Positions 1-64,000 of a stretch of DNA of 64,000 nt are shown piece by piece. Positions within the stretch are counted from its first letter, which is position 1. Each line of letters starts with the position of its first letter. Made by a program: the position numbers and the translations under genes. Source of the stretch: a bacterium (lineage in GTDB: Bacteria > UBA10199 > 2-02-FULL-50-16 > JAJFLM01); NCBI GenBank assembly GCA_965216315.1, contig CBDCFN010000016.1:2080001-2144000 (forward strand). Direction: 5' to 3'. The notes beneath the pieces were generated by a model. The model searched no databases. It saw nothing but the letters and a program-made list of their open reading frames with translations, and was not told the DNA's origin.

Positions 1-2170
1 TCATCCGTCTAAGCCGCAAGGCATTACTGATCACGGACACCGAACTGAAGCTCATCGCCGCCGCCGCGATCATCGGGTTCAGGAGAATTGCAAAAAATGG
101 ATACAGGATTCCCGCCGCAATCGGCACGCCGAGGGCATTATAGATAAAGGCAAAAAATAAATTTTGTTTAATGTTGCGCATCGTCATGCGACTCAATTGG
201 CGGGCTCGTACAATCCCCCGTAAATCCCCCTTGATAAGCGTTACACCGGCGCTCTCCATCGCCACATCCGTCCCGGTCCCCATCGCGATGCCGACTTGAG
301 CCTGAGCCAAGGCCGGGGCATCATTGATGCCATCACCCGCCATCGCCACGTGCCTGCCTTCTGCCTGCAGGTCCCTGACCTTATCCGCCTTTTGCGCGGG
401 CAATAAACCGGCAATCACTTCATCAATACCCAACTGATCCGCCACCGCCTGCGCCGTCGTCTCATTGTCACCCGTCAGCATAACAAGGTGCAGTCCTTCG
501 CGCTTCAGGTCTTTAAGGGCCTCCGCTGCCGACTCTTTGATGGGATCCGCAACACCGATCAAACCGATCAGTTGTTGATCCAGCGCGACGTACATCACCG
601 TCTGTCCGTCCCGCCGAAACTCTTCCGCTGTTCCGTCTAATGCAGCAGAGGCCACCCCAAGTTCCGCCATCAAGCTCTGATTTCCCAAGGCCACAGCATG
701 TCCATAGACCTTCCCCGTCACCCCTTGTCCCGTGATCGCCTGAAAATCAGTCACATTCATTAGGGAAACCTCCCTCTCTTGTGCGCCTGAAACGATTGCC
801 TCCGCCAAGGGATGCTCACTCCCGCGCTCAATACTCGCCGCAAACATGAGGAGATCTTTTTCTTCGGTTCCTGCGACGGGATAAACCGTCATCAATGTCG
901 GTCGACCGCGTGTTAACGTTCCCGTCTTATCGACGACTAAGGTGTCCACTTGGTGCAGGGTCTCAATCGCTTCGGCATTCTTAAAGAGCACTCCCATGCC
1001 CGCTCCTTTCCCGGAAGCCACCATGATCGACATGGGTGTCGCCAGTCCCAACGCGCACGGGCATGCGATAATAAGGACAGCGATCGAATTAATGAGCGCA
1101 AACGCCATGGCCGGTTCGGGGCCGTAGGACGCCCAAACGACAAAAGTTATGATCGCAATAAGAACTACGGCCGGCACAAAGTAACTCGCGACAATATCCG
1201 CCATTTTTTGAATCGGTGCCCGACTCCGTTGCGCCTGAGCGACGAGCCCGATGATTTGCGAGAGTAATGTATCGGCTCCAATCCTTTCCGCCGCGAGCAC
1301 GAAAGAGCCGATTCCATTGAGAGTTGCCCCGACAACTTGATCGCCCCCCTGCTTGGCAACAGGCATGGCTTCTCCCGTAATCATCGACTCATCGATGACG
1401 CTCGTTCCCTCGACGATGGTCCCATCAACGGGAACCTTCTCGCCGGGGCGCACCCGCAGCCGATCGCCAACCTGAATATCTTCGAGCAACACATCGATCT
1501 CAACGCCATCATCTTTGACGAGGCGTGCCGTCAACGGGGCCAGCTCCAACAAAGAGGTAATCGCCGCATTCGTCGCGCTCCGGGCCTTGAGCTCCAGCAC
1601 CTGTCCCAACAGAATCAATGTGACGATTATGGCCGCCGCTTCATAATAAACCGCCACCTGTCCACCCGCTCCTCGGAATGAGGCGGGAAAGTGTTCCGGA
1701 AAATAGGTCGCGACAAAGCTATACCCATAGGCGACGCCGACACCGAGACCGATTAGCGTAAACATATTGAGATGACGGTTCAGCAGTGATTGCCAGAATT
1801 TGACAAAAAAGGGCCAGGCACCCCACAACACGACGGGAGTGGCTAAAACAAATTGCCACAAGATCGCGGCACGCCGTGATAGCAAGCGTCCAATGCCTAA
1901 ACCCGGAATCATCTCGCCCATGGCCATGAGGAAAATCGGAAGCGTGAGAACCGCGCATACCCAAAAGCGCCGCTTCATATCCCGTAGCTCGGGACTTTCT
2001 TCCGTTTCTTTAACGAGACCCATCGGTTCGAGGGCCATCCCACACTTGGGACAATCACCCGGTTCGTCGCGGATGATCTCCGGATGCATGGGACAGGTAT
2101 AGGGTCCGCTATGAAAATGGGGGGCTGGTTTTGACTCTGATTGATGGTGGCAACAGGTCGATTCAGACAT
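1..2170 (-). CDS. copA: Heavy-metal (Cu+/Ag+-type, P1B) P-type ATPase, 3' end runs off window
   Basis: Hand translation from ATG at 2170 (absent from ORF track because the stop lies outside the window): N-terminal [18 protein letters not shown] metal-binding domain, [30 protein letters not shown]. Confidence 0.9.
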
Positions 2171-2178
2171 CGCGCTGA

Positions 2179-3393
2179 CTAAGGTAACGCGTCTGCACTG
2201 AGAATGCCAAGCCTAGATATCATTTCTTTGACGGCAATCAAAGCATGATCGAGTTTGCTTGCCGTCAGTGCAATCGCCTTGGGATCGATCACCTCGACGG
2301 TCGCTGCCGTCTCCACCTCCTGAAACGCTGGCACGACGTAGACGCGATCCGTGCTGTGCATCTTAGCAAGGTAACCCTTCACCATCTTCAACCCATCTTC
2401 CGAAAGGATCAAGGCCACATCCGGCTTGTCTCCCCCGGTATACGCAAAAGGCTGCGGCGAGAGGATGACTTCCGAAACACTATGTCCCTTCTTAATGGTA
2501 ATCGGAAAATCATCCTGCTGGGAAGCAAACAGCCCTGACTGCAAAGCTGCGTGACAGATATGCCGTGAAGCGGAGCGGACCTTGCCGCCGGCTGATCCGG
2601 CAATGACGAGATGCATGCGTTTCTTCAGGTTGGGTGAATAGCGGGCCTCAAAAATTTTCGGTGGCTCCACTTTTTCCTCCTTCGTACCTTCAACTTTGAT
2701 GGGAAAGTCCTCCCGTTCGCGTTCGTAGAGAAGTCCACTCTCCATATTCAACCGTTCCATCGTCCCCTCTAGGTCTTTCGCCTTGATCTCATTCATCGGC
2801 TGATAATACGCGGTACACATATCCCAAATGTCGAACAACGCGAAACCGGGTCTCCTCATTGCCGTGGCGAGATGCCGGTCGAGTTCCCGGTCAAAGTTAG
2901 TTGTTCGACGCACGTAGGCTGCCCCGTTGACACCGACAGTCTGACAAATATCCATCGGCCATTCGACATGACCCTCACGTGTCGTCGCCGTAACGGCTCC
3001 CATCGGGGTACTTACGGAATGCTGTCCGCCTGTCATCCCGAAATTAAGATTATTCATGACAATGACGGTCATGCCGACGTTACGTCGCGCCGCACTGATT
3101 AAGTGATGCCCGCCGATGCCGCACCCGCCGTCACCCATAATTACGACAACATTCAATTCCGGGCGTGCTATTTTAATCCCGGAAGCATAGGTCACACTGC
3201 GGCCATGAAGCCCGTGAAAGGCGTTGGTCGTAAAGTATTGATCCGACAGCCCGGAACAACCGATATCACTCACGATGACAACCTGGTTCGCATCGATACC
3301 AAGTTGGACAAACGCCTTATTGAGACTCTCCAGGATAGGTTGATGCCCACAGCCCGGGCAAAACGGATACGGCCGTTCGTTTCGAAAGCTCAT
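2179..3393 (-). CDS. 2-oxoacid:ferredoxin oxidoreductase beta subunit (TPP-binding) fused to a gamma-like domain
   Basis: [27 protein letters not shown] motifs; C-terminal [19 protein letters not shown] gamma-like region. Confidence 0.85.
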
Positions 3394-4466
3394 ACGATTA
3401 ACTCCATGAATTGCTGGGGTGCAATGAGTTGTCCGTCAACCCGGTTCAGCCCGACAATGTCTCGATCCGAAGCCAGACGTTCTATCTCGCGTCGGTACTG
3501 GCCATTATTGAGCTCGGCAATCACAACTCGTTTAATTCCTTGTAAAGACTTCATGATCGCCTGTTCAGGAATGGGCCAAAGGCTCTGGATGCTCAGCGCC
3601 GAAACGTGACGTCCCTGTTCACGGATTAACTGGACCGCTTCACGCATCGCCCCGGCTGTAACACCGAAACTTATTAAGAGTGTCTGCGCCCCGGGCTGCA
3701 CATCGGCCTTAACCATCTCAAGGTCCTGACGATGATCTTCAATCTTACTGCGCAGCCGCGCATTCAGGGCCTCAACTTTCTGCGGATCTTTCGTAATAAA
3801 TCCGTCTTCATCGTGAGTGGACCCCGTCAGGCGAACAATGGCCTCACTCCCAAATGTTCTCAATGGAGGGACGGACACGTTCTCGATGAGCGACGGTGCC
3901 GGTTCTTGCCAGGCGTCGGCCGCCACAGTCGTCATCGTCATATTGAGTTCTTTGTCGGATACCAGAAAAACCGGCGTCCTAAATTTAAAGGCCAATTCAA
4001 AGGCTTTGATCGTCAGGCTATAGCACTCGGGAACCGATGAAGGCGCCAAGGCGATAATCGGATACCCTCCTGAGGTCGCCCAACGAACCATCTGGATGTC
4101 TCCCTGCCCCACCGTGGTCGCGCCTCCCGTAGCCGGGCCCAGCCGCTGCACATTCACGATCACGAGCGGCAGCTCCATCATAATCGCCAGGCCGATACTT
4201 TCCGTGTAGAGACTCACACCGGGCCCACTGCTCGCCGTCATTGCCCGGCACCCAGCGGCGGCAGCGCCCAAACACAAGCCCATCGAAGCGATTTCATCCT
4301 CCGCTTGAATGGCGACACCGCCCCGCAGAGGCATCGCTTTCATCATCTTCATCAGAATCGCCGAGGCAGGCGTTATGGGATAGCCGGCAAAAAAGTTGCA
4401 GTGGGCCTTTGCGGCACCTCTTACGATCGCCGTGGAACCATCAACAAATTCATAGCCATGGGGCAC
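3390..4466 (-). CDS. 2-oxoacid:ferredoxin oxidoreductase alpha subunit
   Basis: FFAGYPITPAS, QAEDEIAS, TASSGPG, VQRLGPATG motifs; 4-nt overlap with beta gene. Confidence 0.88.
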   Translation of the reverse strand: MPHGYEFVDGSTAIVRGAAKAHCNFFAGYPITPASAILMKMMKAMPLRGGVAIQAEDEIASMGLCLGAAAAGCRAMTASSGPGVSLYTESIGLAIMMELPLVIVNVQRLGPATGGATTVGQGDIQMVRWATSGGYPIIALAPSSVPECYSLTIKAFELAFKFRTPVFLVSDKELNMTMTTVAADAWQEPAPSLIENVSVPPLRTFGSEAIVRLTGSTHDEDGFITKDPQKVEALNARLRSKIEDHRQDLEMVKADVQPGAQTLLISFGVTAGAMREAVQLIREQGRHVSALSIQSLWPIPEQAIMKSLQGIKRVVIAELNNGQYRREIERLASDRDIVGLNRVDGQLIAPQQFMELIV

Positions 4467-4603
4467 CCCCTTAAAATATCATAAAGAGAGCCCCCCTCAT
4501 ACTTTCTTATTCGGCCCTTGACTGGGCCCAGAGGACGTGAGACGCTATATCCTGATTCGATAGTTTTTGTTAGGAGCTCTATAGCATTTAGGTAACCACT
4601 TTG

Positions 4604-4644
4604 ACCGTAAAAGCCCTATTAAGCTTTTGCGGTTTTTTTATTTT
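4604..4644 (+). terminator. Terminator-like hairpin plus T-tract immediately 5' of the RRM gene
   Basis: ACCGTAAAAGC/GCTTTTGCGGT stem followed by TTTTTTATTTT, just before the SD-like GGAAGGA. Confidence 0.55.
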
Positions 4645-4658
4645 CGGAAGGACTCATT

Positions 4659-4979
4659 ATGGGAAACAAGCTTTACATAGGAAATCTGTCATTTGACCTC
4701 TCAGAACAAGACTTACAAAACGCCTTTGCCGAATCCGGCGAAGTCGTCTCGGCACGCATCATTACCGATAAGTTTACGGGCAAATCCCGTGGCTTTGGTT
4801 TTGTCGAAATGTCAAATGATGATGAAGCCCAGCAGGCCATTGAAAAATTCAATGGTGTTGAGCTGGCTGGCCGCGCCATAGTCGTTAACGAAGCTCGCCC
4901 CCAAGAAAAACGTAGCGGCGGAGGTGGCGGTGGCCGACCCTCTCGTCACGGTGGCGGTCAACGGCGCGAGCGCTATTAA
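4659..4979 (+). CDS. RRM (RNP-1) RNA-binding protein with Gly/Arg tail
   Basis: KLYIGNL (RNP2), SRGFGFVEM (RNP1), VNEARP, GGGGGR tail. Confidence 0.93.
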   Translation: MGNKLYIGNLSFDLSEQDLQNAFAESGEVVSARIITDKFTGKSRGFGFVEMSNDDEAQQAIEKFNGVELAGRAIVVNEARPQEKRSGGGGGGRPSRHGGGQRRERY

Positions 4980-4990
4980 GGAGTCCATTA

Positions 4991-5407
4991 ATGATCCAAG
5001 CAGGTTCAAAAGTTAGTATCCACTATAAATTAACTGTCGACGGTGAACTCGTCGACACCTCTGAAGGACAAGATCCGCTCGCTTACGTGCAAGGTTCAGG
5101 TGAAATTATCCCTGGCCTTGAAGAAGAGCTCACCGGCCTCAAGGTTGGCGACAAGAAAAGCGTAAGCATTCCTCCAGAAAAGGGCTATGGCCCTTATGAG
5201 TCTGAAGCCGTCCAGCAGGTACCCATATCTGCATTCAACGAGGCGGACAAACTCAAAGCGGGTGATATCGTCAGCGGAGAAATGCAGGGACAGACGTTTA
5301 GGGCTACCGTTGTAACCATCGACAAAGAGAGTGTACGACTAGATCTGAATCATCCCTTAGCCGGAAAGACCTTGGAGTTTCATGTCGAGGTCATCGGCAT
5401 CGAATAG
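4991..5407 (+). CDS. slyD: FKBP-type peptidyl-prolyl isomerase, SlyD-like (no His-rich tail)
   Basis: IIPGLEEEL, PPEKGYG, DLNHPLAGKTLEF. Confidence 0.88.
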   Translation: MIQAGSKVSIHYKLTVDGELVDTSEGQDPLAYVQGSGEIIPGLEEELTGLKVGDKKSVSIPPEKGYGPYESEAVQQVPISAFNEADKLKAGDIVSGEMQGQTFRATVVTIDKESVRLDLNHPLAGKTLEFHVEVIGIE

Positions 5408-5420
5408 ATTTGGTTTCTGT

Positions 5421-5448
5421 GGGTAGCTCCATAGGCATGGAGCTACCC
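5421..5448. terminator. Perfect 12-bp hairpin between convergent slyD and msrA
   Basis: GGGTAGCTCCAT-AGGC-ATGGAGCTACCC. Confidence 0.6.
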
Positions 5449-5466
5449 CAGGCTTCCCCTGAAAAT

Positions 5467-6132
5467 TTAAGGTTTCTTCTTTTTTTCATCGGCCCACTTG
5501 GCCTTAAGATACCCTTCGCGGCCTGACCCAACTTTATAAAGCTGATAATGAGTGGGATTCTTCTGATAGTATTTTTGATGGTAATCTTCGGCACTGTAAA
5601 ACTTGGTTGCAGGCACAATTTCAGTCACAATCGACTTCTTAAAGCGACCTGACGCTGCAAGCTTCTCTTTAGACTGCTTTGCTGTCTGTTGTTGTTTGGC
5701 ATCGTGATAGAAAATGGCGGTTCGATATTGGGAACCGCGATCGGCAAACTGGCCATCGACCTGCGTCGGATCAATATTGCGCCAATAGATATCCAGCAGT
5801 TTATCGTATGAAACTTGTTTCGGGTCATAAACAATCTGGATCGCCTCCGCATGACCGGTGCCCCCTTTGACTACTTGCTCATAACTCGGACTATCGATAT
5901 TTCCACCCGCATAGCCCACCGTCGTTTTCACGACGCCTTCGAGTTGATCAAAAGCGGGTTGCATACACCAAAAACATCCGCCGGCAAAAGTCGCTTTGGC
6001 ATGTTGTTCTGACTGAGACATTGTTGATTGCTCAGCTCCTTTCGACGTAAGGCTGCAAGAAAGCACTAATAGGCCGAAGAGACAAGCAATTATGACATGG
6101 AATGGCTTCACGACTCGATCCTTCCACTTCAT
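5467..6132 (-). CDS. msrA: Peptide-methionine (S)-S-oxide reductase with N-terminal signal/lipoprotein-like leader
   Basis: FAGGCFWC, TGHAEAIQ, QYRTAIF, AEDYHQKYY. Confidence 0.93.
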   Translation of the reverse strand: MKWKDRVVKPFHVIIACLFGLLVLSCSLTSKGAEQSTMSQSEQHAKATFAGGCFWCMQPAFDQLEGVVKTTVGYAGGNIDSPSYEQVVKGGTGHAEAIQIVYDPKQVSYDKLLDIYWRNIDPTQVDGQFADRGSQYRTAIFYHDAKQQQTAKQSKEKLAASGRFKKSIVTEIVPATKFYSAEDYHQKYYQKNPTHYQLYKVGSGREGYLKAKWADEKKKKP

Positions 6133-6143
6133 CTTAGCGCGTT

Positions 6144-8894
6144 TCAGCCGTGTTTAACAGAGGCGTTTGAAGACCGGACCCTTAGCGCCCACCACAACTT
6201 GTGCAATTCCATCACTATGACCAATGACAAAGCCAAGGCGAGCCCACTCAACCAGTTTTGCATCGAGACCGGTTGGACCGAGAGCACTTTCTGCATAACA
6301 GGGACATGAAGAGCTAGAATATGGATTCCCTGCGCGGCCAACGTACCCCACAACAAGATCGGATTTCGCAAAGGCGATAACGCGAAAATTGATCGCGTCT
6401 CCGAACGGCAATTACCGACATGAACGTTTTCAAAAAGAACCATCAATAACAGAATCAGATTGCGTGCTTCATTCACCTCGTATCCGTTAAGCAAGAGCCA
6501 ACGAAATACGGTAAAGGAAACCAGGCCCATGACTAATGCCGCTACAACAGTCTGGTTAATCATCAGGCGATTGAATATATTTTCCCGGGGTGCCCGCGGA
6601 GCTTGCTTAAGAATTTGGCCCTCATTGGGCTCAAAGGCCAGAGCCACATCCTGTATTCCATTGGTCACTAGGTTGAGCCAAAGAAGTTGAGCCGGCAATA
6701 ACGGTAATGGCGTATTAAACAGCACCGAAAGTGTCACCAATACAATTTCCGCCACACCCGTAGAAATCAACAGGTTAATCACCTTCCGAATGTTACTATA
6801 AGCCACGCGTCCTTCTTCAACCCCATTGATGATGGACGCAAAATTGTCGTCGGTAATAACCAGGTCGGAGGCCTCCCGGGCGACATCCGTCCCGGCCTGC
6901 CCCATGGCGACTCCGATATGCGCCTTCTTTAATGCCGGGGCATCATTGGCCCCATCCCCGGTAACAGCAACGAAATGCCCTTCTTTCTGCAGCGCTTCTA
7001 CGATAGCTAATTTTTGGTGCGGTTCCACCCGTGCAAAAACTGTTTTTCCCTGAATCGCTTGAGCAAGTTGACCCAAATCCTTTATCCGAGCCAACTCCTG
7101 TCCTGTAACCACATCCCCTTCTTTCTCGGCTAGGCCGAGTTCTCTGCCAATGGCTAAGGCCGTCAAGGGATGGTCTCCTGTAATCATGACGACTTGAATG
7201 CCAGCTTCATGGCAGTGCTGCACAGCTTCGATCACTCCTGGACGAAGTGGATCGCGCATGCCGACTAAGCCAAGAAACACCATCTCGTTGAGGTGATCCG
7301 GGTTGAGATGGTTTCCCAGTGACGCGTCGTAGGTTTGTTGAGCAACGGCAATCACCCGGTAACCTGCCTGCGCGAGCTCTAAGACCTGTTGCTCAATTTC
7401 GGCCTTATCGAAGGGCTGTTCTCCCTGCAGTGTCATCATTTGTTTACAACGCGGGAGCAAGCTCTCTACGGCACCCTTGATGAATGCTAGATTTTCTCCA
7501 TCATGATGAACCAAAGCGGCCTCATAACGTCGTTCCGATTCAAAGGGAATCGTATCAATTATTTGGTACCGTGACTCCAGATTCGGAGTCGTCAAACCCA
7601 ACTTATGACTCAGAGTAAGTAGCGCCACATCAGTTGGGTCACCATTATACTGCCAGCTGCCGTCACGGTGAAACAGCTGCGCTTCATTCGCTAATGAAAT
7701 AGCTACCCCAAGCTGACCTAAGGCGCCATCCTGTTCCGCCGTCACCTCGCGATTCGCTGTATCCGTCACTATTCCTTCGGGTATATACCCCTGTCCACTG
7801 ACCTGAAAGAAATCGGTGCCCGGAATCGCAATGCGCTGCACTGTCATCTCATTACAGGTCAGTGTTCCCGTTTTATCAGTTCCGATCAGCGTGCAACTGC
7901 CCAGGCCTTCAACCGCAATCAAACGGCGTACGATAACGTGGCGCCGCGACATTCGAAAGCTGGCGATGGAAAGGGCGATCGTCATGGCGACCGGAAGACC
8001 TTCGGGGATCGCCGATACCAACAAGGCAACAACGAGAAAAAAGATCTCGTTCCACGTCGTTCCTTGAAAGATGCCGATCAGAGAAAGCAACACGGCCGCC
8101 ACGCCCATAAAACCGGCGATCAACCGCGTAAAGCGGGTCATGCGCTGAATCAGCGGCGGTGGCAGCGATACTTCACCGGCGATGTCTCGCGCGATCTGAC
8201 CAATTTCCATCGCTGAGCCGGTCGCTACGACGACGGCCTTGCCGCGGCCCCGCGTCACTATGGTTCCCGCAAAGACCATATTGAAGCGTTCCGCCAATGG
8301 CAGCTCCATTTCTTCGAACACGTCCATTCGCTTGCTGACCGCCACCGATTCACCGGTCAACAACGATTCATCGACCCCCAGATCTTTAACGGACAACAGA
8401 CGGCAATCGGCGGGGACACGATTGCCGGATTGCAAATAGATGAGATCTCCGGGGACAAGTTGACGGGCATCAATCTCAAAGATTTCGCCCTCCCGTTCCA
8501 CAAAAGCTTTAACGGTAAGTAAGCTCTTTAAAGCTGCTGCACTGCGCTCGGCCTTATATTCCTGGATACTCCCGATCGCCGCATTCAGCAGCAATACACT
8601 CGCAATGAAGATGGCATCCGTGAATTCACCAATCAGCAAGGAAACTACAGCAGCAATCAAAAGAACATAGATGAATGGACTGACGAATTGGCGAAGGATC
8701 ACCTGCAACAGCGGCGTGGCCCTCTTTTCCGGCAGTTGATTGGGCCCGTATTGCTCTAGCCGCCGATCGACTTCCTGCCGGCTTAACCCAGCCGACGCGG
8801 ACTTCAATTTTGCCAGCACCTGCTCAACGGTCAAATGAAACCACTTTGGCTTCGCGGACCCCACGGTATCATGATATCGATCATGTCGCTGCAT
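6144..8894 (-). CDS. Cation-transporting P2A-type ATPase (CtpF/Ca2+-like)
   Basis: LTGES, IPEGLP, DKTGTLT, MITGD, TGDGANDAPAL, LWLNLVTN. Confidence 0.92.
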   Translation of the reverse strand: MQRHDRYHDTVGSAKPKWFHLTVEQVLAKLKSASAGLSRQEVDRRLEQYGPNQLPEKRATPLLQVILRQFVSPFIYVLLIAAVVSLLIGEFTDAIFIASVLLLNAAIGSIQEYKAERSAAALKSLLTVKAFVEREGEIFEIDARQLVPGDLIYLQSGNRVPADCRLLSVKDLGVDESLLTGESVAVSKRMDVFEEMELPLAERFNMVFAGTIVTRGRGKAVVVATGSAMEIGQIARDIAGEVSLPPPLIQRMTRFTRLIAGFMGVAAVLLSLIGIFQGTTWNEIFFLVVALLVSAIPEGLPVAMTIALSIASFRMSRRHVIVRRLIAVEGLGSCTLIGTDKTGTLTCNEMTVQRIAIPGTDFFQVSGQGYIPEGIVTDTANREVTAEQDGALGQLGVAISLANEAQLFHRDGSWQYNGDPTDVALLTLSHKLGLTTPNLESRYQIIDTIPFESERRYEAALVHHDGENLAFIKGAVESLLPRCKQMMTLQGEQPFDKAEIEQQVLELAQAGYRVIAVAQQTYDASLGNHLNPDHLNEMVFLGLVGMRDPLRPGVIEAVQHCHEAGIQVVMITGDHPLTALAIGRELGLAEKEGDVVTGQELARIKDLGQLAQAIQGKTVFARVEPHQKLAIVEALQKEGHFVAVTGDGANDAPALKKAHIGVAMGQAGTDVAREASDLVITDDNFASIINGVEEGRVAYSNIRKVINLLISTGVAEIVLVTLSVLFNTPLPLLPAQLLWLNLVTNGIQDVALAFEPNEGQILKQAPRAPRENIFNRLMINQTVVAALVMGLVSFTVFRWLLLNGYEVNEARNLILLLMVLFENVHVGNCRSETRSIFALSPLRNPILLWGTLAAQGIHILALHVPVMQKVLSVQPVSMQNWLSGLALALSLVIVMELHKLWWALRVRSSNASVKHG

Positions 8895-8903
8895 AGGTTC
8901 TAC

Positions 8904-10712
8904 TTAATGCGGACAGCATTTATTTTCTTCGGCACGTGTCTCTTCGCCTTTTGCCCGCAGGATTGATCCCGTCGTGGGATTAGCACGAAATACCGTACAC
9001 CCCTTGAGCCCCAGCTCATAGGCTTTTTGATATAATGACTGAAAGGCATCAAAACTATATTGCTCAGGGATGTTAATCGTCTTTGAAATCGCATGATCGA
9101 CATACGGCTGCATGGCCGCTTCCAGACGTAGCTGTTCTTCTGGTTTCACCTCCAAGGCTTCGACACAATAAGGTGCCGGCGTCTCATTAGGATGTTTCTG
9201 CCGCCACAACTGCCACGCGTAATCAACGAGATGAAGAGTCTTTTCTCCGCCTCCCGGCTCGCGCATGCGGCGATCATGCTCAAAACTATAAATCGGTTCG
9301 ATGCCGCTGGAAATATTACCGGCCAATAAACTGATAGTTCCGGCCGGTGCGATTGCCGTCAGATGACTGTTACGAATCCCGTCTGCGGCAATGGAATTGC
9401 GCAATTCTGCTGGTAATTTCTCAACAAATTCTCCCGTCAGATATTTGCCCTTATCAAAACCAGGAAAGGGTCTTTTTTCGCGCGCCAGGGCGATAGAACT
9501 TTGATAGGCCTGATAACAGATCGTCTTCATAACATCTGCAGCCAATTGAATAGAGGCATCCGTTCCATATCTGATTCCCAACATCAACAAAGCATCTGCC
9601 AAACCGGTGATACCGAGGCCAATGCGCCGTGAATACTGCGCAGCTGTACGTTGCTGAGCCAAGGGGTAATGCGTCGTATCGATAACATTATCTAAAAACC
9701 GCGTCGCCGTTGCCGCCACTGCTGCCAAGGCATCGAAATCAATCGATGCTTCCCGCGAAAACGGCTTGCGAATAAATTGAGTCAAATTCAACGAACCAAG
9801 ATCACAGGCCCCGTATGGGGGAAGTGGAATTTCACCACAGGGATTGGTCGCAGTAATGGCTTCCTGATACCAAAGATTATTGCGCCGGTTGATCCGGTCT
9901 ATGAACAAAACACCGGGTTCTGCCACATCGTAGGCGGCGTGAAGCATTTTGTGCCAGAGTTGTTTGGCATTAACCGTCTTGACGATGCGGCAAAGAACTG
10001 TCTCGTTATGTCCATAGCCTGGCCACGGCCGCATGACGCTATCTGCCGAGTTAGATTCCGCAAAGGCCGTCGCGGGAAAAACCAGTGGCCACGGCTCTCC
10101 CAACTCGGCAGCCCGCAGAAAATCATCGCTGACCAGGACGGAAAGATTAAAATGACGTAGTTCGGCGGGGTTCCGCTTGGCTTCGATAAAGGCCTCAATA
10201 TCCGGATGGTCACAACGCAGCGTGGCCATCATGGCACCACGGCGATTCCCCGTCGCCAGCAAGGTCGCACACATGCGGTCCCAAACCTTCATGAATGAAA
10301 CCGGACCCGACGCGATCGTCCCCACCCGATGAGCGCTGAGCCCCCGGGGCCGCAGGCTGGAAAAATCATAACCGACACCCCCGCCCTGCTGCATCGTAAG
10401 GGCTCCTTCTTTGAGAGCCTCAAAGATCCCCTCAATGGAATCCTCTATCGTTCCCATCACAAAGCAGTTCATCAGCGTGACATCGTGTGCGGTCCCGGCC
10501 CCTGCGAGGATGCGCCCTCCCGGCAGAAACTTGAAATCCTCAAGAATGGCGTAAAAACGCTGTTCCCATGCCTCCTGATCCTGCTCTTCCGCTTGCGCCG
10601 CAGCCTTCGCGACGCGACGCCAGGTATCCTGGATGGAGAAATCATAGTTCGTCTCACCATGACGGTAACGATATTTCGCATTCCAGACGTATTTACTAAT
10701 CCCATCAATCAT
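8904..10712 (-). CDS. nrdJ: Adenosylcobalamin-dependent (class II) ribonucleotide reductase; start revised to ATG 10712
   Basis: FLPGGRIL, NCFV, GGGVG, RRGAMM, TNPCGE, ACDLGSLNL, IAPAGTISL, KGCTVFR; C-terminal CC. Confidence 0.9.
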   Translation of the reverse strand: MIDGISKYVWNAKYRYRHGETNYDFSIQDTWRRVAKAAAQAEEQDQEAWEQRFYAILEDFKFLPGGRILAGAGTAHDVTLMNCFVMGTIEDSIEGIFEALKEGALTMQQGGGVGYDFSSLRPRGLSAHRVGTIASGPVSFMKVWDRMCATLLATGNRRGAMMATLRCDHPDIEAFIEAKRNPAELRHFNLSVLVSDDFLRAAELGEPWPLVFPATAFAESNSADSVMRPWPGYGHNETVLCRIVKTVNAKQLWHKMLHAAYDVAEPGVLFIDRINRRNNLWYQEAITATNPCGEIPLPPYGACDLGSLNLTQFIRKPFSREASIDFDALAAVAATATRFLDNVIDTTHYPLAQQRTAAQYSRRIGLGITGLADALLMLGIRYGTDASIQLAADVMKTICYQAYQSSIALAREKRPFPGFDKGKYLTGEFVEKLPAELRNSIAADGIRNSHLTAIAPAGTISLLAGNISSGIEPIYSFEHDRRMREPGGGEKTLHLVDYAWQLWRQKHPNETPAPYCVEALEVKPEEQLRLEAAMQPYVDHAISKTINIPEQYSFDAFQSLYQKAYELGLKGCTVFRANPTTGSILRAKGEETRAEENKCCPH

Positions 10713-10830
10713 AGCGCTTCCAGCCGCATAGAAGATAATATCAAGCTTCATGGAGGGAAAGGAGCAAATTATTATACATATTCTCATGTAGCTATAGGCT
10801 CATTACTCAAAATATGCTCTACTAACCTTC

Positions 10831-12276
10831 ATGCCGTTACGAGTGGATCATCGTAATGCAATTGATTCATTTTATCATCTAGCCGACAAGTGCACAGGCG
10901 GCTGTAGGGGACTCGCCTGTTTCGTGGCGAGACAGCTTAATCCCACGCGTTATGCCGAGGCCGAACAACAGAAAGACGCCGTTTACTGCCTTGGCAAATG
11001 CTATCGGGCCCCAGCCTGTCAGCGAGACGATGAACTCCCCTCGATAACAGTTCAATCCCCGCAGACCATCATTCTCGCCAATCTCACCCGCGGCGGCGCA
11101 CCGGCTCTGCAGACATATGTGCAGCACGGCGGCTATAAAGCGCTCCGACATGCCGTCACCCTGCCACCCGAACAGATTATCACCATGGTCGAGGCCTCCC
11201 AACTACGCGGTCGCGGCGGCGCCGGCTATCCGACGGGACAGAAGTGGCGGCTGGTTTCCGCCCAGCAGGCCCCGGCCAAGTATATCGTCGCCAATGCCGA
11301 CGAGGGAGACCCCGGCGCCTATATTGATCGAATGATCCTAGAAGGCGATCCCCATGCCCTACTCGAAGCTATGTGTATCGCGGCTTATACGGTTGGAGCC
11401 CAACACGGCGTTATCTATCTCCGCAAAGAATATCCGGAAGCGGAACGCGTCCTACAGCAGGCCCTTAATGACGCCCGCCAGAACCATTTTCTCGGCGAGG
11501 GCATACTCGACACAAAATTCAGTTTCGATATTGAGATCGTCATCGGCCAGGGCAGCTATGTCTGCGGCGAAGAAACCGCTATGCTCAATTCCATTGAAGG
11601 CAAACGACCTGAAGTCCGTACACGTCCCCCTTACCCAACCCAAGCCGGACTGTGGAACCAACCAACCTTGGTGAACAACGTCGAAACTCTGGCCAACATC
11701 CCGTGGATCATCCGAAACGGTGCAGAAGCCTATAGTGAACTTGGCTTCTCCAAAAGTCGCGGCACCAAGGTCGTGTCACTGAACTCCCTCTTTGCAAAGC
11801 CGGGGCTGTATGAAGTCGAGTTCGGCCTGTCGGTACGGCAGATCGTCATGGAGCTCGGTGGAGGACTGAGTTCCGGTAAACTCAAGGGCGTACTTATCGG
11901 AGGCCCGCTCGCGGGCGTCATCCCTCCCGAGCGCTTGGACACCCCATTCGGTTTTGAAGAGCTGGAGGCCATCGGCGCCAGCGTCGGGCACGGCGGCTTT
12001 GTCGCCTTCGATGAACACACGTCGATCCCCCAACTGATTCACCACATCTTTTCGTTCGGAGCCTTCGAATCCTGTGGCAAATGTACGCCCTGTCGTCTCG
12101 GGGCCCGCCGCATCGAACAAAGGTTGGAGGGAGCGGCTCTGGGAGCGGAGGAATGGCGTGATATTGTCGGCGCGCTCAAACAAACGAGTTTATGCGGCCA
12201 TGGCACCGGCCTCGCCGCCTTTGCAGAAAGCATTGATCGCTATTATCAAGAGGAACTCGCGGCATGCTTCAAGTAA
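10831..12276 (+). CDS. NAD-linked formate dehydrogenase beta/diaphorase subunit (NuoF-like) with short NuoE-like Cys region at N-terminus
   Basis: LRGRGGAGYPTG, NADEGDPG, YVCGEETA, NNVETL, ESCGKCTPCR..C; N-terminal C..GLAC..CLGKCYRAP. Confidence 0.88.
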   Translation: MPLRVDHRNAIDSFYHLADKCTGGCRGLACFVARQLNPTRYAEAEQQKDAVYCLGKCYRAPACQRDDELPSITVQSPQTIILANLTRGGAPALQTYVQHGGYKALRHAVTLPPEQIITMVEASQLRGRGGAGYPTGQKWRLVSAQQAPAKYIVANADEGDPGAYIDRMILEGDPHALLEAMCIAAYTVGAQHGVIYLRKEYPEAERVLQQALNDARQNHFLGEGILDTKFSFDIEIVIGQGSYVCGEETAMLNSIEGKRPEVRTRPPYPTQAGLWNQPTLVNNVETLANIPWIIRNGAEAYSELGFSKSRGTKVVSLNSLFAKPGLYEVEFGLSVRQIVMELGGGLSSGKLKGVLIGGPLAGVIPPERLDTPFGFEELEAIGASVGHGGFVAFDEHTSIPQLIHHIFSFGAFESCGKCTPCRLGARRIEQRLEGAALGAEEWRDIVGALKQTSLCGHGTGLAAFAESIDRYYQEELAACFK

Positions 12277-14930
12277 GAATCAACGATGACGATTACACGT
12301 TTGAAGAGGGACTGACTATCCTTCAGGCCCTCCGCTCCATCGGCATAGAGCTTCCGACCTTGTGCCACGACGAGCGGCTGACGCCTTACGGAGGCTGCCG
12401 TCTGTGCATTGTAGCCGTCAGTGGCCACGAACGCCCGCTCACCGCCTGCAATACCTCCCTTGAGAACGGTATGATCATTACGACCCATAGTGATGATATC
12501 GAGCACCACCGCCGCACCTTGCTGCGATTCATCGCGCAACACTATCCCAAACAGGCGCTGCAGAAGTCACCGGACAATGAATTGCATCGTTATCTTCGGG
12601 ACTATGAAGTCATAGACGCACTTCGTGACGAGTCGGACTCCAAACTCATTGATGACTCCCATCCGTACCTTCACGTTGACATGTCCCAGTGCATCTATTG
12701 CTTTCGCTGCGTCCGCATCTGCGATGACCTCCAGGGACAAAATGTCTGGCAGGTCTGGAATCGCGGTGACGCGACGAAGATCCAAGCAGATTCCGGCTCC
12801 AATCTGCTCGAGAGCTCTTGTGTCAGCTGCGGCGCCTGCGTCGATACCTGTCCGAGCGGCGCGCTGGCGGATAAAACCGTCCTGGAATGGGGCGAACCAA
12901 CCCAATGGACTCAAACGACCTGCCCTTACTGCGGCACCGGTTGTAAAATTAATGTCGGCGTGCGTGAGCAACGCATTGTCACGGTTCGGCCTGTACTTGA
13001 AGACCCGGTCAGCAAAGGTCATCTCTGCGTCAAAGGTCGATACGCCTTTGACTTCACTCAGGCCCAAGACCGCATCACGGAGCCTCTGTTGCGTGAAAAC
13101 GGCCAATGGCAAAGCATATCCTGGAAAGATGCGATTGAATTTATTCGCGCTAAAATGAGCGCACTCATCGACCAGTATGGACCCGATTGTATAGGCGTCC
13201 TCGGGTCCTCTCGAGCCACCAACGAAGAGAACTATTTGACTCAAAAATTTGCACGCACCGTGCTGAGTACAAACAACGTCGATTGTTGTGCGCGCGTGTG
13301 CCACACACCGACGGCAGCGGCAATGAAAATGATGTTGGGAACCGGCGCCGCAACCAATTGTTATGACGATATCGAACGGGCCCAGACATTACTCATCTGT
13401 GGTTGCAATCCCACTGAAAATCATCCCGTCATCGGGGCGCGCATCAAACAGCAAGTATTAAGAGGGGCCAACTTAATCGTTATCGACCCACGCAGAACTG
13501 AAATTGCCGCACATGCCACCGTGCATCTTGCCCTCCGTCCCGGTACCAATATTCCCCTGCTGAATGCCCTGGCGCACGTCATTGTCGAAGAAGAACTTTA
13601 CGACCCGGATTTTCTTAATGACCGCATCAACGAATGGGGTGAATTCCGTCAATTCATTACGGCTTATGCGCCCGAAAAAGTCAGTGAGATCTGCCGCGTT
13701 GATGCGGACCTCATCCGCCGGGCCGCGCGCCTCTATGCCACGGCAAAACCTGCAATGGCTTTTCACGGTTTGGGCCTGACCGAACACCTCCAGGGAACCG
13801 AGGGCGTGATGTGTCTCGTCAATCTCGCGCTGCTCACCGGAAACATCGGCAAACCGGGTTGTGGCGTGAACCCGCTACGTGGGCAAAACAACGTCCAAGG
13901 CGCCGCCCACATGGGTTGCGATCGGGGCATCCTGACCGGTGCTGTCGGCATCAAAGAATATCGCACCCATTTCGAAGAGTTGTGGCAGGCTGATATTCCA
14001 GCGCGCAAAGGGCTCCATCTAATGGAGATGATGGACGCCGCCGCCGCACAGCAACTCAAAGCACTCTGGGCGATCGGCTACGATGTATTCTTGTCATTAG
14101 CAAATGCCAATGTCATGCGGCAGGCTTTCGAAAACCTCGAGCTCGTGATCATTCAGGATATGTTTATGACGGAAACAGCGAAAGAATTCGGCACGGTCTT
14201 TTTACCGGTCGCTTCCAGCTTTGAAAAAGACGGGACCTTTATGAATGCCGAACGCCGCATCCAGCGGGTCCGCCAAGTACTCCCGGCTCCCGGTGCAGCC
14301 AAGAGTGATTGGGAGATTATTTGCGAACTGGCGCGGGCCCTAGGCAAAGGCGAACTCTTTGCCTATGAGAACGCCGAGGCGATTTGGGACGAGATTCGCA
14401 CGGTATGGCCGGCAGCCGCGGGTATCAGCTATGCTCGTATTGAGCACGGCGGACTGCAATGGCCCTGCCCGACGACAGATCATCCGGGCACTTCCATGCT
14501 TCACGGTGAGCGCTTTTCCCACGATAAAGAGACAGCACTCCGTCGCATCGGCTACCAGGCCACCACCGAAGTTACTGATGCCAACTTTCCTTATCTGTTG
14601 ACCACCGGAAGAGACCTCTACCAGTTCAATGCCAATACAATGACAGGACGCACAGCCAATACGTTACTCCACCCCACCGATTATCTCGATATATCCCCGG
14701 CCGATGGAAGCGCTCTAAAGATCCGCAATGGTGATCAAGTAACGATTCGCAGCCGTTACGGACAGGCGACGCTACCGGTTCGGGTCAATCCTGATATCAA
14801 ACCCGGCGAGCTCTTTGCCACCTTTCATACCGCCGAAGTTTTTCTCAATCATGTCACAAGTCCGATCCGTGATAATTATGTACAAGCCCCCGAATATAAA
14901 GTCACTGCCGTGCAGATTACGGGTGCATAA
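12264..14930 (+). CDS. fdhF: Formate dehydrogenase alpha subunit (molybdo/tungstopterin, Cys ligand) with N-terminal Fe-S domains
   Basis: PTLCH..CRLC, CIYCFRC, CVSCGAC, TCPYCGTGC, CARVCH, LRGQNNVQG, PEYK. Confidence 0.92.
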   Translation: MLQVRINDDDYTFEEGLTILQALRSIGIELPTLCHDERLTPYGGCRLCIVAVSGHERPLTACNTSLENGMIITTHSDDIEHHRRTLLRFIAQHYPKQALQKSPDNELHRYLRDYEVIDALRDESDSKLIDDSHPYLHVDMSQCIYCFRCVRICDDLQGQNVWQVWNRGDATKIQADSGSNLLESSCVSCGACVDTCPSGALADKTVLEWGEPTQWTQTTCPYCGTGCKINVGVREQRIVTVRPVLEDPVSKGHLCVKGRYAFDFTQAQDRITEPLLRENGQWQSISWKDAIEFIRAKMSALIDQYGPDCIGVLGSSRATNEENYLTQKFARTVLSTNNVDCCARVCHTPTAAAMKMMLGTGAATNCYDDIERAQTLLICGCNPTENHPVIGARIKQQVLRGANLIVIDPRRTEIAAHATVHLALRPGTNIPLLNALAHVIVEEELYDPDFLNDRINEWGEFRQFITAYAPEKVSEICRVDADLIRRAARLYATAKPAMAFHGLGLTEHLQGTEGVMCLVNLALLTGNIGKPGCGVNPLRGQNNVQGAAHMGCDRGILTGAVGIKEYRTHFEELWQADIPARKGLHLMEMMDAAAAQQLKALWAIGYDVFLSLANANVMRQAFENLELVIIQDMFMTETAKEFGTVFLPVASSFEKDGTFMNAERRIQRVRQVLPAPGAAKSDWEIICELARALGKGELFAYENAEAIWDEIRTVWPAAAGISYARIEHGGLQWPCPTTDHPGTSMLHGERFSHDKETALRRIGYQATTEVTDANFPYLLTTGRDLYQFNANTMTGRTANTLLHPTDYLDISPADGSALKIRNGDQVTIRSRYGQATLPVRVNPDIKPGELFATFHTAEVFLNHVTSPIRDNYVQAPEYKVTAVQITGA

Positions 14931-14959
14931 TCATCATTTTATAGTATGCTGTTCGACTA

Positions 14960-15682
14960 ATGAAAAAATCCGCCGACAAAGAACCTGTTTTTGTCGCCCA
15001 GGATCTCACTAAGACCTACCAGATGGGAGAAGTCGAAGTCCACGCCTTGCGTGGGGCTCAGTTGGAACTCTATCCGGGTGAGTTCGTTGTTTTGTTGGGA
15101 CCGTCGGGCAGTGGCAAATCGACGCTCCTCAACATCCTCGGCGGCCTTGACATCCCTACTGAAGGTGAAGTTCATTATCGCGATCACAATCTAAGTACCG
15201 CCGATGAAAGTGAACTCACACGTTACCGCCGCGAGCATATCGGTTTTGTCTTTCAGTTTTATAATCTGATCCCCAGCTTGACGGCCTTAGAAAATGTCAC
15301 GCTCGTCACTGAAATTTCAGACGATCCGATGGAGGCCTCGCATGCGTTAGAATTGGTCGGGCTCAAAGAACGCCTCCATCATTTTCCTTCGCAGTTATCC
15401 GGCGGAGAACAACAGCGCGTCGCTATTGCCCGCGCCATTGCGAAACAGCCGGATGTTCTCCTCTGTGACGAACCGACCGGCGCGCTCGATATCAGCACCG
15501 GCGTCCTCGTCCTTGAGGCGATACGCCGGATCAACGAAGAGCTCGGCACGATGGCCGTGGTCGTCACGCACAACGTTGTGATCTCACAGATGGCCGATCG
15601 CGTGATTCACCTTGCGGACGGCCGCATCACTTCCGTCAAAACAAATCCTGACAAAAAACTCCCTCAGGAGATCACGTGGTAG
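14960..15682 (+). CDS. ABC transporter ATP-binding protein (LolD/MacB-like)
   Basis: [27 protein letters not shown]. Confidence 0.93.
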
Positions 15683-18036
15683 GTCTCGACCGCAAGGTCT
15701 GGCGGGATCTCCGGCGCATGAAGGCACAGGTCCTGACCATCGCCCTGGTCGTATCCAGCGGCGTTGCCGCCTTAGTCGCTTCGTATAGCACGCACAACTC
15801 ACTCCAGCGGGCTCAGGCCGCTGTCTATAACAAATACCGCTTTGCGGACGTGTTTGTAGACCTCAAACGCGCACCGAATGCCCTGGAAGAGAAATTAGCC
15901 CACATCCCCGGGGTCGCGGCGCTAGAAACGCGCATTGTGCACGATGCCCTACTTCATATCCCCGGCCGCGCCGAGACGTCGGTCGGCCGTTTCATTTCCG
16001 TCCCACAAGACGTTCCTTTGCAATTAAACCGCCTCCACCTCCGTGCCGGCCGCATGATCAATCCGGAGCGCAGCGATGAGGTGATGATCAGCGAGGGTTT
16101 TGCAAAGGCTAACGGCTTTGAGCCCGGGGATGAAATCATCGCGATCATGGAAGGCAAATATCAAAAGTTTCACATCACGGGTATCGTCCTGTCGCCCGAG
16201 TACATCTACGCCATCTATCCGGCCAATCCCCTTCCCGACGAACGGCTCTTCGGCATAATCTGGACCTCTGAAAAAACGCTGGAATCCGCCTTCGATATGT
16301 CAGGCGCCTTTAACAGCGTGGCCCTGACTCTCAGCTCCCGGGACACGGCTGACCGCGTAATCGCCGATCTGGACGACGCACTCACCAATTATGGTGGTTT
16401 CGGGGCCTACGACCGCGACGATCAAGTCTCACACAGCTTTGTGCGCGACGAGATCGCGCAGCAGCGCACCATGGCTGTTACCCTGCCCTTTGTCTTTTTA
16501 TTGGTCGCGGCTTATCTACTCAATGTCGTTATCAGTCGGCTGATCAATCTGCAGCGAAGCCAAATTGCAACGCTCAAAGCACTCGGTTACAGCCATTGGA
16601 CCGTCGCGCTCCATTTTTTAAAGCTTATGGCCGTCATCGTCATGCTCGGTGTCGTTATCGGCATCGGCTTGGGCATCTGGCTCGGCCGTGGTTTGACGAC
16701 TCTCTACACGGATTTCTTTCATTTTCCGATCCGTATTTATTACCTCAATCCGTGGCTCCTGCTGAGTGCTACGACGATCAGTCTCGGTGCCGGCGTACTG
16801 GGAACCTTGGGGAGCCTCCAACGCGTCTTCGGGTTGGCTCCGGCTGAAGGAATGCGCCCTCCAGCACCCCCCATTTTTCACGGCACGCTAAGCGAACGCT
16901 TGGGACTCAATCGCTTTTTTTCACCTCACGGGCGCATCGTACTCCGCAATCTCTTGCTCAAGCCATGGCGCACGCTCTTAGGCGTCATCGGTATCGGCTT
17001 TGCAATCATGATCGTGATGCTAGGCCTGTTCTGGCAGGACGTCGTCACCCATATGCTTTACACCCAGTATTCACTGATCGAACGCGGGGATGTATCGGTC
17101 GTGTTTTCAGAGCACATCTCCAGTGACGCGCTCCGCTCTCTTCAGCAAGATCCCGCTGTACTCAGTGCGGAGGGCTCCCGCACCGTGCCCGTCCGCCTCG
17201 GCTTCCAACAACGAAAAAAACAGGCTGTACTGCTGGGATATCCGCGCGACGCACGCCTCAAGCAATTAATCGACCGTAAGTTACGCCCGATTTCAATGGC
17301 ACCATCGGGCGTGATACTAAGCCGTATCTTGGCAGACCGCCTTCAAATTAAAGCGGGGCAAATACTCAATATCGACGTCCTCGAAGAAGAGAGACAGAAG
17401 TTTACCATCCCGGTCGCTGCGGTAATCGATGACTGGCTTGGTTCCGCCGCCTATATCGATCTGGAACTCCTCCATAAGCTATTAGGGGGTTCGCGCATTT
17501 CCTCAGCAGAACTCCTGGTTGACGCTCAACTCGAAAACCAATTCTATTCTCGCCTCAAAGAAACACCGACTGTCGCGGCGATCAACGTCAAAGCAACCGC
17601 TCTGGCCATACTGCGCAAGCTCATGGATCAATTTATCCTCATCTACGCCGCGATTCTAACCGCCTTTGCCATCGTCATTGCCGTTGGCGTGGTTTACAAC
17701 AGTGCACGCGTCACGCTCTCGGAACGAAGCCGGGAACTTGCCAGCCTGCGCGTATTGGGCTTTACATGGGGCGAAGTTTTCAGAATAGTAATTAGTCAGG
17801 TCGCCGTCCAATTGTTAGGGGCCCTGCCCTTAGGGTGGTTTCTAGGTTATGGCTTGGCGGTATTAATGGTCCAATTGATGACAACGGAGACGCAGCAATT
17901 CCCCATGTACATGGAAACATCGACATTTTTTTATGCAGCGCTTATTATCATGGCGGCTGCCTCAATGAGTCTGTTGATCATCAGTCGACGTTTGCGTGAA
18001 CTTGATCTCATCGCTGCACTGAAGGTTCCGGAGTAA
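15676..18036 (+). CDS. ABC transporter permease with two FtsX/MacB-type domains
   Basis: [13 protein letters not shown] and [14 protein letters not shown]tsX signatures; TM pattern. Confidence 0.88.
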
Positions 18037-18040
18037 GCCG

Positions 18041-18928
18041 ATGAAAAAATTTCCCTTTAAACGTACTAAGCTCACAATTGCACTCGGACTCGGCCTCATC
18101 TGCCTGATCGCCGTTATCTGGGTCTTATGGCCCAAGTCCACACGCGTTGAAACGGCAACAGTGATGCGTAGCCCTTATGAGCAATTCATAGAAGAAGACG
18201 GCGTTACCCGGGCACGTGAGATCTATACGCTCTCGTCTATCGTCGCGGGAAATTTAAAACGCGTGACTCTCCGGGCCGGAGATAGGGTACAAAAGGGCGA
18301 TGTTCTCTTTGAAATTGACTGGGATCGCCCCGTGAAGGTCCGTTCGCCTGCCAGTGGCTGGGTCCTGCGCGTTATTCAGGAAAGTGCCGCCGCGGTCGAA
18401 CGAGGTGCGCCGATCATGGAAGTTGCCGACGCCACCTCGCTGGAGATTGTTGTCGACGTTCTGACCACCGAGGCCGTCAAGATCAAGGCCGGCGTCCCTG
18501 TGCGCATCAAAGGCTGGGGGGGCACCGTCCCCTTGCAAGGCCGGGTTCGCCGCGTCGAACCGTCAGCTTTCAAGAAGGTATCCGCCCTCGGCGTTGAGGA
18601 ACAGCGAGTCAATGTCATCATTGACATCAAGGAACCTTATGCCAAATGGGAGGGTCTCGGTAATAATTATAAGGTCGACTGCGAAATCATCATCTATCGA
18701 ACAGATGATGCCTTGACGATCCCCACAGGTGCCTTATTTCGCGATGGTGACAATTGGGCCGTCTATCGCGTTGATGGTGAAACAGCGCGTAAACAGGTAC
18801 TCGACATTGTGCGCCGCAATCCAAAGCAAGCGATGGTCGCCGATGGACTGAAGACCGGCGACCGGGTTATTCTATATCCAAGCGATGAAATCCAAGATGG
18901 TTCGCGCATAAAAGCCATGTCCCAATAG
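18041..18928 (+). CDS. Efflux periplasmic adaptor (HlyD/MacA-like)
   Basis: N-terminal TM, biotinyl-like VRSPASG, KVSALGVEEQRV; operon context. Confidence 0.85.
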   Translation: MKKFPFKRTKLTIALGLGLICLIAVIWVLWPKSTRVETATVMRSPYEQFIEEDGVTRAREIYTLSSIVAGNLKRVTLRAGDRVQKGDVLFEIDWDRPVKVRSPASGWVLRVIQESAAAVERGAPIMEVADATSLEIVVDVLTTEAVKIKAGVPVRIKGWGGTVPLQGRVRRVEPSAFKKVSALGVEEQRVNVIIDIKEPYAKWEGLGNNYKVDCEIIIYRTDDALTIPTGALFRDGDNWAVYRVDGETARKQVLDIVRRNPKQAMVADGLKTGDRVILYPSDEIQDGSRIKAMSQ

Positions 18929-18938
18929 CAAAAAGACA

Positions 18939-19877
18939 ATGTACTTTCATAGTCCCATTGAATTTCGCCTCATCAAGTACCGGGCGAAGGAGCTTGGATC
19001 CTTGATCCCCGATATCATGCGCAAGGGTCCCCCTCCTCAAACCCATAAAGTTCTCCCCGAAATGAAAAATCCGTCAGGGTCGAAACCCTTAGCGGAGAAG
19101 CGCCACCTTGATACCGATCAAGTTCGTGAACAGTACCGGGTTGAACATGAACAACTGGAACATCTTGAATTTCATCATCCCTATCAAGAAATACGCAATC
19201 AGTGGAGTCTCAGCCAGCTGACCCAAGGGATACGGCCTCTACACATCGGAGTTATCCAAGATGGCAGCAGCACCGATACAACAGGCCGCAAAAGCACCCA
19301 ATTTTTATTAGATCACTACCACGGCCAGGTGAACCTGATTGATATAAGCGGCGCTGCGAATCCTCTTTCATTGATTCTGGATCAGGCCAATAATAACCTG
19401 CTGACCTTGTTAGTCGGAACACGTTCGCAGCTAGTAAAGATGGCACCCTTACTCCAGCAAAGTCCCTGCCCACTCCTGATCGTCCCTGATACTCAGCCCT
19501 TAACCCAACTGAAAAATGTGCTCGTCCCGTGTGACGCGACGCCTTTTTCTTACGCGTCCCTAGCCCAGGGCTTGGTCTGCTGTGAAGATTTTGGGAGCGA
19601 CCTCCATGTGCTCCATGTAAGCTCAACTCCGCAGGAACAACGCATTGAACATCAAGAGATGACAGACCTCATGGAACAGATGCGCTGGCATGATGTCAGT
19701 CATGATTATCTGACTGTCAGCGGCGATGTCGTTGCAAGACTTGAAAGCTATTGCCGGCTAGCAAAGATCGATCTGGTGATTATGGGCACTCACCGGCTAA
19801 AAGCCGCGTCCGACAGCCTTACTTCCGAATTGATCGCCAAGGGCTCAAGCTCAATCTGGGTTTTGCATCCCAACTAA
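18939..19877 (+). CDS. Universal stress protein with extra N-terminal region
   Basis: SPCPLLIVP, KNVLVPCD, LHVLHV, IDLVIMGTH, IWVL USP motifs. Confidence 0.7.
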   Translation: MYFHSPIEFRLIKYRAKELGSLIPDIMRKGPPPQTHKVLPEMKNPSGSKPLAEKRHLDTDQVREQYRVEHEQLEHLEFHHPYQEIRNQWSLSQLTQGIRPLHIGVIQDGSSTDTTGRKSTQFLLDHYHGQVNLIDISGAANPLSLILDQANNNLLTLLVGTRSQLVKMAPLLQQSPCPLLIVPDTQPLTQLKNVLVPCDATPFSYASLAQGLVCCEDFGSDLHVLHVSSTPQEQRIEHQEMTDLMEQMRWHDVSHDYLTVSGDVVARLESYCRLAKIDLVIMGTHRLKAASDSLTSELIAKGSSSIWVLHPN

Positions 19878-19902
19878 ATATGGCACAATAGGAATCAAAC
19901 TG

Positions 19903-20652
19903 ATGAGCAAAATCCTCGTTTGCCAACATGTTGCCTACGAAATACTGGGAACCCTCAATCCCCTGATCAAGTCGCACGGCTTTAGAATTCGCTACGTCAA
20001 TTTCGATCGTCACCCCGATGCGACACCCGAACTAGAGGGCTATCGTGGACTCATCATTTTAGGCGGCCCGATGAATGTCGATCAAAGTGAAGCTTATCCT
20101 CACCTCATCCATGAAATGCGTCTCATCGAGGCCGCCCTTGAAAAAGACATTCCCGTCCTCGGTATTTGCCTCGGGGCCCAGCTCATCGCCAAAGCCTTGG
20201 GCTCCCGTGTCGGTCCCGGACCGGAAAAAGAAATTGGTTGGTACCGACTCCGCCCGACAAAAGAGGGCCAAAAAGATCCCCTGATTTCTCACTTCAACGA
20301 ATCGGAACAAATCTTCCAGTGGCACGGTGATACCTTCGATATTCCCAAGCAAGCCGTTCACCTCGCCTCTGGCGAAGGTTGTTGCCCTAATCAAGCCTTT
20401 CGTTATGGAGACAAAGTGTATGGATTTCAGTTCCATCTCGAAGTCGATGAAGCCATGATTATGCGTTGGCTGCAGGTACCTTTTCACCTGAATGAACTGG
20501 CCAAGCTCCAAGGCAAAATTGATCCTGAAGTCATTCGAGAAGAAACACCTCATTACATAGAAGATTCAATGCGCCTGAGCAAAAAAGTTTTTGGTGGATT
20601 TGTCGACCTCGTTGGCAAAAAAAAGAAGTTGCTCAGCCTTCCGTCCCGTTAA
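19903..20652 (+). CDS. Class I glutamine amidotransferase-like protein
   Basis: ILGGPMNV, LGICLGAQL, FQWHGDTF, QFHLE. Confidence 0.9.
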   Translation: MSKILVCQHVAYEILGTLNPLIKSHGFRIRYVNFDRHPDATPELEGYRGLIILGGPMNVDQSEAYPHLIHEMRLIEAALEKDIPVLGICLGAQLIAKALGSRVGPGPEKEIGWYRLRPTKEGQKDPLISHFNESEQIFQWHGDTFDIPKQAVHLASGEGCCPNQAFRYGDKVYGFQFHLEVDEAMIMRWLQVPFHLNELAKLQGKIDPEVIREETPHYIEDSMRLSKKVFGGFVDLVGKKKKLLSLPSR

Positions 20653-20654
20653 TA

Positions 20655-21782
20655 TTAAATCCAGTAACGAATCAACATGACAAGACGCTCGGCTATTCGC
20701 TGCATACGCGGCCTTTGCGTCCAGGCTTGCAGAGAAACCCCTTGCGCGTGCTCAACATCTTGACTGAATTGTCGCGACAACGACAGCAACGATGACTCAT
20801 GCGTCATCACAATCGCCACTTCAAAATTGTGCCTAAAACTTCGCGTATCTAAGTTACTAGTACCCACTGTTGCCCAATCATCGATGATCATTGTCTTCGC
20901 ATGCAAAACACTCGTATGATATTCAAAAATACGGACGCCTGAATGCAAAAGCGTCCCGTAAAATGCGGATGCCGCCCATTTGACGAGGCGCACATCAGGC
21001 GCCTGCGGGAGGATGAGGCGCACATCAACGCCCCGCTCCGCCGCTCTTTTTAAGGCGCGCAGCAAGGCACGCGGGGGAACAAAATAGGCATTCGTAATCC
21101 AAAGACGCTCTTTAGCTTTATCAATCCGCGTTATCAGATTGCGAAGATGTCGGTGCCGCATCCATGTCTGATGATTCAAAAAAACCAGAGAGCTCACTGA
21201 CTTGCGTTTTTGCATACGACCCTTAAAAGGAGCCAGATACCAGGCGCGCGACCATGCTAAGTTGAAAACACCGGCCAGCTTACGCAATTCCTTGCCGCGA
21301 ATGCGCACGCCCGTATCCCGCCATGATCGCTTCTCATTAAACTCGCTGAGATGAACCGCCCAGACATTCATGCTACCGACCCAGGCCTCTTTTCTATCGA
21401 TTAAACATACTTTGCGATGATTGCGCTTATTCACCCGCGCAAAGAGGCGACCGATGCGTCGAATTCCAAACGGAAATGAAAAAAAGGCCCAGGGATAAGG
21501 ATGGTAAATGCGGGCGGAAATGCCTACCGCCTTTAACCGCTTGGCAAAATGAAAACGCCAGAATGGCGAACCGAGTCCGTCGATGAGAAGACGAACCCTT
21601 ACTCCTCGTTGTGCCGCCCGGATAAAAGCCTCAATGATACGCTGCCCGAGTGCATCATTCTCAAAGATATACATCTCGAAATCGATCGTCTCTTGGGCTT
21701 TATCAATCGCACTGACGAGATCGGCAAAAAATCCGTCACTATCGTGATAGACTGTTTCGCTGAGCCATCGAGGCTGCTTCAT
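20655..21782 (-). CDS. clsB: Cardiolipin synthase B (PLD family, no N-terminal TM)
   Basis: Two HKD motifs: NHRKVCLID and LHAKTMIID; ITNAYFVP. Confidence 0.85.
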   Translation of the reverse strand: MKQPRWLSETVYHDSDGFFADLVSAIDKAQETIDFEMYIFENDALGQRIIEAFIRAAQRGVRVRLLIDGLGSPFWRFHFAKRLKAVGISARIYHPYPWAFFSFPFGIRRIGRLFARVNKRNHRKVCLIDRKEAWVGSMNVWAVHLSEFNEKRSWRDTGVRIRGKELRKLAGVFNLAWSRAWYLAPFKGRMQKRKSVSSLVFLNHQTWMRHRHLRNLITRIDKAKERLWITNAYFVPPRALLRALKRAAERGVDVRLILPQAPDVRLVKWAASAFYGTLLHSGVRIFEYHTSVLHAKTMIIDDWATVGTSNLDTRSFRHNFEVAIVMTHESSLLSLSRQFSQDVEHAQGVSLQAWTQRPRMQRIAERLVMLIRYWI

Positions 21783-21788
21783 AATAGG

Positions 21789-22937
21789 CTAATCAGCGAC
21801 CTTGCGAAGGCGCCTGAGACGCTCCAATTCCTTGGGAGGTATCGTCGTCCCCGCACTTCCGGTATAACCGAAAAATATCTCATTGCTCAGCGTTCGATAG
21901 CACTCATTGGACAGCTCACTATGCGGTAATGTCTTAATACAGGCCTCATAATAGTACTGATCCAGGTTCCAGAGCAGAGCATCCCGCAAGGTCCCGTAGG
22001 CGCGGCCTAACTGATAAAAGGCCTCCGCCTGCTCTTCAAAGCTGGCATTCTTTTGGAGCGCCTGATTCAGATAATTGGTCGCACGCAGATAGAGCACATC
22101 CGCGACATGATCGGTTGGAAAATCTTGCTTCTCTTGAGCTTGCTTAATCAAGCCTTTAGCCGTCGCGATGAGTTGCTTGGCCGTCGCCCCCGGAGAGGTT
22201 TTTTCTTGCTGCCAGGCCTGCAGGTCCAACTGCCAGGCCTTAAAGTCCTTAATAACAAACTCCGGTACACCGGGCTTTACTAAGGCCTTTTGAATGATCT
22301 TAATACCGGCCACCGCATCCTGCTTGACACGAACCGCGACACTCAGCCCCGTCTTAACCGCCTGCGTAAACTCACGGAGCTCACCAAAGGGCAACGACGT
22401 TTTATTCAGAATCGCATCCAGGCTCTTTAATGTCTGATCAAACTGTCGCGTCGCCGCATAGAAATGAACTTTTTGGTACGGCGTTAAAGAAATCGTTTCT
22501 ACTTCATTTCCCGCGTCACGGAATTGCTTAGCCGCCGTTTGTCCGGTATGACAGGACAAACAAAGTTGCGAAACCGTCGCGACCCGATTGCGCACGTAAT
22601 TAATACGGCCGCTGTCAAAACGATCCGCCATATCTTTGACGTAATCGGCATAGATCTCGCCGATCGCCTTGAGGCCGGTCTTGCCCTGTTGCTTCAGTCC
22701 ACCCACGACATGGCCGGACCCAGCATCCAATTCCTTCAATGCAGACGCAATGACCTCTTTATTTTTAGGGTCTTTAAATTGTTTTGAATCCGATGCGAGC
22801 TTTTGCAGCTGAATAAGTGAAACGAAGTTCTTACGCATCGTTACATTTAAGTTTTTTTCCGTAGATTCCGCAGCCCCGACTGACGTCGTAATCAGCAATG
22901 CGATTGAAATGAACCCAAATAAGACCTTTTGTGGCAT
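21789..22937 (-). CDS. Exported mono-haem c-type cytochrome with helical/TPR-like C-terminus
   Basis: Signal peptide; single CLSCH motif. Confidence 0.65.
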   Translation of the reverse strand: MPQKVLFGFISIALLITTSVGAAESTEKNLNVTMRKNFVSLIQLQKLASDSKQFKDPKNKEVIASALKELDAGSGHVVGGLKQQGKTGLKAIGEIYADYVKDMADRFDSGRINYVRNRVATVSQLCLSCHTGQTAAKQFRDAGNEVETISLTPYQKVHFYAATRQFDQTLKSLDAILNKTSLPFGELREFTQAVKTGLSVAVRVKQDAVAGIKIIQKALVKPGVPEFVIKDFKAWQLDLQAWQQEKTSPGATAKQLIATAKGLIKQAQEKQDFPTDHVADVLYLRATNYLNQALQKNASFEEQAEAFYQLGRAYGTLRDALLWNLDQYYYEACIKTLPHSELSNECYRTLSNEIFFGYTGSAGTTIPPKELERLRRLRKVAD

Positions 22938-22999
22938 TGGAACCCCCTTGATATGAATGACAATTCACTCTGACACAGTCGCAGCTCAGCAACTATGAT

Positions 23000-24592
23000 T
23001 CAGCTCATATATAGCCTGTCGCGCATTTTATCCAGGATTTTCGGTATTTGCAGCGTCAATTCCTGATCGGCATCAATGCTCAAGACATCGGCTATTTCGC
23101 AACCTTCAATAGCCGCGTACGCTGCAAGTTGTTGCGCCAATATCCTCTCGTCGGCCTCAGAGGCATCCACCCCTCCTTGAGCTCGCCGTTCAACGCGCGC
23201 ACGCAAAGTTGCTGGTGACGCCCGTATATCCAAAATGAGGAACGGGACGGAGCACTTGAGTGCCACGGCACGACAGAGCGCCCTTTGCTCGGCCTTCAAA
23301 AAGGTCCCATCAATGATCACGGGGTAACCATTCTCGAGACAAGCCGCTGCCCGTGTCGCAAGATATTCATAAAGCCATTCACTGGTCTCGGCACTATACA
23401 TTTTATCTTTGAGCGGGCCCTCGCTTGATTCATCCACCGCAAGCTTAAAACGCCGTTTTCGCTCAACATCGGTGCGCAGGCCAATCGCGCTAAGCTCATC
23501 ACGCGCGGCACGCGCCAGCAGTGACTTTCCGGAACCCGAGAGACCGCGAGTAATACATAGAAAGAGCGGCGGTTGTGCGCAGGTTTGTAGCGCCAATTGC
23601 AGATACGATGATAACTCTTCAATAAGTGAATCATGCTCCGAACCGTTCTCGCCTGCCTGCTGGAGCCGAATCGCAGCAATCTTGGCCCGCACCAGTGCCC
23701 GATAGACCCGGTAGAAGCGAAGCACACTCAAGCCTTCATAGTCCCCGGTCCATTCGAGATAATGATTGAGCAGCCGACTCGCATAGGTGGGTGCCTGCCT
23801 GCCGGCCAGGCAGGCCTGTCTATCTTCCAAGTCCATAATGGCAAAGGCCAGCTCATTCATCACATCGATCCAGCGGAGGCGCTCACTGAATTCAATGGCA
23901 TCGAAGAGCACGGGAGTCTCATCGAGCAGAATCATATTGGCTAGATGCGCATCTCCATGGCATTCACGCACAAAGCCGCTCTGCTTGCGCCGCTGAAACA
24001 CCGCTTTTTTGCGGTTAAATTCGTCACGGCACCATTGCTCGATCTGGCTGAGCTGTTCGATCTGTGTTTGATCAAACAGGAGAGGTCTCAACTGCAAAAA
24101 ACATTCTTCGACCGGTTTGATAAGCACCTCCGGGTCCCCAAACTCTTTATCTTCAGTGGCCACGGCACACTTCGAATGAAAATCGGCCAGCCGCCGCGCC
24201 AACTGATCAATGTGTTCCGGAGATAGCTCCCCTCGCTCCAGCACGTGATCGAGCCGCGTCGCCTGGTCAAAGCGCTTCATTTTGACCGCATACTCAATCG
24301 CCGGGCCAGGGCCATCGATTACAGGGTCTGCTTCGGTACCTGTGATTTTAACGACCGCTAAATAAAGTTGCGGGGCTAAGCGACGATTGAGTCGTAGTTC
24401 TTCCTGACAATAGAAGTGACGATCTTCTAATTTTCTGAAATCAAGAAAACCCAGATCGAGCGGCTTCTTGATCTTATAGACGTAATCTCCAGCCAAGAGC
24501 ACCCACGAGATGTGGGTCTCCATCAATTCCACCCGCTCGACCGGGTGGTCATAACGGCTCGGATCCTGAAGTGCCTGAATCAGTAGATCCAT
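23000..24592 (-). CDS. Aminoglycoside-phosphotransferase-like / AAA_33 P-loop kinase fusion (Rv2004c-like)
   Basis: ETHISW, YKIKKP, ECHGDAHLAN, DAIEF; GLSGSGKS, RTDVERK, DASEA. Confidence 0.88.
   Translation of the reverse strand: MDLLIQALQDPSRYDHPVERVELMETHISWVLLAGDYVYKIKKPLDLGFLDFRKLEDRHFYCQEELRLNRRLAPQLYLAVVKITGTEADPVIDGPGPAIEYAVKMKRFDQATRLDHVLERGELSPEHIDQLARRLADFHSKCAVATEDKEFGDPEVLIKPVEECFLQLRPLLFDQTQIEQLSQIEQWCRDEFNRKKAVFQRRKQSGFVRECHGDAHLANMILLDETPVLFDAIEFSERLRWIDVMNELAFAIMDLEDRQACLAGRQAPTYASRLLNHYLEWTGDYEGLSVLRFYRVYRALVRAKIAAIRLQQAGENGSEHDSLIEELSSYLQLALQTCAQPPLFLCITRGLSGSGKSLLARAARDELSAIGLRTDVERKRRFKLAVDESSEGPLKDKMYSAETSEWLYEYLATRAAACLENGYPVIIDGTFLKAEQRALCRAVALKCSVPFLILDIRASPATLRARVERRAQGGVDASEADERILAQQLAAYAAIEGCEIADVLSIDADQELTLQIPKILDKMRDRLYMS
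23793..23815. repeat. Short palindromic element inserted in frame in the kinase gene
   Basis: GCCTGCCTG-CCGGC-CAGGCAGGC; adds CLAGRQA (21 nt) with CAGGC repeated at both ends. Confidence 0.7.
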
Positions 24593-24659
24593 ATTTTATG
24601 GCATAACAAATGTATTAAATTGTGTACACGGCTATACGAAAAATGCTTCGCTAAGCATT

Positions 24660-24706
24660 GGGGGCGCAGCGCCTGCCTAACGGCGAGACAGGCTACGCCC
24701 CCCTAC
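24660..24706. repeat. REP-like hairpin containing a second copy of the 21-bp palindromic element
   Basis: GGGGGCGCAGC..GCTACGCCCCCCTAC arms enclosing GCCTGCCT-AACGGCG-AGACAGGC (24671-24693). Confidence 0.6.
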
Positions 24707-24712
24707 GCTCGT

Positions 24713-24835
24713 CTACTGACAGCACTTCTCAAGCGCATCGGCCAGAGATCGCAGGGCCGAGGCAAATGAGTCGGCGCATTGGCAATCCTTGCAGCAATCA
24801 CAACAACTGCAACAGGATTTCTTTTCTTCACTCAT
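24713..24835 (-). CDS. Cys-rich 40-aa microprotein (metallothionein-like; not in ORF track)
   Basis: MSEEKKSCCSCCDCCKDCQCADSFASALRSLADALEKCCQ; AGGAGG SD 8 nt upstream; start overlaps arsR stop. Confidence 0.75.
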   Translation of the reverse strand: MSEEKKSCCSCCDCCKDCQCADSFASALRSLADALEKCCQ

Positions 24836-25187
24836 CGTTTGATCCTCCTATTTCTTTTGAGTCTTCCAGACAGGACTCCAGACAATCCGCAATCGAACGC
24901 AAGGTCTGCGCGACCTTCGAGGCGTTCACCGTGTAACGAACTTCTTTCCCCTGCTTCTTCGCCGCGAGGATGCCCGCCGCTTTGAGCTTGGCGAGATGGC
25001 GCGACACAACCGAAAGATCGACGTTGCAACAACCGGCCATCGCTTGGACCGTCTGACCCTCCTTTTGCTGACTTAAGCCCGTGAGCAGGGCAATCCGATT
25101 GGGGTCACAGAGGGCCTTGAAGAACTCTGGCTCCATCAATTCCCCCAGATCCGGGCAGCAGGCATCTTTTGGCTCTTTTTTGCTCAT
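24828..25187 (-). CDS. ArsR/SmtB-family metalloregulator; start revised to ATG 25187
   Basis: FFKALCDPNRIALL, LSVVSRHLAKLKAAGIL, GKEVRY; Cys clusters ACCP, GCCN, DCLESC. Confidence 0.9.
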   Translation of the reverse strand: MSKKEPKDACCPDLGELMEPEFFKALCDPNRIALLTGLSQQKEGQTVQAMAGCCNVDLSVVSRHLAKLKAAGILAAKKQGKEVRYTVNASKVAQTLRSIADCLESCLEDSKEIGGSNDE

Positions 25188-25223
25188 TTGCACAAATATG
25201 CAATTATAAACTCGGTTTGTCAA
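25188..25223 (-). promoter_or_regulatory. sigma70 promoter with overlapping ArsR operator, probably leaderless
   Basis: TTGACA-N17-CATATT on minus strand, 7 nt before ATG; palindrome TTGCA-N6-TGCAA at 25188-25203. Confidence 0.6.
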
Positions 25224-25299
25224 GTCCGTTCACGGCAAACGGAGCGCTGCGTCATGGCAATTTCCTGAAATGATTGAGAAATCGGGCCCAAATAGCCCA

Positions 25300-25323
25300 C
25301 AACCTTTGTTCATTTTTGCCGAC
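25300..25323 (+). promoter_or_regulatory. sigma28-like promoter (orphan-gene motif, copy 1)
   Basis: CAAC-N14-GCCGAC, 23 nt before ATG 25347. Confidence 0.55.
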
Positions 25324-25346
25324 GACTAGACGGATCCGGTGCTGCT

Positions 25347-27557
25347 ATGAACGTAGGACTCACTTCAACATTGTCACTGAATAACGCCCTGCTCGCCTCG
25401 GCGAGTACGGCCGTCAATACCGGTACGCAAACGGCTTTTTATACGAGCTCCCCCCAATTGAGCCTGGGGGAAGAAAGCACCACCCTCTACGCCGCGGATC
25501 CCCAGTTTGAGCATTTAGGAAAAAGATCGATGTGGGATAATGCCGGCCTGGACCGTCGTATCCACTCGGCCCACCGCAACCTCGTCACGATGGCCACCGC
25601 CCCGCTCTACTTGGATACTCAGCTCAAACACGCCACGCGCGATCATCAAGGCAAACGCATCGGTCTGCAGATCCAGGGAGACGTATCGGACACACCGAGT
25701 GATTATGAATCCGAATCCCTGGAGACGGTCTTGGATAACCACCCCAAACTCCCGGTCGAAGGATTTGATCGCGGCAATCACAGTAGCGGAAACTTCTTCG
25801 GCGTCTTCAACCTGAGAAGTCGCCTTAATAAATGGGTGCGCAAATGGATCTTTGGCGATCGTGTAGACACCTTTGAAGAACAATTGAATGAAGCCGCAGG
25901 CGGTGCCAAACATGTCCTGACCCCCAAGAAGACCTTTGAGACGATGCATCGGATTCTTCATCGCCATCGCGATGATCGCGGCCAAGTTGTAGAGCGGATC
26001 AATACCGCGGTCCAAAAGGCGGATTACAATGGTTATCGACTCAACAATGGTGAACAGGGACAATTTACCGCAACATCGCTGAATGAAAATTTTCATACCT
26101 TTTGGCACAGTTCTAAAGGCACTAAACTGGCAACACCAAGTGAATCACCTTACTGGGACTGCCTGGTTAACTATCAAGTGGCTGATCTCGATGCGGGCGA
26201 ACGGGGGACTAAGGTCACTCCCTTTTACATCCAAGCGTCTCAAGATGCGCGCTTCAAATTAGAAGACGGACGGGAAGTTCCCGTCTATTCGATCAGTATC
26301 GATACCAGTGACACGGACAACCCCTTTGTGGTTTTTCCCGGCATGTCGGCACTGCAGGTTCGGCTGATCGAGACCTTTATCGATTACGTCCGCCAACACC
26401 AACCGGAGGCCCGCTTTAAGCTCAGCGCCCATTTTCCCGCCGCGCGTATCATCCAACAACCGAAAGGAATTCTGGGTAGAGTATGGAGTTGGATTAATCC
26501 CTTCGTCGATCGTAAAGTCCGGCGCGCCTTCAAGCGCCTGCTCAGCCGCGAAGAGATCATTTTCTTCAATAGCGCCCACACCCACGACCGCGAAGTGAAT
26601 GACCTTACCAAAAGACTCGGGCTTAAACGCAAGACCCCACTGCCTGAAGTAGTGGTTCCTTCGCTGACCGATTATGAACCCGTCCAACCCAAAGGTCAGG
26701 AGCGTCCCCAGGATGGCCGCGCCCTCGCGATTGAGCGTATCTGGACCGAAAAAAATCCGGACGGCACACATGAACTCAAAGTCGATGTAGACTTTAAGGG
26801 TGTCGATCCCGAAGACCTGAGAGACAGGGGACTGACTTCGGAGGTTGAGGCGGCCTTAGCTCCTTATCGCCAGGACGGCAAACATAGTTATCAGCGTACC
26901 CTCGATACGATGTCGGAAAAATTCGGCCGTCCGCGCTGGCTGGGCTTTGGGGGTCAGTTTGGACGCCAGCTCTGGAAAAATTTCTTTAAAAAACGCGCTA
27001 AAAGTGTGTTTCGTTTTATTCATACCGCCGTACTCCCACTCCCCCTCCTTTGGGTTCCTTTCTTTTGGAAACGCCTAAAAAATTATTGGTGGGAACACCC
27101 GTCCATCATCCAAGACATCAAGGATTCCTTAACGACGGTGGCCACGGAACAAATGTTCAATGAGGCGGAGCACCTCCTTCCCTTTCTCCACTCACTGACA
27201 CGCTTTGTCGAAAAAGATGTAGAGGCGGGTCACATCGCCTCTGAAGCGATACTCTTAGGCTTGAGAGAAATTTCACGAGATCTGAATGCTCAATTAGAAG
27301 CAAGGCGTTACACCTTTAACGCCGCCGTTGCAGCAGGCGAGGATGCGGCACGCCTGGCCACGTTTAACGATTTACTTGAAACCTCCAGAGTCTTTCGCCT
27401 GCCTTCATTGCTCGTCGGCCTCAAAGAGGATAGTGAAGCCCGCGCCTTTGCAGTGATGGTCGGCCTCGAGGCATCCGAGGTTGAATACAAATTTCAAGGG
27501 TTGAAACCTACGACTGTACCGAACGATGCACTGAATTTTACTGTACCTCTAGGATAA
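25347..27557 (+). CDS. Large divergent calcineurin-like metallophosphoesterase, paralog 1
   Basis: Ordered motifs ADPQFEH, GDVSD, RGNH, SAH, AHTH; aligns along its length with the downstream ORF. Confidence 0.65.
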   Translation: MNVGLTSTLSLNNALLASASTAVNTGTQTAFYTSSPQLSLGEESTTLYAADPQFEHLGKRSMWDNAGLDRRIHSAHRNLVTMATAPLYLDTQLKHATRDHQGKRIGLQIQGDVSDTPSDYESESLETVLDNHPKLPVEGFDRGNHSSGNFFGVFNLRSRLNKWVRKWIFGDRVDTFEEQLNEAAGGAKHVLTPKKTFETMHRILHRHRDDRGQVVERINTAVQKADYNGYRLNNGEQGQFTATSLNENFHTFWHSSKGTKLATPSESPYWDCLVNYQVADLDAGERGTKVTPFYIQASQDARFKLEDGREVPVYSISIDTSDTDNPFVVFPGMSALQVRLIETFIDYVRQHQPEARFKLSAHFPAARIIQQPKGILGRVWSWINPFVDRKVRRAFKRLLSREEIIFFNSAHTHDREVNDLTKRLGLKRKTPLPEVVVPSLTDYEPVQPKGQERPQDGRALAIERIWTEKNPDGTHELKVDVDFKGVDPEDLRDRGLTSEVEAALAPYRQDGKHSYQRTLDTMSEKFGRPRWLGFGGQFGRQLWKNFFKKRAKSVFRFIHTAVLPLPLLWVPFFWKRLKNYWWEHPSIIQDIKDSLTTVATEQMFNEAEHLLPFLHSLTRFVEKDVEAGHIASEAILLGLREISRDLNAQLEARRYTFNAAVAAGEDAARLATFNDLLETSRVFRLPSLLVGLKEDSEARAFAVMVGLEASEVEYKFQGLKPTTVPNDALNFTVPLG

Positions 27558-27570
27558 GGCGCTTACTGAT

Positions 27571-29799
27571 ATGATCGGCGGACTCGCACAATCACTGCAC
27601 GCATCGAGCACTGCCAGCCTGATGCTCGCAAGCTGCATCATTCAACCGGGAGAGGTCTGCAGAACGATATACGTTTCCGATACCCAGTTGCAGCATCTCG
27701 GGCGCCGACCGTTTACGGATAACCCGCTCATCAAACGACTTTCTCCCCCCGCCGACCGCAATGTCATCGCCACTCAAACAGCAGACGTCTTTATTGACGA
27801 GCTACTCCGCCAAACCTGTGCAAAATTGCAACAAGAGGAACAAGCGACAGCCGAACGGGCACCGACTCACCTCCCTTCAGCAGAACCTCATGATGAATCA
27901 CACAAAATTAAGTCCTCACGAATCAATACGATTGTGCTCGGTGACATGGCGGACACGCCGATTAAAAGTGAATACCTCCGCTTTGAACAACTGATGAATG
28001 GACACCCCCTAGATGTCCGAGTCGTCGTACGCGGCAATCACAGCAGTGCCAACGCCTTTGGCGTCGTCAATCTCCAAAGTCGTAAATACCGGAAATTGCG
28101 CGGTACGCGTGGACTCCGCCAATACTCACTGCGTGCCGAGGTCGAAGAGGTTGCCGGCAAACCGAAGTATTTACTCTCAGGCCATGGAACATTTAATGGG
28201 ATGCGCCGCTTGATCCATGACAACGAACAAAGCGCGCCGAGCCTAAATGATATCAACGTCAGTATCGCCGCAGCGGACTATGACGGCTATGCTCTCCCCG
28301 GAAGTGCAGATAAAATTCCCTTTGATGAGGCCCATCGCGCTCAGAACTTCACCACCTTCTGGAAACCCGTTATCAGACAAGACCCGGCTAAAAATGAACA
28401 GCCCAGCTGGGAGTGCCTCGTTAACTGTCAGGAAATCGACCGCGAAGAGGCTGATCGAGAAACACCTGTAACCCCTTTCTATATTCAGGCTACGGAACAA
28501 TCGCGCTTTCATTTAAAGGACGGTTCCGAGATCCCGGTCTATACGATCAGTATGGATGGTCTCGACAACAATAATTTGCTGCCTGCTATCAACGCGGAGA
28601 TGTCGGAATTGCAAATTCGCGCCATTGAAACCTTTATGGACCAGATGCTGCAGCAAAATCCGCAAGCCCGTTTCAAATTAGCCTGCCACTATTCGAGTCA
28701 GGAAATGCTCAAATCACCCTGGATCCGACGTTGGCGCGGCCGGCGCATGCGCAAGGCCTTGCGCCGCCTGCTCAGCCGCGAAGAAGTCATTCTCTATACC
28801 TATGGTCATACCCATGAGCGCGAGGTCGTCGACCTCAACAAAGAACTCAAACTCAAGCGTAAAACTCCGTTGATGCAGGTGAATGTCCCGTCCTTAATCG
28901 ACTATCACCCGGTGAAAGATGAACAAGCAAAAGTCGAGGCCTACCCCTACCGGGATGCGCGCGCGCTAATGATCGAAAGAACGTACGTCGAACAAAATGA
29001 TGACGGTGACGCTGAGTTAAAAATCGACCTTCAATTCAATGGCATTAATTGGGATGACATGAAAGACGAGGGACTCACGGACAAAGTTAAAGAAGCCCTC
29101 AAAGAGTATCGCGAAAACTACGGCTATGCGCGCTCCGTCGAAACCATGCACCTCTTACGCAAGCAACACTTCTGGGGTTGGATTCATAGTCATTGGAAGC
29201 GCGGGGGTGAGGCTATCTGGGGTTCATTAAGCGACTTGATCAAGCTTCCCGTAAACGCCTTTAACAAATACTTACGCGGTACTTACGACGGCCCCCTGTT
29301 CGCCTACTGGAATGACGTTTCATTCTTCAAATATATCATCGACAACTTCACTGTCGTCTCAACGGTCAAGATGTTCAGTGAGGCCCTTTATCTGAGACAC
29401 TTCATCAAATCGTTGGAAACCCTCATCGAGGATGATAACGATCCCGAAGAACTCGCGATCGCAGCGCAACTCAAAAGCATGCGTATCGCCCTAACCGATG
29501 AGTACGCCGACCGCCGCCATGATTTTGAAGCCGCCCTCAACAGCGGCGAGCGCCCCTCGGAGCTGCGCCAATACAATGATCTCTTTGAACGCACCCGCAC
29601 CTACGAGCTCTGTAAGCTGCTCCTCCAACTCAAACCGGGCGGCCAGGCCCGCGCCTTCGCCGTGATTGCCGGCATCCAGGCCTCCCGAGAAGAATTTGAA
29701 TATCATAAGAAGAAACCGACCGAGATACCCAACAAGATCCCGACGATCTCCATCCCGATCGGACGGACCCAGGCGAGCCAACAGGCCGTCGGTGGCTAG
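27571..29799 (+). CDS. Large divergent calcineurin-like metallophosphoesterase, paralog 2
   Basis: SDTQLQH, GDMAD, RGNH, ACH, GHTH; shares VTPFYIQA, RLLSREE, LKRKTPL, ARAFAV with paralog 1. Confidence 0.65.
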   Translation: MIGGLAQSLHASSTASLMLASCIIQPGEVCRTIYVSDTQLQHLGRRPFTDNPLIKRLSPPADRNVIATQTADVFIDELLRQTCAKLQQEEQATAERAPTHLPSAEPHDESHKIKSSRINTIVLGDMADTPIKSEYLRFEQLMNGHPLDVRVVVRGNHSSANAFGVVNLQSRKYRKLRGTRGLRQYSLRAEVEEVAGKPKYLLSGHGTFNGMRRLIHDNEQSAPSLNDINVSIAAADYDGYALPGSADKIPFDEAHRAQNFTTFWKPVIRQDPAKNEQPSWECLVNCQEIDREEADRETPVTPFYIQATEQSRFHLKDGSEIPVYTISMDGLDNNNLLPAINAEMSELQIRAIETFMDQMLQQNPQARFKLACHYSSQEMLKSPWIRRWRGRRMRKALRRLLSREEVILYTYGHTHEREVVDLNKELKLKRKTPLMQVNVPSLIDYHPVKDEQAKVEAYPYRDARALMIERTYVEQNDDGDAELKIDLQFNGINWDDMKDEGLTDKVKEALKEYRENYGYARSVETMHLLRKQHFWGWIHSHWKRGGEAIWGSLSDLIKLPVNAFNKYLRGTYDGPLFAYWNDVSFFKYIIDNFTVVSTVKMFSEALYLRHFIKSLETLIEDDNDPEELAIAAQLKSMRIALTDEYADRRHDFEAALNSGERPSELRQYNDLFERTRTYELCKLLLQLKPGGQARAFAVIAGIQASREEFEYHKKKPTEIPNKIPTISIPIGRTQASQQAVGG

Positions 29800-29890
29800 A
29801 AGCTAACAACCCCGACCAAAAGACTCAGCATTCTACGTGACAGGTCCTTCCATTCCGTGCTAAAAAAGCCCGATTTTGCGCACAATATCC

Positions 29891-29916
29891 GCAACTTTTA
29901 TGATTATTTGCATCTA
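29891..29916 (+). promoter_or_regulatory. Putative autoregulatory ECF promoter
   Basis: GCAACTT..CATCTA just before the ECF sigma ATG; no SD. Confidence 0.45.
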
Positions 29917-29921
29917 ATCTG

Positions 29922-30497
29922 ATGAAAGAAGACGAAAAAAAACTGAAGGCCTTGCGGGCCAAGGATGCTCAAGCCTATCAGGAGTTGATTAGCGAGGTTG
30001 GCGATTCGCTCTACAATGTGGCATTTCGTATCGTTAAGAACGCCGAAAAGGCTCGCGAGGTCGTTCAGGAGGCCTTGCTGAAGATGGTTAAAAATATTGA
30101 TCGTTTTGAAGGTCGGTCGAGTCTCAAGACCTGGTTGTATCGCATCGCGGTCAATGAAGCGCTCATGTCGATACGCAAGGAACTTCCACGGCTTGATGAT
30201 CCTATTGAAGAACTCATGCCCCAGTACGATGCGAAGATTACCAAGGAAAATCTCCCCAATTGGGCCCAAGACCCCGAAAAGCTGGCGAGCGATGCGCAGT
30301 TTCAAAATTTTTATGCGGACGCCGTCGAACAGTTGCCCGAAACTTTACGCACGGCTTACATTCTGAAGGACGTCGATGGGCTCTCCGAGAATGAAATCTG
30401 CGAGATCCTGGGCATTACCAAATCCGCCGTCAAAAACCGGGCTCACCGTGCGCGCTTACTCTTAAGAACTGTAATAGGAGAGCGCTATGGGAACTAA
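29922..30497 (+). CDS. ECF RNA polymerase sigma factor
   Basis: VVQEALLK..FEGRSSLKTWLYRIAVN region 2; LPETLRTAYILKDVDGLS..EI..AVKNRAHRAR region 4. Confidence 0.92.
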   Translation: MKEDEKKLKALRAKDAQAYQELISEVGDSLYNVAFRIVKNAEKAREVVQEALLKMVKNIDRFEGRSSLKTWLYRIAVNEALMSIRKELPRLDDPIEELMPQYDAKITKENLPNWAQDPEKLASDAQFQNFYADAVEQLPETLRTAYILKDVDGLSENEICEILGITKSAVKNRAHRARLLLRTVIGERYGN

Positions 30498-30753
30498 ACT
30501 CATCCATTCCTTCATGAAGTTGATGGGATTTGGTTCCTGCGTGCAAGTCGTAGAGGAATGTTACGACTATTCAGAAGGCACCCTCAAGAGTGGTAAAAAA
30601 CGCCGGATCAAACGCCATCTCAAAATCTGTCCGCCTTGTGTGCGTTTTGTCGCGACCTACCGTGCCGTCCAACTTCTGGGCAAAACCATCAAGCCGGAAA
30701 AACTCTCCGAAGAACAGAAACAGCAATTACTTGAAGGATTGAATTTGAAATGA
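30487..30753 (+). CDS. Soluble zinc-binding anti-sigma factor (zf-HC2/ZAS)
   Basis: HLKICPPC (HxxxCxxC); overlaps sigma stop. Confidence 0.82.
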   Translation: MGTKLIHSFMKLMGFGSCVQVVEECYDYSEGTLKSGKKRRIKRHLKICPPCVRFVATYRAVQLLGKTIKPEKLSEEQKQQLLEGLNLK

Positions 30754-30762
30754 TCCCCGCCT

Positions 30763-31422
30763 TCAACCGTACATCTGCGCATTATGCGTCTCTTCAAACG
30801 CTTTAATCTCGGCCTCATGCGCTAACGTCAGTCCGATATCATCAAGCCCCTGGGTCAATCTTTTCTTGGCACCTGCATCAATCTCGAAATGAATCGTCTC
30901 GCGCGCCTCTTCTTCCGGCTCCTCATCGGCCGTATGCAACAAGATCTTTTGCTCCGGCAGATCGACCGTTAGCTCGAGGCGTTCGTTGTGTTTGAGGGCC
31001 TCTTTGATTTGATTAACTTGTTCCACTTCCAATTCGATACATAAGAGCCCGTTCTTCACGCTGTTGTTCCGAAAGATGTCCGCAAAACCGGGAATCGAAT
31101 CCCCCGCCACTGTCACCCGCGGGGCAATCACGACATCAAAGCCATATTGTTTGACCGCCCACACCGCGTGCTCGCGACTCGAACCGCAACCAAAATTGTT
31201 GCCGGCCACTAAGATGCTCGCACCTTCAAAACGGGCTTGATTGAGTTCGAAGTCGGGATTGTCCTTGCCATTCGCCAAGTAACGCCAATCAAAGAAAAGG
31301 CTCTCGCCGTAGCCGGTTTTCTTAATCGACTTGAGAAATTGTTTGGGAATGATCTGATCCGTGTCGATATTACCCCGGTCTAAAAGGGCAACGATTCCGC
31401 GATGTGTCGTGAAGGCTTCCAT
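30763..31422 (-). CDS. leuD: 3-isopropylmalate dehydratase small subunit
   Basis: NIDTDQIIPKQFLK, NFGCGSSREHA, FADIFRNN, GLDDIGLTL. Confidence 0.96.
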   Translation of the reverse strand: MEAFTTHRGIVALLDRGNIDTDQIIPKQFLKSIKKTGYGESLFFDWRYLANGKDNPDFELNQARFEGASILVAGNNFGCGSSREHAVWAVKQYGFDVVIAPRVTVAGDSIPGFADIFRNNSVKNGLLCIELEVEQVNQIKEALKHNERLELTVDLPEQKILLHTADEEPEEEARETIHFEIDAGAKKRLTQGLDDIGLTLAHEAEIKAFEETHNAQMYG

Positions 31423-31425
31423 CGT

Positions 31426-32826
31426 TTAACTCCACTTCCTTATATCCACAAAATGCCCTTCTATCGCCGCTGCCGCCGCCATTTGCGGGGAGACGAGGTG
31501 CGTGCGGCCGCCCTTGCCTTGGCGTCCTTCGAAGTTGCGATTGGACGTTGAGGCACACCGCTGACCCGGCTGCAAGACATCCGCATTCATCGCCAAACAC
31601 ATACTACATCCGGGTTCGCGCCAATCCGCTCCCGCCTCCTTAAAGATTGCATCAAGACCTTCGGCTTCCGCCTGTTTTTTGACGGCAAACGAGCCGGGCA
31701 CGATCATGGCATTAACACCCTTATTGACTTTGCGCCCCTGGAATATTTCCGCTGCAGCCCGCAAGTCCTCGATGCGGGCATTCGTACAACTCCCGATAAA
31801 AACAACATCGACCTGGATGTCACTGACAGGCTGATTCGCTGTCAGTCCCATATATTCGAGGGCACGTTGTGCGTCTTCTTTGGAAACTGTCTTGAGCGAT
31901 CCTGGTTCGGGAACATGATCCGCAACACCCATCGTCATACCGGGGCTCGTTCCCCAAGTCACCTGGGGCGATAAGGCGGCGGTATCAATGCTCAACTCGC
32001 GATCGTAACTGGCTCCTTCATCGCTCGGCAACGACTGCCAATCTTTGATGGCCGTGTTCAAGTCATCCCCTTGAGGGGCATAAGCGCGTTCGGTTTGCGT
32101 CAAATAATCAATTGTCGTTTGGTCAGGAGCAACTAAGCCGGCACGCGCACCGGCTTCAATACTCATGTTGCACAGAGTCATGCGCGCTTCCATCGACAAG
32201 CCTTTCACTGCCGCGCCCGTGTATTCCAATACATAACCGGTCCCGCCGGCCGTGCCGATCTCGCCGATCACTTTCAGAATCATATCTTTACTCGTCACCC
32301 GCGCCGGCAGGGATCCGATGAAATCAACTTTAAATGACTTGGGCCGGTTTTGATGCAGACACTGCGTTGCCAAGACATGCTCAACCTCACTAGTGCCGAT
32401 TCCGAAGGCCAGGGCCCCAAAGGCCCCGTGCGTCGAGGTATGACTGTCCCCGCAGACGATCGTCTTGCCGGGCAAGGTCAAGCCGAGTTCAGGACCAATC
32501 ACGTGCACAATGCCCTGGCGGGGATCGTCCATCCCATACAAGTTGACTCCAAATTCTTCGCAATTCTTGACGAGGGCTTCGACCTGCGCCTTGGCAATAG
32601 GGTCGGTTATCGTACGCGAAGGATCCGTTGGCACATTGTGGTCCATCGTCGCATGGGTCAAATCGGGGCGCCGCACCGTGCGTCCGTTCAAACGGAGTCC
32701 TTCGAAGGCCTGCGGACTCGTCACTTCATGCACCAAATGCAGGTCTATATAAATGATGGAGGTACCGTCTTCCAACGTAGCAACTTCGTGTCGTTCCCAG
32801 ATTTTATCGAACAGAGTCTTAGACAT
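31426..32826 (-). CDS. leuC: 3-isopropylmalate dehydratase large subunit; start revised to ATG 32826
   Basis: [62 protein letters not shown]. Confidence 0.96.
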
Positions 32827-32838
32827 TTGTTTCCTCTT

Positions 32839-32927
32839 AAATCCCCCCTGCCCCCCTTTACAAAGGGGGGGAATCCTAGTGATACCCGTTACCTCCCCCT
32901 TTAATAAAGGGGGACTGAGGGGGATTT
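32839..32927. repeat. Double-hairpin inverted-repeat element (CCCCCTTT-Nx-AAAGGGGG type, MITE-like) upstream of leuC
   Basis: AAATCCCCCCTGCCCCCCTTTACAAAGGGGGG ... CCCCCTTTAATAAAGGGGGACTGAGGGGGATTT terminal inverted arms. Confidence 0.7.
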
Positions 32928-32980
32928 TTCCCAACGAAGCAATCCTTATAACTCTGCAAAAGCTGAAATAGCAATATCCG

Positions 32981-33004
32981 AAACTTTTTATTTTCCACGT
33001 CGAT
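32981..33004 (+). promoter_or_regulatory. sigma28-like promoter (copy 2), leaderless geometry
   Basis: AAAC-N14-GTCGAT, 9 nt before ATG 33014. Confidence 0.55.
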
Positions 33005-33013
33005 GAGAGCTCC

Positions 33014-33943
33014 ATGTCTGTACTCAGCCTCATCACATCAACGGCCCTCCAAACTTGTTTGGGCAGTCTCAGCCAGGCCTGGACCGACTCGACGACAAGT
33101 ACCCTCCCCGCTTATCAGACCGTCGCCGACCAAGCCGTAACCCATTTATCCTGGTTGAGTTTTTCCGAGCCCCAGCATTATGTGCGGTCAACGCAACGAC
33201 TGCTCCGGCGTGAACTGCAGGCCGACTCCGCGCCGAGTCATATTGATGAAGCGACGGCCATTCGTGACGGCCTCTCGCTGCTGCGCCTGATCGGCTTGGA
33301 ATGGGAGACGATTGATCAGCTCGTTCCCGGCGCCCATACTTTCTACGAAACACGCGCCTGTAGTTGGTACGCGGATAGTGCACCTGAAGTTCATTTTGGC
33401 TACCCCTGGGCCGAGCCCGAAGATGAAGTACTCAGCGTGGACACGCCCACCTTCGAGAGCAAAATGGACATTCAAAACGACCACCTCATCCTCAACCCAA
33501 TGACCGGCACCGGTGAAGAAGCGATTCGACTCGCAACACGTCATCCGGAAAGTTTCGTCCTCGCCTATGACATTAACCCGGATAGCATTGTTACAGGCGT
33601 TTCAACCCTGATCGCTACCGAACACCCTGATCCAAACATTACTTTCACGGTTCACGACGCCCATACAAGCTTGGCCCTGGCAGATCATTCGGTGAACCGA
33701 CTCGTAATCAACGGTTACTCAACTTTCGGCTTCTCCGATGCACAACTCGTCTCTTTCTTTGCCGATCAAGTCCGCATGCTTGCCTCCAACTCGCGTATCT
33801 GGATGGACTTTTTACCCTACCGCCAACCCAGCGTTGACAGCCACACCTTTTATCTGGAATTAGCAGCTCACGCCGCTGGCCGCAGACTTCAACGCCTTGA
33901 CCTGCCCGCTGAGCTTAATGCTTACGCCGGCGTTATCGAATAA
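33014..33943 (+). CDS. Orphan protein with a degenerate class I SAM-methyltransferase-like C-terminal domain
   Basis: [35 protein letters not shown] resembles MTase motifs I-IV. Confidence 0.45.
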
Positions 33944-33989
33944 AGATAATTCTTGATCACTCATCGGAGATATGGTGGTTGATACCACC

Positions 33990-35159
33990 ATGAAACACAT
34001 AAAAACTTTTTCACTCTTGGCGACTCTAGCAATCATTACATTGGGTTGCGAAGCCCTCGATAGGGCCGACCAGGCTCTCATTGACTTTTACCATCAGCTC
34101 ACGTCTCAAGACAAAGAGGCCGAGCAAACATCCAAACCCACAGCGCCGACAGCTCCACCCAAGGACGTAGCACCGGTCCAAAATCCACAGCCAAGGACAG
34201 AGCCGCCGACTCCGACCGCAAACGAGCCCATCGCCGAGCAAGTCAAAAAATTCGTCGATGACGCCTTAAAAAAAGCCGCCGACGAAATCAATGCTAACTT
34301 GCCCGAACAAGTACCAACTGCCGATCCGGAGAGAGAGCTCAAAAAAACTTTACGCGGCTACACCCAATGCTTCAATCGCGTCGTCTCGCGCACGCGCGAC
34401 AGCTACAAGCGTTATCTTAGCTGGGTCGACAAGGCCAAAGGCCCGACCTGCAAGGAAGCGCGCATCAGTTACGGACTCTATACGCTCTACGAGGACAGCG
34501 TGAAGACCTGTCGTGAAGCCGCGGCCCACGCGCCCCAACAAACACCTCAGTTATTGAGTGCGCACCAGCAGGCCCTGAAATTGGCAGAATGCAATGCAGC
34601 TCTGGTGCCTCTCGTTCAAACAGTCGAAGACTACTATGATCAAGAGGACTACAAGGACGATGCCTGTGCCAAAGGGAAAAAATGGCATCCCGAACTGATC
34701 TCACTCTTTGAGCAATGTATTAGCGCGGCAAAGCTCTTAAGCCAAGAACTCATGACCCTCAACGCCGAACTCGATTCACGGGAACTCACGCGGCTGGAAA
34801 AGCAAGGGCCCAGCTTCGAACTTCACAACTTACGTCTCCTCATCTGTGCACGCCAACTCATGCAAAGTCTTCCGTCCGACGGCACGAAAACAGCGATTAA
34901 TTCAAGTCAATATCTCGAGAGATATAAAAAATGTGACGCTGATTACCAGGCTCTCAATAGTTACGCCAAAGCCAACGAGGATACGGTAAGCAAGGTTTTC
35001 TGGGGCAGTGTCTTTCTCGGTGACGCCAAGGACTTTTACATTGAAGCCAAAAAACTACGGCGTGTCTTCGAAGCAAACGAAGACCCGAGGCATAATCTCA
35101 ATTCTTTTATCAACGAGTACAACAGTATGGTTCGCAGCGCCAACAATCTCCGTTACTAG
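33990..35159 (+). CDS. Lipoprotein, YiiG/DUF3829-like
   Basis: Lipobox TLGC; SYKRYLSWV..GPT, YYDQEDYKDDA..KGK..H, YNSMV..N. Confidence 0.6.
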   Translation: MKHIKTFSLLATLAIITLGCEALDRADQALIDFYHQLTSQDKEAEQTSKPTAPTAPPKDVAPVQNPQPRTEPPTPTANEPIAEQVKKFVDDALKKAADEINANLPEQVPTADPERELKKTLRGYTQCFNRVVSRTRDSYKRYLSWVDKAKGPTCKEARISYGLYTLYEDSVKTCREAAAHAPQQTPQLLSAHQQALKLAECNAALVPLVQTVEDYYDQEDYKDDACAKGKKWHPELISLFEQCISAAKLLSQELMTLNAELDSRELTRLEKQGPSFELHNLRLLICARQLMQSLPSDGTKTAINSSQYLERYKKCDADYQALNSYAKANEDTVSKVFWGSVFLGDAKDFYIEAKKLRRVFEANEDPRHNLNSFINEYNSMVRSANNLRY

Positions 35160-35196
35160 ACTAATTCAGTTGCATTCTTAAAAACTGTTTACACGA

Positions 35197-35212
35197 GTCA
35201 ACACTTGTTGAC
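35197..35212. promoter_or_regulatory. 7-2-7 palindrome upstream of sigma28-like promoter copy 3
   Basis: GTCAACA-CT-TGTTGAC. Confidence 0.4.
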
Positions 35213-35233
35213 GGCTTCGTAAATTCTCAACAG

Positions 35234-35259
35234 AAACTTCCTCTCTTTTCAGCCGATAA
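35234..35259 (+). promoter_or_regulatory. sigma28-like promoter (copy 3)
   Basis: AAAC-N14-GCCGATAA (exact sigma28 -10), ATG 12 nt after GCCGAT. Confidence 0.65.
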
Positions 35260-35269
35260 GGCACGCACT

Positions 35270-36505
35270 ATGACATCACCAATTTTGACTCAAGCATCAA
35301 TCTTTTTGTCCGGGGCCACGGCGATGACGGCCCTCTTAACCACTTCGTGCACGGGCGAAGAAAATCAAATGCATCCACCGACCGCGGTATCTTCGTTAAC
35401 CGCGACGCCCCAAGGTGTCTCGTATGAACGACGTTGCATTTCTGATGCAAGCTGCACAGAAGAGCAACGAGTCGCCGCCGTATCAGACTATTTGAGTGCC
35501 GTTTACGGCAATAATAATTCTTTCCAATATGATAATGTCCTCACTCCTGTTGAAGGAGCTCATGCAAAAACTTATGGACCGACTGTCAACCTCTCGCAGC
35601 TACCACAGTTGTTTCACCGGGCCCAGGGAAGTGCGCTACAATCCTTTATTTCGCCAGCTCAACCGGCACTCTGCAATAATTTGAGCCTCTGGCACCTCCT
35701 CAAGGGCAGTGACGCCTCTCTGGGCGCTGCCACCGCGATTGGCGGTGTCCATCACTGCTTTAGTCAATTCGCCACCATTTTCAATGCCGCCAAGGTAGAA
35801 CAAGAGATCGCTGCTAATCCGCAGGACTGGATCTTTTTTGTCGAGATCAGCCAGGAGATGGAGCACGCTAAAAAACAGGGAAAGGATGTCCGCAAGGATG
35901 AAGTCGCCCTGATCTATCAAATTGCTGATCGACTTAATATCCCTAAAGAAAATCCAGTCGTCCCATACAACAGTGAGCCGGTCATGAAAGCCCTGGAAGC
36001 CAAAGGAATCTCGCGAACCGAACAGGCCACGGCTTGGGTGGTGTTTCACCTCCTTACTGATATCACGAGCACTCTTGTTCAGCGAAAAGATTTCAAACAA
36101 AAACCACCCGCCCAACTTAAAAAGATGGCGTATGATATCCTCAAGAGTTATTTTGCGCCCGGCGCCGTAAGACACCCTGTCATCACAGGATCGTTGCAAG
36201 TGTATGGACTGAATGCCGACAGCTTTTATAAGGCCTGTCAGAACTTCATCAAACCTCGTCCCGGCGAATCAACAGGAGCGGCCCTAGACAGGATACAAAA
36301 GAAAACTACGGCCACAATGGAGCAAGGCACAAAACTCGCAACTCAGTTAACAGTTCAACACATTCAGGCCAAACTCAAACAACACGGCCGGAAACAGGCC
36401 CTCTATCAAATGGGCGTCATGAATGCCCCCGTATTGAAGCAGATATACAAAGACCTCAAAGCCGTTCCGCTGGTTGCAAACGCCCCGACAGCCCCGAAAA
36501 AATAG
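35270..36505 (+). CDS. Orphan hypothetical protein
   Basis: 411-aa ORF, uncharged N-terminus with lipobox-like LTTSC; no recognisable domain. Confidence 0.7.
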   Translation: MTSPILTQASIFLSGATAMTALLTTSCTGEENQMHPPTAVSSLTATPQGVSYERRCISDASCTEEQRVAAVSDYLSAVYGNNNSFQYDNVLTPVEGAHAKTYGPTVNLSQLPQLFHRAQGSALQSFISPAQPALCNNLSLWHLLKGSDASLGAATAIGGVHHCFSQFATIFNAAKVEQEIAANPQDWIFFVEISQEMEHAKKQGKDVRKDEVALIYQIADRLNIPKENPVVPYNSEPVMKALEAKGISRTEQATAWVVFHLLTDITSTLVQRKDFKQKPPAQLKKMAYDILKSYFAPGAVRHPVITGSLQVYGLNADSFYKACQNFIKPRPGESTGAALDRIQKKTTATMEQGTKLATQLTVQHIQAKLKQHGRKQALYQMGVMNAPVLKQIYKDLKAVPLVANAPTAPKK

Positions 36506-36518
36506 AAAGGCTTATCCG

Positions 36519-37136
36519 ATGATTGCTCAAAATATCCAAGCTAATTTAACGATACTCGGACTCACGGACATGATGGTGACCGGCATGATGAGCGGCAATC
36601 AAAGCCTAGACCAGGCCGGCGGCACAATTCCGGTGACGGATGCCCCCATGCTCTTAAGCACCTTGTGCGCCGAAAGCCACACCCTGCGACACAGTGCCGA
36701 GATGAAACACCGTCAGGCCGGTGGCAATCAGTTTCAATTGAATTCTTATAACATCCAGGTCGTCAATGATGCCGGCGATACAATCGGTAAAATCGACTCG
36801 GACGGCGTATTTCAATATACGGCAGCACCGGATCTCGCGTTGTGTCTCGGTTGGGCAATCGCCACCGATATCGGCCGAAACAAAGTCATTGAAGATGTTT
36901 CCCTGCAAAATCTGACTTCCTCGACGCAGGACCGGATCACCGGCGCGGTCTCCAACGCCATGAGCCAGGACTATTTCTTCGGTGACTGGATGAACTTTCT
37001 AGAGAAAGACCTGATGGTCTATGACCGAACCACGCGCTTCGGCGACGGTTATTGCGGTGTCGCCAACCTCTTCTGGGAGGTCGGCCTGCGCACGCTGTTC
37101 GGAATCGAGCATTCAGGGTACGACTTCGCGTACTAG
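36519..37136 (+). CDS. Orphan hypothetical protein; start revised to ATG 36519
   Basis: GAAAGG SD; follows the upstream orphan; uncharged N-terminus MIAQNIQANLTILGL. Confidence 0.65.
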   Translation: MIAQNIQANLTILGLTDMMVTGMMSGNQSLDQAGGTIPVTDAPMLLSTLCAESHTLRHSAEMKHRQAGGNQFQLNSYNIQVVNDAGDTIGKIDSDGVFQYTAAPDLALCLGWAIATDIGRNKVIEDVSLQNLTSSTQDRITGAVSNAMSQDYFFGDWMNFLEKDLMVYDRTTRFGDGYCGVANLFWEVGLRTLFGIEHSGYDFAY

Positions 37137-37145
37137 GCTATTTCT

Positions 37146-37177
37146 GTAAGGGGCACGGCCGCGTTGCCGTGCTCCTA
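37146..37177. repeat. REP-like hairpin / bidirectional terminator between convergent genes
   Basis: GGGGCACGGC-CGCGTT-GCCGTGCTCC preceded by GTAA. Confidence 0.5.
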
Positions 37178-38713
37178 TGAAAAAAGCCGCTCAAAGAAGA
37201 AGAACCAGTTACCCGGCTCGTATTCATTTTCGAACACACTATCAATCGTCCCGTCGCCGTCACTGTCCGTTTCCGACCTGGTAATGTAACCCTCGTCATT
37301 CACGGTACGGGTCGTCCGCCTGTCAACGGTTCCGTCTGCCCCATCATCGCGCTCAAACAGAATTTCATTGCCCAACTCGTCGTAAGTGCTCGTCGTGATG
37401 CGATCCACCGTCCCATCGCCATTTGAATCGAAATTCACTGCGATTTCCCGGCCCAACGCGTCATATTCCCTTTCCGTAATGATATCCGGCGTGCCGTCGG
37501 CGTCAAAGTCGTTTTCCGACCGAATCTCGCGACCATTTGCGTCCACGACCCGCGTTGAAGTTGAATTAATCGTCCCGTCGAGGCCGTCATCGCGCGCTGT
37601 CCCGATCACATTAAAATTATCATCAAAAAATGTTTCCGTCTCACTCTCAAATGTTCCGTCACCATCGACATCGACACGAAAAATGGTCTGATTGTTATTC
37701 GCGTCATATTCATGTTCCTGAACGCGATCGATAACACCGTCGCCATCATTATCCCGCGTCGACCGGATCTCGTTACCCAAATCGTCATATTCTCGTTCTT
37801 CGATAATATCGGGCGTCCCATCGTTGTTGCTGTCGGTCTCGGATCGAACCAGCCGACCGAACGCATCGTAAATATTATCCGTCGCCTCATCGATAACGCC
37901 GTCAGCGTTATTATCTATCTGAAAACTCTCAACTTGATTGCGCTCGTTATACGTCAGGTGGAAAATACTATCGATTGTCCCGTCCCCGTCACTGTCGCTT
38001 TCGAAGCGCTCAACTTGCCCGGCGTCATTGTAAATTTCGGTATTAATGTTGTCGAAAGTCCCGTCGCCGTCGAAATCACCCCGACTGACGGTTTGGCGGA
38101 ACAGTTCCGGTTCTAATCCGAGCGTCGAATAGAGATGATCCAGGACGCCGACGTAATCGACGGGGAAGGGACCTTCAGTCCAAAGACCGTCAGCGCGGCC
38201 GTCGCGAATCAACGAGTTGAGACCAATGTCACGCGGAAAGATAAACAGGCGCCGCGCAAAGTCGACACTCTTACCGGCAGCCAGCTCGGAAAGCCCCTCA
38301 GGCAGCACGATCCCGTTGCTTGGATCCTGGTCCTGATCCAGCCCCTGCAACATCGCCGCAATATTCGCAACCGTCACGAAAGGATCCTCGATCCGCATGG
38401 TGAGATTATTGAATACCCGCCGCAGTTCCCGCGCGTCGGTAATCGGTTCGGCTCCTGACACCAAGTCAAAGGGACTGACGAGCTCCTGACCTAGGGTTTC
38501 CCCCAAATCAATATCACCTAAAAAAAAGCGGGTCATCTCATCCTCACGAAATAGAAAGATGCCGGCTGCATCCGTCACGCCACTTTCGCTTTCACTCGCG
38601 TAAGACAGGCCTTGCACCGGACTATCAACAAAGACCCCTTCGTTGGGCCCTGAACCACAGGCTGTCAGTGCAATGACAAAAGCACTTACTAAGATACAAC
38701 GTTGAATAGACAT
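37175..38713 (-). CDS. Lipoprotein with about 11 tandem 27-aa DxDxDG/YD acidic repeats
   Basis: Lipobox LTAC; GVFVDSPVQGLSY N-domain; repeats such as SDSDGDGTIDSIFHLTYNERNQVESFQ. Confidence 0.8.
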   Translation of the reverse strand: MSIQRCILVSAFVIALTACGSGPNEGVFVDSPVQGLSYASESESGVTDAAGIFLFREDEMTRFFLGDIDLGETLGQELVSPFDLVSGAEPITDARELRRVFNNLTMRIEDPFVTVANIAAMLQGLDQDQDPSNGIVLPEGLSELAAGKSVDFARRLFIFPRDIGLNSLIRDGRADGLWTEGPFPVDYVGVLDHLYSTLGLEPELFRQTVSRGDFDGDGTFDNINTEIYNDAGQVERFESDSDGDGTIDSIFHLTYNERNQVESFQIDNNADGVIDEATDNIYDAFGRLVRSETDSNNDGTPDIIEEREYDDLGNEIRSTRDNDGDGVIDRVQEHEYDANNNQTIFRVDVDGDGTFESETETFFDDNFNVIGTARDDGLDGTINSTSTRVVDANGREIRSENDFDADGTPDIITEREYDALGREIAVNFDSNGDGTVDRITTSTYDELGNEILFERDDGADGTVDRRTTRTVNDEGYITRSETDSDGDGTIDSVFENEYEPGNWFFFFERLFS

Positions 38714-38803
38714 GGCGACCCTCCCTTGGTGAAACGCGAAAATCAGTCTTTTTTCGCAGCTATCTTAGCCCTGAAACGGCTTAGACTCAAGCATATCCGT
38801 TTC

Positions 38804-39376
38804 CTAAAAAGCGGCCACCCGATAGATAAAGAAACCCGCGACGATGCCGGATGCAATCGCGATTGCGTGCAATGCCACCAGGAAAGCCCTGGGGACACCG
38901 AGAGGAAACACGCTTTCCTCGCGGGTATGAGGATTGACGGTGGAGCCTAAGAGGACCATGCCCAATTTTCTCCGGCCGATAAGCAACAAGGGTCCACCAC
39001 CCATCAGGACAAACAATACACCGCAGATAAACCAAGAGATGACAAAGCCACTCTCACCCGGCGGGTTGAAGGCATACTCGAAAAAGTTCCATCCTAATGC
39101 CAGAAAAAGGCCGCACCAAAAAAATCCGGTAAAGTTGGGGCCGTTCTTTACCAGGCTGGCCAGATAGAGCCCGCCGAAAACAAATAAAGACAGGATCGAC
39201 AGCGGCGTCAACACCGCGGCGTTTTCCGGGCACCGAACCGCGATCTGATAAGGGCCTCCCTCGGCGCAAAACCCGCCGACGTTCATTACCGCCCGCATCG
39301 CCAGGAATAGCACCGTCAGTGCAGCCGCAAATCCCAGCAAGCCGACGAACATTCTCACCACGCGTGAGGGCTTCAT
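38804..39376 (-). CDS. Integral membrane hypothetical protein (start uncertain, 39376 or 39403)
   Basis: About five hydrophobic segments; GGFCAEGGPY..CP motif. Confidence 0.65.
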   Translation of the reverse strand: MKPSRVVRMFVGLLGFAAALTVLFLAMRAVMNVGGFCAEGGPYQIAVRCPENAAVLTPLSILSLFVFGGLYLASLVKNGPNFTGFFWCGLFLALGWNFFEYAFNPPGESGFVISWFICGVLFVLMGGGPLLLIGRRKLGMVLLGSTVNPHTREESVFPLGVPRAFLVALHAIAIASGIVAGFFIYRVAAF

Positions 39377-39468
39377 TTCCGCCTGTAAGCCTTGAATGAA
39401 CATTGATGAACTTTGTTTTATGAAATCATTTTCCAGTTCGCAAGCGGAGACTGGAAGCAAAGGATCGG

Positions 39469-40641
39469 CTAAAACGCCTCCGCCGCGGCGTAGGCTGAGG
39501 CCCAGGCCCACTGGAAATTAAACCCACCGAGAGCTCCGGTCACATCGACAACTTCTCCGATAAAATAAAGTCCGGAGCACAATTTCGATTCCATTGTCTT
39601 GGACGACAGTTCATCCGTTGAAACACCTCCCTTGGTCACCTCGGCCTTATGATAACCATCACGAGCTGCTGGAATCACTTCAAAATGATGAAGTTTCGCG
39701 GCAAATTGCTTGAGCCGCTTTTCGCTCACTTGATCCAACGACTGTGAGATATTTTCAAGCTTACAGAGTTGCTCCGCCAATCGAGACGGCAAGTGCTGGG
39801 CAAGCGCGTTTTTCACCAGACTTTTGGAGCCGCTATCGCGTTGCGACAACAACAACTCTTGCAATGAGGACTGCGACGAGAAATCAAGCCACAACGGCTC
39901 GCCTTCCTGCCAATGCAGCGTGATATTGAGTATCGCCGGTCCTGACAGACCGTCATGCGTGAATAACAGATCTTCATTAAGGCTTTGGGTCGCCGTCTTC
40001 ACCGTGACGGGACAAGAGATCCCCGCCAATCCACCCCACCGCTCACGATCGCTTTCCGACCAGAGCAGCGGCGTCAGTGCGGCTTGAAGCGGTATTATCG
40101 TATGCCCAAAGGATTCCGCAACGCGATACCCAAAGTCCGTCGCCCCGAGACGTTCATAGGACAGACCCCCCGTCGCAATGACGACGCGCGGAGTTGTAAA
40201 GCGATCGCCTGGCGTCGTTATCTCGAACCCGTCATCCTGTCGTTCTAGTTTCGTAGTAGCAACACCATAAACGATGCTAACGCCTGCTGCCTCACACTCA
40301 CGAAGCAACAGATTCACGATTTCTTTGGAAGACGTATCGCAGAAGAGCTGACCCCGATGCTTTTCGTGATAAGCGATGCCGGCACGCTCTATAAATTCGA
40401 TAAAATCTGCTGAGGGGTAACGCGCAAGGGCGGACTTGCAAAAGTGCGGGTTACGCGAAACGTAGTTGGATGAGCTAACGACGCGATTCGTAAAGTTACA
40501 CCGCCCACCTCCGGAAATAAGTATTTTGAGACCCGGTCGGGCTTGCTTCTCAAGAACAAGGACATTGTGACCCCGCTGAGCCGCCTGGAAAGCGCAAAAC
40601 AATCCGGCGGCTCCTGCTCCGACAATAATGACATCGTACAT
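39469..40641 (-). CDS. HI0933/BaiN-family NAD(P)/FAD flavoprotein
   Basis: GAGAAG, KILISGGGRCNFTN, ATGGLS, LFTHDGLSGPAIL, GEVVDVTG..GGFNFQWA. Confidence 0.93.
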   Translation of the reverse strand: MYDVIIVGAGAAGLFCAFQAAQRGHNVLVLEKQARPGLKILISGGGRCNFTNRVVSSSNYVSRNPHFCKSALARYPSADFIEFIERAGIAYHEKHRGQLFCDTSSKEIVNLLLRECEAAGVSIVYGVATTKLERQDDGFEITTPGDRFTTPRVVIATGGLSYERLGATDFGYRVAESFGHTIIPLQAALTPLLWSESDRERWGGLAGISCPVTVKTATQSLNEDLLFTHDGLSGPAILNITLHWQEGEPLWLDFSSQSSLQELLLSQRDSGSKSLVKNALAQHLPSRLAEQLCKLENISQSLDQVSEKRLKQFAAKLHHFEVIPAARDGYHKAEVTKGGVSTDELSSKTMESKLCSGLYFIGEVVDVTGALGGFNFQWAWASAYAAAEAF

Positions 40642-40701
40642 ACACGGGATTTAGTACGTCGTTGAGCGAAAGTTCACAAGAGAAGTCTTGCCCGCAAGAA
40701 T

Positions 40702-41865
40702 CTATGCAACAACACAGCGGAAACCCACATGGTAGTCGGTACTGTCCGGCAAGACATGATGCAGGCGGGCCGAAGCTTGTATCTCATCCCAGTTGCTATA
40801 CCAACATCCCCCCCTCAGGAGTCGCGCAATCCCTGTCTCTGGGCCGAACGGATCTCGTGCCACTAAACCGTTATAGTTCCATTGAAAACGATCCTCGACC
40901 CATTGCGACACCCCGCCCGCCATCCCCTTGAGCCCCGTAGCATTACTAGGCCCCCAATCAGCGCGGGCAGGAAGTTGTTCGTTATAATAGGCTTCGTTTT
41001 CATCCGTGTACCCGGAGGCCGTCCCATAAATCCGCCAACCATAGAGCGGGCGTTCATCGTTGATGGCGCGGTTAATTTCGTCTTGAGTCAGTGGCGCGAA
41101 ACTGTCCCCCGGCTGCGGTAATTGAGTCACTATAGACTCAAAGCGATCCGCAACAAATTCTTCAAGGACGTTGAGGGAATCCAGTTCGATGCCCTCTTCG
41201 TCCCTCAACAGCTGTCTCAAGTCGACCGCCGGCCCCCGCGCCGCGAATTCCCACTCCGCCTCCGTCGGAAGACGCCCACCGATCCAGTCCGCAAAGCCAC
41301 GCGCCTCAAACCAATTGAACATCAGCGCGGGTTGATCGGCTCCCAAAAAGGCGGCCGTCGTCATGCGGTAATTAGTTTCATCATCGACATCGACACCATC
41401 CTGATAATATTGGAAGACCTCCGTAAAATCGCGCCCCATGGGATCTTTTTTAAAGAGGCGGTCGCGCAACTGTTGTGGGGTCGGGACCAATTGGATCACC
41501 TCAGGATAAACGTGCTTTGCACCCGGTCTCATTCGATCAATCACCCGCTCCGCCGTCTCGGCTCGCGAAGCTCCGCGCACGATCTCCTGTACCTGACCCT
41601 CCGCCCCGAACAAGAACGCCCCATAGTGCTTATCCTGATGTGCTTTAAGGTAGGCATCCCGCTGCCGATTAGTTACAGGTGTTTCTTGCAGCTGAAAAGA
41701 AGAGACGGTCACATTGCGGATCGGCTGTTCCCAATAATGCCGGTTCGACCCCATCGGAAATGTCCCTCCGGAAATTGCAACCATGGATCCGCGTGCGATG
41801 CTAAGGAGTGATGCGGTCATAGCACGGATATCGGGGCGTAATGGAGGACGTTGCGATTCTGGCAA
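40702..41865 (-). CDS. Formylglycine-generating-enzyme (FGE-sulfatase/CLec-fold) domain protein with large insertions
   Basis: GGTFPMGS, PVTN, WFEA..FADW..RLPTEAEWEFAARG, GMAGGVSQW, RGGCW, GFRCV. Confidence 0.82.
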   Translation of the reverse strand: MPESQRPPLRPDIRAMTASLLSIARGSMVAISGGTFPMGSNRHYWEQPIRNVTVSSFQLQETPVTNRQRDAYLKAHQDKHYGAFLFGAEGQVQEIVRGASRAETAERVIDRMRPGAKHVYPEVIQLVPTPQQLRDRLFKKDPMGRDFTEVFQYYQDGVDVDDETNYRMTTAAFLGADQPALMFNWFEARGFADWIGGRLPTEAEWEFAARGPAVDLRQLLRDEEGIELDSLNVLEEFVADRFESIVTQLPQPGDSFAPLTQDEINRAINDERPLYGWRIYGTASGYTDENEAYYNEQLPARADWGPSNATGLKGMAGGVSQWVEDRFQWNYNGLVARDPFGPETGIARLLRGGCWYSNWDEIQASARLHHVLPDSTDYHVGFRCVVA

Positions 41866-41939
41866 CTGTTAGGCTCAATAAAGCATAACAAAAGGATGCA
41901 AAAGGATGGCCTTCAAAGATTTTCGCAAATGAGAAACAA

Positions 41940-41963
41940 CAACAAAGCCGCTTCAGGGCCGAT
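41940..41963 (+). promoter_or_regulatory. sigma28-like promoter (copy 4), leaderless geometry
   Basis: CAAC-N14-GCCGAT, 9 nt before ATG 41973. Confidence 0.62.
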
Positions 41964-41972
41964 GAATAAGGC

Positions 41973-42593
41973 ATGATTCAGAGCCTCCAATCGTCCTTAA
42001 TGGCACTCGGGTTTACACAGATGGCACTCATCAGTGGCCCCCAAGTGGACAGCCAGGCCTTCGTTTTAGTTGATGATCCCGGCGACTTAGGGGTCGACAT
42101 CAAGGAGTTGCCCATCGATACCTGGGTCAAACTCAGCGGTTATGAGGAATCCGACTATGATGCCAACCCCGCTATTCTTCGCATGGCTGGCATGCCCAAT
42201 ACTGAGGATACCCAGGCGATGTATCGTCAGGCCCGACGTTCCCTCCACGGCCCCGTGACTTGGGGACGCATCGACCGGCACGACCGCAATCAGCCCCCGA
42301 ATATCTTGAGTGTCCGGGTGAATAGGGATCGTCCGCAGCCCAATCTTACGCAGGGGTTAGCCGCAACCGTAAAAACCAGTGGGATGTATGGCAGTGAGAG
42401 TGTTGCCTGGAGCCTCTATGAGCGTTCCTTGGGCGTCAGCGCCACACGCGCCGCGCAACTCCTGTTGGATGCGGTCCAACGTGGCTGGAACACCAGTCCC
42501 AGTCAAACCTCTAATACACACATTTATCGCGTGTACAACGAACCGACGCTCTTCGCGAGTTTAACTGAGCTGCTCGGCGCTACAAGCATTTAG
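41973..42593 (+). CDS. Orphan hypothetical protein
   Basis: 206-aa ORF, N-terminus MIQSLQSSLMALGFTQMALISG. Confidence 0.65.
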   Translation: MIQSLQSSLMALGFTQMALISGPQVDSQAFVLVDDPGDLGVDIKELPIDTWVKLSGYEESDYDANPAILRMAGMPNTEDTQAMYRQARRSLHGPVTWGRIDRHDRNQPPNILSVRVNRDRPQPNLTQGLAATVKTSGMYGSESVAWSLYERSLGVSATRAAQLLLDAVQRGWNTSPSQTSNTHIYRVYNEPTLFASLTELLGATSI

Positions 42594-42606
42594 CTGTTAA
42601 CTCAAC

Positions 42607-43128
42607 CTATTTCTGACGTCTCGCTCGCTGTTCCTTCCGCCACCGACAAGGCATCGTGGAGGAGAGCTTTGACCAAATATAATCACCCGTACCGCGCGCT
42701 TTTCGCTCTGCTCTGACATAGGGCCGCGGATCGTAATTATATTTATCTTTATCCGCCGGCCAGTCGCGACAACGCGGTCGATAATAGTAAGCCAACCCCG
42801 ATTCAATCAGCCGTTCCCCAACATCCTGGCCATTGAGCTTAACGTGACCTAGGACTCGATTATAGCGCTCAAGTCCACGGCCAACCGGATGAATCGTTAT
42901 CTTTTTGGCCCCAATCATATCCTTGAGTCGAAGCCGGGCTAACTTGTAATAGGGTTGGCCGCGTTCCGGCGTATCGATACCGGCAATCCGGACTCGAAAA
43001 CGAATCGTCCCGTCCGTTGCCTCAAAAGTGTCCCCATCGATGACTTTTACAACTTGATAGGAAGTGTGTGCACTGACCGGTGAGGAAATCAGCGATAGTA
43101 ACAAGATGAAAATAAATTTTAAAAACAT
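42607..43128 (-). CDS. Thermonuclease (SNase) family exported nuclease
   Basis: Signal peptide; VIDGDT, VRIAGIDTPE, RYNRVLG, GLA. Confidence 0.9.
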   Translation of the reverse strand: MFLKFIFILLLSLISSPVSAHTSYQVVKVIDGDTFEATDGTIRFRVRIAGIDTPERGQPYYKLARLRLKDMIGAKKITIHPVGRGLERYNRVLGHVKLNGQDVGERLIESGLAYYYRPRCRDWPADKDKYNYDPRPYVRAERKARGTGDYIWSKLSSTMPCRWRKEQRARRQK

Positions 43129-43129
43129 A

Positions 43130-44104
43130 TCAGTCGCCCGTAATCAGTGGTCCGGTCTCCACCACCTCAAACGCATCCCCCGGAACTCCCTTTAATTGAT
43201 TCAAGTCCTCATCGTCCCAACGCGTATCGGTCGCGCCGCTGATGTACCAGTTGGATCCATTGTCGGCCAAGATCATGCCGTAGGTCTTGAGGGCCTCGAG
43301 GATGACGCGGGAAGCCCCGCTAAAGCCACTGATGTCATAGTCACTTTTCAAGCGCAGACGCAGGCCCATCGGCGGTGAATCCGCGTTAGTATCGCTGCTA
43401 GCGTAGTGTGTCGCCGGATGAATGTAGGCCGCCTGGGTGGCGCTGACGGTAAAGCGCAAGGCGTGATGGATGGCGCCCTGCTCGACCACCTCATCGTAGC
43501 GTGCCAGACCGGGAAAGATAGGCAGGCCCGCCGCATCAGCCGAGGTCCAACCCTCAGGCCGCAGCTCATTAGAGGTCAGATCAAAGACCGCGCCGGAACT
43601 GGCATCCCAACCTGGCCCGGTAAAAAAGGCGCGATACAGTTCGTACAAAATACAGTTGTCGTCATCGATGACGAGTACATGACGGTCACTCCCCCCTTCA
43701 ATCGGGGCATCATCCGGGATCGGATACGGACCCGCATCGCTTTCGTCACCAAAGTCGGTAAAGTTAATCGGAACCATGGGCTGTGTGTCCGAAACGATCG
43801 TGTATGGGATGCCATAGTCGGGATTGGATCCGAAGTCCGGGTGCACAAAATCACCGCCATTATTTAAGATGTGTTGAATGTAGTTGTTTGAATTCGCGTG
43901 CACCGGCAGCCCAGACACATCTTGGTTCCAGGGATTATCCGCCGGGAAAACCTGGCAATTCGCTAGGCTAGGTGGATTGGAATTGGTTGTCCCACTACTA
44001 TTCGACTCACCACTCGAACCGCTATCAGGCCCCGTCGTGGTTCCGCCACAGGAGAGTGCACCGCATATCAAAATGAGGATGAATCCATAAAATATTTTTT
44101 CCAT
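43130..44104 (-). CDS. Conserved-looking lipoprotein of unknown function; start revised to 44104
   Basis: Lipobox ALSC, Ser/Gly linker; FPADNPWN, DRHVLV, SADAAGLP, HALRFT, ALKTYGMILADNG. Confidence 0.7.
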   Translation of the reverse strand: MEKIFYGFILILICGALSCGGTTTGPDSGSSGESNSSGTTNSNPPSLANCQVFPADNPWNQDVSGLPVHANSNNYIQHILNNGGDFVHPDFGSNPDYGIPYTIVSDTQPMVPINFTDFGDESDAGPYPIPDDAPIEGGSDRHVLVIDDDNCILYELYRAFFTGPGWDASSGAVFDLTSNELRPEGWTSADAAGLPIFPGLARYDEVVEQGAIHHALRFTVSATQAAYIHPATHYASSDTNADSPPMGLRLRLKSDYDISGFSGASRVILEALKTYGMILADNGSNWYISGATDTRWDDEDLNQLKGVPGDAFEVVETGPLITGD

Positions 44105-44252
44105 GACGCCCTCTGCTAATTCATAAATATTGCGAAGTAAAGGGCTGGCCAGGGAAATCACCCATTGGGCCTGAACTGATGCAGATCAGGCAAGTATCCA
44201 CCCGTCCGATTCACAAATTCACAAATCCCCCAAAAGAGAATACGATGCCCGC

Positions 44253-45971
44253 ATGGGCCAACTGATCCTCATCGATATTCTGATCATCTTCACCCTCTCC
44301 GTCCCGCTGATCCTCCTCCTTAATAAACTCAAGGTCCCGACCATCTTGGGCTTTCTATTAACGGGCGCGCTGATCGGCCCGGAAGGGCTCGGTTGGATCG
44401 CGGATAGTGACCAGATTAACATCCTCGCGGAAATCGGAGTGGCCTTATTGCTCTTTTCCGTCGGCTTGGAATTTTCGTTCGGCAACCTACGCGTCCAATG
44501 GAAAAGCCTCACCAGCGGCTCCCTCCAGATCACATTGACCTTCATGGCGGGGGTTGGCATCGGTCACCTGCTCGGCTGGAACTGGATTCAAGGAATCTAC
44601 TTTGGCTGTATCCTCGCCTTGTCGAGTACTGCGGTCGTCATGACAACTCTTTCCGATCAACATTCGATCGATTCATTACCCGGACGTTATTCGACGACGA
44701 TTTTAATCTTACAAGACCTGGCCCTCATCCCGATGTTGGTCCTGTTACACTTCCTGGGTTTGCAAGAAAGCGCCGGTCACCTCGCCGGCAACGGTGTCAT
44801 GCTCAATATCGGGCAGGCAGTTCTCTTCCTGCTCTTTGTCTTCGTCGCGATTCGCTATCTAGGCCCCTGGTTTTTCGGACATATTCTCCGCACGGGCCGG
44901 CGTGAAATCTTTACTATCAGTATTATCGTGATTGCCTTGGGCCTCGCCTGGATGACCCATCGACTGGGTTTGTCGTTCGCCCTCGGCGCCTTCATTGGCG
45001 GAACAATAATCGGTTCGACGCCTTACAAATACCAAGCCCTCTCCGAAATCTCGCCGTTTCGCTATACCTTTAACAGTCTGTTCTTCGTCTCGATCGGCAT
45101 GCTCGTTAATTTCGATTTCATCCGAGACAACTATGCCCTCGTTCTCTTGCTCGTCTGTCTCATTCCCCTATTAAAAACGGTCATCGTCACTACTGTGCTC
45201 TATTTTATTGGCGACTCACTCCGCAACGCGATGACCGTCGGTATCCACCTCGGTCAGATTGGCGAATTTTCATTCTTGATCGCCTATCTCGGCAAAACCG
45301 CCGGCGTCCTGGAGCTATCCTTCTACGAACTTGTTGTCGCGACCGCCGTCATCGCCATGTTCATGACGCCCCTGATGATGCGTTCCGCCCCTGCCATTGC
45401 CAATTTTATGGTCGGCCTGCCCGGCGTACGTTTTTTCGCTCAACGCAAACGCCTCCAACAATTACACGAAAAGGCAAAGGAACTCTCCGATCACGTCATC
45501 ATCTGCGGCTATGGGCCTTTTGCTCGCCAACTCGGAAATATCTTAAGACAACATCACGTCCCTTATCTCATCCTCGATTTTAGTCCGGAAATCTTTGACA
45601 AACAGGCGACAGATTTTGAGAACATCGTCTACGAGGAAGGCACGTCCGCAGACAGCCTACACCGCGGTGGCATTGATCGCGCCCGCATCCTCGTCATCAC
45701 GGTCCCGGATTTGTTAAACAGCCTGGCGATCATCAGCGCCGCCCGCGCGATTGCACCAGATTTGCCGATCTTTACGCGCTGCAAATATGAGAATGAAGTG
45801 AAACTCCACTACGAGGCCGGTGCCGACATTGTCGTCGCCGAAGAACTCGAAGGGGGCACCGAAATGGGCGGACATATCCTGCGGAATATGGGCCGGTCTC
45901 ACAAGGAAGTGGAAGCGTTCCTTAATAAATTAAGACAACGTCACTACGCCGAGTCAGCGGACGCAAACTAG
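44253..45971 (+). CDS. CPA2 (Kef/YbaL-type) cation:proton antiporter with C-terminal KTN domain
   Basis: AEIGVALLLFSVGLE, LSSTAV, LILQD, FFVSIGM, QIGEFSF, IICGYG. Confidence 0.9.
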   Translation: MGQLILIDILIIFTLSVPLILLLNKLKVPTILGFLLTGALIGPEGLGWIADSDQINILAEIGVALLLFSVGLEFSFGNLRVQWKSLTSGSLQITLTFMAGVGIGHLLGWNWIQGIYFGCILALSSTAVVMTTLSDQHSIDSLPGRYSTTILILQDLALIPMLVLLHFLGLQESAGHLAGNGVMLNIGQAVLFLLFVFVAIRYLGPWFFGHILRTGRREIFTISIIVIALGLAWMTHRLGLSFALGAFIGGTIIGSTPYKYQALSEISPFRYTFNSLFFVSIGMLVNFDFIRDNYALVLLLVCLIPLLKTVIVTTVLYFIGDSLRNAMTVGIHLGQIGEFSFLIAYLGKTAGVLELSFYELVVATAVIAMFMTPLMMRSAPAIANFMVGLPGVRFFAQRKRLQQLHEKAKELSDHVIICGYGPFARQLGNILRQHHVPYLILDFSPEIFDKQATDFENIVYEEGTSADSLHRGGIDRARILVITVPDLLNSLAIISAARAIAPDLPIFTRCKYENEVKLHYEAGADIVVAEELEGGTEMGGHILRNMGRSHKEVEAFLNKLRQRHYAESADAN

Positions 45972-46019
45972 CGAAAGCAGTATCTTGACAAAAATGCCTT
46001 GAACAGGCCTGTTGCAACC

Positions 46020-47126
46020 ATGGCAAAGGATCTTGATGGCATTCTTAAGTCAATGCAAAGCGGCGCAATCGGGGTCTTGGAGACGGTTCACAAGGGCACA
46101 ACCGTAGCCTTGGAGGCCGTGCAAAAAAGTGCCCATGCTTCCGTCGGCGCGGTCCACAAGACGGCCACTGTGACCTTAGGTGCGGTTCAAAAGAGCGCGA
46201 GCGTCTCGATAGAGGCCATTGAGTGGCTGTCCGAGATCAAGGGCCGACCGCTTTCAGTGCTTAATGGAGTCGTGGGTGATACCCTGGCCGCTCAAAACAG
46301 CCAATACGCCATTGAGATGAGTCTCATCGGAGAGAAACCCGGGAACCGCCTGTGCATTTTCGCCCATGGGCTCTGCGCTTCGGAAGTCACGTGGCAATTT
46401 ACTGAGGACTCCACCAAGGACTATGGCTCACTCCTGGAACAAGACTGCGGGTATACTCCGATTTACGTACGTTACAATTCGGGGCTCCATATATCAACCA
46501 ACGGCCAATTGCTTGCGCAACGCGTGAGCGAACTTTGCAAGAACTCATCTGACCCCATTCAGGAAATCATCTTCATTGGACATAGCATGGGCGGACTTGT
46601 GGTGCGCAGTGCTTGTCACTATGCACAAAAGGCGAACGCATCCTGGGTCAAAGAGATTAGCAAAATATTTCTATTAGCCACTCCTCACCATGGTAACGAT
46701 TACGAAAAACTCGGCAACCTCACCAGCAAGGTCCTTAAACTCTTTTCCAAGGGAATTGCTAAACTGGGGAACAAACGCAGCGCCGGCATCAAGGATCTAC
46801 GCTACGGATATCTCCTGGACGAAGACTGGATGGAACAGGATCCAGATGCCTTATGGCAAGACAACCGGCATCCCGTCCCCCTGCTTGAAGGAGTGGATTA
46901 CTATATTATCGCCGGCTCGCTGGCCAAGGAATCCGATAATATTTTTGCGCAATATTTCGGCGATGGAATGGTCCCAACGCATACAGCCGCGGGGCGGAGC
47001 CTTAAGAAGGCGAAGACGATCCCGTTTCCGCCTAACCATTTCAAGATGATCAAAGGTCTATCTCATGCCGGACTCACCCGCCATCCCAAGGTCTACCAAC
47101 AAATTCGCAAATGGTGCCGGCAATAA
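46020..47126 (+). CDS. Alpha/beta hydrolase (PGAP1/lipase-like) with N-terminal 11-mer repeats
   Basis: HGL, RYNSGLHIS, GHSMGG nucleophile, TPHHG, GDGMV, H. Confidence 0.85.
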   Translation: MAKDLDGILKSMQSGAIGVLETVHKGTTVALEAVQKSAHASVGAVHKTATVTLGAVQKSASVSIEAIEWLSEIKGRPLSVLNGVVGDTLAAQNSQYAIEMSLIGEKPGNRLCIFAHGLCASEVTWQFTEDSTKDYGSLLEQDCGYTPIYVRYNSGLHISTNGQLLAQRVSELCKNSSDPIQEIIFIGHSMGGLVVRSACHYAQKANASWVKEISKIFLLATPHHGNDYEKLGNLTSKVLKLFSKGIAKLGNKRSAGIKDLRYGYLLDEDWMEQDPDALWQDNRHPVPLLEGVDYYIIAGSLAKESDNIFAQYFGDGMVPTHTAAGRSLKKAKTIPFPPNHFKMIKGLSHAGLTRHPKVYQQIRKWCRQ

Positions 47127-47190
47127 CCTTCCAACCGGAGTCGCTCAGAACTTTTAAGCCCCGACCTCCGCGTGTTATAATCTCTGCCTC

Positions 47191-47778
47191 ATGAACACGA
47201 TTCAGTTAAGACCGGCGCTCAAGGAGGAAAGCCGCCTAGTCGCCGAATTTTATCGCATCGCCTCCGATGGCGTCGCCGATTACATATGGTCGCTGTTCGC
47301 GCAACCGGGCGAGGACCTCTTGGACGTCGGCGCCCAGCGCTACGCGCGCGAGGACACGGATTTCAGTTACCAGAATTGCACGATGGTCGACGTCAACGGA
47401 GACGTCGCAGGCATGCTGATCGCCTATCCGATGGGACCTGATGCCGGACAAAGCGATCTCGATCAGATCGACCCTGTCTTGCGCCCCTTCGCCATCCTCG
47501 AGGAACCGAACAGCTATTACATCTGCGGGGTCGCCTTACATGATGCTTATCGCGGCCAGGGCCTGGGCAGCCAATTGATGGCCCGCGCTGAAGCGGATGC
47601 CATCGATCACTGCCTCGGCAAGACGAGCCTGATTGTGTTCGAAGAAAATGCCGGCGCCAAGCGCTTGTATGACCGGCTCGGTTATCACGTCGTTAAACAA
47701 GAAACCCTGGTGCCACACCCCTTAATTCGGCATCTTGGTGAAGCCTTTTTAATGGTCAAGAAATTGGAAAGTTATTGA
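47191..47778 (+). CDS. GNAT N-acetyltransferase
   Basis: VAL..AYRGQGLGSQL, ENAGAKRLYDRLGY. Confidence 0.9.
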   Translation: MNTIQLRPALKEESRLVAEFYRIASDGVADYIWSLFAQPGEDLLDVGAQRYAREDTDFSYQNCTMVDVNGDVAGMLIAYPMGPDAGQSDLDQIDPVLRPFAILEEPNSYYICGVALHDAYRGQGLGSQLMARAEADAIDHCLGKTSLIVFEENAGAKRLYDRLGYHVVKQETLVPHPLIRHLGEAFLMVKKLESY

Positions 47779-47814
47779 ATTTAAGCCGCAATTCAGGCAT
47801 GAAGAGAGTCTCTT

Positions 47815-48552
47815 ATGTCTAACGGAAGCTCCGCCATGACAGCGACCAACGATAGCGGCTTCGATTTCATCACCCCGTTCCGCTACCTCTTCGACAGTCC
47901 CGACTGGGGCAAGAATATTCTTTTGGCGACGCTCTGTTTATTCATCCCGTTTGTGGGCCCCATCGTGTTGCTGGGTTGGCAAGCGCGAATCCTGCGCGCC
48001 TTGACGCTCAAACAGACACCGGCCGTGCCGGCCTTTGACTTTAACGAGTTTGCCGAATACCTCAAAGAAGGCCTCGTCCCTTTTCTCGCCAATCTGGTAG
48101 CGATGCTGCCGTTGGTGTTTTTAATATTTATCCTGGGAATTGTCAGCGCCATCGCCGTGCCGCTCTTAGCGAGACCGGGCGAACCCGTGTCGCCCGCAAT
48201 CATCGTCCCTTTGGTGCTGGCCAGCCTCGTGATTGGAGTCATTGCGATAATAGGCTTTGCGGTGTTCGTAAACGCCGTCATGACACGCGCCCTCTTGTCC
48301 TGCGATCTGGGCAAGACGTTCGAATTCGGCGCGATCATGGACTACGCCAAGCAGAGCTGGAAATCTGTCCTCGTCGTTGTCTTAATCTTCATCCCTGCCA
48401 GCATGATATTCATGATCCTGGGGATGCTGGCCCTGTTTATCGGCATGTATCCCGCCTCGATTATCTTAAACGTCGCCGGCGTTCATTTCATCGCGCAGAT
48501 TTATCAGCAGTATCTCAGTAAGGGTGGCGCCCCTATCCCCGTCGCGGAATAA
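47815..48552 (+). CDS. DUF4013-like membrane protein
   Basis: W.KNIL..FIPFVG..LLGW..P.F pattern, multiple TMs. Confidence 0.65.
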   Translation: MSNGSSAMTATNDSGFDFITPFRYLFDSPDWGKNILLATLCLFIPFVGPIVLLGWQARILRALTLKQTPAVPAFDFNEFAEYLKEGLVPFLANLVAMLPLVFLIFILGIVSAIAVPLLARPGEPVSPAIIVPLVLASLVIGVIAIIGFAVFVNAVMTRALLSCDLGKTFEFGAIMDYAKQSWKSVLVVVLIFIPASMIFMILGMLALFIGMYPASIILNVAGVHFIAQIYQQYLSKGGAPIPVAE

Positions 48553-48591
48553 TAGAACTTAGCGGCATTTTGCAGTATGCTCGGGGAACCC

Positions 48592-49116
48592 ATGCCTCAT
48601 GACCTGACAAAAATTTCTACCGCCAGCGATAATGCCCATGCAGACCTGATCAAATCGTTCTTAGAAGAACATGGCATCTTTACCTACATTCAGGGCTATC
48701 ATCATCGCAGCATGCTCGGTTTTGCCGGGCCCCACATTGAGCTCAACATTATGGTTCGAAAGGACCAGGCCGACGCTGCCACCAAGCTCCTGCAGGAATT
48801 GAATGAGGAAATAAAACAGGAGCCCCCGAGCGAGGTCCCGACACAGCGAGAACACGTCTCCCAATTCAGGCCGCGCAGCGCGATGGTCGCCTGCTGTCTC
48901 CCCTTTATCTGTCCCGGCTTAGGGAATTTTTATGCCGGTCGTAAGGATATCGGTGGATGGATCCTCGTCGCGACCGCCGTGTGCTATATTTCCCTCTTCA
49001 TCTTCATGCATCGATACGACTCAAATGTCGTCAGTACCCTGCTCGTTTTGATTGTCGGCTTAATTTTCTTAGATGCCTTCACCGCCGTGCGATTTATCAA
49101 GAGTAGAGAACGATAA
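48592..49116 (+). CDS. DUF2007-like domain plus TM2-like membrane domain
   Basis: ADLIKSFLEEHGI..IMVR; C-terminal PGLGNFYAG..GG. Confidence 0.6.
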   Translation: MPHDLTKISTASDNAHADLIKSFLEEHGIFTYIQGYHHRSMLGFAGPHIELNIMVRKDQADAATKLLQELNEEIKQEPPSEVPTQREHVSQFRPRSAMVACCLPFICPGLGNFYAGRKDIGGWILVATAVCYISLFIFMHRYDSNVVSTLLVLIVGLIFLDAFTAVRFIKSRER

Positions 49117-49353
49117 GTAAGCGGTCATCAGCTCTTTTATTTTCGTCTGATACTTCTTGCCTTCGGCCTCCGCCTGACGTCGAAAAGAACGGAGCAGGTT
49201 TTCCGGGACACGCAAACTGATGAGCCGTGATCTTTCCGGCTTTGCCTGGCCGTGGAGTAAACGAAAATTCTCCAAGAATTCGAGGCGCTGCTTGAGCGTC
49301 GTCTTACGGGCCTGCCTTAGATATTCCGGGGATAAGAACTGAACGGATTTCAT
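49069..49353 (-). CDS. Putative antitoxin with C-terminal RHH/BrnA-like domain
   Basis: LISLRVPENLL..F..A..GKKYQTKIKELM; 4-nt overlap with upstream gene. Confidence 0.7.
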   Translation of the reverse strand: MKSVQFLSPEYLRQARKTTLKQRLEFLENFRLLHGQAKPERSRLISLRVPENLLRSFRRQAEAEGKKYQTKIKELMTAYLSFSTLDKSHGGEGI

Positions 49354-49823
49354 CGGTCCTCCTTACGTAAGAGTCGCAGCGCCTTGACATCCGCCTTGTC
49401 CTGATCCCGCCCGGTTCCGGACTTCATTAGAATGAGACTCTCCAGACTGAGCACGGGTATCGTTTGTCCTTGAAAGCGAAGCGTTTCCGTCTCGAGCTCA
49501 TCAAGGTCATGCGTTAAAAGAACATCGACAATCTCCGCCGGATTGTCGGGATTCAAGAAACTCCAGGCGACCATGTTTCTGTTTTTCATGTATTCATCGC
49601 GAAAGCGATAGACGTCCGTCGCCGTTACCGGCAAACGTGAGGCCAAGCCCAGGCTCTCTAATGCCTTCGCCGTCTCCCTAAAGTGCCGCTCACTCATGCG
49701 GATCACGACATCGACATCCAGGGTCCCGCGCACCGCCCCATGGAGCGCGACGGCATAGCCGCCGGCCACGGCATGGGGAACCTTTCGGGCTTTCAACGCC
49801 TTCAAGACGCGCAGCAAAAACAT
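49350..49823 (-). CDS. Nucleotidyltransferase (DUF6036/AbiEii-like), putative toxin
   Basis: GGYAVALHG..RGTLDVD, VDV, LILMK..GR.QD.AD. Confidence 0.75.
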   Translation of the reverse strand: MFLLRVLKALKARKVPHAVAGGYAVALHGAVRGTLDVDVVIRMSERHFRETAKALESLGLASRLPVTATDVYRFRDEYMKNRNMVAWSFLNPDNPAEIVDVLLTHDLDELETETLRFQGQTIPVLSLESLILMKSGTGRDQDKADVKALRLLRKEDR

Positions 49824-49860
49824 TGTATATACAATATATATACTACTTAAGGAGTGTCAA
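49822..49860 (-). promoter_or_regulatory. sigma70 promoter with operator palindrome ATTGTATATACAAT overlapping the start codon
   Basis: TTGACA (49855-49860) then TATATT/TATTGT; 14-bp perfect palindrome at 49822-49835. Confidence 0.65.
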
Positions 49861-50572
49861 GCGAGCGCGGCCAGCACCTCGCCCGCCTTACCAAACAAAG
49901 AGACGTCAACCAACGAGGAAAGCTCCGTCTTTTGGGTATTGATTTCAATCAAGAAAGCGCCGCACCCTTTGGCTGTGTGCGCAAAGCCGGCCGCCGGCCA
50001 GACTTCGCCGGAAGTGCCCACAATGAGCAAGACATCGACCGCACAGGCCGCTTCGGCCGCAAGGACGTTGTCGGGATCGAGTTGTTCCCCGAACCAAACC
50101 ACGTCGGGCCTCAACAAACCGCTGCATACCAAACAGCACGGTGGCGAGATTTCGGGAATCGCCCGCAAGCGACGCAAGTCTCCGCACCGGGTGCAACGTG
50201 TACGCCAGATATTGCCGTGCAACTCGATGATGTTCTGAGTGCCGGCGATACGATGGAGGTCGTCGATGTTTTGGGTCACGACAGTGAACGTGGGAATTTG
50301 TTGTTCCAGTTGAGCGATCACGCGATGAGCCGCATTGGGTTGCGCGTCTTGGAAGGCCTTCATCCGCATCAAGTACCAATCCCAAACATATTTCGGATCC
50401 CGCGCAAAGGCCTCCGGTGTCGCCACTTTCTTCGGGTCGTATTCTGCCCATATGCCATCTCGATCGCGAAAGGTCGGGATCCCGCTCTCCGCGGAAACCC
50501 CCGCCCCGGTTAGGACGGCGACACGCTTGGCACGGGCAAGTTGATTTTTGCTGATTGAGTATCCTTATCCAT
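49857..50572 (-). pseudogene. cobB: Sirtuin NAD-dependent deacylase with a frameshift near the 5' end (or a sequencing error)
   Basis: VLTGAGVSAESGIPTFR, TQNIDDLH, ELHGN, CxxC..CxxC, RPDVVWFGE, GTSGEVWPAA; ATG 50572 is out of frame by one base, most simply at an A5 run (50545-50549). Confidence 0.75.
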
Positions 50573-50623
50573 AGCGACTCATACGGGTGTCGCTTTATTC
50601 ATACCCAATAGTGGCCCATCGAG

Positions 50624-51094
50624 TCAAAGCTGCTGAAACCGATAATTGGTGAGCGACTGGATAGCCCCTTGCATCAGATTATGCGCGTAACGGGCCACTG
50701 CATCGCCTAAATCAACCTCGTCGAACACGTGGGCCATACCTTCCAAGCTCGCGACGAGTTCGTCCCCGCCGTCATCGACCCAGTTGTACGCATCAATGGC
50801 CCAAGCCCAGTCTTCCAGCGCCCGCTCCCGCGCTTGCTTGGCGCGATCAATCCGTTGTTCCAACTCCTGACTATAGATGCGCATTCCCGCATCGTGCCGG
50901 ACATCGCGATCCTGGATGTCTTTGACCTGTCCACAGGTCGTGAGGGCCGCCGCCATGCGTATCGATTCCGGCGCTTCACTTTGATCTAATTCATAGTGAG
51001 TCTCCGCATGCGTCACTAATTGTTCGGCACAGCGTTCGGTCTCCAGCTGCTGACAGTTGTTCGCTCCACACATTAATAAGTCTTCAAGTCCCAT
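50624..51094 (-). CDS. Orphan helical hypothetical protein
   Basis: 156-aa ORF with GAGGAG SD. Confidence 0.65.
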   Translation of the reverse strand: MGLEDLLMCGANNCQQLETERCAEQLVTHAETHYELDQSEAPESIRMAAALTTCGQVKDIQDRDVRHDAGMRIYSQELEQRIDRAKQARERALEDWAWAIDAYNWVDDGGDELVASLEGMAHVFDEVDLGDAVARYAHNLMQGAIQSLTNYRFQQL

Positions 51095-51137
51095 AATTAC
51101 TCCTCATCCGGTAATTTAATTACTCTGCAACAGCATT

Positions 51138-51162
51138 ATCGGGTGTTGAATCGGCATCGTTG
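51138..51162 (-). promoter_or_regulatory. sigma28-like promoter (copy 5)
   Basis: GCAAC-N15-CCCGATAA on minus strand. Confidence 0.5.
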
Positions 51163-51289
51163 CGGAATCGAGTGAGGGCACGCTGACAAACGACCCACGA
51201 CGCATGAAGACAAATTAAAACATCAATGATCTAGACTTGTTAGGAAAGGTGTTTTGTGTACCGCAGTGCACTGAAAATGCTTAGCCCCA

Positions 51290-51964
51290 TTACGTAGACC
51301 ATTCGCGCACCAGGATTTGATCGACCCGCAAAGCGTCGCGAACGGCCTGTTGCTGTGCATCGCTCATCGTCGGCCACACGAAGCGGAGTTCGGTAAACGC
51401 CGGGTGGACGCGGGTAAACTTTCTCAAACCCAAACCCCGCCGCAAGTGGCGCACCGCCTGCGGAATGCAGTGTTCCACCGTTTCACCGAAGGCATACGAG
51501 GCGAGGTCACCGGGGATGGCCCAGCCCTTGTCCGCCAAACGTGCCCACACGTGGTCGCTCGCTGCAGCATCCTTGACCGGATCGACGTCGGCATAAAACA
51601 CCAGAGAGCGCTCGAACAAGAGTTTATGGAGACCGCTCATCAAGCGCTCATAATGCGGCTCAAAGCCTGTGTCGAGAAAACGCAGCGCTCCCCGTTCGAA
51701 CGGTAAAAACGTGAGCAGGACTTCCCGGCCCTTGATCGCGGCGGCGCGTTCCAGATAGGCTGGGACCAGGCGCGGGTACAGTTGGAGATGAAATTCGATT
51801 TCACGCCGGTCGACATACATGAAACCGTTTGCCCAGCCACCGTGCGCGGCGTGTTCCGACTCGGGCACCAAGCGCTCATCCGTCCCCGAAAAGGCATTAA
51901 ACAGCGGATGGATCAGGAAATGAATCCCCTGCAGAGGTATCAAGTTGGTGGCTGACACGTTCAT
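51290..51964 (-). CDS. Orphan protein, possibly divergent cysteine-hydrolase (isochorismatase-like) fold; start revised to ATG 51964
   Basis: FLIHP..AFGETVEHCI resembles the G-x5-C nucleophile loop; weak. Confidence 0.5.
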   Translation of the reverse strand: MNVSATNLIPLQGIHFLIHPLFNAFSGTDERLVPESEHAAHGGWANGFMYVDRREIEFHLQLYPRLVPAYLERAAAIKGREVLLTFLPFERGALRFLDTGFEPHYERLMSGLHKLLFERSLVFYADVDPVKDAAASDHVWARLADKGWAIPGDLASYAFGETVEHCIPQAVRHLRRGLGLRKFTRVHPAFTELRFVWPTMSDAQQQAVRDALRVDQILVREWST

Positions 51965-51973
51965 GGTCGACCT

Positions 51974-51997
51974 ATCGGTGCCGCTGAAAGAAAGTTG
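51974..51997 (-). promoter_or_regulatory. sigma28-like promoter (copy 6), leaderless geometry
   Basis: CAAC-N14-ACCGAT, 9 nt before ATG 51964. Confidence 0.62.
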
Positions 51998-52071
51998 CGG
52001 GCTGCGTGGGGGCCGATTTTGCGCTACCAATTGCAGCACATCCGTGTTGAAATGCCAGGCAAGGAGATCCC

Positions 52072-53025
52072 ATGCAACGATATATCCGGCTGACAACACT
52101 GACCGCACTCGTCATACTGTTCACGACTCCGGCGGGCCGGGCGGCGGACAAGCCCGGCAGCAAAGACCATCCGCTGGTTTCACGCTACGAAGGATCCGAG
52201 ATCATTGACTACAGTTACGAAGCCTTTGATGACTATCAGTTGTTGATCGGCCCGGCCAAGCAATCCGGCAAGGCCAAGAATCCGGAAGCTCTCAAGCCAC
52301 TGGAAGGCAAGGTCACCCAAGTCACGTATCGCGGGCCTGCCGACCGCTCGGCCCTGGAGATCTTTCGCAACTACGTTAATGAACTGAAAAAAAACGGTTT
52401 TACGGAACTCTTTAGCTGCGCCACGGATGCTTGCGGCGGCAATAGTTTCAGTTATACCGTCGTCACCACGACGCCGATGGTCGGAGTTTATCAGGACCAG
52501 CGTTACTTTGCCGGCCGCCTCAAACGCGACGCCGGCGACGTCTTTGTTTCCCTCTACATTAATCACAACAAGGCTAGCGGCAGCAAGCATGCCAACATTA
52601 AATTGGACGTCATCGAGGTCGCTCCGATGCAAACGGGCATGGTCACGGTCGACGCGGAGGCCATGGCCAAGGAGATTCTCAAAGAGGGGCACATTGCACT
52701 CTACGGCATCTACTTTGATACCGACAAGGCCGACATCAAACCCAAGTCAAAACCCACGCTCGATGAAATCAACAAACTGCTCACGACCAATCCCACATTA
52801 AAACTCGTCATTGTCGGCCACACGGATAATCAAGGCGGCTACGAGTACAACATGGATCTTTCTAAACGGCGTGCTCAGGCCGTACAGAATGCGTTGGTTT
52901 CCACCTACAAAGTAGGCGCCACACGTCTCCAGGCATGGGGCGCGGGTTACCTGGCCCCCGTCGCGTCCAACAAGAGCGAGGCCGGCCGCGCCAAAAACCG
53001 GCGGGTGGAGTTGGTGGAGCAATAA
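52072..53025 (+). CDS. OmpA-family peptidoglycan-binding protein with DUF4892-like N-domain
   Basis: Signal peptide; DHPLVSRYEGS; IYFDTDK, GHTDN, LSKRRA, NRRVE. Confidence 0.88.
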   Translation: MQRYIRLTTLTALVILFTTPAGRAADKPGSKDHPLVSRYEGSEIIDYSYEAFDDYQLLIGPAKQSGKAKNPEALKPLEGKVTQVTYRGPADRSALEIFRNYVNELKKNGFTELFSCATDACGGNSFSYTVVTTTPMVGVYQDQRYFAGRLKRDAGDVFVSLYINHNKASGSKHANIKLDVIEVAPMQTGMVTVDAEAMAKEILKEGHIALYGIYFDTDKADIKPKSKPTLDEINKLLTTNPTLKLVIVGHTDNQGGYEYNMDLSKRRAQAVQNALVSTYKVGATRLQAWGAGYLAPVASNKSEAGRAKNRRVELVEQ

Positions 53026-53162
53026 GGACAGGGCTCGCCGGCGCCATCCGCTTACGAAAAAAAGTTGAAGGCCCCTCACAATTTACTACTCATTTCGGCC
53101 GAAAACACATATGAGGACTCGCGGCTCATAAGGAGTCATTACATCACCTGAGGCAAAGCAAC

Positions 53163-55034
53163 ATGGTCAAACGTCTCGCTGTCAAGACCCTGGGTCCGGT
53201 GTCGGACCTGGAACGGCATCTTCCCGCCGAGTGGTGGAAAACACTCTTTACCTCCCTCTATATAAAGACCGATGGGGATGTCGTCGAAAACGACGAAAAC
53301 ACCGTAAGTGAAGTCGATCTCTTGATCACGGCATGCAAGCTCGAAAATGACATGTCTATTCTCGACCTGTGTTGCGGTCAGGGGCGCCATGTCTTGGAAC
53401 TGGCCCGCCGCGGGTTCAAGCATGTCATCGGCATCGACCGGTCGCGATACCTGACGCGACTCGCCCGCAAACGCGCCCAACAGCAGGGATTGCCGGTACA
53501 GTTTCGCGAAGGTGACGCGCGCCATGTCCGGCTGCCGCAAGATTCGATTGATGTCGTCTGCATGATGGGAAACTCCTTCGGTTATTTTGAACGGGAAGAA
53601 GACGACATTGCCGTGCTCAAGTCGGTTCGCAAAGTCTTAAAATCCAAGGGCCGTCTCGCATTGGATATCGCCGATGGCGAATGGCTGCGCAGCAACTATG
53701 AAAATCGTTCCTGGGAGTGGGTCGACGAAGACCATTTTGTGTGTCGCGAACGCTCCCTTTCCCAAGACAAAGGCCGGATCATTTCCCGGGAGGTCATTGT
53801 ACATGCCGAGCGTGGCGTCATCGCCGACCAATTCTACGCCGAACGCCTGTACGACCGGAAACAGATCACTTCGATCCTCGAAGAACTGGGATTCATGAAA
53901 ATCAGCGTCAACAAGAACGGAGACACTCACTCCACTCGCGGCCAGGATCTGGGCATGATGGCGCACCGGCTCTTTATTACGGCCACCGGTCCGTTCAAGG
54001 AAGCCATCCGTGCCAAAAAACCGGTGACGAAAAAAATCTGCGTGGTCATGGGCGATCCAAGCTTGCCCGACTCGGTTAAAATGAACGGCCACTTTAACAG
54101 CGAAGACATGCAGACGATTTCCAGACTGAAACAGGCCTTGGAACCGCTCGATCATTATCATTTCGATTATCTGGACTCACATGAGGATCTGCTGGCGCGG
54201 CTCCAAAAAAAGCGCCCGAGCCTGGTCTTTAATCTCTGCGATGAAGGCTTTAAAAACCTGGCGACCCAGGAATTGCACGTCCCCGCTCTGCTTGAAATGC
54301 TCAACATTCCCTACACGGGGGCGGGTCCGGCCAGCCTGGGCCTGTGCTATAACAAGGCGATCATCCGTTCGATCGCCAAGGAACTCGATGTGCCGGTACC
54401 GGACGAGACCTACTTTGATCCGTCCGATCAGGCCGCCAATATTCCGTCGATCTTTCCCGCGCTCCTCAAACCCGCATGGGGCGATAGTTCGGAAGGGATC
54501 ACGCAAAATTCCGTCGTGCATAACGCGCAGGAATTGATGAACTACCTGGATTATCTGCGGGATCATTATCCGAACCGGCCGATCCTGATTCAGGAGTACC
54601 TGAGTGGCACCGAATACAGTGTGGGGATCATCGGCAACATCGGCAATTATACCGTACTGCCGTTACTCGAGGTCAATTACTCCAAACTGCCGCCGGAGCT
54701 CCCGCCGATCCTCTCGTATGAATCTAAATGGGATCCGGACTCGCCGTACTGGACGGACATCAGCTACCTGGAAAGCCCGCTCGAAGAAGAGGCCAAACGC
54801 CGCTTGATCGATGATTCGATCAAACTCTTTGAACGCACCGGCTGTCGCGACTATGCCCGCTTCGATTTTCGCGCGGACGTCAACGGCACCATCAAATTAC
54901 TGGAAGTGAATCCGAATCCGGGCTGGTGCTGGGACGGCAAACTGAATCTGATGGCCGGCTTTCAAGGCATGTCGTACGGCGAATTGCTCGCAATGATCCT
55001 CCGCGCCGCCACCGATCGCATCGAAAGCAAATAA
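53163..55034 (+). CDS. SAM methyltransferase fused to a D-Ala-D-Ala-ligase-like ATP-grasp domain
   Basis: LDLCCGQGRH, NSFGYF; VFNLCDE, PYTG, KP..GDSSEGI, EYLSGTEY, RDYARFD, LEVNPNP. Confidence 0.85.
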   Translation: MVKRLAVKTLGPVSDLERHLPAEWWKTLFTSLYIKTDGDVVENDENTVSEVDLLITACKLENDMSILDLCCGQGRHVLELARRGFKHVIGIDRSRYLTRLARKRAQQQGLPVQFREGDARHVRLPQDSIDVVCMMGNSFGYFEREEDDIAVLKSVRKVLKSKGRLALDIADGEWLRSNYENRSWEWVDEDHFVCRERSLSQDKGRIISREVIVHAERGVIADQFYAERLYDRKQITSILEELGFMKISVNKNGDTHSTRGQDLGMMAHRLFITATGPFKEAIRAKKPVTKKICVVMGDPSLPDSVKMNGHFNSEDMQTISRLKQALEPLDHYHFDYLDSHEDLLARLQKKRPSLVFNLCDEGFKNLATQELHVPALLEMLNIPYTGAGPASLGLCYNKAIIRSIAKELDVPVPDETYFDPSDQAANIPSIFPALLKPAWGDSSEGITQNSVVHNAQELMNYLDYLRDHYPNRPILIQEYLSGTEYSVGIIGNIGNYTVLPLLEVNYSKLPPELPPILSYESKWDPDSPYWTDISYLESPLEEEAKRRLIDDSIKLFERTGCRDYARFDFRADVNGTIKLLEVNPNPGWCWDGKLNLMAGFQGMSYGELLAMILRAATDRIESK

Positions 55035-55070
55035 AGCACTTTTTCTCCGCACATTTTTCAGGGACAATTC

Positions 55071-56408
55071 ATGGTAATGCCCCGCTCCGGTTACGAGAAA
55101 AGACGCAAACTCAAACTCATCACGGCCGAAGGCATTTGTTTCAGCACAATGGTCGGTTCCGGGGAGACATATCTACCAGCCTTTGTGCTGGCACTCGGTC
55201 TCGGCGAAGTCTCGGCGGGATTGATCACCACGATTCCGATTGTCGCCGGGGCCTGTCTGCAACTGATCGCCCCCTACATGATCGCCCGTCTTCGGTCCTA
55301 TCGGCGCTGGATTATTTTGTGCACGACTTTACAGGCCTGTAGTTTTTTCCCTTTGATCTGGGGAGCCCTGATCGGAGTCATCAATATAGCGCTTCTCTTT
55401 GCCTGCGCGACACTGTACTGGGCGATGGGCTTGGCGACCGGCCCCGCATGGAACGCATGGATGGAGCGCATTGTGCCCCGGACCGTGCGCCGCAAGTTTT
55501 TTGCTCACCGCACCAGCTATATGCAGATCGCCCTGTTTGCCAGCCTGCTATTGAGCGGGTTGACTCTTCAATACGCCTCGAATCACCACCATGCTGTAAC
55601 GGCTTTTATTATCTTGTTCGGTATCGCCGCATCGGCCCGCCTCCTGTCATCCTATCTGCATTTTCGGATATCCGACAGTCCCTGGGATGAGGCCACGTAC
55701 CGGATAATTCCTTTCTCAGAAATGCTGAACCGCGTGGACCGCGCCAAGGAAATGCGTTTGCTGTTGTTTATCTTATGCATGCAAGCCGCGGTTTATACCG
55801 CAGCTCCGTTCTTCACGCCGTACATGCTACGGCATCTGAAGTTGACTTATGCGCAATTTGTCCTGTTGCTGGCTGCCGCCTTGTTAGCCAAGATAGTCAC
55901 GCTGTGGCTGCTGGGGCACTATGGTCGTAACATGAAGGCACCACGACTGTTAACCGTCGGCAGTTTCGGAATTATTCCCCTGCCCCTTCTTTGGCTGTTT
56001 TCCGAAAACATTTATTACCTGATGGGCCTGCAACTCCTGTCCGGTGGCATCTGGGCCTTCTTTGAGTTGGGGGCCCTTCTACTCACTTTTGAGACCATTC
56101 CCGAACGAGAACGAACCAGCGTGCTGACAGTGTTCAATCTGGGACATGCGATTGCCATGGTACTGGGTTCATTGTTCGGCGGTCTCTTATTGTCCGTATT
56201 TGCCTCACACACATTTGTTTACGGCATCATCTTTCTGGTTTCGACACTCGCACGCGTTATCGTGGTTGTCCTGCTGAAATGGGTCGGCAAAGTCCCGTTG
56301 AGTCCCGGCCCGGTGCAGATTCGCACCCTGGCAGTCCGTCCCTCGCAAGGTAGCATCGACCGACCCTTGATCATGACGGATGAACTAGATAATCCGGCCG
56401 CCGAATAA
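55071..56408 (+). CDS. MFS transporter
   Basis: About 12 TM segments; W..WM..IVP..R..FF motif. Confidence 0.8.
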   Translation: MVMPRSGYEKRRKLKLITAEGICFSTMVGSGETYLPAFVLALGLGEVSAGLITTIPIVAGACLQLIAPYMIARLRSYRRWIILCTTLQACSFFPLIWGALIGVINIALLFACATLYWAMGLATGPAWNAWMERIVPRTVRRKFFAHRTSYMQIALFASLLLSGLTLQYASNHHHAVTAFIILFGIAASARLLSSYLHFRISDSPWDEATYRIIPFSEMLNRVDRAKEMRLLLFILCMQAAVYTAAPFFTPYMLRHLKLTYAQFVLLLAAALLAKIVTLWLLGHYGRNMKAPRLLTVGSFGIIPLPLLWLFSENIYYLMGLQLLSGGIWAFFELGALLLTFETIPERERTSVLTVFNLGHAIAMVLGSLFGGLLLSVFASHTFVYGIIFLVSTLARVIVVVLLKWVGKVPLSPGPVQIRTLAVRPSQGSIDRPLIMTDELDNPAAE

Positions 56409-56434
56409 GACGACACCCTCCGCGGTGCGAACGC

Positions 56435-56632
56435 CTAGTCGCGATGCGGCATCAACTTGTTCAGGGCGAAATAGACCGGGCAAAAGCCGGTGAAGACGCT
56501 GCTGATCAGGAGCGCCCCCACGATCACGGCCAACCAGAGCCACGCACCGCTCACATACATGCCCATCAACACGCTGAACAGGACAATCGCCCCGACGATG
56601 CCGTCATGAATCTGGGTCTTGTCTGCTTTCAT
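56435..56632 (-). CDS. DUF2892 (YgaP-like) small membrane protein
   Basis: Two TMs ending in FTGFCP. Confidence 0.8.
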   Translation of the reverse strand: MKADKTQIHDGIVGAIVLFSVLMGMYVSGAWLWLAVIVGALLISSVFTGFCPVYFALNKLMPHRD

Positions 56633-56687
56633 AACGTTCTCCTCCCCTGATATTGTAAGGCGTCACCACCGAAATGGCGAGCCTGAC

Positions 56688-57692
56688 TTAGATTTTGGCA
56701 TAAACCAGGGTCGGCGGCCCATCCGTCGGCGAGATGTCCACCTCTTTGAACTCGCAGGCATCCAACCAGCTCCGGTAATCGTCTTCACGATAAGAGGCGC
56801 CCTCAGGGGTATGCAACAACATGTTGCAGTTGAAGAGTAAGGAAAACGGATTGCCGGTCCGCGCGTTGTCCAGCACAAAATCGTTGATGACAAGGGTCCC
56901 GCCCGGCTTCAAGGCCCGCTTGATCCGCTTGTACATTTCAATATTGCCCGCCGGACTCAGTTGGTGGGCAATGTGCGAAAAAATGACGAAATCGTAGCGT
57001 CCCTCTCCCAAATCAGTCTCATTGAAGTCTCCATCCTGAGTCGAAAAACGCGCAGCGTGCCCCATTTTTTCCGCGTACTCGCGGGCAACCCGATTGACGT
57101 TGGCCCAGTCCAGCTGAGTCGCCTCAGCTTCGGGATTCTCCCCCAACCAGGTCAGCGAAAACATCCCCGACCCGCCCCCGATATCCAGGATGCGGCAGGC
57201 TCCCGCATCGGCAACCTTGAGCTCGGCCGCGGACTGTTGGGCGCAAGGCACGGTCAGCGGCGCGATCGCCCGCACCAAACCTTCCCAGAAACTATTTTCC
57301 TCGACCGCGGTCACGGCCTCCGCCGGCGCACCGGTCTTGACCGCCTCCGGCAACTGCAGCCAGTCCCCGACAAAATCCTTGTCGAGATGCACGCGGACAA
57401 AGTCCCCCAAATAGGTCGGTTGGCCCTTGACCAGAAACACCCGCCCATCGGGTGTATTGCGATAACTCCCCTGCTCGACCGCCAACAACTTGTAGCCGAC
57501 GAGGGCATCTACCAAGGCCTGCAGACCCCGCGGTGAAAGCCCCGCGCGTTCCGCCAACGCAGCGACGTCGAGACTTTCATCGCCAAGGTGCGTAAAGATT
57601 TCATGTTCCACCGCGGTCGCCAGGGCAAAAGACGCCCAGGCCCCGTGCGCAACGCTCAGAATTTGTCCGGGGTTTGCGGGTGAGTCACTCAT
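56688..57692 (-). CDS. O-methyltransferase family 2 with dimerisation domain; start revised to 57692
   Basis: LDIGGGSG, GDF, SHIAH, ALKPGG; AAGGAGGG SD. Confidence 0.88.
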   Translation of the reverse strand: MSDSPANPGQILSVAHGAWASFALATAVEHEIFTHLGDESLDVAALAERAGLSPRGLQALVDALVGYKLLAVEQGSYRNTPDGRVFLVKGQPTYLGDFVRVHLDKDFVGDWLQLPEAVKTGAPAEAVTAVEENSFWEGLVRAIAPLTVPCAQQSAAELKVADAGACRILDIGGGSGMFSLTWLGENPEAEATQLDWANVNRVAREYAEKMGHAARFSTQDGDFNETDLGEGRYDFVIFSHIAHQLSPAGNIEMYKRIKRALKPGGTLVINDFVLDNARTGNPFSLLFNCNMLLHTPEGASYREDDYRSWLDACEFKEVDISPTDGPPTLVYAKI

Positions 57693-57801
57693 CAACTCCC
57701 TCCTTGTCGCTATCGACATGAATAATGATCAAGAACGAGCTACTGTATCCGACTCGCCGCCAAATTTGAAGTATTGTTTCCCGGCGGCTATCGCACCAAA
57801 C

Positions 57802-57960
57802 TCAATCCAGCGCGCCTTCGTCGCGAAAGCGTTCGTAGATGATGTCGTTTTCCTTCGCCATCAGGTCGCGCAGTTGCGCAAGCATGATCTCGGCCTCCGG
57901 ACGGACTTTTTCGAGCACCTTGTGCGCCCCGCCCTCGACCTCCTCGCCGAGGAAACTCAC
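57802..57960 (-). pseudogene. Probable 3' remnant of a truncated gene
   Basis: Strongly GC3-biased coding-like frame ending ..LMAKENDIIYERFRDEGALD* that abuts the AT-rich TA cassette. Confidence 0.3.
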
Positions 57961-58031
57961 CTCTATCTTGAATGATAATGATGATTGAATGATTCTCCAG
58001 GCACCAGGCGCGAGACAATCTTCTTGCAAAG

Positions 58032-58277
58032 CTAACTCGCCATACGATGCAATAATTCGGAAATCAGGGTTTGATAAGGAACACCGTACTTTTTTGCCTT
58101 ACGCTTGATATTATCGAGATCTGTTTTATTGACACGAATATTGAGAACGGCGTCTTTCTTTCTCGCCTCAATCGATTTGGCAATAGCTTCAAATTCAGCC
58201 TCTCCGACATCTTTGAATTCACCTGCCAACAGATCATCTTCAATGGCTTTTTCTTTTTTACTCATTTTTTTCATCAT
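58032..58277 (-). CDS. Antitoxin, BrnA/CopG-like
   Basis: KKDAVLNIRV..DL..IK.KA..GVPYQTLISELLH. Confidence 0.8.
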   Translation of the reverse strand: MMKKMSKKEKAIEDDLLAGEFKDVGEAEFEAIAKSIEARKKDAVLNIRVNKTDLDNIKRKAKKYGVPYQTLISELLHRMAS

Positions 58278-58531
58278 TACTTCTCTTCTTCATAAAGCTT
58301 TGTGCACTTCCGACTCGGAAATAACGTCTTCAGAAATATCTCATTTTCTGATTCTACAAATGGAACGACCCAAACGTAATCGCGATATTTAAAAAGCATG
58401 ATCTGCTGATTATTCTTCTTTGGGTGTCTTTTGACCGCGATCAACTCACTCTGAATCAACTCATCAAAAGAAACACCCCGCGTTCGCTTGAGCTCCTCAT
58501 TCTTTCTCAAGCTCCACCGTATCGCCTTCAC
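58277..58531 (-). CDS. BrnT-like toxin
   Basis: W..KNEELK.TRGVSF, HP, VPFVE..IFLKT.FPSRK. Confidence 0.8.
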   Translation of the reverse strand: MKAIRWSLRKNEELKRTRGVSFDELIQSELIAVKRHPKKNNQQIMLFKYRDYVWVVPFVESENEIFLKTLFPSRKCTKLYEEEK

Positions 58532-58560
58532 AGGCTGACCCTCATATTAGCGTAATACTT

Positions 58561-58572
58561 TTGTATATACAA
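58561..58572. promoter_or_regulatory. Operator palindrome TTGTATATACAA
   Basis: Perfect 12-bp palindrome identical to the one at 49823-49834. Confidence 0.65.
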
Positions 58573-58610
58573 TAGCCGTGCTGAAGACCGTGACATACCC
58601 ACACGATCAA

Positions 58611-58692
58611 GCAAGCTACATGCCAGGATTAAATTGCTTTAAATTCAATGAGTTAGTTGATTGAAAGCTGAGCGGGGGTTTCATTTTGAGAC
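58611..58692 (-). promoter_or_regulatory. sigma54 promoter cassette (-24/-12, IHF-like site, upstream palindrome)
   Basis: TGGCAT-GTAGC-TTGC (58611-58625); ATTCAATGAGTTA; GTTTCA-TTT-TGAGAC (58678-58692). Confidence 0.6.
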
Positions 58693-58823
58693 GACTGGGA
58701 CTAACAGAGCGCCTCAGTTCCTCCGTCTTGAAGCTGTTTCTGATGATTCTTGAAAAAAATACTCTCAACCTGGAACGAAGTTCGAACCTGGTTCCAAGAT
58801 AATGCGTGACCGCGCAGCCACTT

Positions 58824-58924
58824 GCTGCAAAATGGGACGCCGAGTCTCAATATCGAACTCCCTGCGCCAACATCAGCTAATTATTTCGCTGAATTATAAG
58901 TATATTTTTTGGCATTTCATTTGC
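58824..58924 (+). promoter_or_regulatory. sigma54 promoter cassette with tandem upstream sites
   Basis: GCTGCA-AAA-TGGGAC (58824) and GTCTCA-ATA-TCGAAC (58844); TGGCAT-TTCAT-TTGC (58910-58924). Confidence 0.6.
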
Positions 58925-58944
58925 TTACTAGAAACTCAAAAATA

Positions 58945-59247
58945 ATGATTTCGTCACAGCAAATCGAACATTTAATTATCGTGCTCCGTGGCCAAACGGA
59001 ATGTGCCGATTCCAACTTGAAATTCCAAATTGGAATATCAAGTTCCGGTTGGGGAGGTCGCAGGACACCTCCCTATGCGTTTGCGGAACAAGGAGTCGCG
59101 ATGCTAATGATTCTCTCTCATGAAGAATTGACACGCAAAATTAGGCATCTGGAGAACAAATATGATTCGCAGTTTAAAGTCGTATTTGATGCCATCCGAC
59201 AGTTGATCGAGCCACCCAAAAAGCACAAGCAACGTCTTGGTTTCTAA
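58945..59247 (+). pseudogene. ORF6N-domain DNA-binding protein with two in-frame internal deletions
   Basis: [46 protein letters not shown] retained; the KVMLD..FMFQL and SSVL..KLR segments expected in this family are absent. Confidence 0.7.
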
Positions 59248-59330
59248 TTTGATGGAATTTGCCCACGCTCGTCGAACCCACGGCTAACGCGGAGTTTCGA
59301 TTATCCCTGCCATCAAGATAATAAAACAAC

Positions 59331-59352
59331 AAAGCCCCCATAAGGGGGCTTT
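59331..59352 (-). terminator. Intrinsic terminator downstream of tRNA-Gln
   Basis: AAAGCCCCC-ATAA-GGGGGCTTT followed by a T-rich run on minus strand. Confidence 0.75.
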
Positions 59353-59362
59353 CTGTTGCATG

Positions 59363-59433
59363 CTCGGGGGCAGGGATTCGAACCCCGATACTATGAGTCA
59401 GAGTCATATGTCCTACCGTTAGACGACCCCCGA
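59363..59433 (-). tRNA. tRNA-Gln (CTG), CCA not encoded
   Basis: Acceptor TCGGGGG/CCCCCGA, D arm GTCTAACGGTAGGAC, anticodon arm TATGA-CTCTGAC-TCATA, T loop GTTCGAATC. Confidence 0.95.
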
Positions 59434-59440
59434 ATGAATC

Positions 59441-59465
59441 ATGAGGGGGATTTCATCCCCCTCAT
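59441..59465. repeat. Perfect 11-bp hairpin in the tRNA leader
   Basis: ATGAGGGGGAT-TTC-ATCCCCCTCAT. Confidence 0.6.
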
Positions 59466-59610
59466 CGCCATATTATTTACGACAATTACTGACGCGAGTA
59501 AAGTCCCGCCGAAAGCGCAGCTTCCGGCTTGATGGCTGCTCCCCCGGAATCAAACGAAATTCATACCTCCGTCTTGTTTTTGTTGTTTCTGTGCAGCAGA
59601 CATCCTCGGT

Positions 59611-59713
59611 GTTTCATTCTGGGACGCATCATCGCAAAATGAAATGCGTTGTTAGTCTCCGACTCAGCTAACCCATTGAATTCCATTGGGGATAAGTTTG
59701 GCATTGCTATGGC
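59611..59713 (+). promoter_or_regulatory. sigma54 promoter cassette with tandem upstream sites
   Basis: GTTTCA-TTC-TGGGAC (59611) and ATCGCA-AAA-TGAAAT (59631); IHF-like TAACCCATTGAATT; TGGCAT-TGCTA-TGGC (GG-N10-GC). Confidence 0.5.
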
Positions 59714-59741
59714 AATGTCAGTTCGGCACAAAGGAGTCTCC

Positions 59742-59981
59742 ATGTCACCATCCGAACCACACCCGTTAACCCTCAAGGAACTGGCTCAGTTCTTTGAGCA
59801 GAGTGTTGACCCGAAATTTTCCCAGCTCAAGACCGAGCTACAGGAATTACGCGGCTTCACGTCTCAGATCATCGGGCAACAAAAAGATTTGTATAAAAAA
59901 TACGAAGACTTGCATCTCGAATACGGAATTATTAAGCGGCAACTGGACCGGATCGAGACAAATAACGTTAAATCGTCATAA
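59742..59981 (+). CDS. Small coiled-coil hypothetical protein; start revised to 59742
   Basis: AAGGAG SD; heptad-rich sequence. Confidence 0.65.
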   Translation: MSPSEPHPLTLKELAQFFEQSVDPKFSQLKTELQELRGFTSQIIGQQKDLYKKYEDLHLEYGIIKRQLDRIETNNVKSS

Positions 59982-59985
59982 TCAT

Positions 59986-60171
59986 TTACATCTGCGCATC
60001 TTTCGCCTCCTGCACCAACTCGGCAGTGATTTCGGAGACGCCCTTGGAGACCGCATATTTTTCGATTTTCTTTTTGACCATCTTGCGGACAAAGATAGGG
60101 ACCTTAGCCAGGCGCGCTTGCGCCTCCGGGGTCCAGGTTATTTCGGTGGGTTGAGTATTTTCCGTCGACAT
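59986..60171 (-). CDS. PCP_red (protochlorophyllide-reductase C-terminal-like) small domain protein
   Basis: WTPEA.ARL.KVP.FVR.MV..IE.YA..G..IT.E. Confidence 0.8.
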   Translation of the reverse strand: MSTENTQPTEITWTPEAQARLAKVPIFVRKMVKKKIEKYAVSKGVSEITAELVQEAKDAQM

Positions 60172-60204
60172 CGCTGAATACTCCTTAATGGGTGATGATT
60201 CGCG

Positions 60205-60459
60205 TTATCCCGCCATCGCGGCCTTGAGTTCGCGCACCTCATTGCTATTACGATCAACTTTGATTTCCAAGCGATCCAGACGCCATTCAATCTTATCAAG
60301 GCGGCGGTCAAGGCGCTCACCCATGGCATTCATGTCAGTTCGTAGGACTTCAAGCTGGGAAGTGGAATGTTCTTGTGCCTCGGCTAGCAAACGGACCTGA
60401 CCCTGAATATCCTCCAGCAAGATTAAATAACGCTCAGCATTGGAACTATCGGACATCAT
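60205..60459 (-). CDS. Small coiled-coil hypothetical protein
   Basis: ILLEDIQGQVRLLAEA then RLDRRLDKIEWRLDRLE heptads; AAAGGAG SD. Confidence 0.65.
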   Translation of the reverse strand: MMSDSSNAERYLILLEDIQGQVRLLAEAQEHSTSQLEVLRTDMNAMGERLDRRLDKIEWRLDRLEIKVDRNSNEVRELKAAMAG

Positions 60460-60498
60460 GATTCTCCTTTCTTAAGTGAGCAAGAGAAGCATGTAAAA

Positions 60499-60591
60499 GC
60501 AAAAACGATGCCAAGCGCATTTTTTTGCTAAGTGGCTGAAAAGAGGTGTTCTAACGTTGTGGATAAATAAATGTGCGTCGCAAACTGAAAC
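60499..60591 (-). promoter_or_regulatory. sigma54 promoter cassette
   Basis: TTGGCAT-CGTTT-TTGC (60499-60514); GTCGCA-AAC-TGAAAC (60577-60591). Confidence 0.6.
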
Positions 60592-60615
60592 GGCAGCGTA
60601 TCATTATGGGCCGAT

Positions 60616-62550
60616 TTACCAGCCACCCCCTCCTCCGCCACCACCGCCGCCGCCGGAAGACCCTCCACCGGAGAAACCACCACTGCTCCCCGAACGTGAA
60701 CCGGGTGCAACGGACGCCGACGCAATCGCGCTCGTAAACGTACTCGCCATCGACGACGCGAGGGCGCCGTAATTACCGGAGGTAAAACGGCCGTGATACC
60801 AGTGCGGCGCATAGGCCTGCCCGCCCTCCCCGGCCTGCGCGAGCACGTCGGAAAACTGTTCGGCCCACAGTTGTTCGACGTCGAGTGCCAAGGCGTAGGG
60901 CAGATATTTTTCAAACAACTCCGGCGTTTTCTCCGGCGGATGCAAGAGATTCAAGCGTTCCCGTTCCGTCACGCTCAAGAACATCCGAAAGCCCTCGATC
61001 TCATCGAGGAGTTTACGGCCGGCGTGCGTCGGGGCCTTCATCCACCGGTAAAAGAGATAATTCATCAGCGCGAATAAAACGAGGAGCGCCACCATGCCGG
61101 GTGACGTCACCGTCCCGAGCATCACGATACCCGCGATCTCCCCGGCGAGGAATGGGAGAAAAATCACTGTCATGAAAATCGCACTGATCACGCTGACGAG
61201 ACTTTCGGTGCCGCTCAACAACGCTTTCCAATTACGCCAGGCCCCCAGCCCGATGGCAAAGACACCGACGGACCACAGTGACAACCACACGATACCGAAA
61301 AACATCAGGGCCGTCTTTTCGATCGACTCACTAACCGCCATCACGATAATCGCGACGCCGGAAGCGATGACACCGAAGATCATGTACTTCGTATTCTTAA
61401 TGAAATGGATCTTTTCACTCTGCACCGCGAGGGTATTTTTCAACGCCTTCTTCGCCGCGCTGATCTTGCTGTGGTTTTTGTTTTTCAGTTCGAGCGTCTT
61501 CGGTAATTTGTCGTAAATCTTTCTTTCCTCTTTAAACAACAACTGATCCCGCTGCTCTTGTTTATGGAGGACAAACTTGCGCTTCTTTTTTTTGATCTCG
61601 AGCAACCCTTTGACTGCCATGTTGATGATCGCAACGGCATAGGCTTTATTATCAAAGCCCATGCGGCGAATGAAACGCACGGCTGCCGGTGATAATCCCT
61701 GCGGCGGTTCGTAGCGCGGTACAATCGTACCCGCCTCCGGGTCCTTCCCAACAGCCAACCAGACCAGAAAATAATAGAGAAAAACAAGTCCGAGCCCGCC
61801 AACGCCGACGATCAGGCCCCGGTTATCACGAAACAGATAACCGACTTTTTGTTGCGTCGTGGGTTCCGCGACAAAACCCTTGGGCCACCCGACTACAATC
61901 GTCAGTCCCTCCCGCGGCAATAAGGCCCTCATCGTTTCGAATTGTACCGCCGTCCCGTCGTCCCAAGTCCGGTACGCACGCCCCTGGGCCCCTTGATACC
62001 CGGTATAGGCCTCCGCTTTGATTGCGGAACGCGGAATACCGGCAGGCAATACAATGCGTGCCGTCGCCTGTTCGATAGAAAACTCCCAGCCGTTGCCGGT
62101 CACGTTCCAATACAGCTCGTCATGCTCCTCAAAAAAGCCAAGCTGGCGATTGGTCCGGTACTTTAAGGTGTATTTATAAATCCCCGGACTCAGCAAAACA
62201 TCACTCGAACCGATATAAACACGCTCCCCGTTGGATTGCCCTTTGAGATGGAAGGGCTCCGGCTTACCGTTCTTAAGAACTTCTTTGACCTCAAAATCGA
62301 CAACGTAATTATTGCCGAGTCTGTCTTTATAGCGCGTCGGAAAATCCCGGTAGATGCCGCGTTTGATTTGTCGGCGTTCGGCGCGCACTGTAATCGTTTC
62401 GGTGACGTCCATGGCCCCGTCAGGAAAAACCTGCACCTGACTTTCAAAGCTGAGAATTTTTTCTTCCGCCTGCACCGGTTGGACGGTGGCAAAAAGAAAC
62501 AGCGTTGCATGCAACAGAACGATTCCAAAGTGAGCTTGAAATTTCCTCAA
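60616..62550 (-). CDS. DUF2207 family membrane protein
   Basis: V.ETI, GIYR, ELYWN, EKYLPYALALDV, Gly/Ser tail ending GGGGW. Confidence 0.9.
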   Translation of the reverse strand: MRKFQAHFGIVLLHATLFLFATVQPVQAEEKILSFESQVQVFPDGAMDVTETITVRAERRQIKRGIYRDFPTRYKDRLGNNYVVDFEVKEVLKNGKPEPFHLKGQSNGERVYIGSSDVLLSPGIYKYTLKYRTNRQLGFFEEHDELYWNVTGNGWEFSIEQATARIVLPAGIPRSAIKAEAYTGYQGAQGRAYRTWDDGTAVQFETMRALLPREGLTIVVGWPKGFVAEPTTQQKVGYLFRDNRGLIVGVGGLGLVFLYYFLVWLAVGKDPEAGTIVPRYEPPQGLSPAAVRFIRRMGFDNKAYAVAIINMAVKGLLEIKKKKRKFVLHKQEQRDQLLFKEERKIYDKLPKTLELKNKNHSKISAAKKALKNTLAVQSEKIHFIKNTKYMIFGVIASGVAIIVMAVSESIEKTALMFFGIVWLSLWSVGVFAIGLGAWRNWKALLSGTESLVSVISAIFMTVIFLPFLAGEIAGIVMLGTVTSPGMVALLVLFALMNYLFYRWMKAPTHAGRKLLDEIEGFRMFLSVTERERLNLLHPPEKTPELFEKYLPYALALDVEQLWAEQFSDVLAQAGEGGQAYAPHWYHGRFTSGNYGALASSMASTFTSAIASASVAPGSRSGSSGGFSGGGSSGGGGGGGGGGGW

Positions 62551-63107
62551 GACAACGCCACCTCCGGCACTTTTCTTTCCGTCGCAAACTCAATCTCAAA
62601 ATAGTCAGCAGGTTTAAATTTAAAGAGCCGGGCGATGATCAGACTGGGAAACGAATCGACCCGGATATTATAATTGCGCACGGTTCCATTGTAGTAACGC
62701 CGTGCCAGTTGAATTTGGTCTTCGATTTCGGTGAGACTCGTTTGCAGTTCCAAGAAATTCTGATTGGCCTTGAGGTCCGGATAGGCCTCCGCCAGGGCAA
62801 AAACTCCGCGAAGCGCCTGAGTAAATAGGTTTTCGGCGCTCTCTTGGGCTCGGACCTTCTGGGCATCAATGCACTGATTGCGATACTTGACGACGTCTTC
62901 AAGCAAGTTCTTTTCGTGTCCTGCATAGCCTTTAACTGTCTCAACGAGATTGGGAATCAGGTTGTAACGGCGTCGCAACTGGACATCAATACCGCTCCAC
63001 GCCTCTCTTTTGAGATTACTCAACCTGACAAAGCCGTTATAGAACAGTATAACGACGGTCAGCAGCAACAGCACCGGAATGACGAGGTAGATCCACTCCA
63101 TCCACAA
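62547..63107 (-). CDS. lemA: LemA family protein
   Basis: AWSGIDVQLRRRYNLIPNLVETVKGY, EAYPDLKANQNF, RRYYN, FP. Confidence 0.95.
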   Translation of the reverse strand: MWMEWIYLVIPVLLLLTVVILFYNGFVRLSNLKREAWSGIDVQLRRRYNLIPNLVETVKGYAGHEKNLLEDVVKYRNQCIDAQKVRAQESAENLFTQALRGVFALAEAYPDLKANQNFLELQTSLTEIEDQIQLARRYYNGTVRNYNIRVDSFPSLIIARLFKFKPADYFEIEFATERKVPEVALS

Positions 63108-63151
63108 AAGAAATCGTCAAAACCGCGTCTTTTGTCAAACTTCTACTTCTT

Positions 63152-63613
63152 TTAGCCCAAGTCGAGTTGATCCGGATCGATCATCCCGTCATCAACGAGT
63201 TCTTCGATGTGCGTGTTAAGCAAAGAGAGCAGCTTTTCATCGTGCCGGTATTGGGCCTCTTGCATGTCGGCTTCTTGCTTCATCCCGGCAATTTCCAATT
63301 TGGTATCGAGCTTGCCCTGCTCCATCATCTGCATCCGCTGACCCATCAGGTTCATCATGTTGGTCTGCATCTGCGTCTGCTGGACCTGGCCGCCGACAAA
63401 CATCGCCATGTTCGCCTTGCTGGCCTCGGCCATCGCGATCATCCCGGGATTGTAATCGACGGGCGCCGGGGCGCCGGGAACGGATTGATTGCTACCGCCA
63501 CCTCCGAAGAGCATATTGCCCGCGCCGCCGATTAAATTACCCGCGCCACCGACCAAGCTACCGACTCCGCTCACCAATCCCCCAACAAGACCACCACCTC
63601 CAAATAAGCCCAT
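63152..63613 (-). CDS. Gly-rich, Met/Gln-rich orphan protein, tandem paralog B; start revised to 63613
   Basis: AAAGGAGG SD; MGLFGGGGLVGG..; C-terminus nearly identical to the ORF at 63781. Confidence 0.75.
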   Translation of the reverse strand: MGLFGGGGLVGGLVSGVGSLVGGAGNLIGGAGNMLFGGGGSNQSVPGAPAPVDYNPGMIAMAEASKANMAMFVGGQVQQTQMQTNMMNLMGQRMQMMEQGKLDTKLEIAGMKQEADMQEAQYRHDEKLLSLLNTHIEELVDDGMIDPDQLDLG

Positions 63614-63659
63614 AACACGTCCTCCTTTCAATCGTTGCAAATCTTACGATTCACAATAA

Positions 63660-63777
63660 TTGCAAGGGCTGTGCCAAAGAATATCTTATTGTTATCATTG
63701 AATTTTTATGAATTAACGGAGGTTAAATAGCACACATTGCGCCGTCCAGCTTGTGCTAGCAGCGCACAAAGTGTGCG
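63660..63777 (-). promoter_or_regulatory. Consensus sigma54 promoter with upstream palindrome
   Basis: TTGGCAC-AGCCC-TTGCA (63661-63677); perfect CGCACA-AAG-TGTGCG at 63763-63777. Confidence 0.72.
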
Positions 63778-63780
63778 TCA

Positions 63781-64000
63781 TTAGGCCAATTGATCGGGGT
63801 CAATCATCCCATCGTCGACGAGCTCTTCGATATGGTTATTGAGCAGCTCCAGGAGCTTCTCGTCATGCCGATACTGGGCCTCTTGCATCTTGACGTTGGT
63901 ATTCATCGAAGCAATCTCAAGCTTGGTGTCCAGCTTGCCCTGCTCCATCTGCTGCATCCGCATCCCCATCAGGTTCATCATGTTGGTCTGCATCTGGGTC
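63781..64000 (-). CDS. Met/Gln-rich orphan protein, tandem paralog A (5' part outside window)
   Basis: TQMQTNMMNLMG..EQGKLDTKLEIA..QEAQYRHDEKLL..HIEELVDDGMIDPDQL shared with paralog B. Confidence 0.75.
   Translation of the reverse strand, partial: TQMQTNMMNLMGMRMQQMEQGKLDTKLEIASMNTNVKMQEAQYRHDEKLLELLNNHIEELVDDGMIDPDQLA

Follow-up and report, generated by a model that had tools for sequence, protein, structure and literature searches.

Small proteins encoded beside bacterial repressors

Repressors of the ArsR/SmtB family control adjacent genes for bacterial metallothioneins, as in the SmtB-SmtA system of Synechococcus and the BxmR-BmtA system. The ars operon protein ArsD is an arsenic metallochaperone with vicinal Cys pairs, in which a Cys12-Cys13-Cys18 site binds As(III) and passes it to ArsA. 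A different relationship is found in Bacillus subtilis, where the small antagonist SinI shares the helical oligomerization domain of the repressor SinR and pairs with SinR as a heterodimer; eukaryotes have 'microProteins,' for example Id and LITTLE ZIPPER.

The locus described here lies in a window of 64,000 nucleotides (the whole stretch of bacterial DNA that was analyzed) and consists of an arsR gene followed by an ORF for a Cys-rich microprotein. As in SmtB-SmtA and BxmR-BmtA, a sensor of the ArsR/SmtB family adjoins a Cys-rich protein of very small size that it presumably controls, and the logic expected from SmtB-SmtA is one of inducible sequestration that feeds back on the sensor. The microprotein resembles a metallothionein in being very small and in having a high fraction of Cys, arranged in CC and CxC runs. 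However, it has no sequence relation to SmtA or BmtA (no Pfam match at E ≤ 1) and falls outside the Metallothio_Pro family, it has 40 residues rather than about 55, and it holds a copy of the α5 helix and terminal Cys pair (α5-CC) of its repressor. Its gene is co-directional with that of the repressor and translationally coupled behind it, instead of being divergent as for SmtB-SmtA, and the context of its clade is arsenic (arsM, arsC, aquaporin) and not zinc.

The likeness to ArsD, another small protein with vicinal Cys pairs, lies in the CC-x4-C arrangement of C8, C9, and C14 and in the position of the gene, which in some genomes falls between arsR and arsenic-handling genes. The microprotein is, however, only one-third of the size of ArsD and has no arsA nearby; it matches no ArsD profile (no family in Pfam or NCBIfam) and is modeled as a single helix with a disordered cluster rather than as a thioredoxin-like fold. 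With SinI it shares a very small size, a gene beside that of a repressor, and a copy of the repressor's dimerization helix, but there is no SinI match in Pfam (no family at E ≤ 1) and the poly-Cys module has no SinI counterpart, such that the comparison concerns a possible mode of action and not membership. Finally, the end of the peptide helix matches the consensus with which α5 ends in the ArsR clade of the window; in AfArsR (type-2) and SpArsR (MAs(III)-selective), according to PMC11868830, this position is a vicinal Cys pair that binds As(III)/MAs(III). The difference is that the module of the microprotein is detached from any DNA-binding domain and joined to a poly-Cys cluster. A Cys-rich small ORF behind arsR is not mentioned in the available parts of PMC11868830 and bioRxiv 10.1101/2022.10.17.512643, and none of the listings from full-text literature searches describes such an ArsR-coupled peptide.

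Organization of the arsR-microprotein locus

The features of the locus are as follows, in coordinates of the window.

24653..24710, minus strand: G+C-rich hairpin immediately behind the stop codon of the microprotein gene, then a short hairpin with a U run
24713..24835, minus strand: microprotein gene, 40 codons plus stop, conserved at nine loci
24719..24775, minus strand: amphipathic helix ending in CC, residues 21-39, with a pattern homologous to the ArsR α5-CC module
24776..24814, minus strand: poly-Cys cluster, residues 8-20, CCSCCDCCKDCQC, 8 Cys in 13 residues, predicted to be disordered in the apo form (pLDDT about 50)
24828..25187, minus strand: arsR, encoding a 119-residue ArsR/SmtB metalloregulator (NF033788, 59 bits against a cut-off of 55; HTH_20)
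24844..24849, minus strand: Shine-Dalgarno sequence AGGAGG of the microprotein gene, within the 3' end of arsR, 8-nt spacer to the ATG
24864..24923, minus strand: ArsR residues 89-108 (α5 helix and terminal Cys), the stretch that the microprotein resembles
25188..25203, no strand assigned: candidate operator TTGCATATTTGTGCAA, a perfect TTGCA-N6-TGCAA palindrome that overlaps both the -10 box and the start of transcription
25195..25223, minus strand: promoter-like site with -35 TTGACA (25218-25223), a 17-nt spacer, and -10 CATATT (25195-25200)

The minus-strand ORF at 24713-24835 encodes MSEEKKSCCSCCDCCKDCQCADSFASALRSLADALEKCCQ, in which 10 of the 40 residues, one-quarter, are Cys. Its ATG (24833-24835) overlaps the TGA stop codon of arsR (24828-24830), with the two frames sharing 8 nt. 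The sequence-only reading of the window, which had drawn attention to a 40-residue ORF with 10 Cys, an AGGAGG Shine-Dalgarno sequence, and a start overlapping the arsR stop, is borne out on every one of these points. The ORF is a real, unannotated gene, predicted to be translated together with that of an arsenic-type repressor. No family was returned by scans of the microprotein against Pfam (E ≤ 1) or NCBIfam, the exact peptide is absent from the protein collections searched, the protein atlas gave no usable match, and the only name that the sources give to its relatives is "hypothetical protein." A word-index search for homologues of the single peptide found none at near lengths; at longer lengths it gave 16 candidates, all of which fail E ≤ 0.01, and the lack of a fused ArsR-peptide form among them is weak evidence. 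An AlphaFold2 model has a helix at residues 19-39 (pLDDT 77-85), with values of about 50 for the Cys cluster, and the microprotein is best read as two modules, a disordered poly-Cys cluster and an ArsR-derived helix-CC.

The HTH_20 match of the window's ArsR scores 37.3 against a cut-off of 27, and the closest solved relative is the zinc sensor SmtB (1r1t, E = 3.5e-7). In the alignment with SmtB, this ArsR lacks the His/Asp/Glu ligands of SmtB α5. Its Cys residues form one pair near the N terminus (residues 10-11) and another in the DNA-binding region (residues 53-54), followed by C102 and C106 at the end of α5; C53-C54 and C106 are invariant in a four-member ArsR alignment. Cys ligands of the As(III) type, which are expected as a pair in α3, at the C-terminal end of α5, or in both places, are present. 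The α5 end reads ExCC in the 12 displayed rows of 61 orthologous ArsR segments, and the vicinal pair of these relatives is replaced in the window by C102 and C106.

The start of arsR is likely the ATG at 25187, giving a protein of 119 residues. This codon directly follows the operator and has no Shine-Dalgarno sequence, as is also the case in two relatives (L009 and L007). The right edge of 25223 proposed earlier does not hold, because the TTG found there is part of the -35 box TTGACA and not an arsR start. The promoter-like site agrees with the consensus at 10 of 12 positions (one site found, with 0.6 expected in shuffles), and since its -10 box ends 7 nt before the ATG, the arsR mRNA is probably leaderless. 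The TTGCA-N6-TGCAA operator suggested from the sequence was located at 25188-25203; the 2.96-Mb genome has no second exact copy of the palindrome and one site elsewhere with two mismatches, and a related sequence sits immediately before the arsR ATG in L009 and L007.

At the other end of the unit, the hairpin region has a predicted stability of -50.9 kcal/mol over a 126-nt stretch (z = -4.3), which none of 200 shuffles equaled. A simple terminator scan found no terminator behind the microprotein gene, and the hairpins probably mark the end of a bicistronic transcript. Beyond them, on the same strand, is a gene for a 530-residue APH/AAA_33 kinase-like protein. The G+C content of 0.48-0.55 across 21-29 kb gives no compositional sign of recent transfer. 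The sequencing runs listed for this DNA comprise four of DNA, all from one study, and none of RNA.

Resemblance to the α5 helix of ArsR

An earlier claim that the C-terminal half of the peptide aligns without gaps to the C terminus of ArsR stands up to testing: residues 21-40 of the peptide and 89-108 of ArsR, a stretch that itself aligns to SmtB α5, share 10 of 20 identities, with a BLOSUM62 score of 51 that was reached by none of 300 shuffles of the peptide. Hydrophobic positions, read directly, follow a 4-3-4-3 spacing in both helices, and the peptide helix ends in LRxLADALEKCC where the α5 consensus of the ArsR clade ends in LRSIADAIExCC. A profile was built from 61 ArsR α5-CC segments, all of them from loci without the microprotein. 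It recognizes the helix of six of the ten family members in the correct register, each with a score reached by 0 of 1000 shuffles (29.6 bits for the peptide of the window); L007 is borderline (6 of 1000), and the signal is not significant in the other three (L008, L080, and L199). The comparisons indicate that the similarity between the microprotein and the ArsR C terminus is real and general across lineages.

The sequence-only reading had further proposed that the peptide was born by partial duplication of arsR. As a recent event this is rejected, since the DNA of the two helices is identical at only 29 of 60 bases, with agreement at 6 of the 20 third positions, and the proposal survives solely for an ancient duplication. 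Cognate tracking was also not found: the summed scores of peptides with their own ArsR partners were reached by 1572 of 5000 permutations, and the peptides are closer to the consensus of the ArsR family than to their own partner. This permutation test gives no support to co-evolution with the cognate ArsR or to repeated independent births. The similarity is old: third positions are random and no tracking of the cognate ArsR is seen in the peptides, and the persistence of protein similarity in the face of random third positions is a signature of selection on the protein.

Conservation and genomic context

Synteny with arsR was tested and is conserved: an arsR gene, a Shine-Dalgarno sequence, and a coupled ORF for a Cys-rich protein (5-10 Cys in 35-52 residues) are found at nine loci in two phyla, with the frame, start/stop arrangement, Cys cluster, and helix retained. 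The Shine-Dalgarno sequence lies 5-9 nt before the peptide ATG at all nine loci with DNA context. At seven of them the start and the arsR stop overlap by 4-11 nt, and at the other two they are separated by a gap of 10-14 nt. Unbiased six-frame profile searches gave four strong matches (E = 6e-17 to 2e-7) among 93 genomes of the window's phylum, with two further weak matches near the 0.01 threshold (E about 0.008-0.01) at loci outside the nine accepted, and six matches at E ≤ 0.001 among 301 genomes of the second phylum. Every one of the nine inspected and accepted matches is directly behind an arsR. A match in G233 (L198) was discarded for an internal stop and the absence of an arsR nearby.

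Selection could be measured in one sister pair (L025 and L030), in which the peptide gene is under purifying selection, with dN of 0.072 and dS of 0.57 (dN/dS about 0.13) and an in-frame indel of three codons; the adjacent arsR genes give dN of 0.066 and dS of 0.70.

The family is tiny, amounting to eight clusters among 5.8 billion, and a search of 1.84 billion representatives with a profile from a four-member alignment gave only two matches. A metagenome scan with ArsR as the query found no close orthologue of the window locus (best identity 56%), and no new peptide gene appeared in the 26 of 80 metagenome ArsR loci scanned, the remaining 54 being mostly weaker matches of 30-45% identity. A script flagged 13 small Cys-containing ORFs behind ArsR orthologues, and five of these (L031, L055, L061, L074, and L088) were judged by eye to be out-of-frame artefacts of GC-rich DNA and discarded; these five are rich in Arg and Gly, have no Lys/Glu-rich N terminus, and begin either far within arsR or over 100 nt from it. 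Three ArsR-linked peptides in Alphaproteobacteria have the Cys and no α5-like helix.

The earlier observation that no resistance gene follows the peptide gene holds in the window, as it does in G051 and G010, where no arsenic gene is found after it, but other relatives differ. The gene order in G045 runs arsR, peptide, MIP aquaporin, and LMW-PTP arsenate reductase, and in L025 and L030 a class-I methyltransferase lies behind the peptide gene. The G045 cassette directly follows the 3' end of a large ORF for a multi-pass membrane protein that, by eye, resembles an RND-type heavy-metal efflux pump. Elsewhere the ArsR clade is found directly upstream of arsM, arsC, or hgcA. Behind orthologous ArsRs that lack the peptide, 9 of 20 inspected downstream ORFs are ArsM-like by their N-terminal motif, one of which was confirmed (NF008823, 292 bits against a cut-off of 263), and HgcA was confirmed beside one clade member (NF040863, 429 bits).

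Possible roles of the microprotein

We consider the microprotein a probable trap or carrier, small and inducible, for arsenite and other ions of similar affinity for thiols. For the reading as a whole, in which arsR and the peptide gene form an autoregulated operon with a product that, in the manner of a metallothionein or ArsD, binds As(III) or soft metals, we estimate a probability of around one-half; we infer the ligand from the ArsR clade and its neighbors only. ArsR would occupy the palindrome over the -10 box and transcription start until As(III), MAs(III), or some other ion that seeks thiols caused it to leave the DNA, upon which a probably leaderless arsR message would be transcribed. 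Translation of the microprotein would follow, through the strong Shine-Dalgarno sequence inside the 3' end of arsR or by re-initiation at the overlapping stop and start codons. The product would combine a flexible N-terminal cluster of eight Cys with an amphipathic helix-CC, an old copy of the ArsR α5-CC sensor module, and its 10 thiols might provide AsS3 sites for as many as about three As(III) ions, or bind soft metals. It may act as an inducible trap or buffer, and as a carrier where arsM, aquaporin, or arsC follow, and the resulting drop in free As(III) would act back on its own repressor, in the way that SmtA affects SmtB. The Cys composition and the arsenic-gene contexts of the relatives fit the metal(loid)-binding role originally suggested. 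No match to acr3 or arsB was found in the window's genome (98% completeness), such that a sequestering peptide would not be redundant. Against the trap or carrier count the small size of the family, the window, G051, and G010, where no arsenic gene follows, and the fact that a simple thiol sponge does not need the α5-like helix that has been retained. The ArsR-linked Cys-only peptides of Alphaproteobacteria do without the helix, and its conservation therefore hints at an additional function in protein contact, for which the trap or carrier does not account.

Such a contact is the essence of another explanation, that the peptide is an anti-repressor or co-sensor that acts by helix mimicry, like SinI on SinR. 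Its helix would pack on ArsR α5, or bridge the ArsR Cys residues through a shared As(III), and thereby weaken dimerization or DNA binding or tune the threshold of the sensor, to which the Cys cluster would add a dependence on metal(loid). Recognition of six of ten family helices by the α5-CC profile and the common 4-3-4-3 spacing speak for this, and because the peptide gene is always beside arsR and translationally coupled to it, both products are made at one site. Moreover, in L080 the ArsR has no terminal CC and the peptide has a helix-CC, and in the window the peptide retains the CC where ArsR has a single Cys in place of the pair of its relatives. The absence of cognate tracking and of a significant helix signal in L008, L080, and L199 nevertheless speak against mimicry. 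The dimers of ArsR/SmtB proteins are obligate and tight, which would make a single 19-residue helix a weak competitor, and the strong Shine-Dalgarno sequence of the peptide, set against a probably leaderless arsR, suggests an excess of peptide, as would suit an effector more than a stoichiometric partner. A complex prediction for the ArsR dimer with the microprotein scored 0.02 against a mark of 0.32 and, being without controls, carries no weight on either side of the question of binding. We regard mimicry, with docking of the peptide onto ArsR, as possible but unlikely. In its most developed form, which we hold to be equally doubtful, the microprotein would be a metal(loid)-gated micro-repressor mimic, that is, an ancient detached α5-CC copy with a poly-Cys antenna, made from the same mRNA as ArsR, that sets or resets the switch by pairing with ArsR α5 or by sharing As(III) with the terminal Cys of ArsR. 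If true, this would be, to our knowledge, the first SinI-like or microProtein-type antagonist of a bacterial metal sensor.

Alternatively, the peptide might be no arsenic device but a metallothionein that serves soft metals in general (Cu(I), Cd, Zn, or Hg); it would then be functionally analogous to SmtA or MymT, under an ArsR that senses a metal cation. A Cys content of 25% in CC and CxC runs is typical of metallothioneins, the closest solved relative of the ArsR is a zinc sensor, the ORF neighboring the G045 cassette resembles (by eye) an RND-type heavy-metal efflux pump, and some members of the clade lie beside the mercury-methylation gene hgcA. We find this improbable, however, in view of the predominant coupling of the ArsR clade to arsM and arsC, the missing SmtB-type α5 ligands, and a C-terminal ExCC motif that, according to PMC11868830, is of the As(III)/MAs(III)-sensing type seen in AfArsR and SpArsR. 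There would be no function to explain if the ORF were a chance occurrence in the 3' flank of arsR, or the decaying remnant of a tandem arsR duplication or of a lost downstream gene, and the exact peptide is indeed in no protein collection, the window locus has no close orthologue that was found, and no arsenic gene lies downstream. Conservation of the frame, Shine-Dalgarno sequence, start/stop overlap, Cys cluster, and helix at nine loci in two phyla, together with a dN/dS of about 0.13 and an in-frame indel in one close pair and with protein similarity that persists while third positions are random, makes this a very remote prospect.

Concluding remarks

The microprotein adds to the arsenic and soft-metal regulons a gene family that annotation pipelines drop for its size. 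The re-use of the terminal helix and Cys pair of a sensor as a free-standing peptide is a concrete example, open to testing, of how modules evolve in the ArsR/SmtB family. If As(III) is trapped by the peptide, this would be a minimal natural arsenic-binding tag, perhaps useful for biosensing or bioremediation, and would offer one way to cope with arsenite for a genome without a match to acr3 or arsB. If it acts on ArsR instead, it would constitute a new layer of regulation for metalloregulators.

Organization of the arsR-microprotein locus

The elements of the locus are the following.

24828–25187, minus strand: arsR, an ArsR/SmtB regulator (NF033788, 59 bits versus a cut-off of 55; Pfam HTH_20)
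24835 to 24713, minus strand: microprotein ORF of 40 codons, encoding MSEEKKSCCSCCDCCKDCQCADSFASALRSLADALEKCCQ, with 10 Cys
24844–24849, minus strand: AGGAGG SD of the microprotein ORF, 8 nt 5' of its ATG
25218–25223 and 25195–25200, upstream of arsR: sigma-70-like promoter, TTGACA and CATATT with a 17-nt spacer
25188–25203: perfect palindrome TTGCATATTTGTGCAA, an operator candidate overlapping the promoter

The SD and the start/stop overlap with arsR described in the sequence-only reading are both present, the microprotein ATG overlapping the arsR TGA by 8 nt (ATGAGTGA). The arsR start proposed there, a TTG at 25223, is in fact part of the -35 box of the promoter. The ATG at 25187 lies 7 nt past the -10 box and has no SD, in contrast to the near-perfect SD of the microprotein. 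An operator-like sequence followed by ATG, again with no SD at arsR, recurs in the relatives' loci L009 and L007. From these features together we infer that the arsR message is leaderless. Across the 2.96-Mb genome the palindrome occurs in exact form only here, with one further site at two mismatches.

Directly 3' of the microprotein stop is a G+C-rich hairpin (126-nt stretch, -50.9 kcal/mol, z = -4.3, none of 200 shuffles as stable), at which a simple terminator scan reported no terminator. Directly past it, 120 nt from the microprotein ORF, the next same-strand gene (23000–24592, minus strand) encodes a 530-aa APH/AAA_33 kinase-like protein, a fusion of aminoglycoside-phosphotransferase-like and AAA_33 kinase domains that is by annotation unrelated to metal handling. 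Divergent from arsR are two tandem paralogous ORFs (25347–27557 and 27571–29799, plus strand; 736 and 742 aa), both with a 'GNHSS' motif; the first starts 144 nt beyond the operator candidate and matches no Pfam family at E <= 1.

Conservation and selection

Judged by its conservation, the small ORF is a gene. Behind the arsR genes of its three nearest homologues within the phylum of the window (genomes G010, G045, and G051; ArsR 48–51% identical) there is in each case an SD and then a coupled, Cys-rich ORF of 40–52 codons. An ArsR alignment yielded 80 species-genome loci, 77 of them with an ArsR gene not running off the locus, behind which a script flagged 13 small Cys-containing ORFs. Eight were accepted, comprising the records of G051 (L045) and G045 (L057), three new loci (L025, L030, and L080), and three Cys-only loci (L063, L065, and L069); the other five (L031, L055, L061, L074, and L088) were dropped by eye as out-of-frame artefacts. 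A six-frame profile search for the peptide, independent of ArsR, recovered the four known loci from 93 genomes of the window's phylum (E 6e-17 to 2e-7), together with two weak matches near the 0.01 threshold (E about 0.008–0.01). From 301 genomes of a second phylum came six matches at E <= 0.001, five of them directly behind arsR (genomes G093, G094, G095, G353, and G208); the sixth, in G233, was set aside, having an internal stop and no arsR beside it. At all nine loci with DNA context, a GGAG-type SD precedes the peptide ATG by 5–9 nt, and this ATG overlaps the arsR stop by 4–11 nt at seven and starts 10–14 nt after it at two.

No close orthologue of the window's own locus was found among 60 relatives or in a metagenome scan for its ArsR (best identity 56%); the 26 metagenome loci scanned, out of 80, held no peptide gene. 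The selection figures refer to one close pair, L025 and L030, whose peptide genes show 19 nucleotide differences across 48 aligned codons (dN 0.072, dS 0.57) and a 3-codon in-frame indel; their arsR genes give dN 0.066 and dS 0.70. Conserved synteny and, for this one pair, dN/dS, the checks proposed with the sequence-only reading, both speak for a real gene, and it is very improbable that the ORF is no gene at all.

The three Cys-only loci, from Emcibacteraceae/Kordiimonadaceae MAGs, carry a second kind of ArsR-linked micro-ORF, of 29–46 codons. Its products are acidic, with 8–10 Cys in CxC/CC runs and without the helix (one has 10 Cys in 29 aa), give no match to the microprotein-family profile, and look like a minimal metallothionein. 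The micro-ORFs of L065 and L069 begin 13 nt after the arsR stop; that of L063 has a script-called, putative GTG start 40 nt before it.

Similarity to ArsR helix alpha5 and its origin

The ungapped match of the peptide's C-terminal half to the ArsR C terminus, noticed from the DNA alone, holds: peptide residues 21–40 and ArsR residues 89–108, which align to alpha5 of SmtB (PDB 1r1t), are identical at 10 of 20 positions (BLOSUM62 score 51, reached by none of 300 shuffles). To avoid circularity, a profile of the alpha5-CC module, the C-terminal helix with its terminal Cys pair, was built from 61 ArsR orthologue segments, none from peptide-bearing loci and with the window's ArsR left out, and ten family peptides were given best-domain scores against it, with 1000 shuffles each. 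Six matched clearly, with no shuffle reaching the score: the window's peptide (29.6 bits), those of loci L030 (18.2), L025 (18.1), and L009 (10.5), family member P0002 (5.1), and that of L197 (4.6). These share one register, peptide L-R on ArsR L96-R97, and do not represent six independent lineages, L025 and L030 being sisters, as are L009 and P0002. The remaining peptides scored 2.4 (L007; 6/1000 shuffles), 2.0 (L199; 26/1000), 0.7 (L080, on CC only; 27/1000), and -1.1 bits (L008; 164/1000). An AlphaFold2 model from an 8-row alignment has a helix at 19–39 (pLDDT 77–85) and a low-confidence Cys cluster (about 50).

This resemblance is confined to the protein. Between the peptide-helix and arsR DNA, 29 of 60 bases agree, among them 6 of the 20 third positions, and 3 of the 10 identical residues use the same codon. 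Nor are peptides closer to their own ArsR than to other ArsRs, the cognate score sum of 202 being reached by 1572 of 5000 permutations. From this we read the module as a probable single old capture of ArsR alpha5-CC, retained by selection, rather than as a recent duplication or a series of repeated births; the earlier idea of birth by partial arsR duplication could hold only for an ancient event. Many clade ArsRs (L016–L084) carry extra Cys clusters after alpha5-CC, with tails ...GACHGKCC, ...ECCGSNC, ...SCCCVPT, and ...GCCAKGCCA, and a tail of this kind may be the source of the microprotein's poly-Cys part.

Gene context and likely ligand

Classed by N-terminal motif, 20 ORFs downstream of peptide-less ArsR orthologues comprise 9 ArsM-like, 1 other methyltransferase, 3–4 HgcA-like, 3 LMW-PTP ArsC-like, and 3 unclear; one ArsM (NF008823, 292 bits versus a cut-off of 263) and one HgcA (NF040863, 429.5 versus 275) were confirmed. 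In G045 the peptide gene lies between arsR and genes for a MIP aquaporin and an LMW-PTP arsenate-reductase-like protein, both assigned by Pfam matches above cut-off, with NCBIfam arsC models below theirs. A class-I methyltransferase follows the peptide gene at L025 and L030, a response regulator in G051, a LigB-type dioxygenase in G353, and the hairpin in the window. The ExCC end of alpha5 in the clade's ArsRs is the counterpart of the C-terminal sites that AfArsR and SpArsR are described as having for As(III)/MAs(III) (PMC11868830).

The window's genome (98% complete) gave no acr3 or arsB match. About 280 kb from the arsR-microprotein locus it encodes the radical-SAM protein ArsS (TIGR04167, 440 bits versus 300); an LMWPc gene and an ArsC/Spx-family gene are also present. 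At locus L182 (G000:C16:2382514–2386056), the ArsS gene and, immediately behind it, one for an ArsM-like methyltransferase of 349 aa that scores below all ArsM cut-offs form an arsenosugar-type pair, adjoined by glycosyltransferase-like ORFs.

Proposed function and relation to known systems

We propose, with a probability of about 0.5, that the microprotein is an ArsR-gated, translationally coupled, thiol-rich peptide and a candidate binder of As(III) or soft metals. Its proposed role is that of a trap or buffer or, at loci where genes for arsenic enzymes or channels come next, of a carrier, and it would in turn act back on its repressor, as SmtA does on SmtB. That it is instead a metallothionein for metal cations seems unlikely. 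A pure sponge function leaves the conserved alpha5-like helix unexplained, and for this reason two other roles are considered: self-association, which would arrange the terminal Cys pairs, and a putative contact with ArsR in the manner of SinI, the antagonist sharing the helical oligomerisation domain of its repressor SinR; we regard the latter as unlikely.

Pfam and NCBIfam hold no family for the peptide, and our literature search found no description of one like it. An enlarged profile retrieved only 8 clusters among 5.8 billion; family members are named 'hypothetical protein' or are absent from protein collections, as is the window's ORF. In its general theme, a tiny Cys-rich protein encoded next to an ArsR/SmtB sensor, the locus resembles the known SmtB-SmtA system. 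What is new here is the detached alpha5-CC module together with the conserved stop/start coupling.
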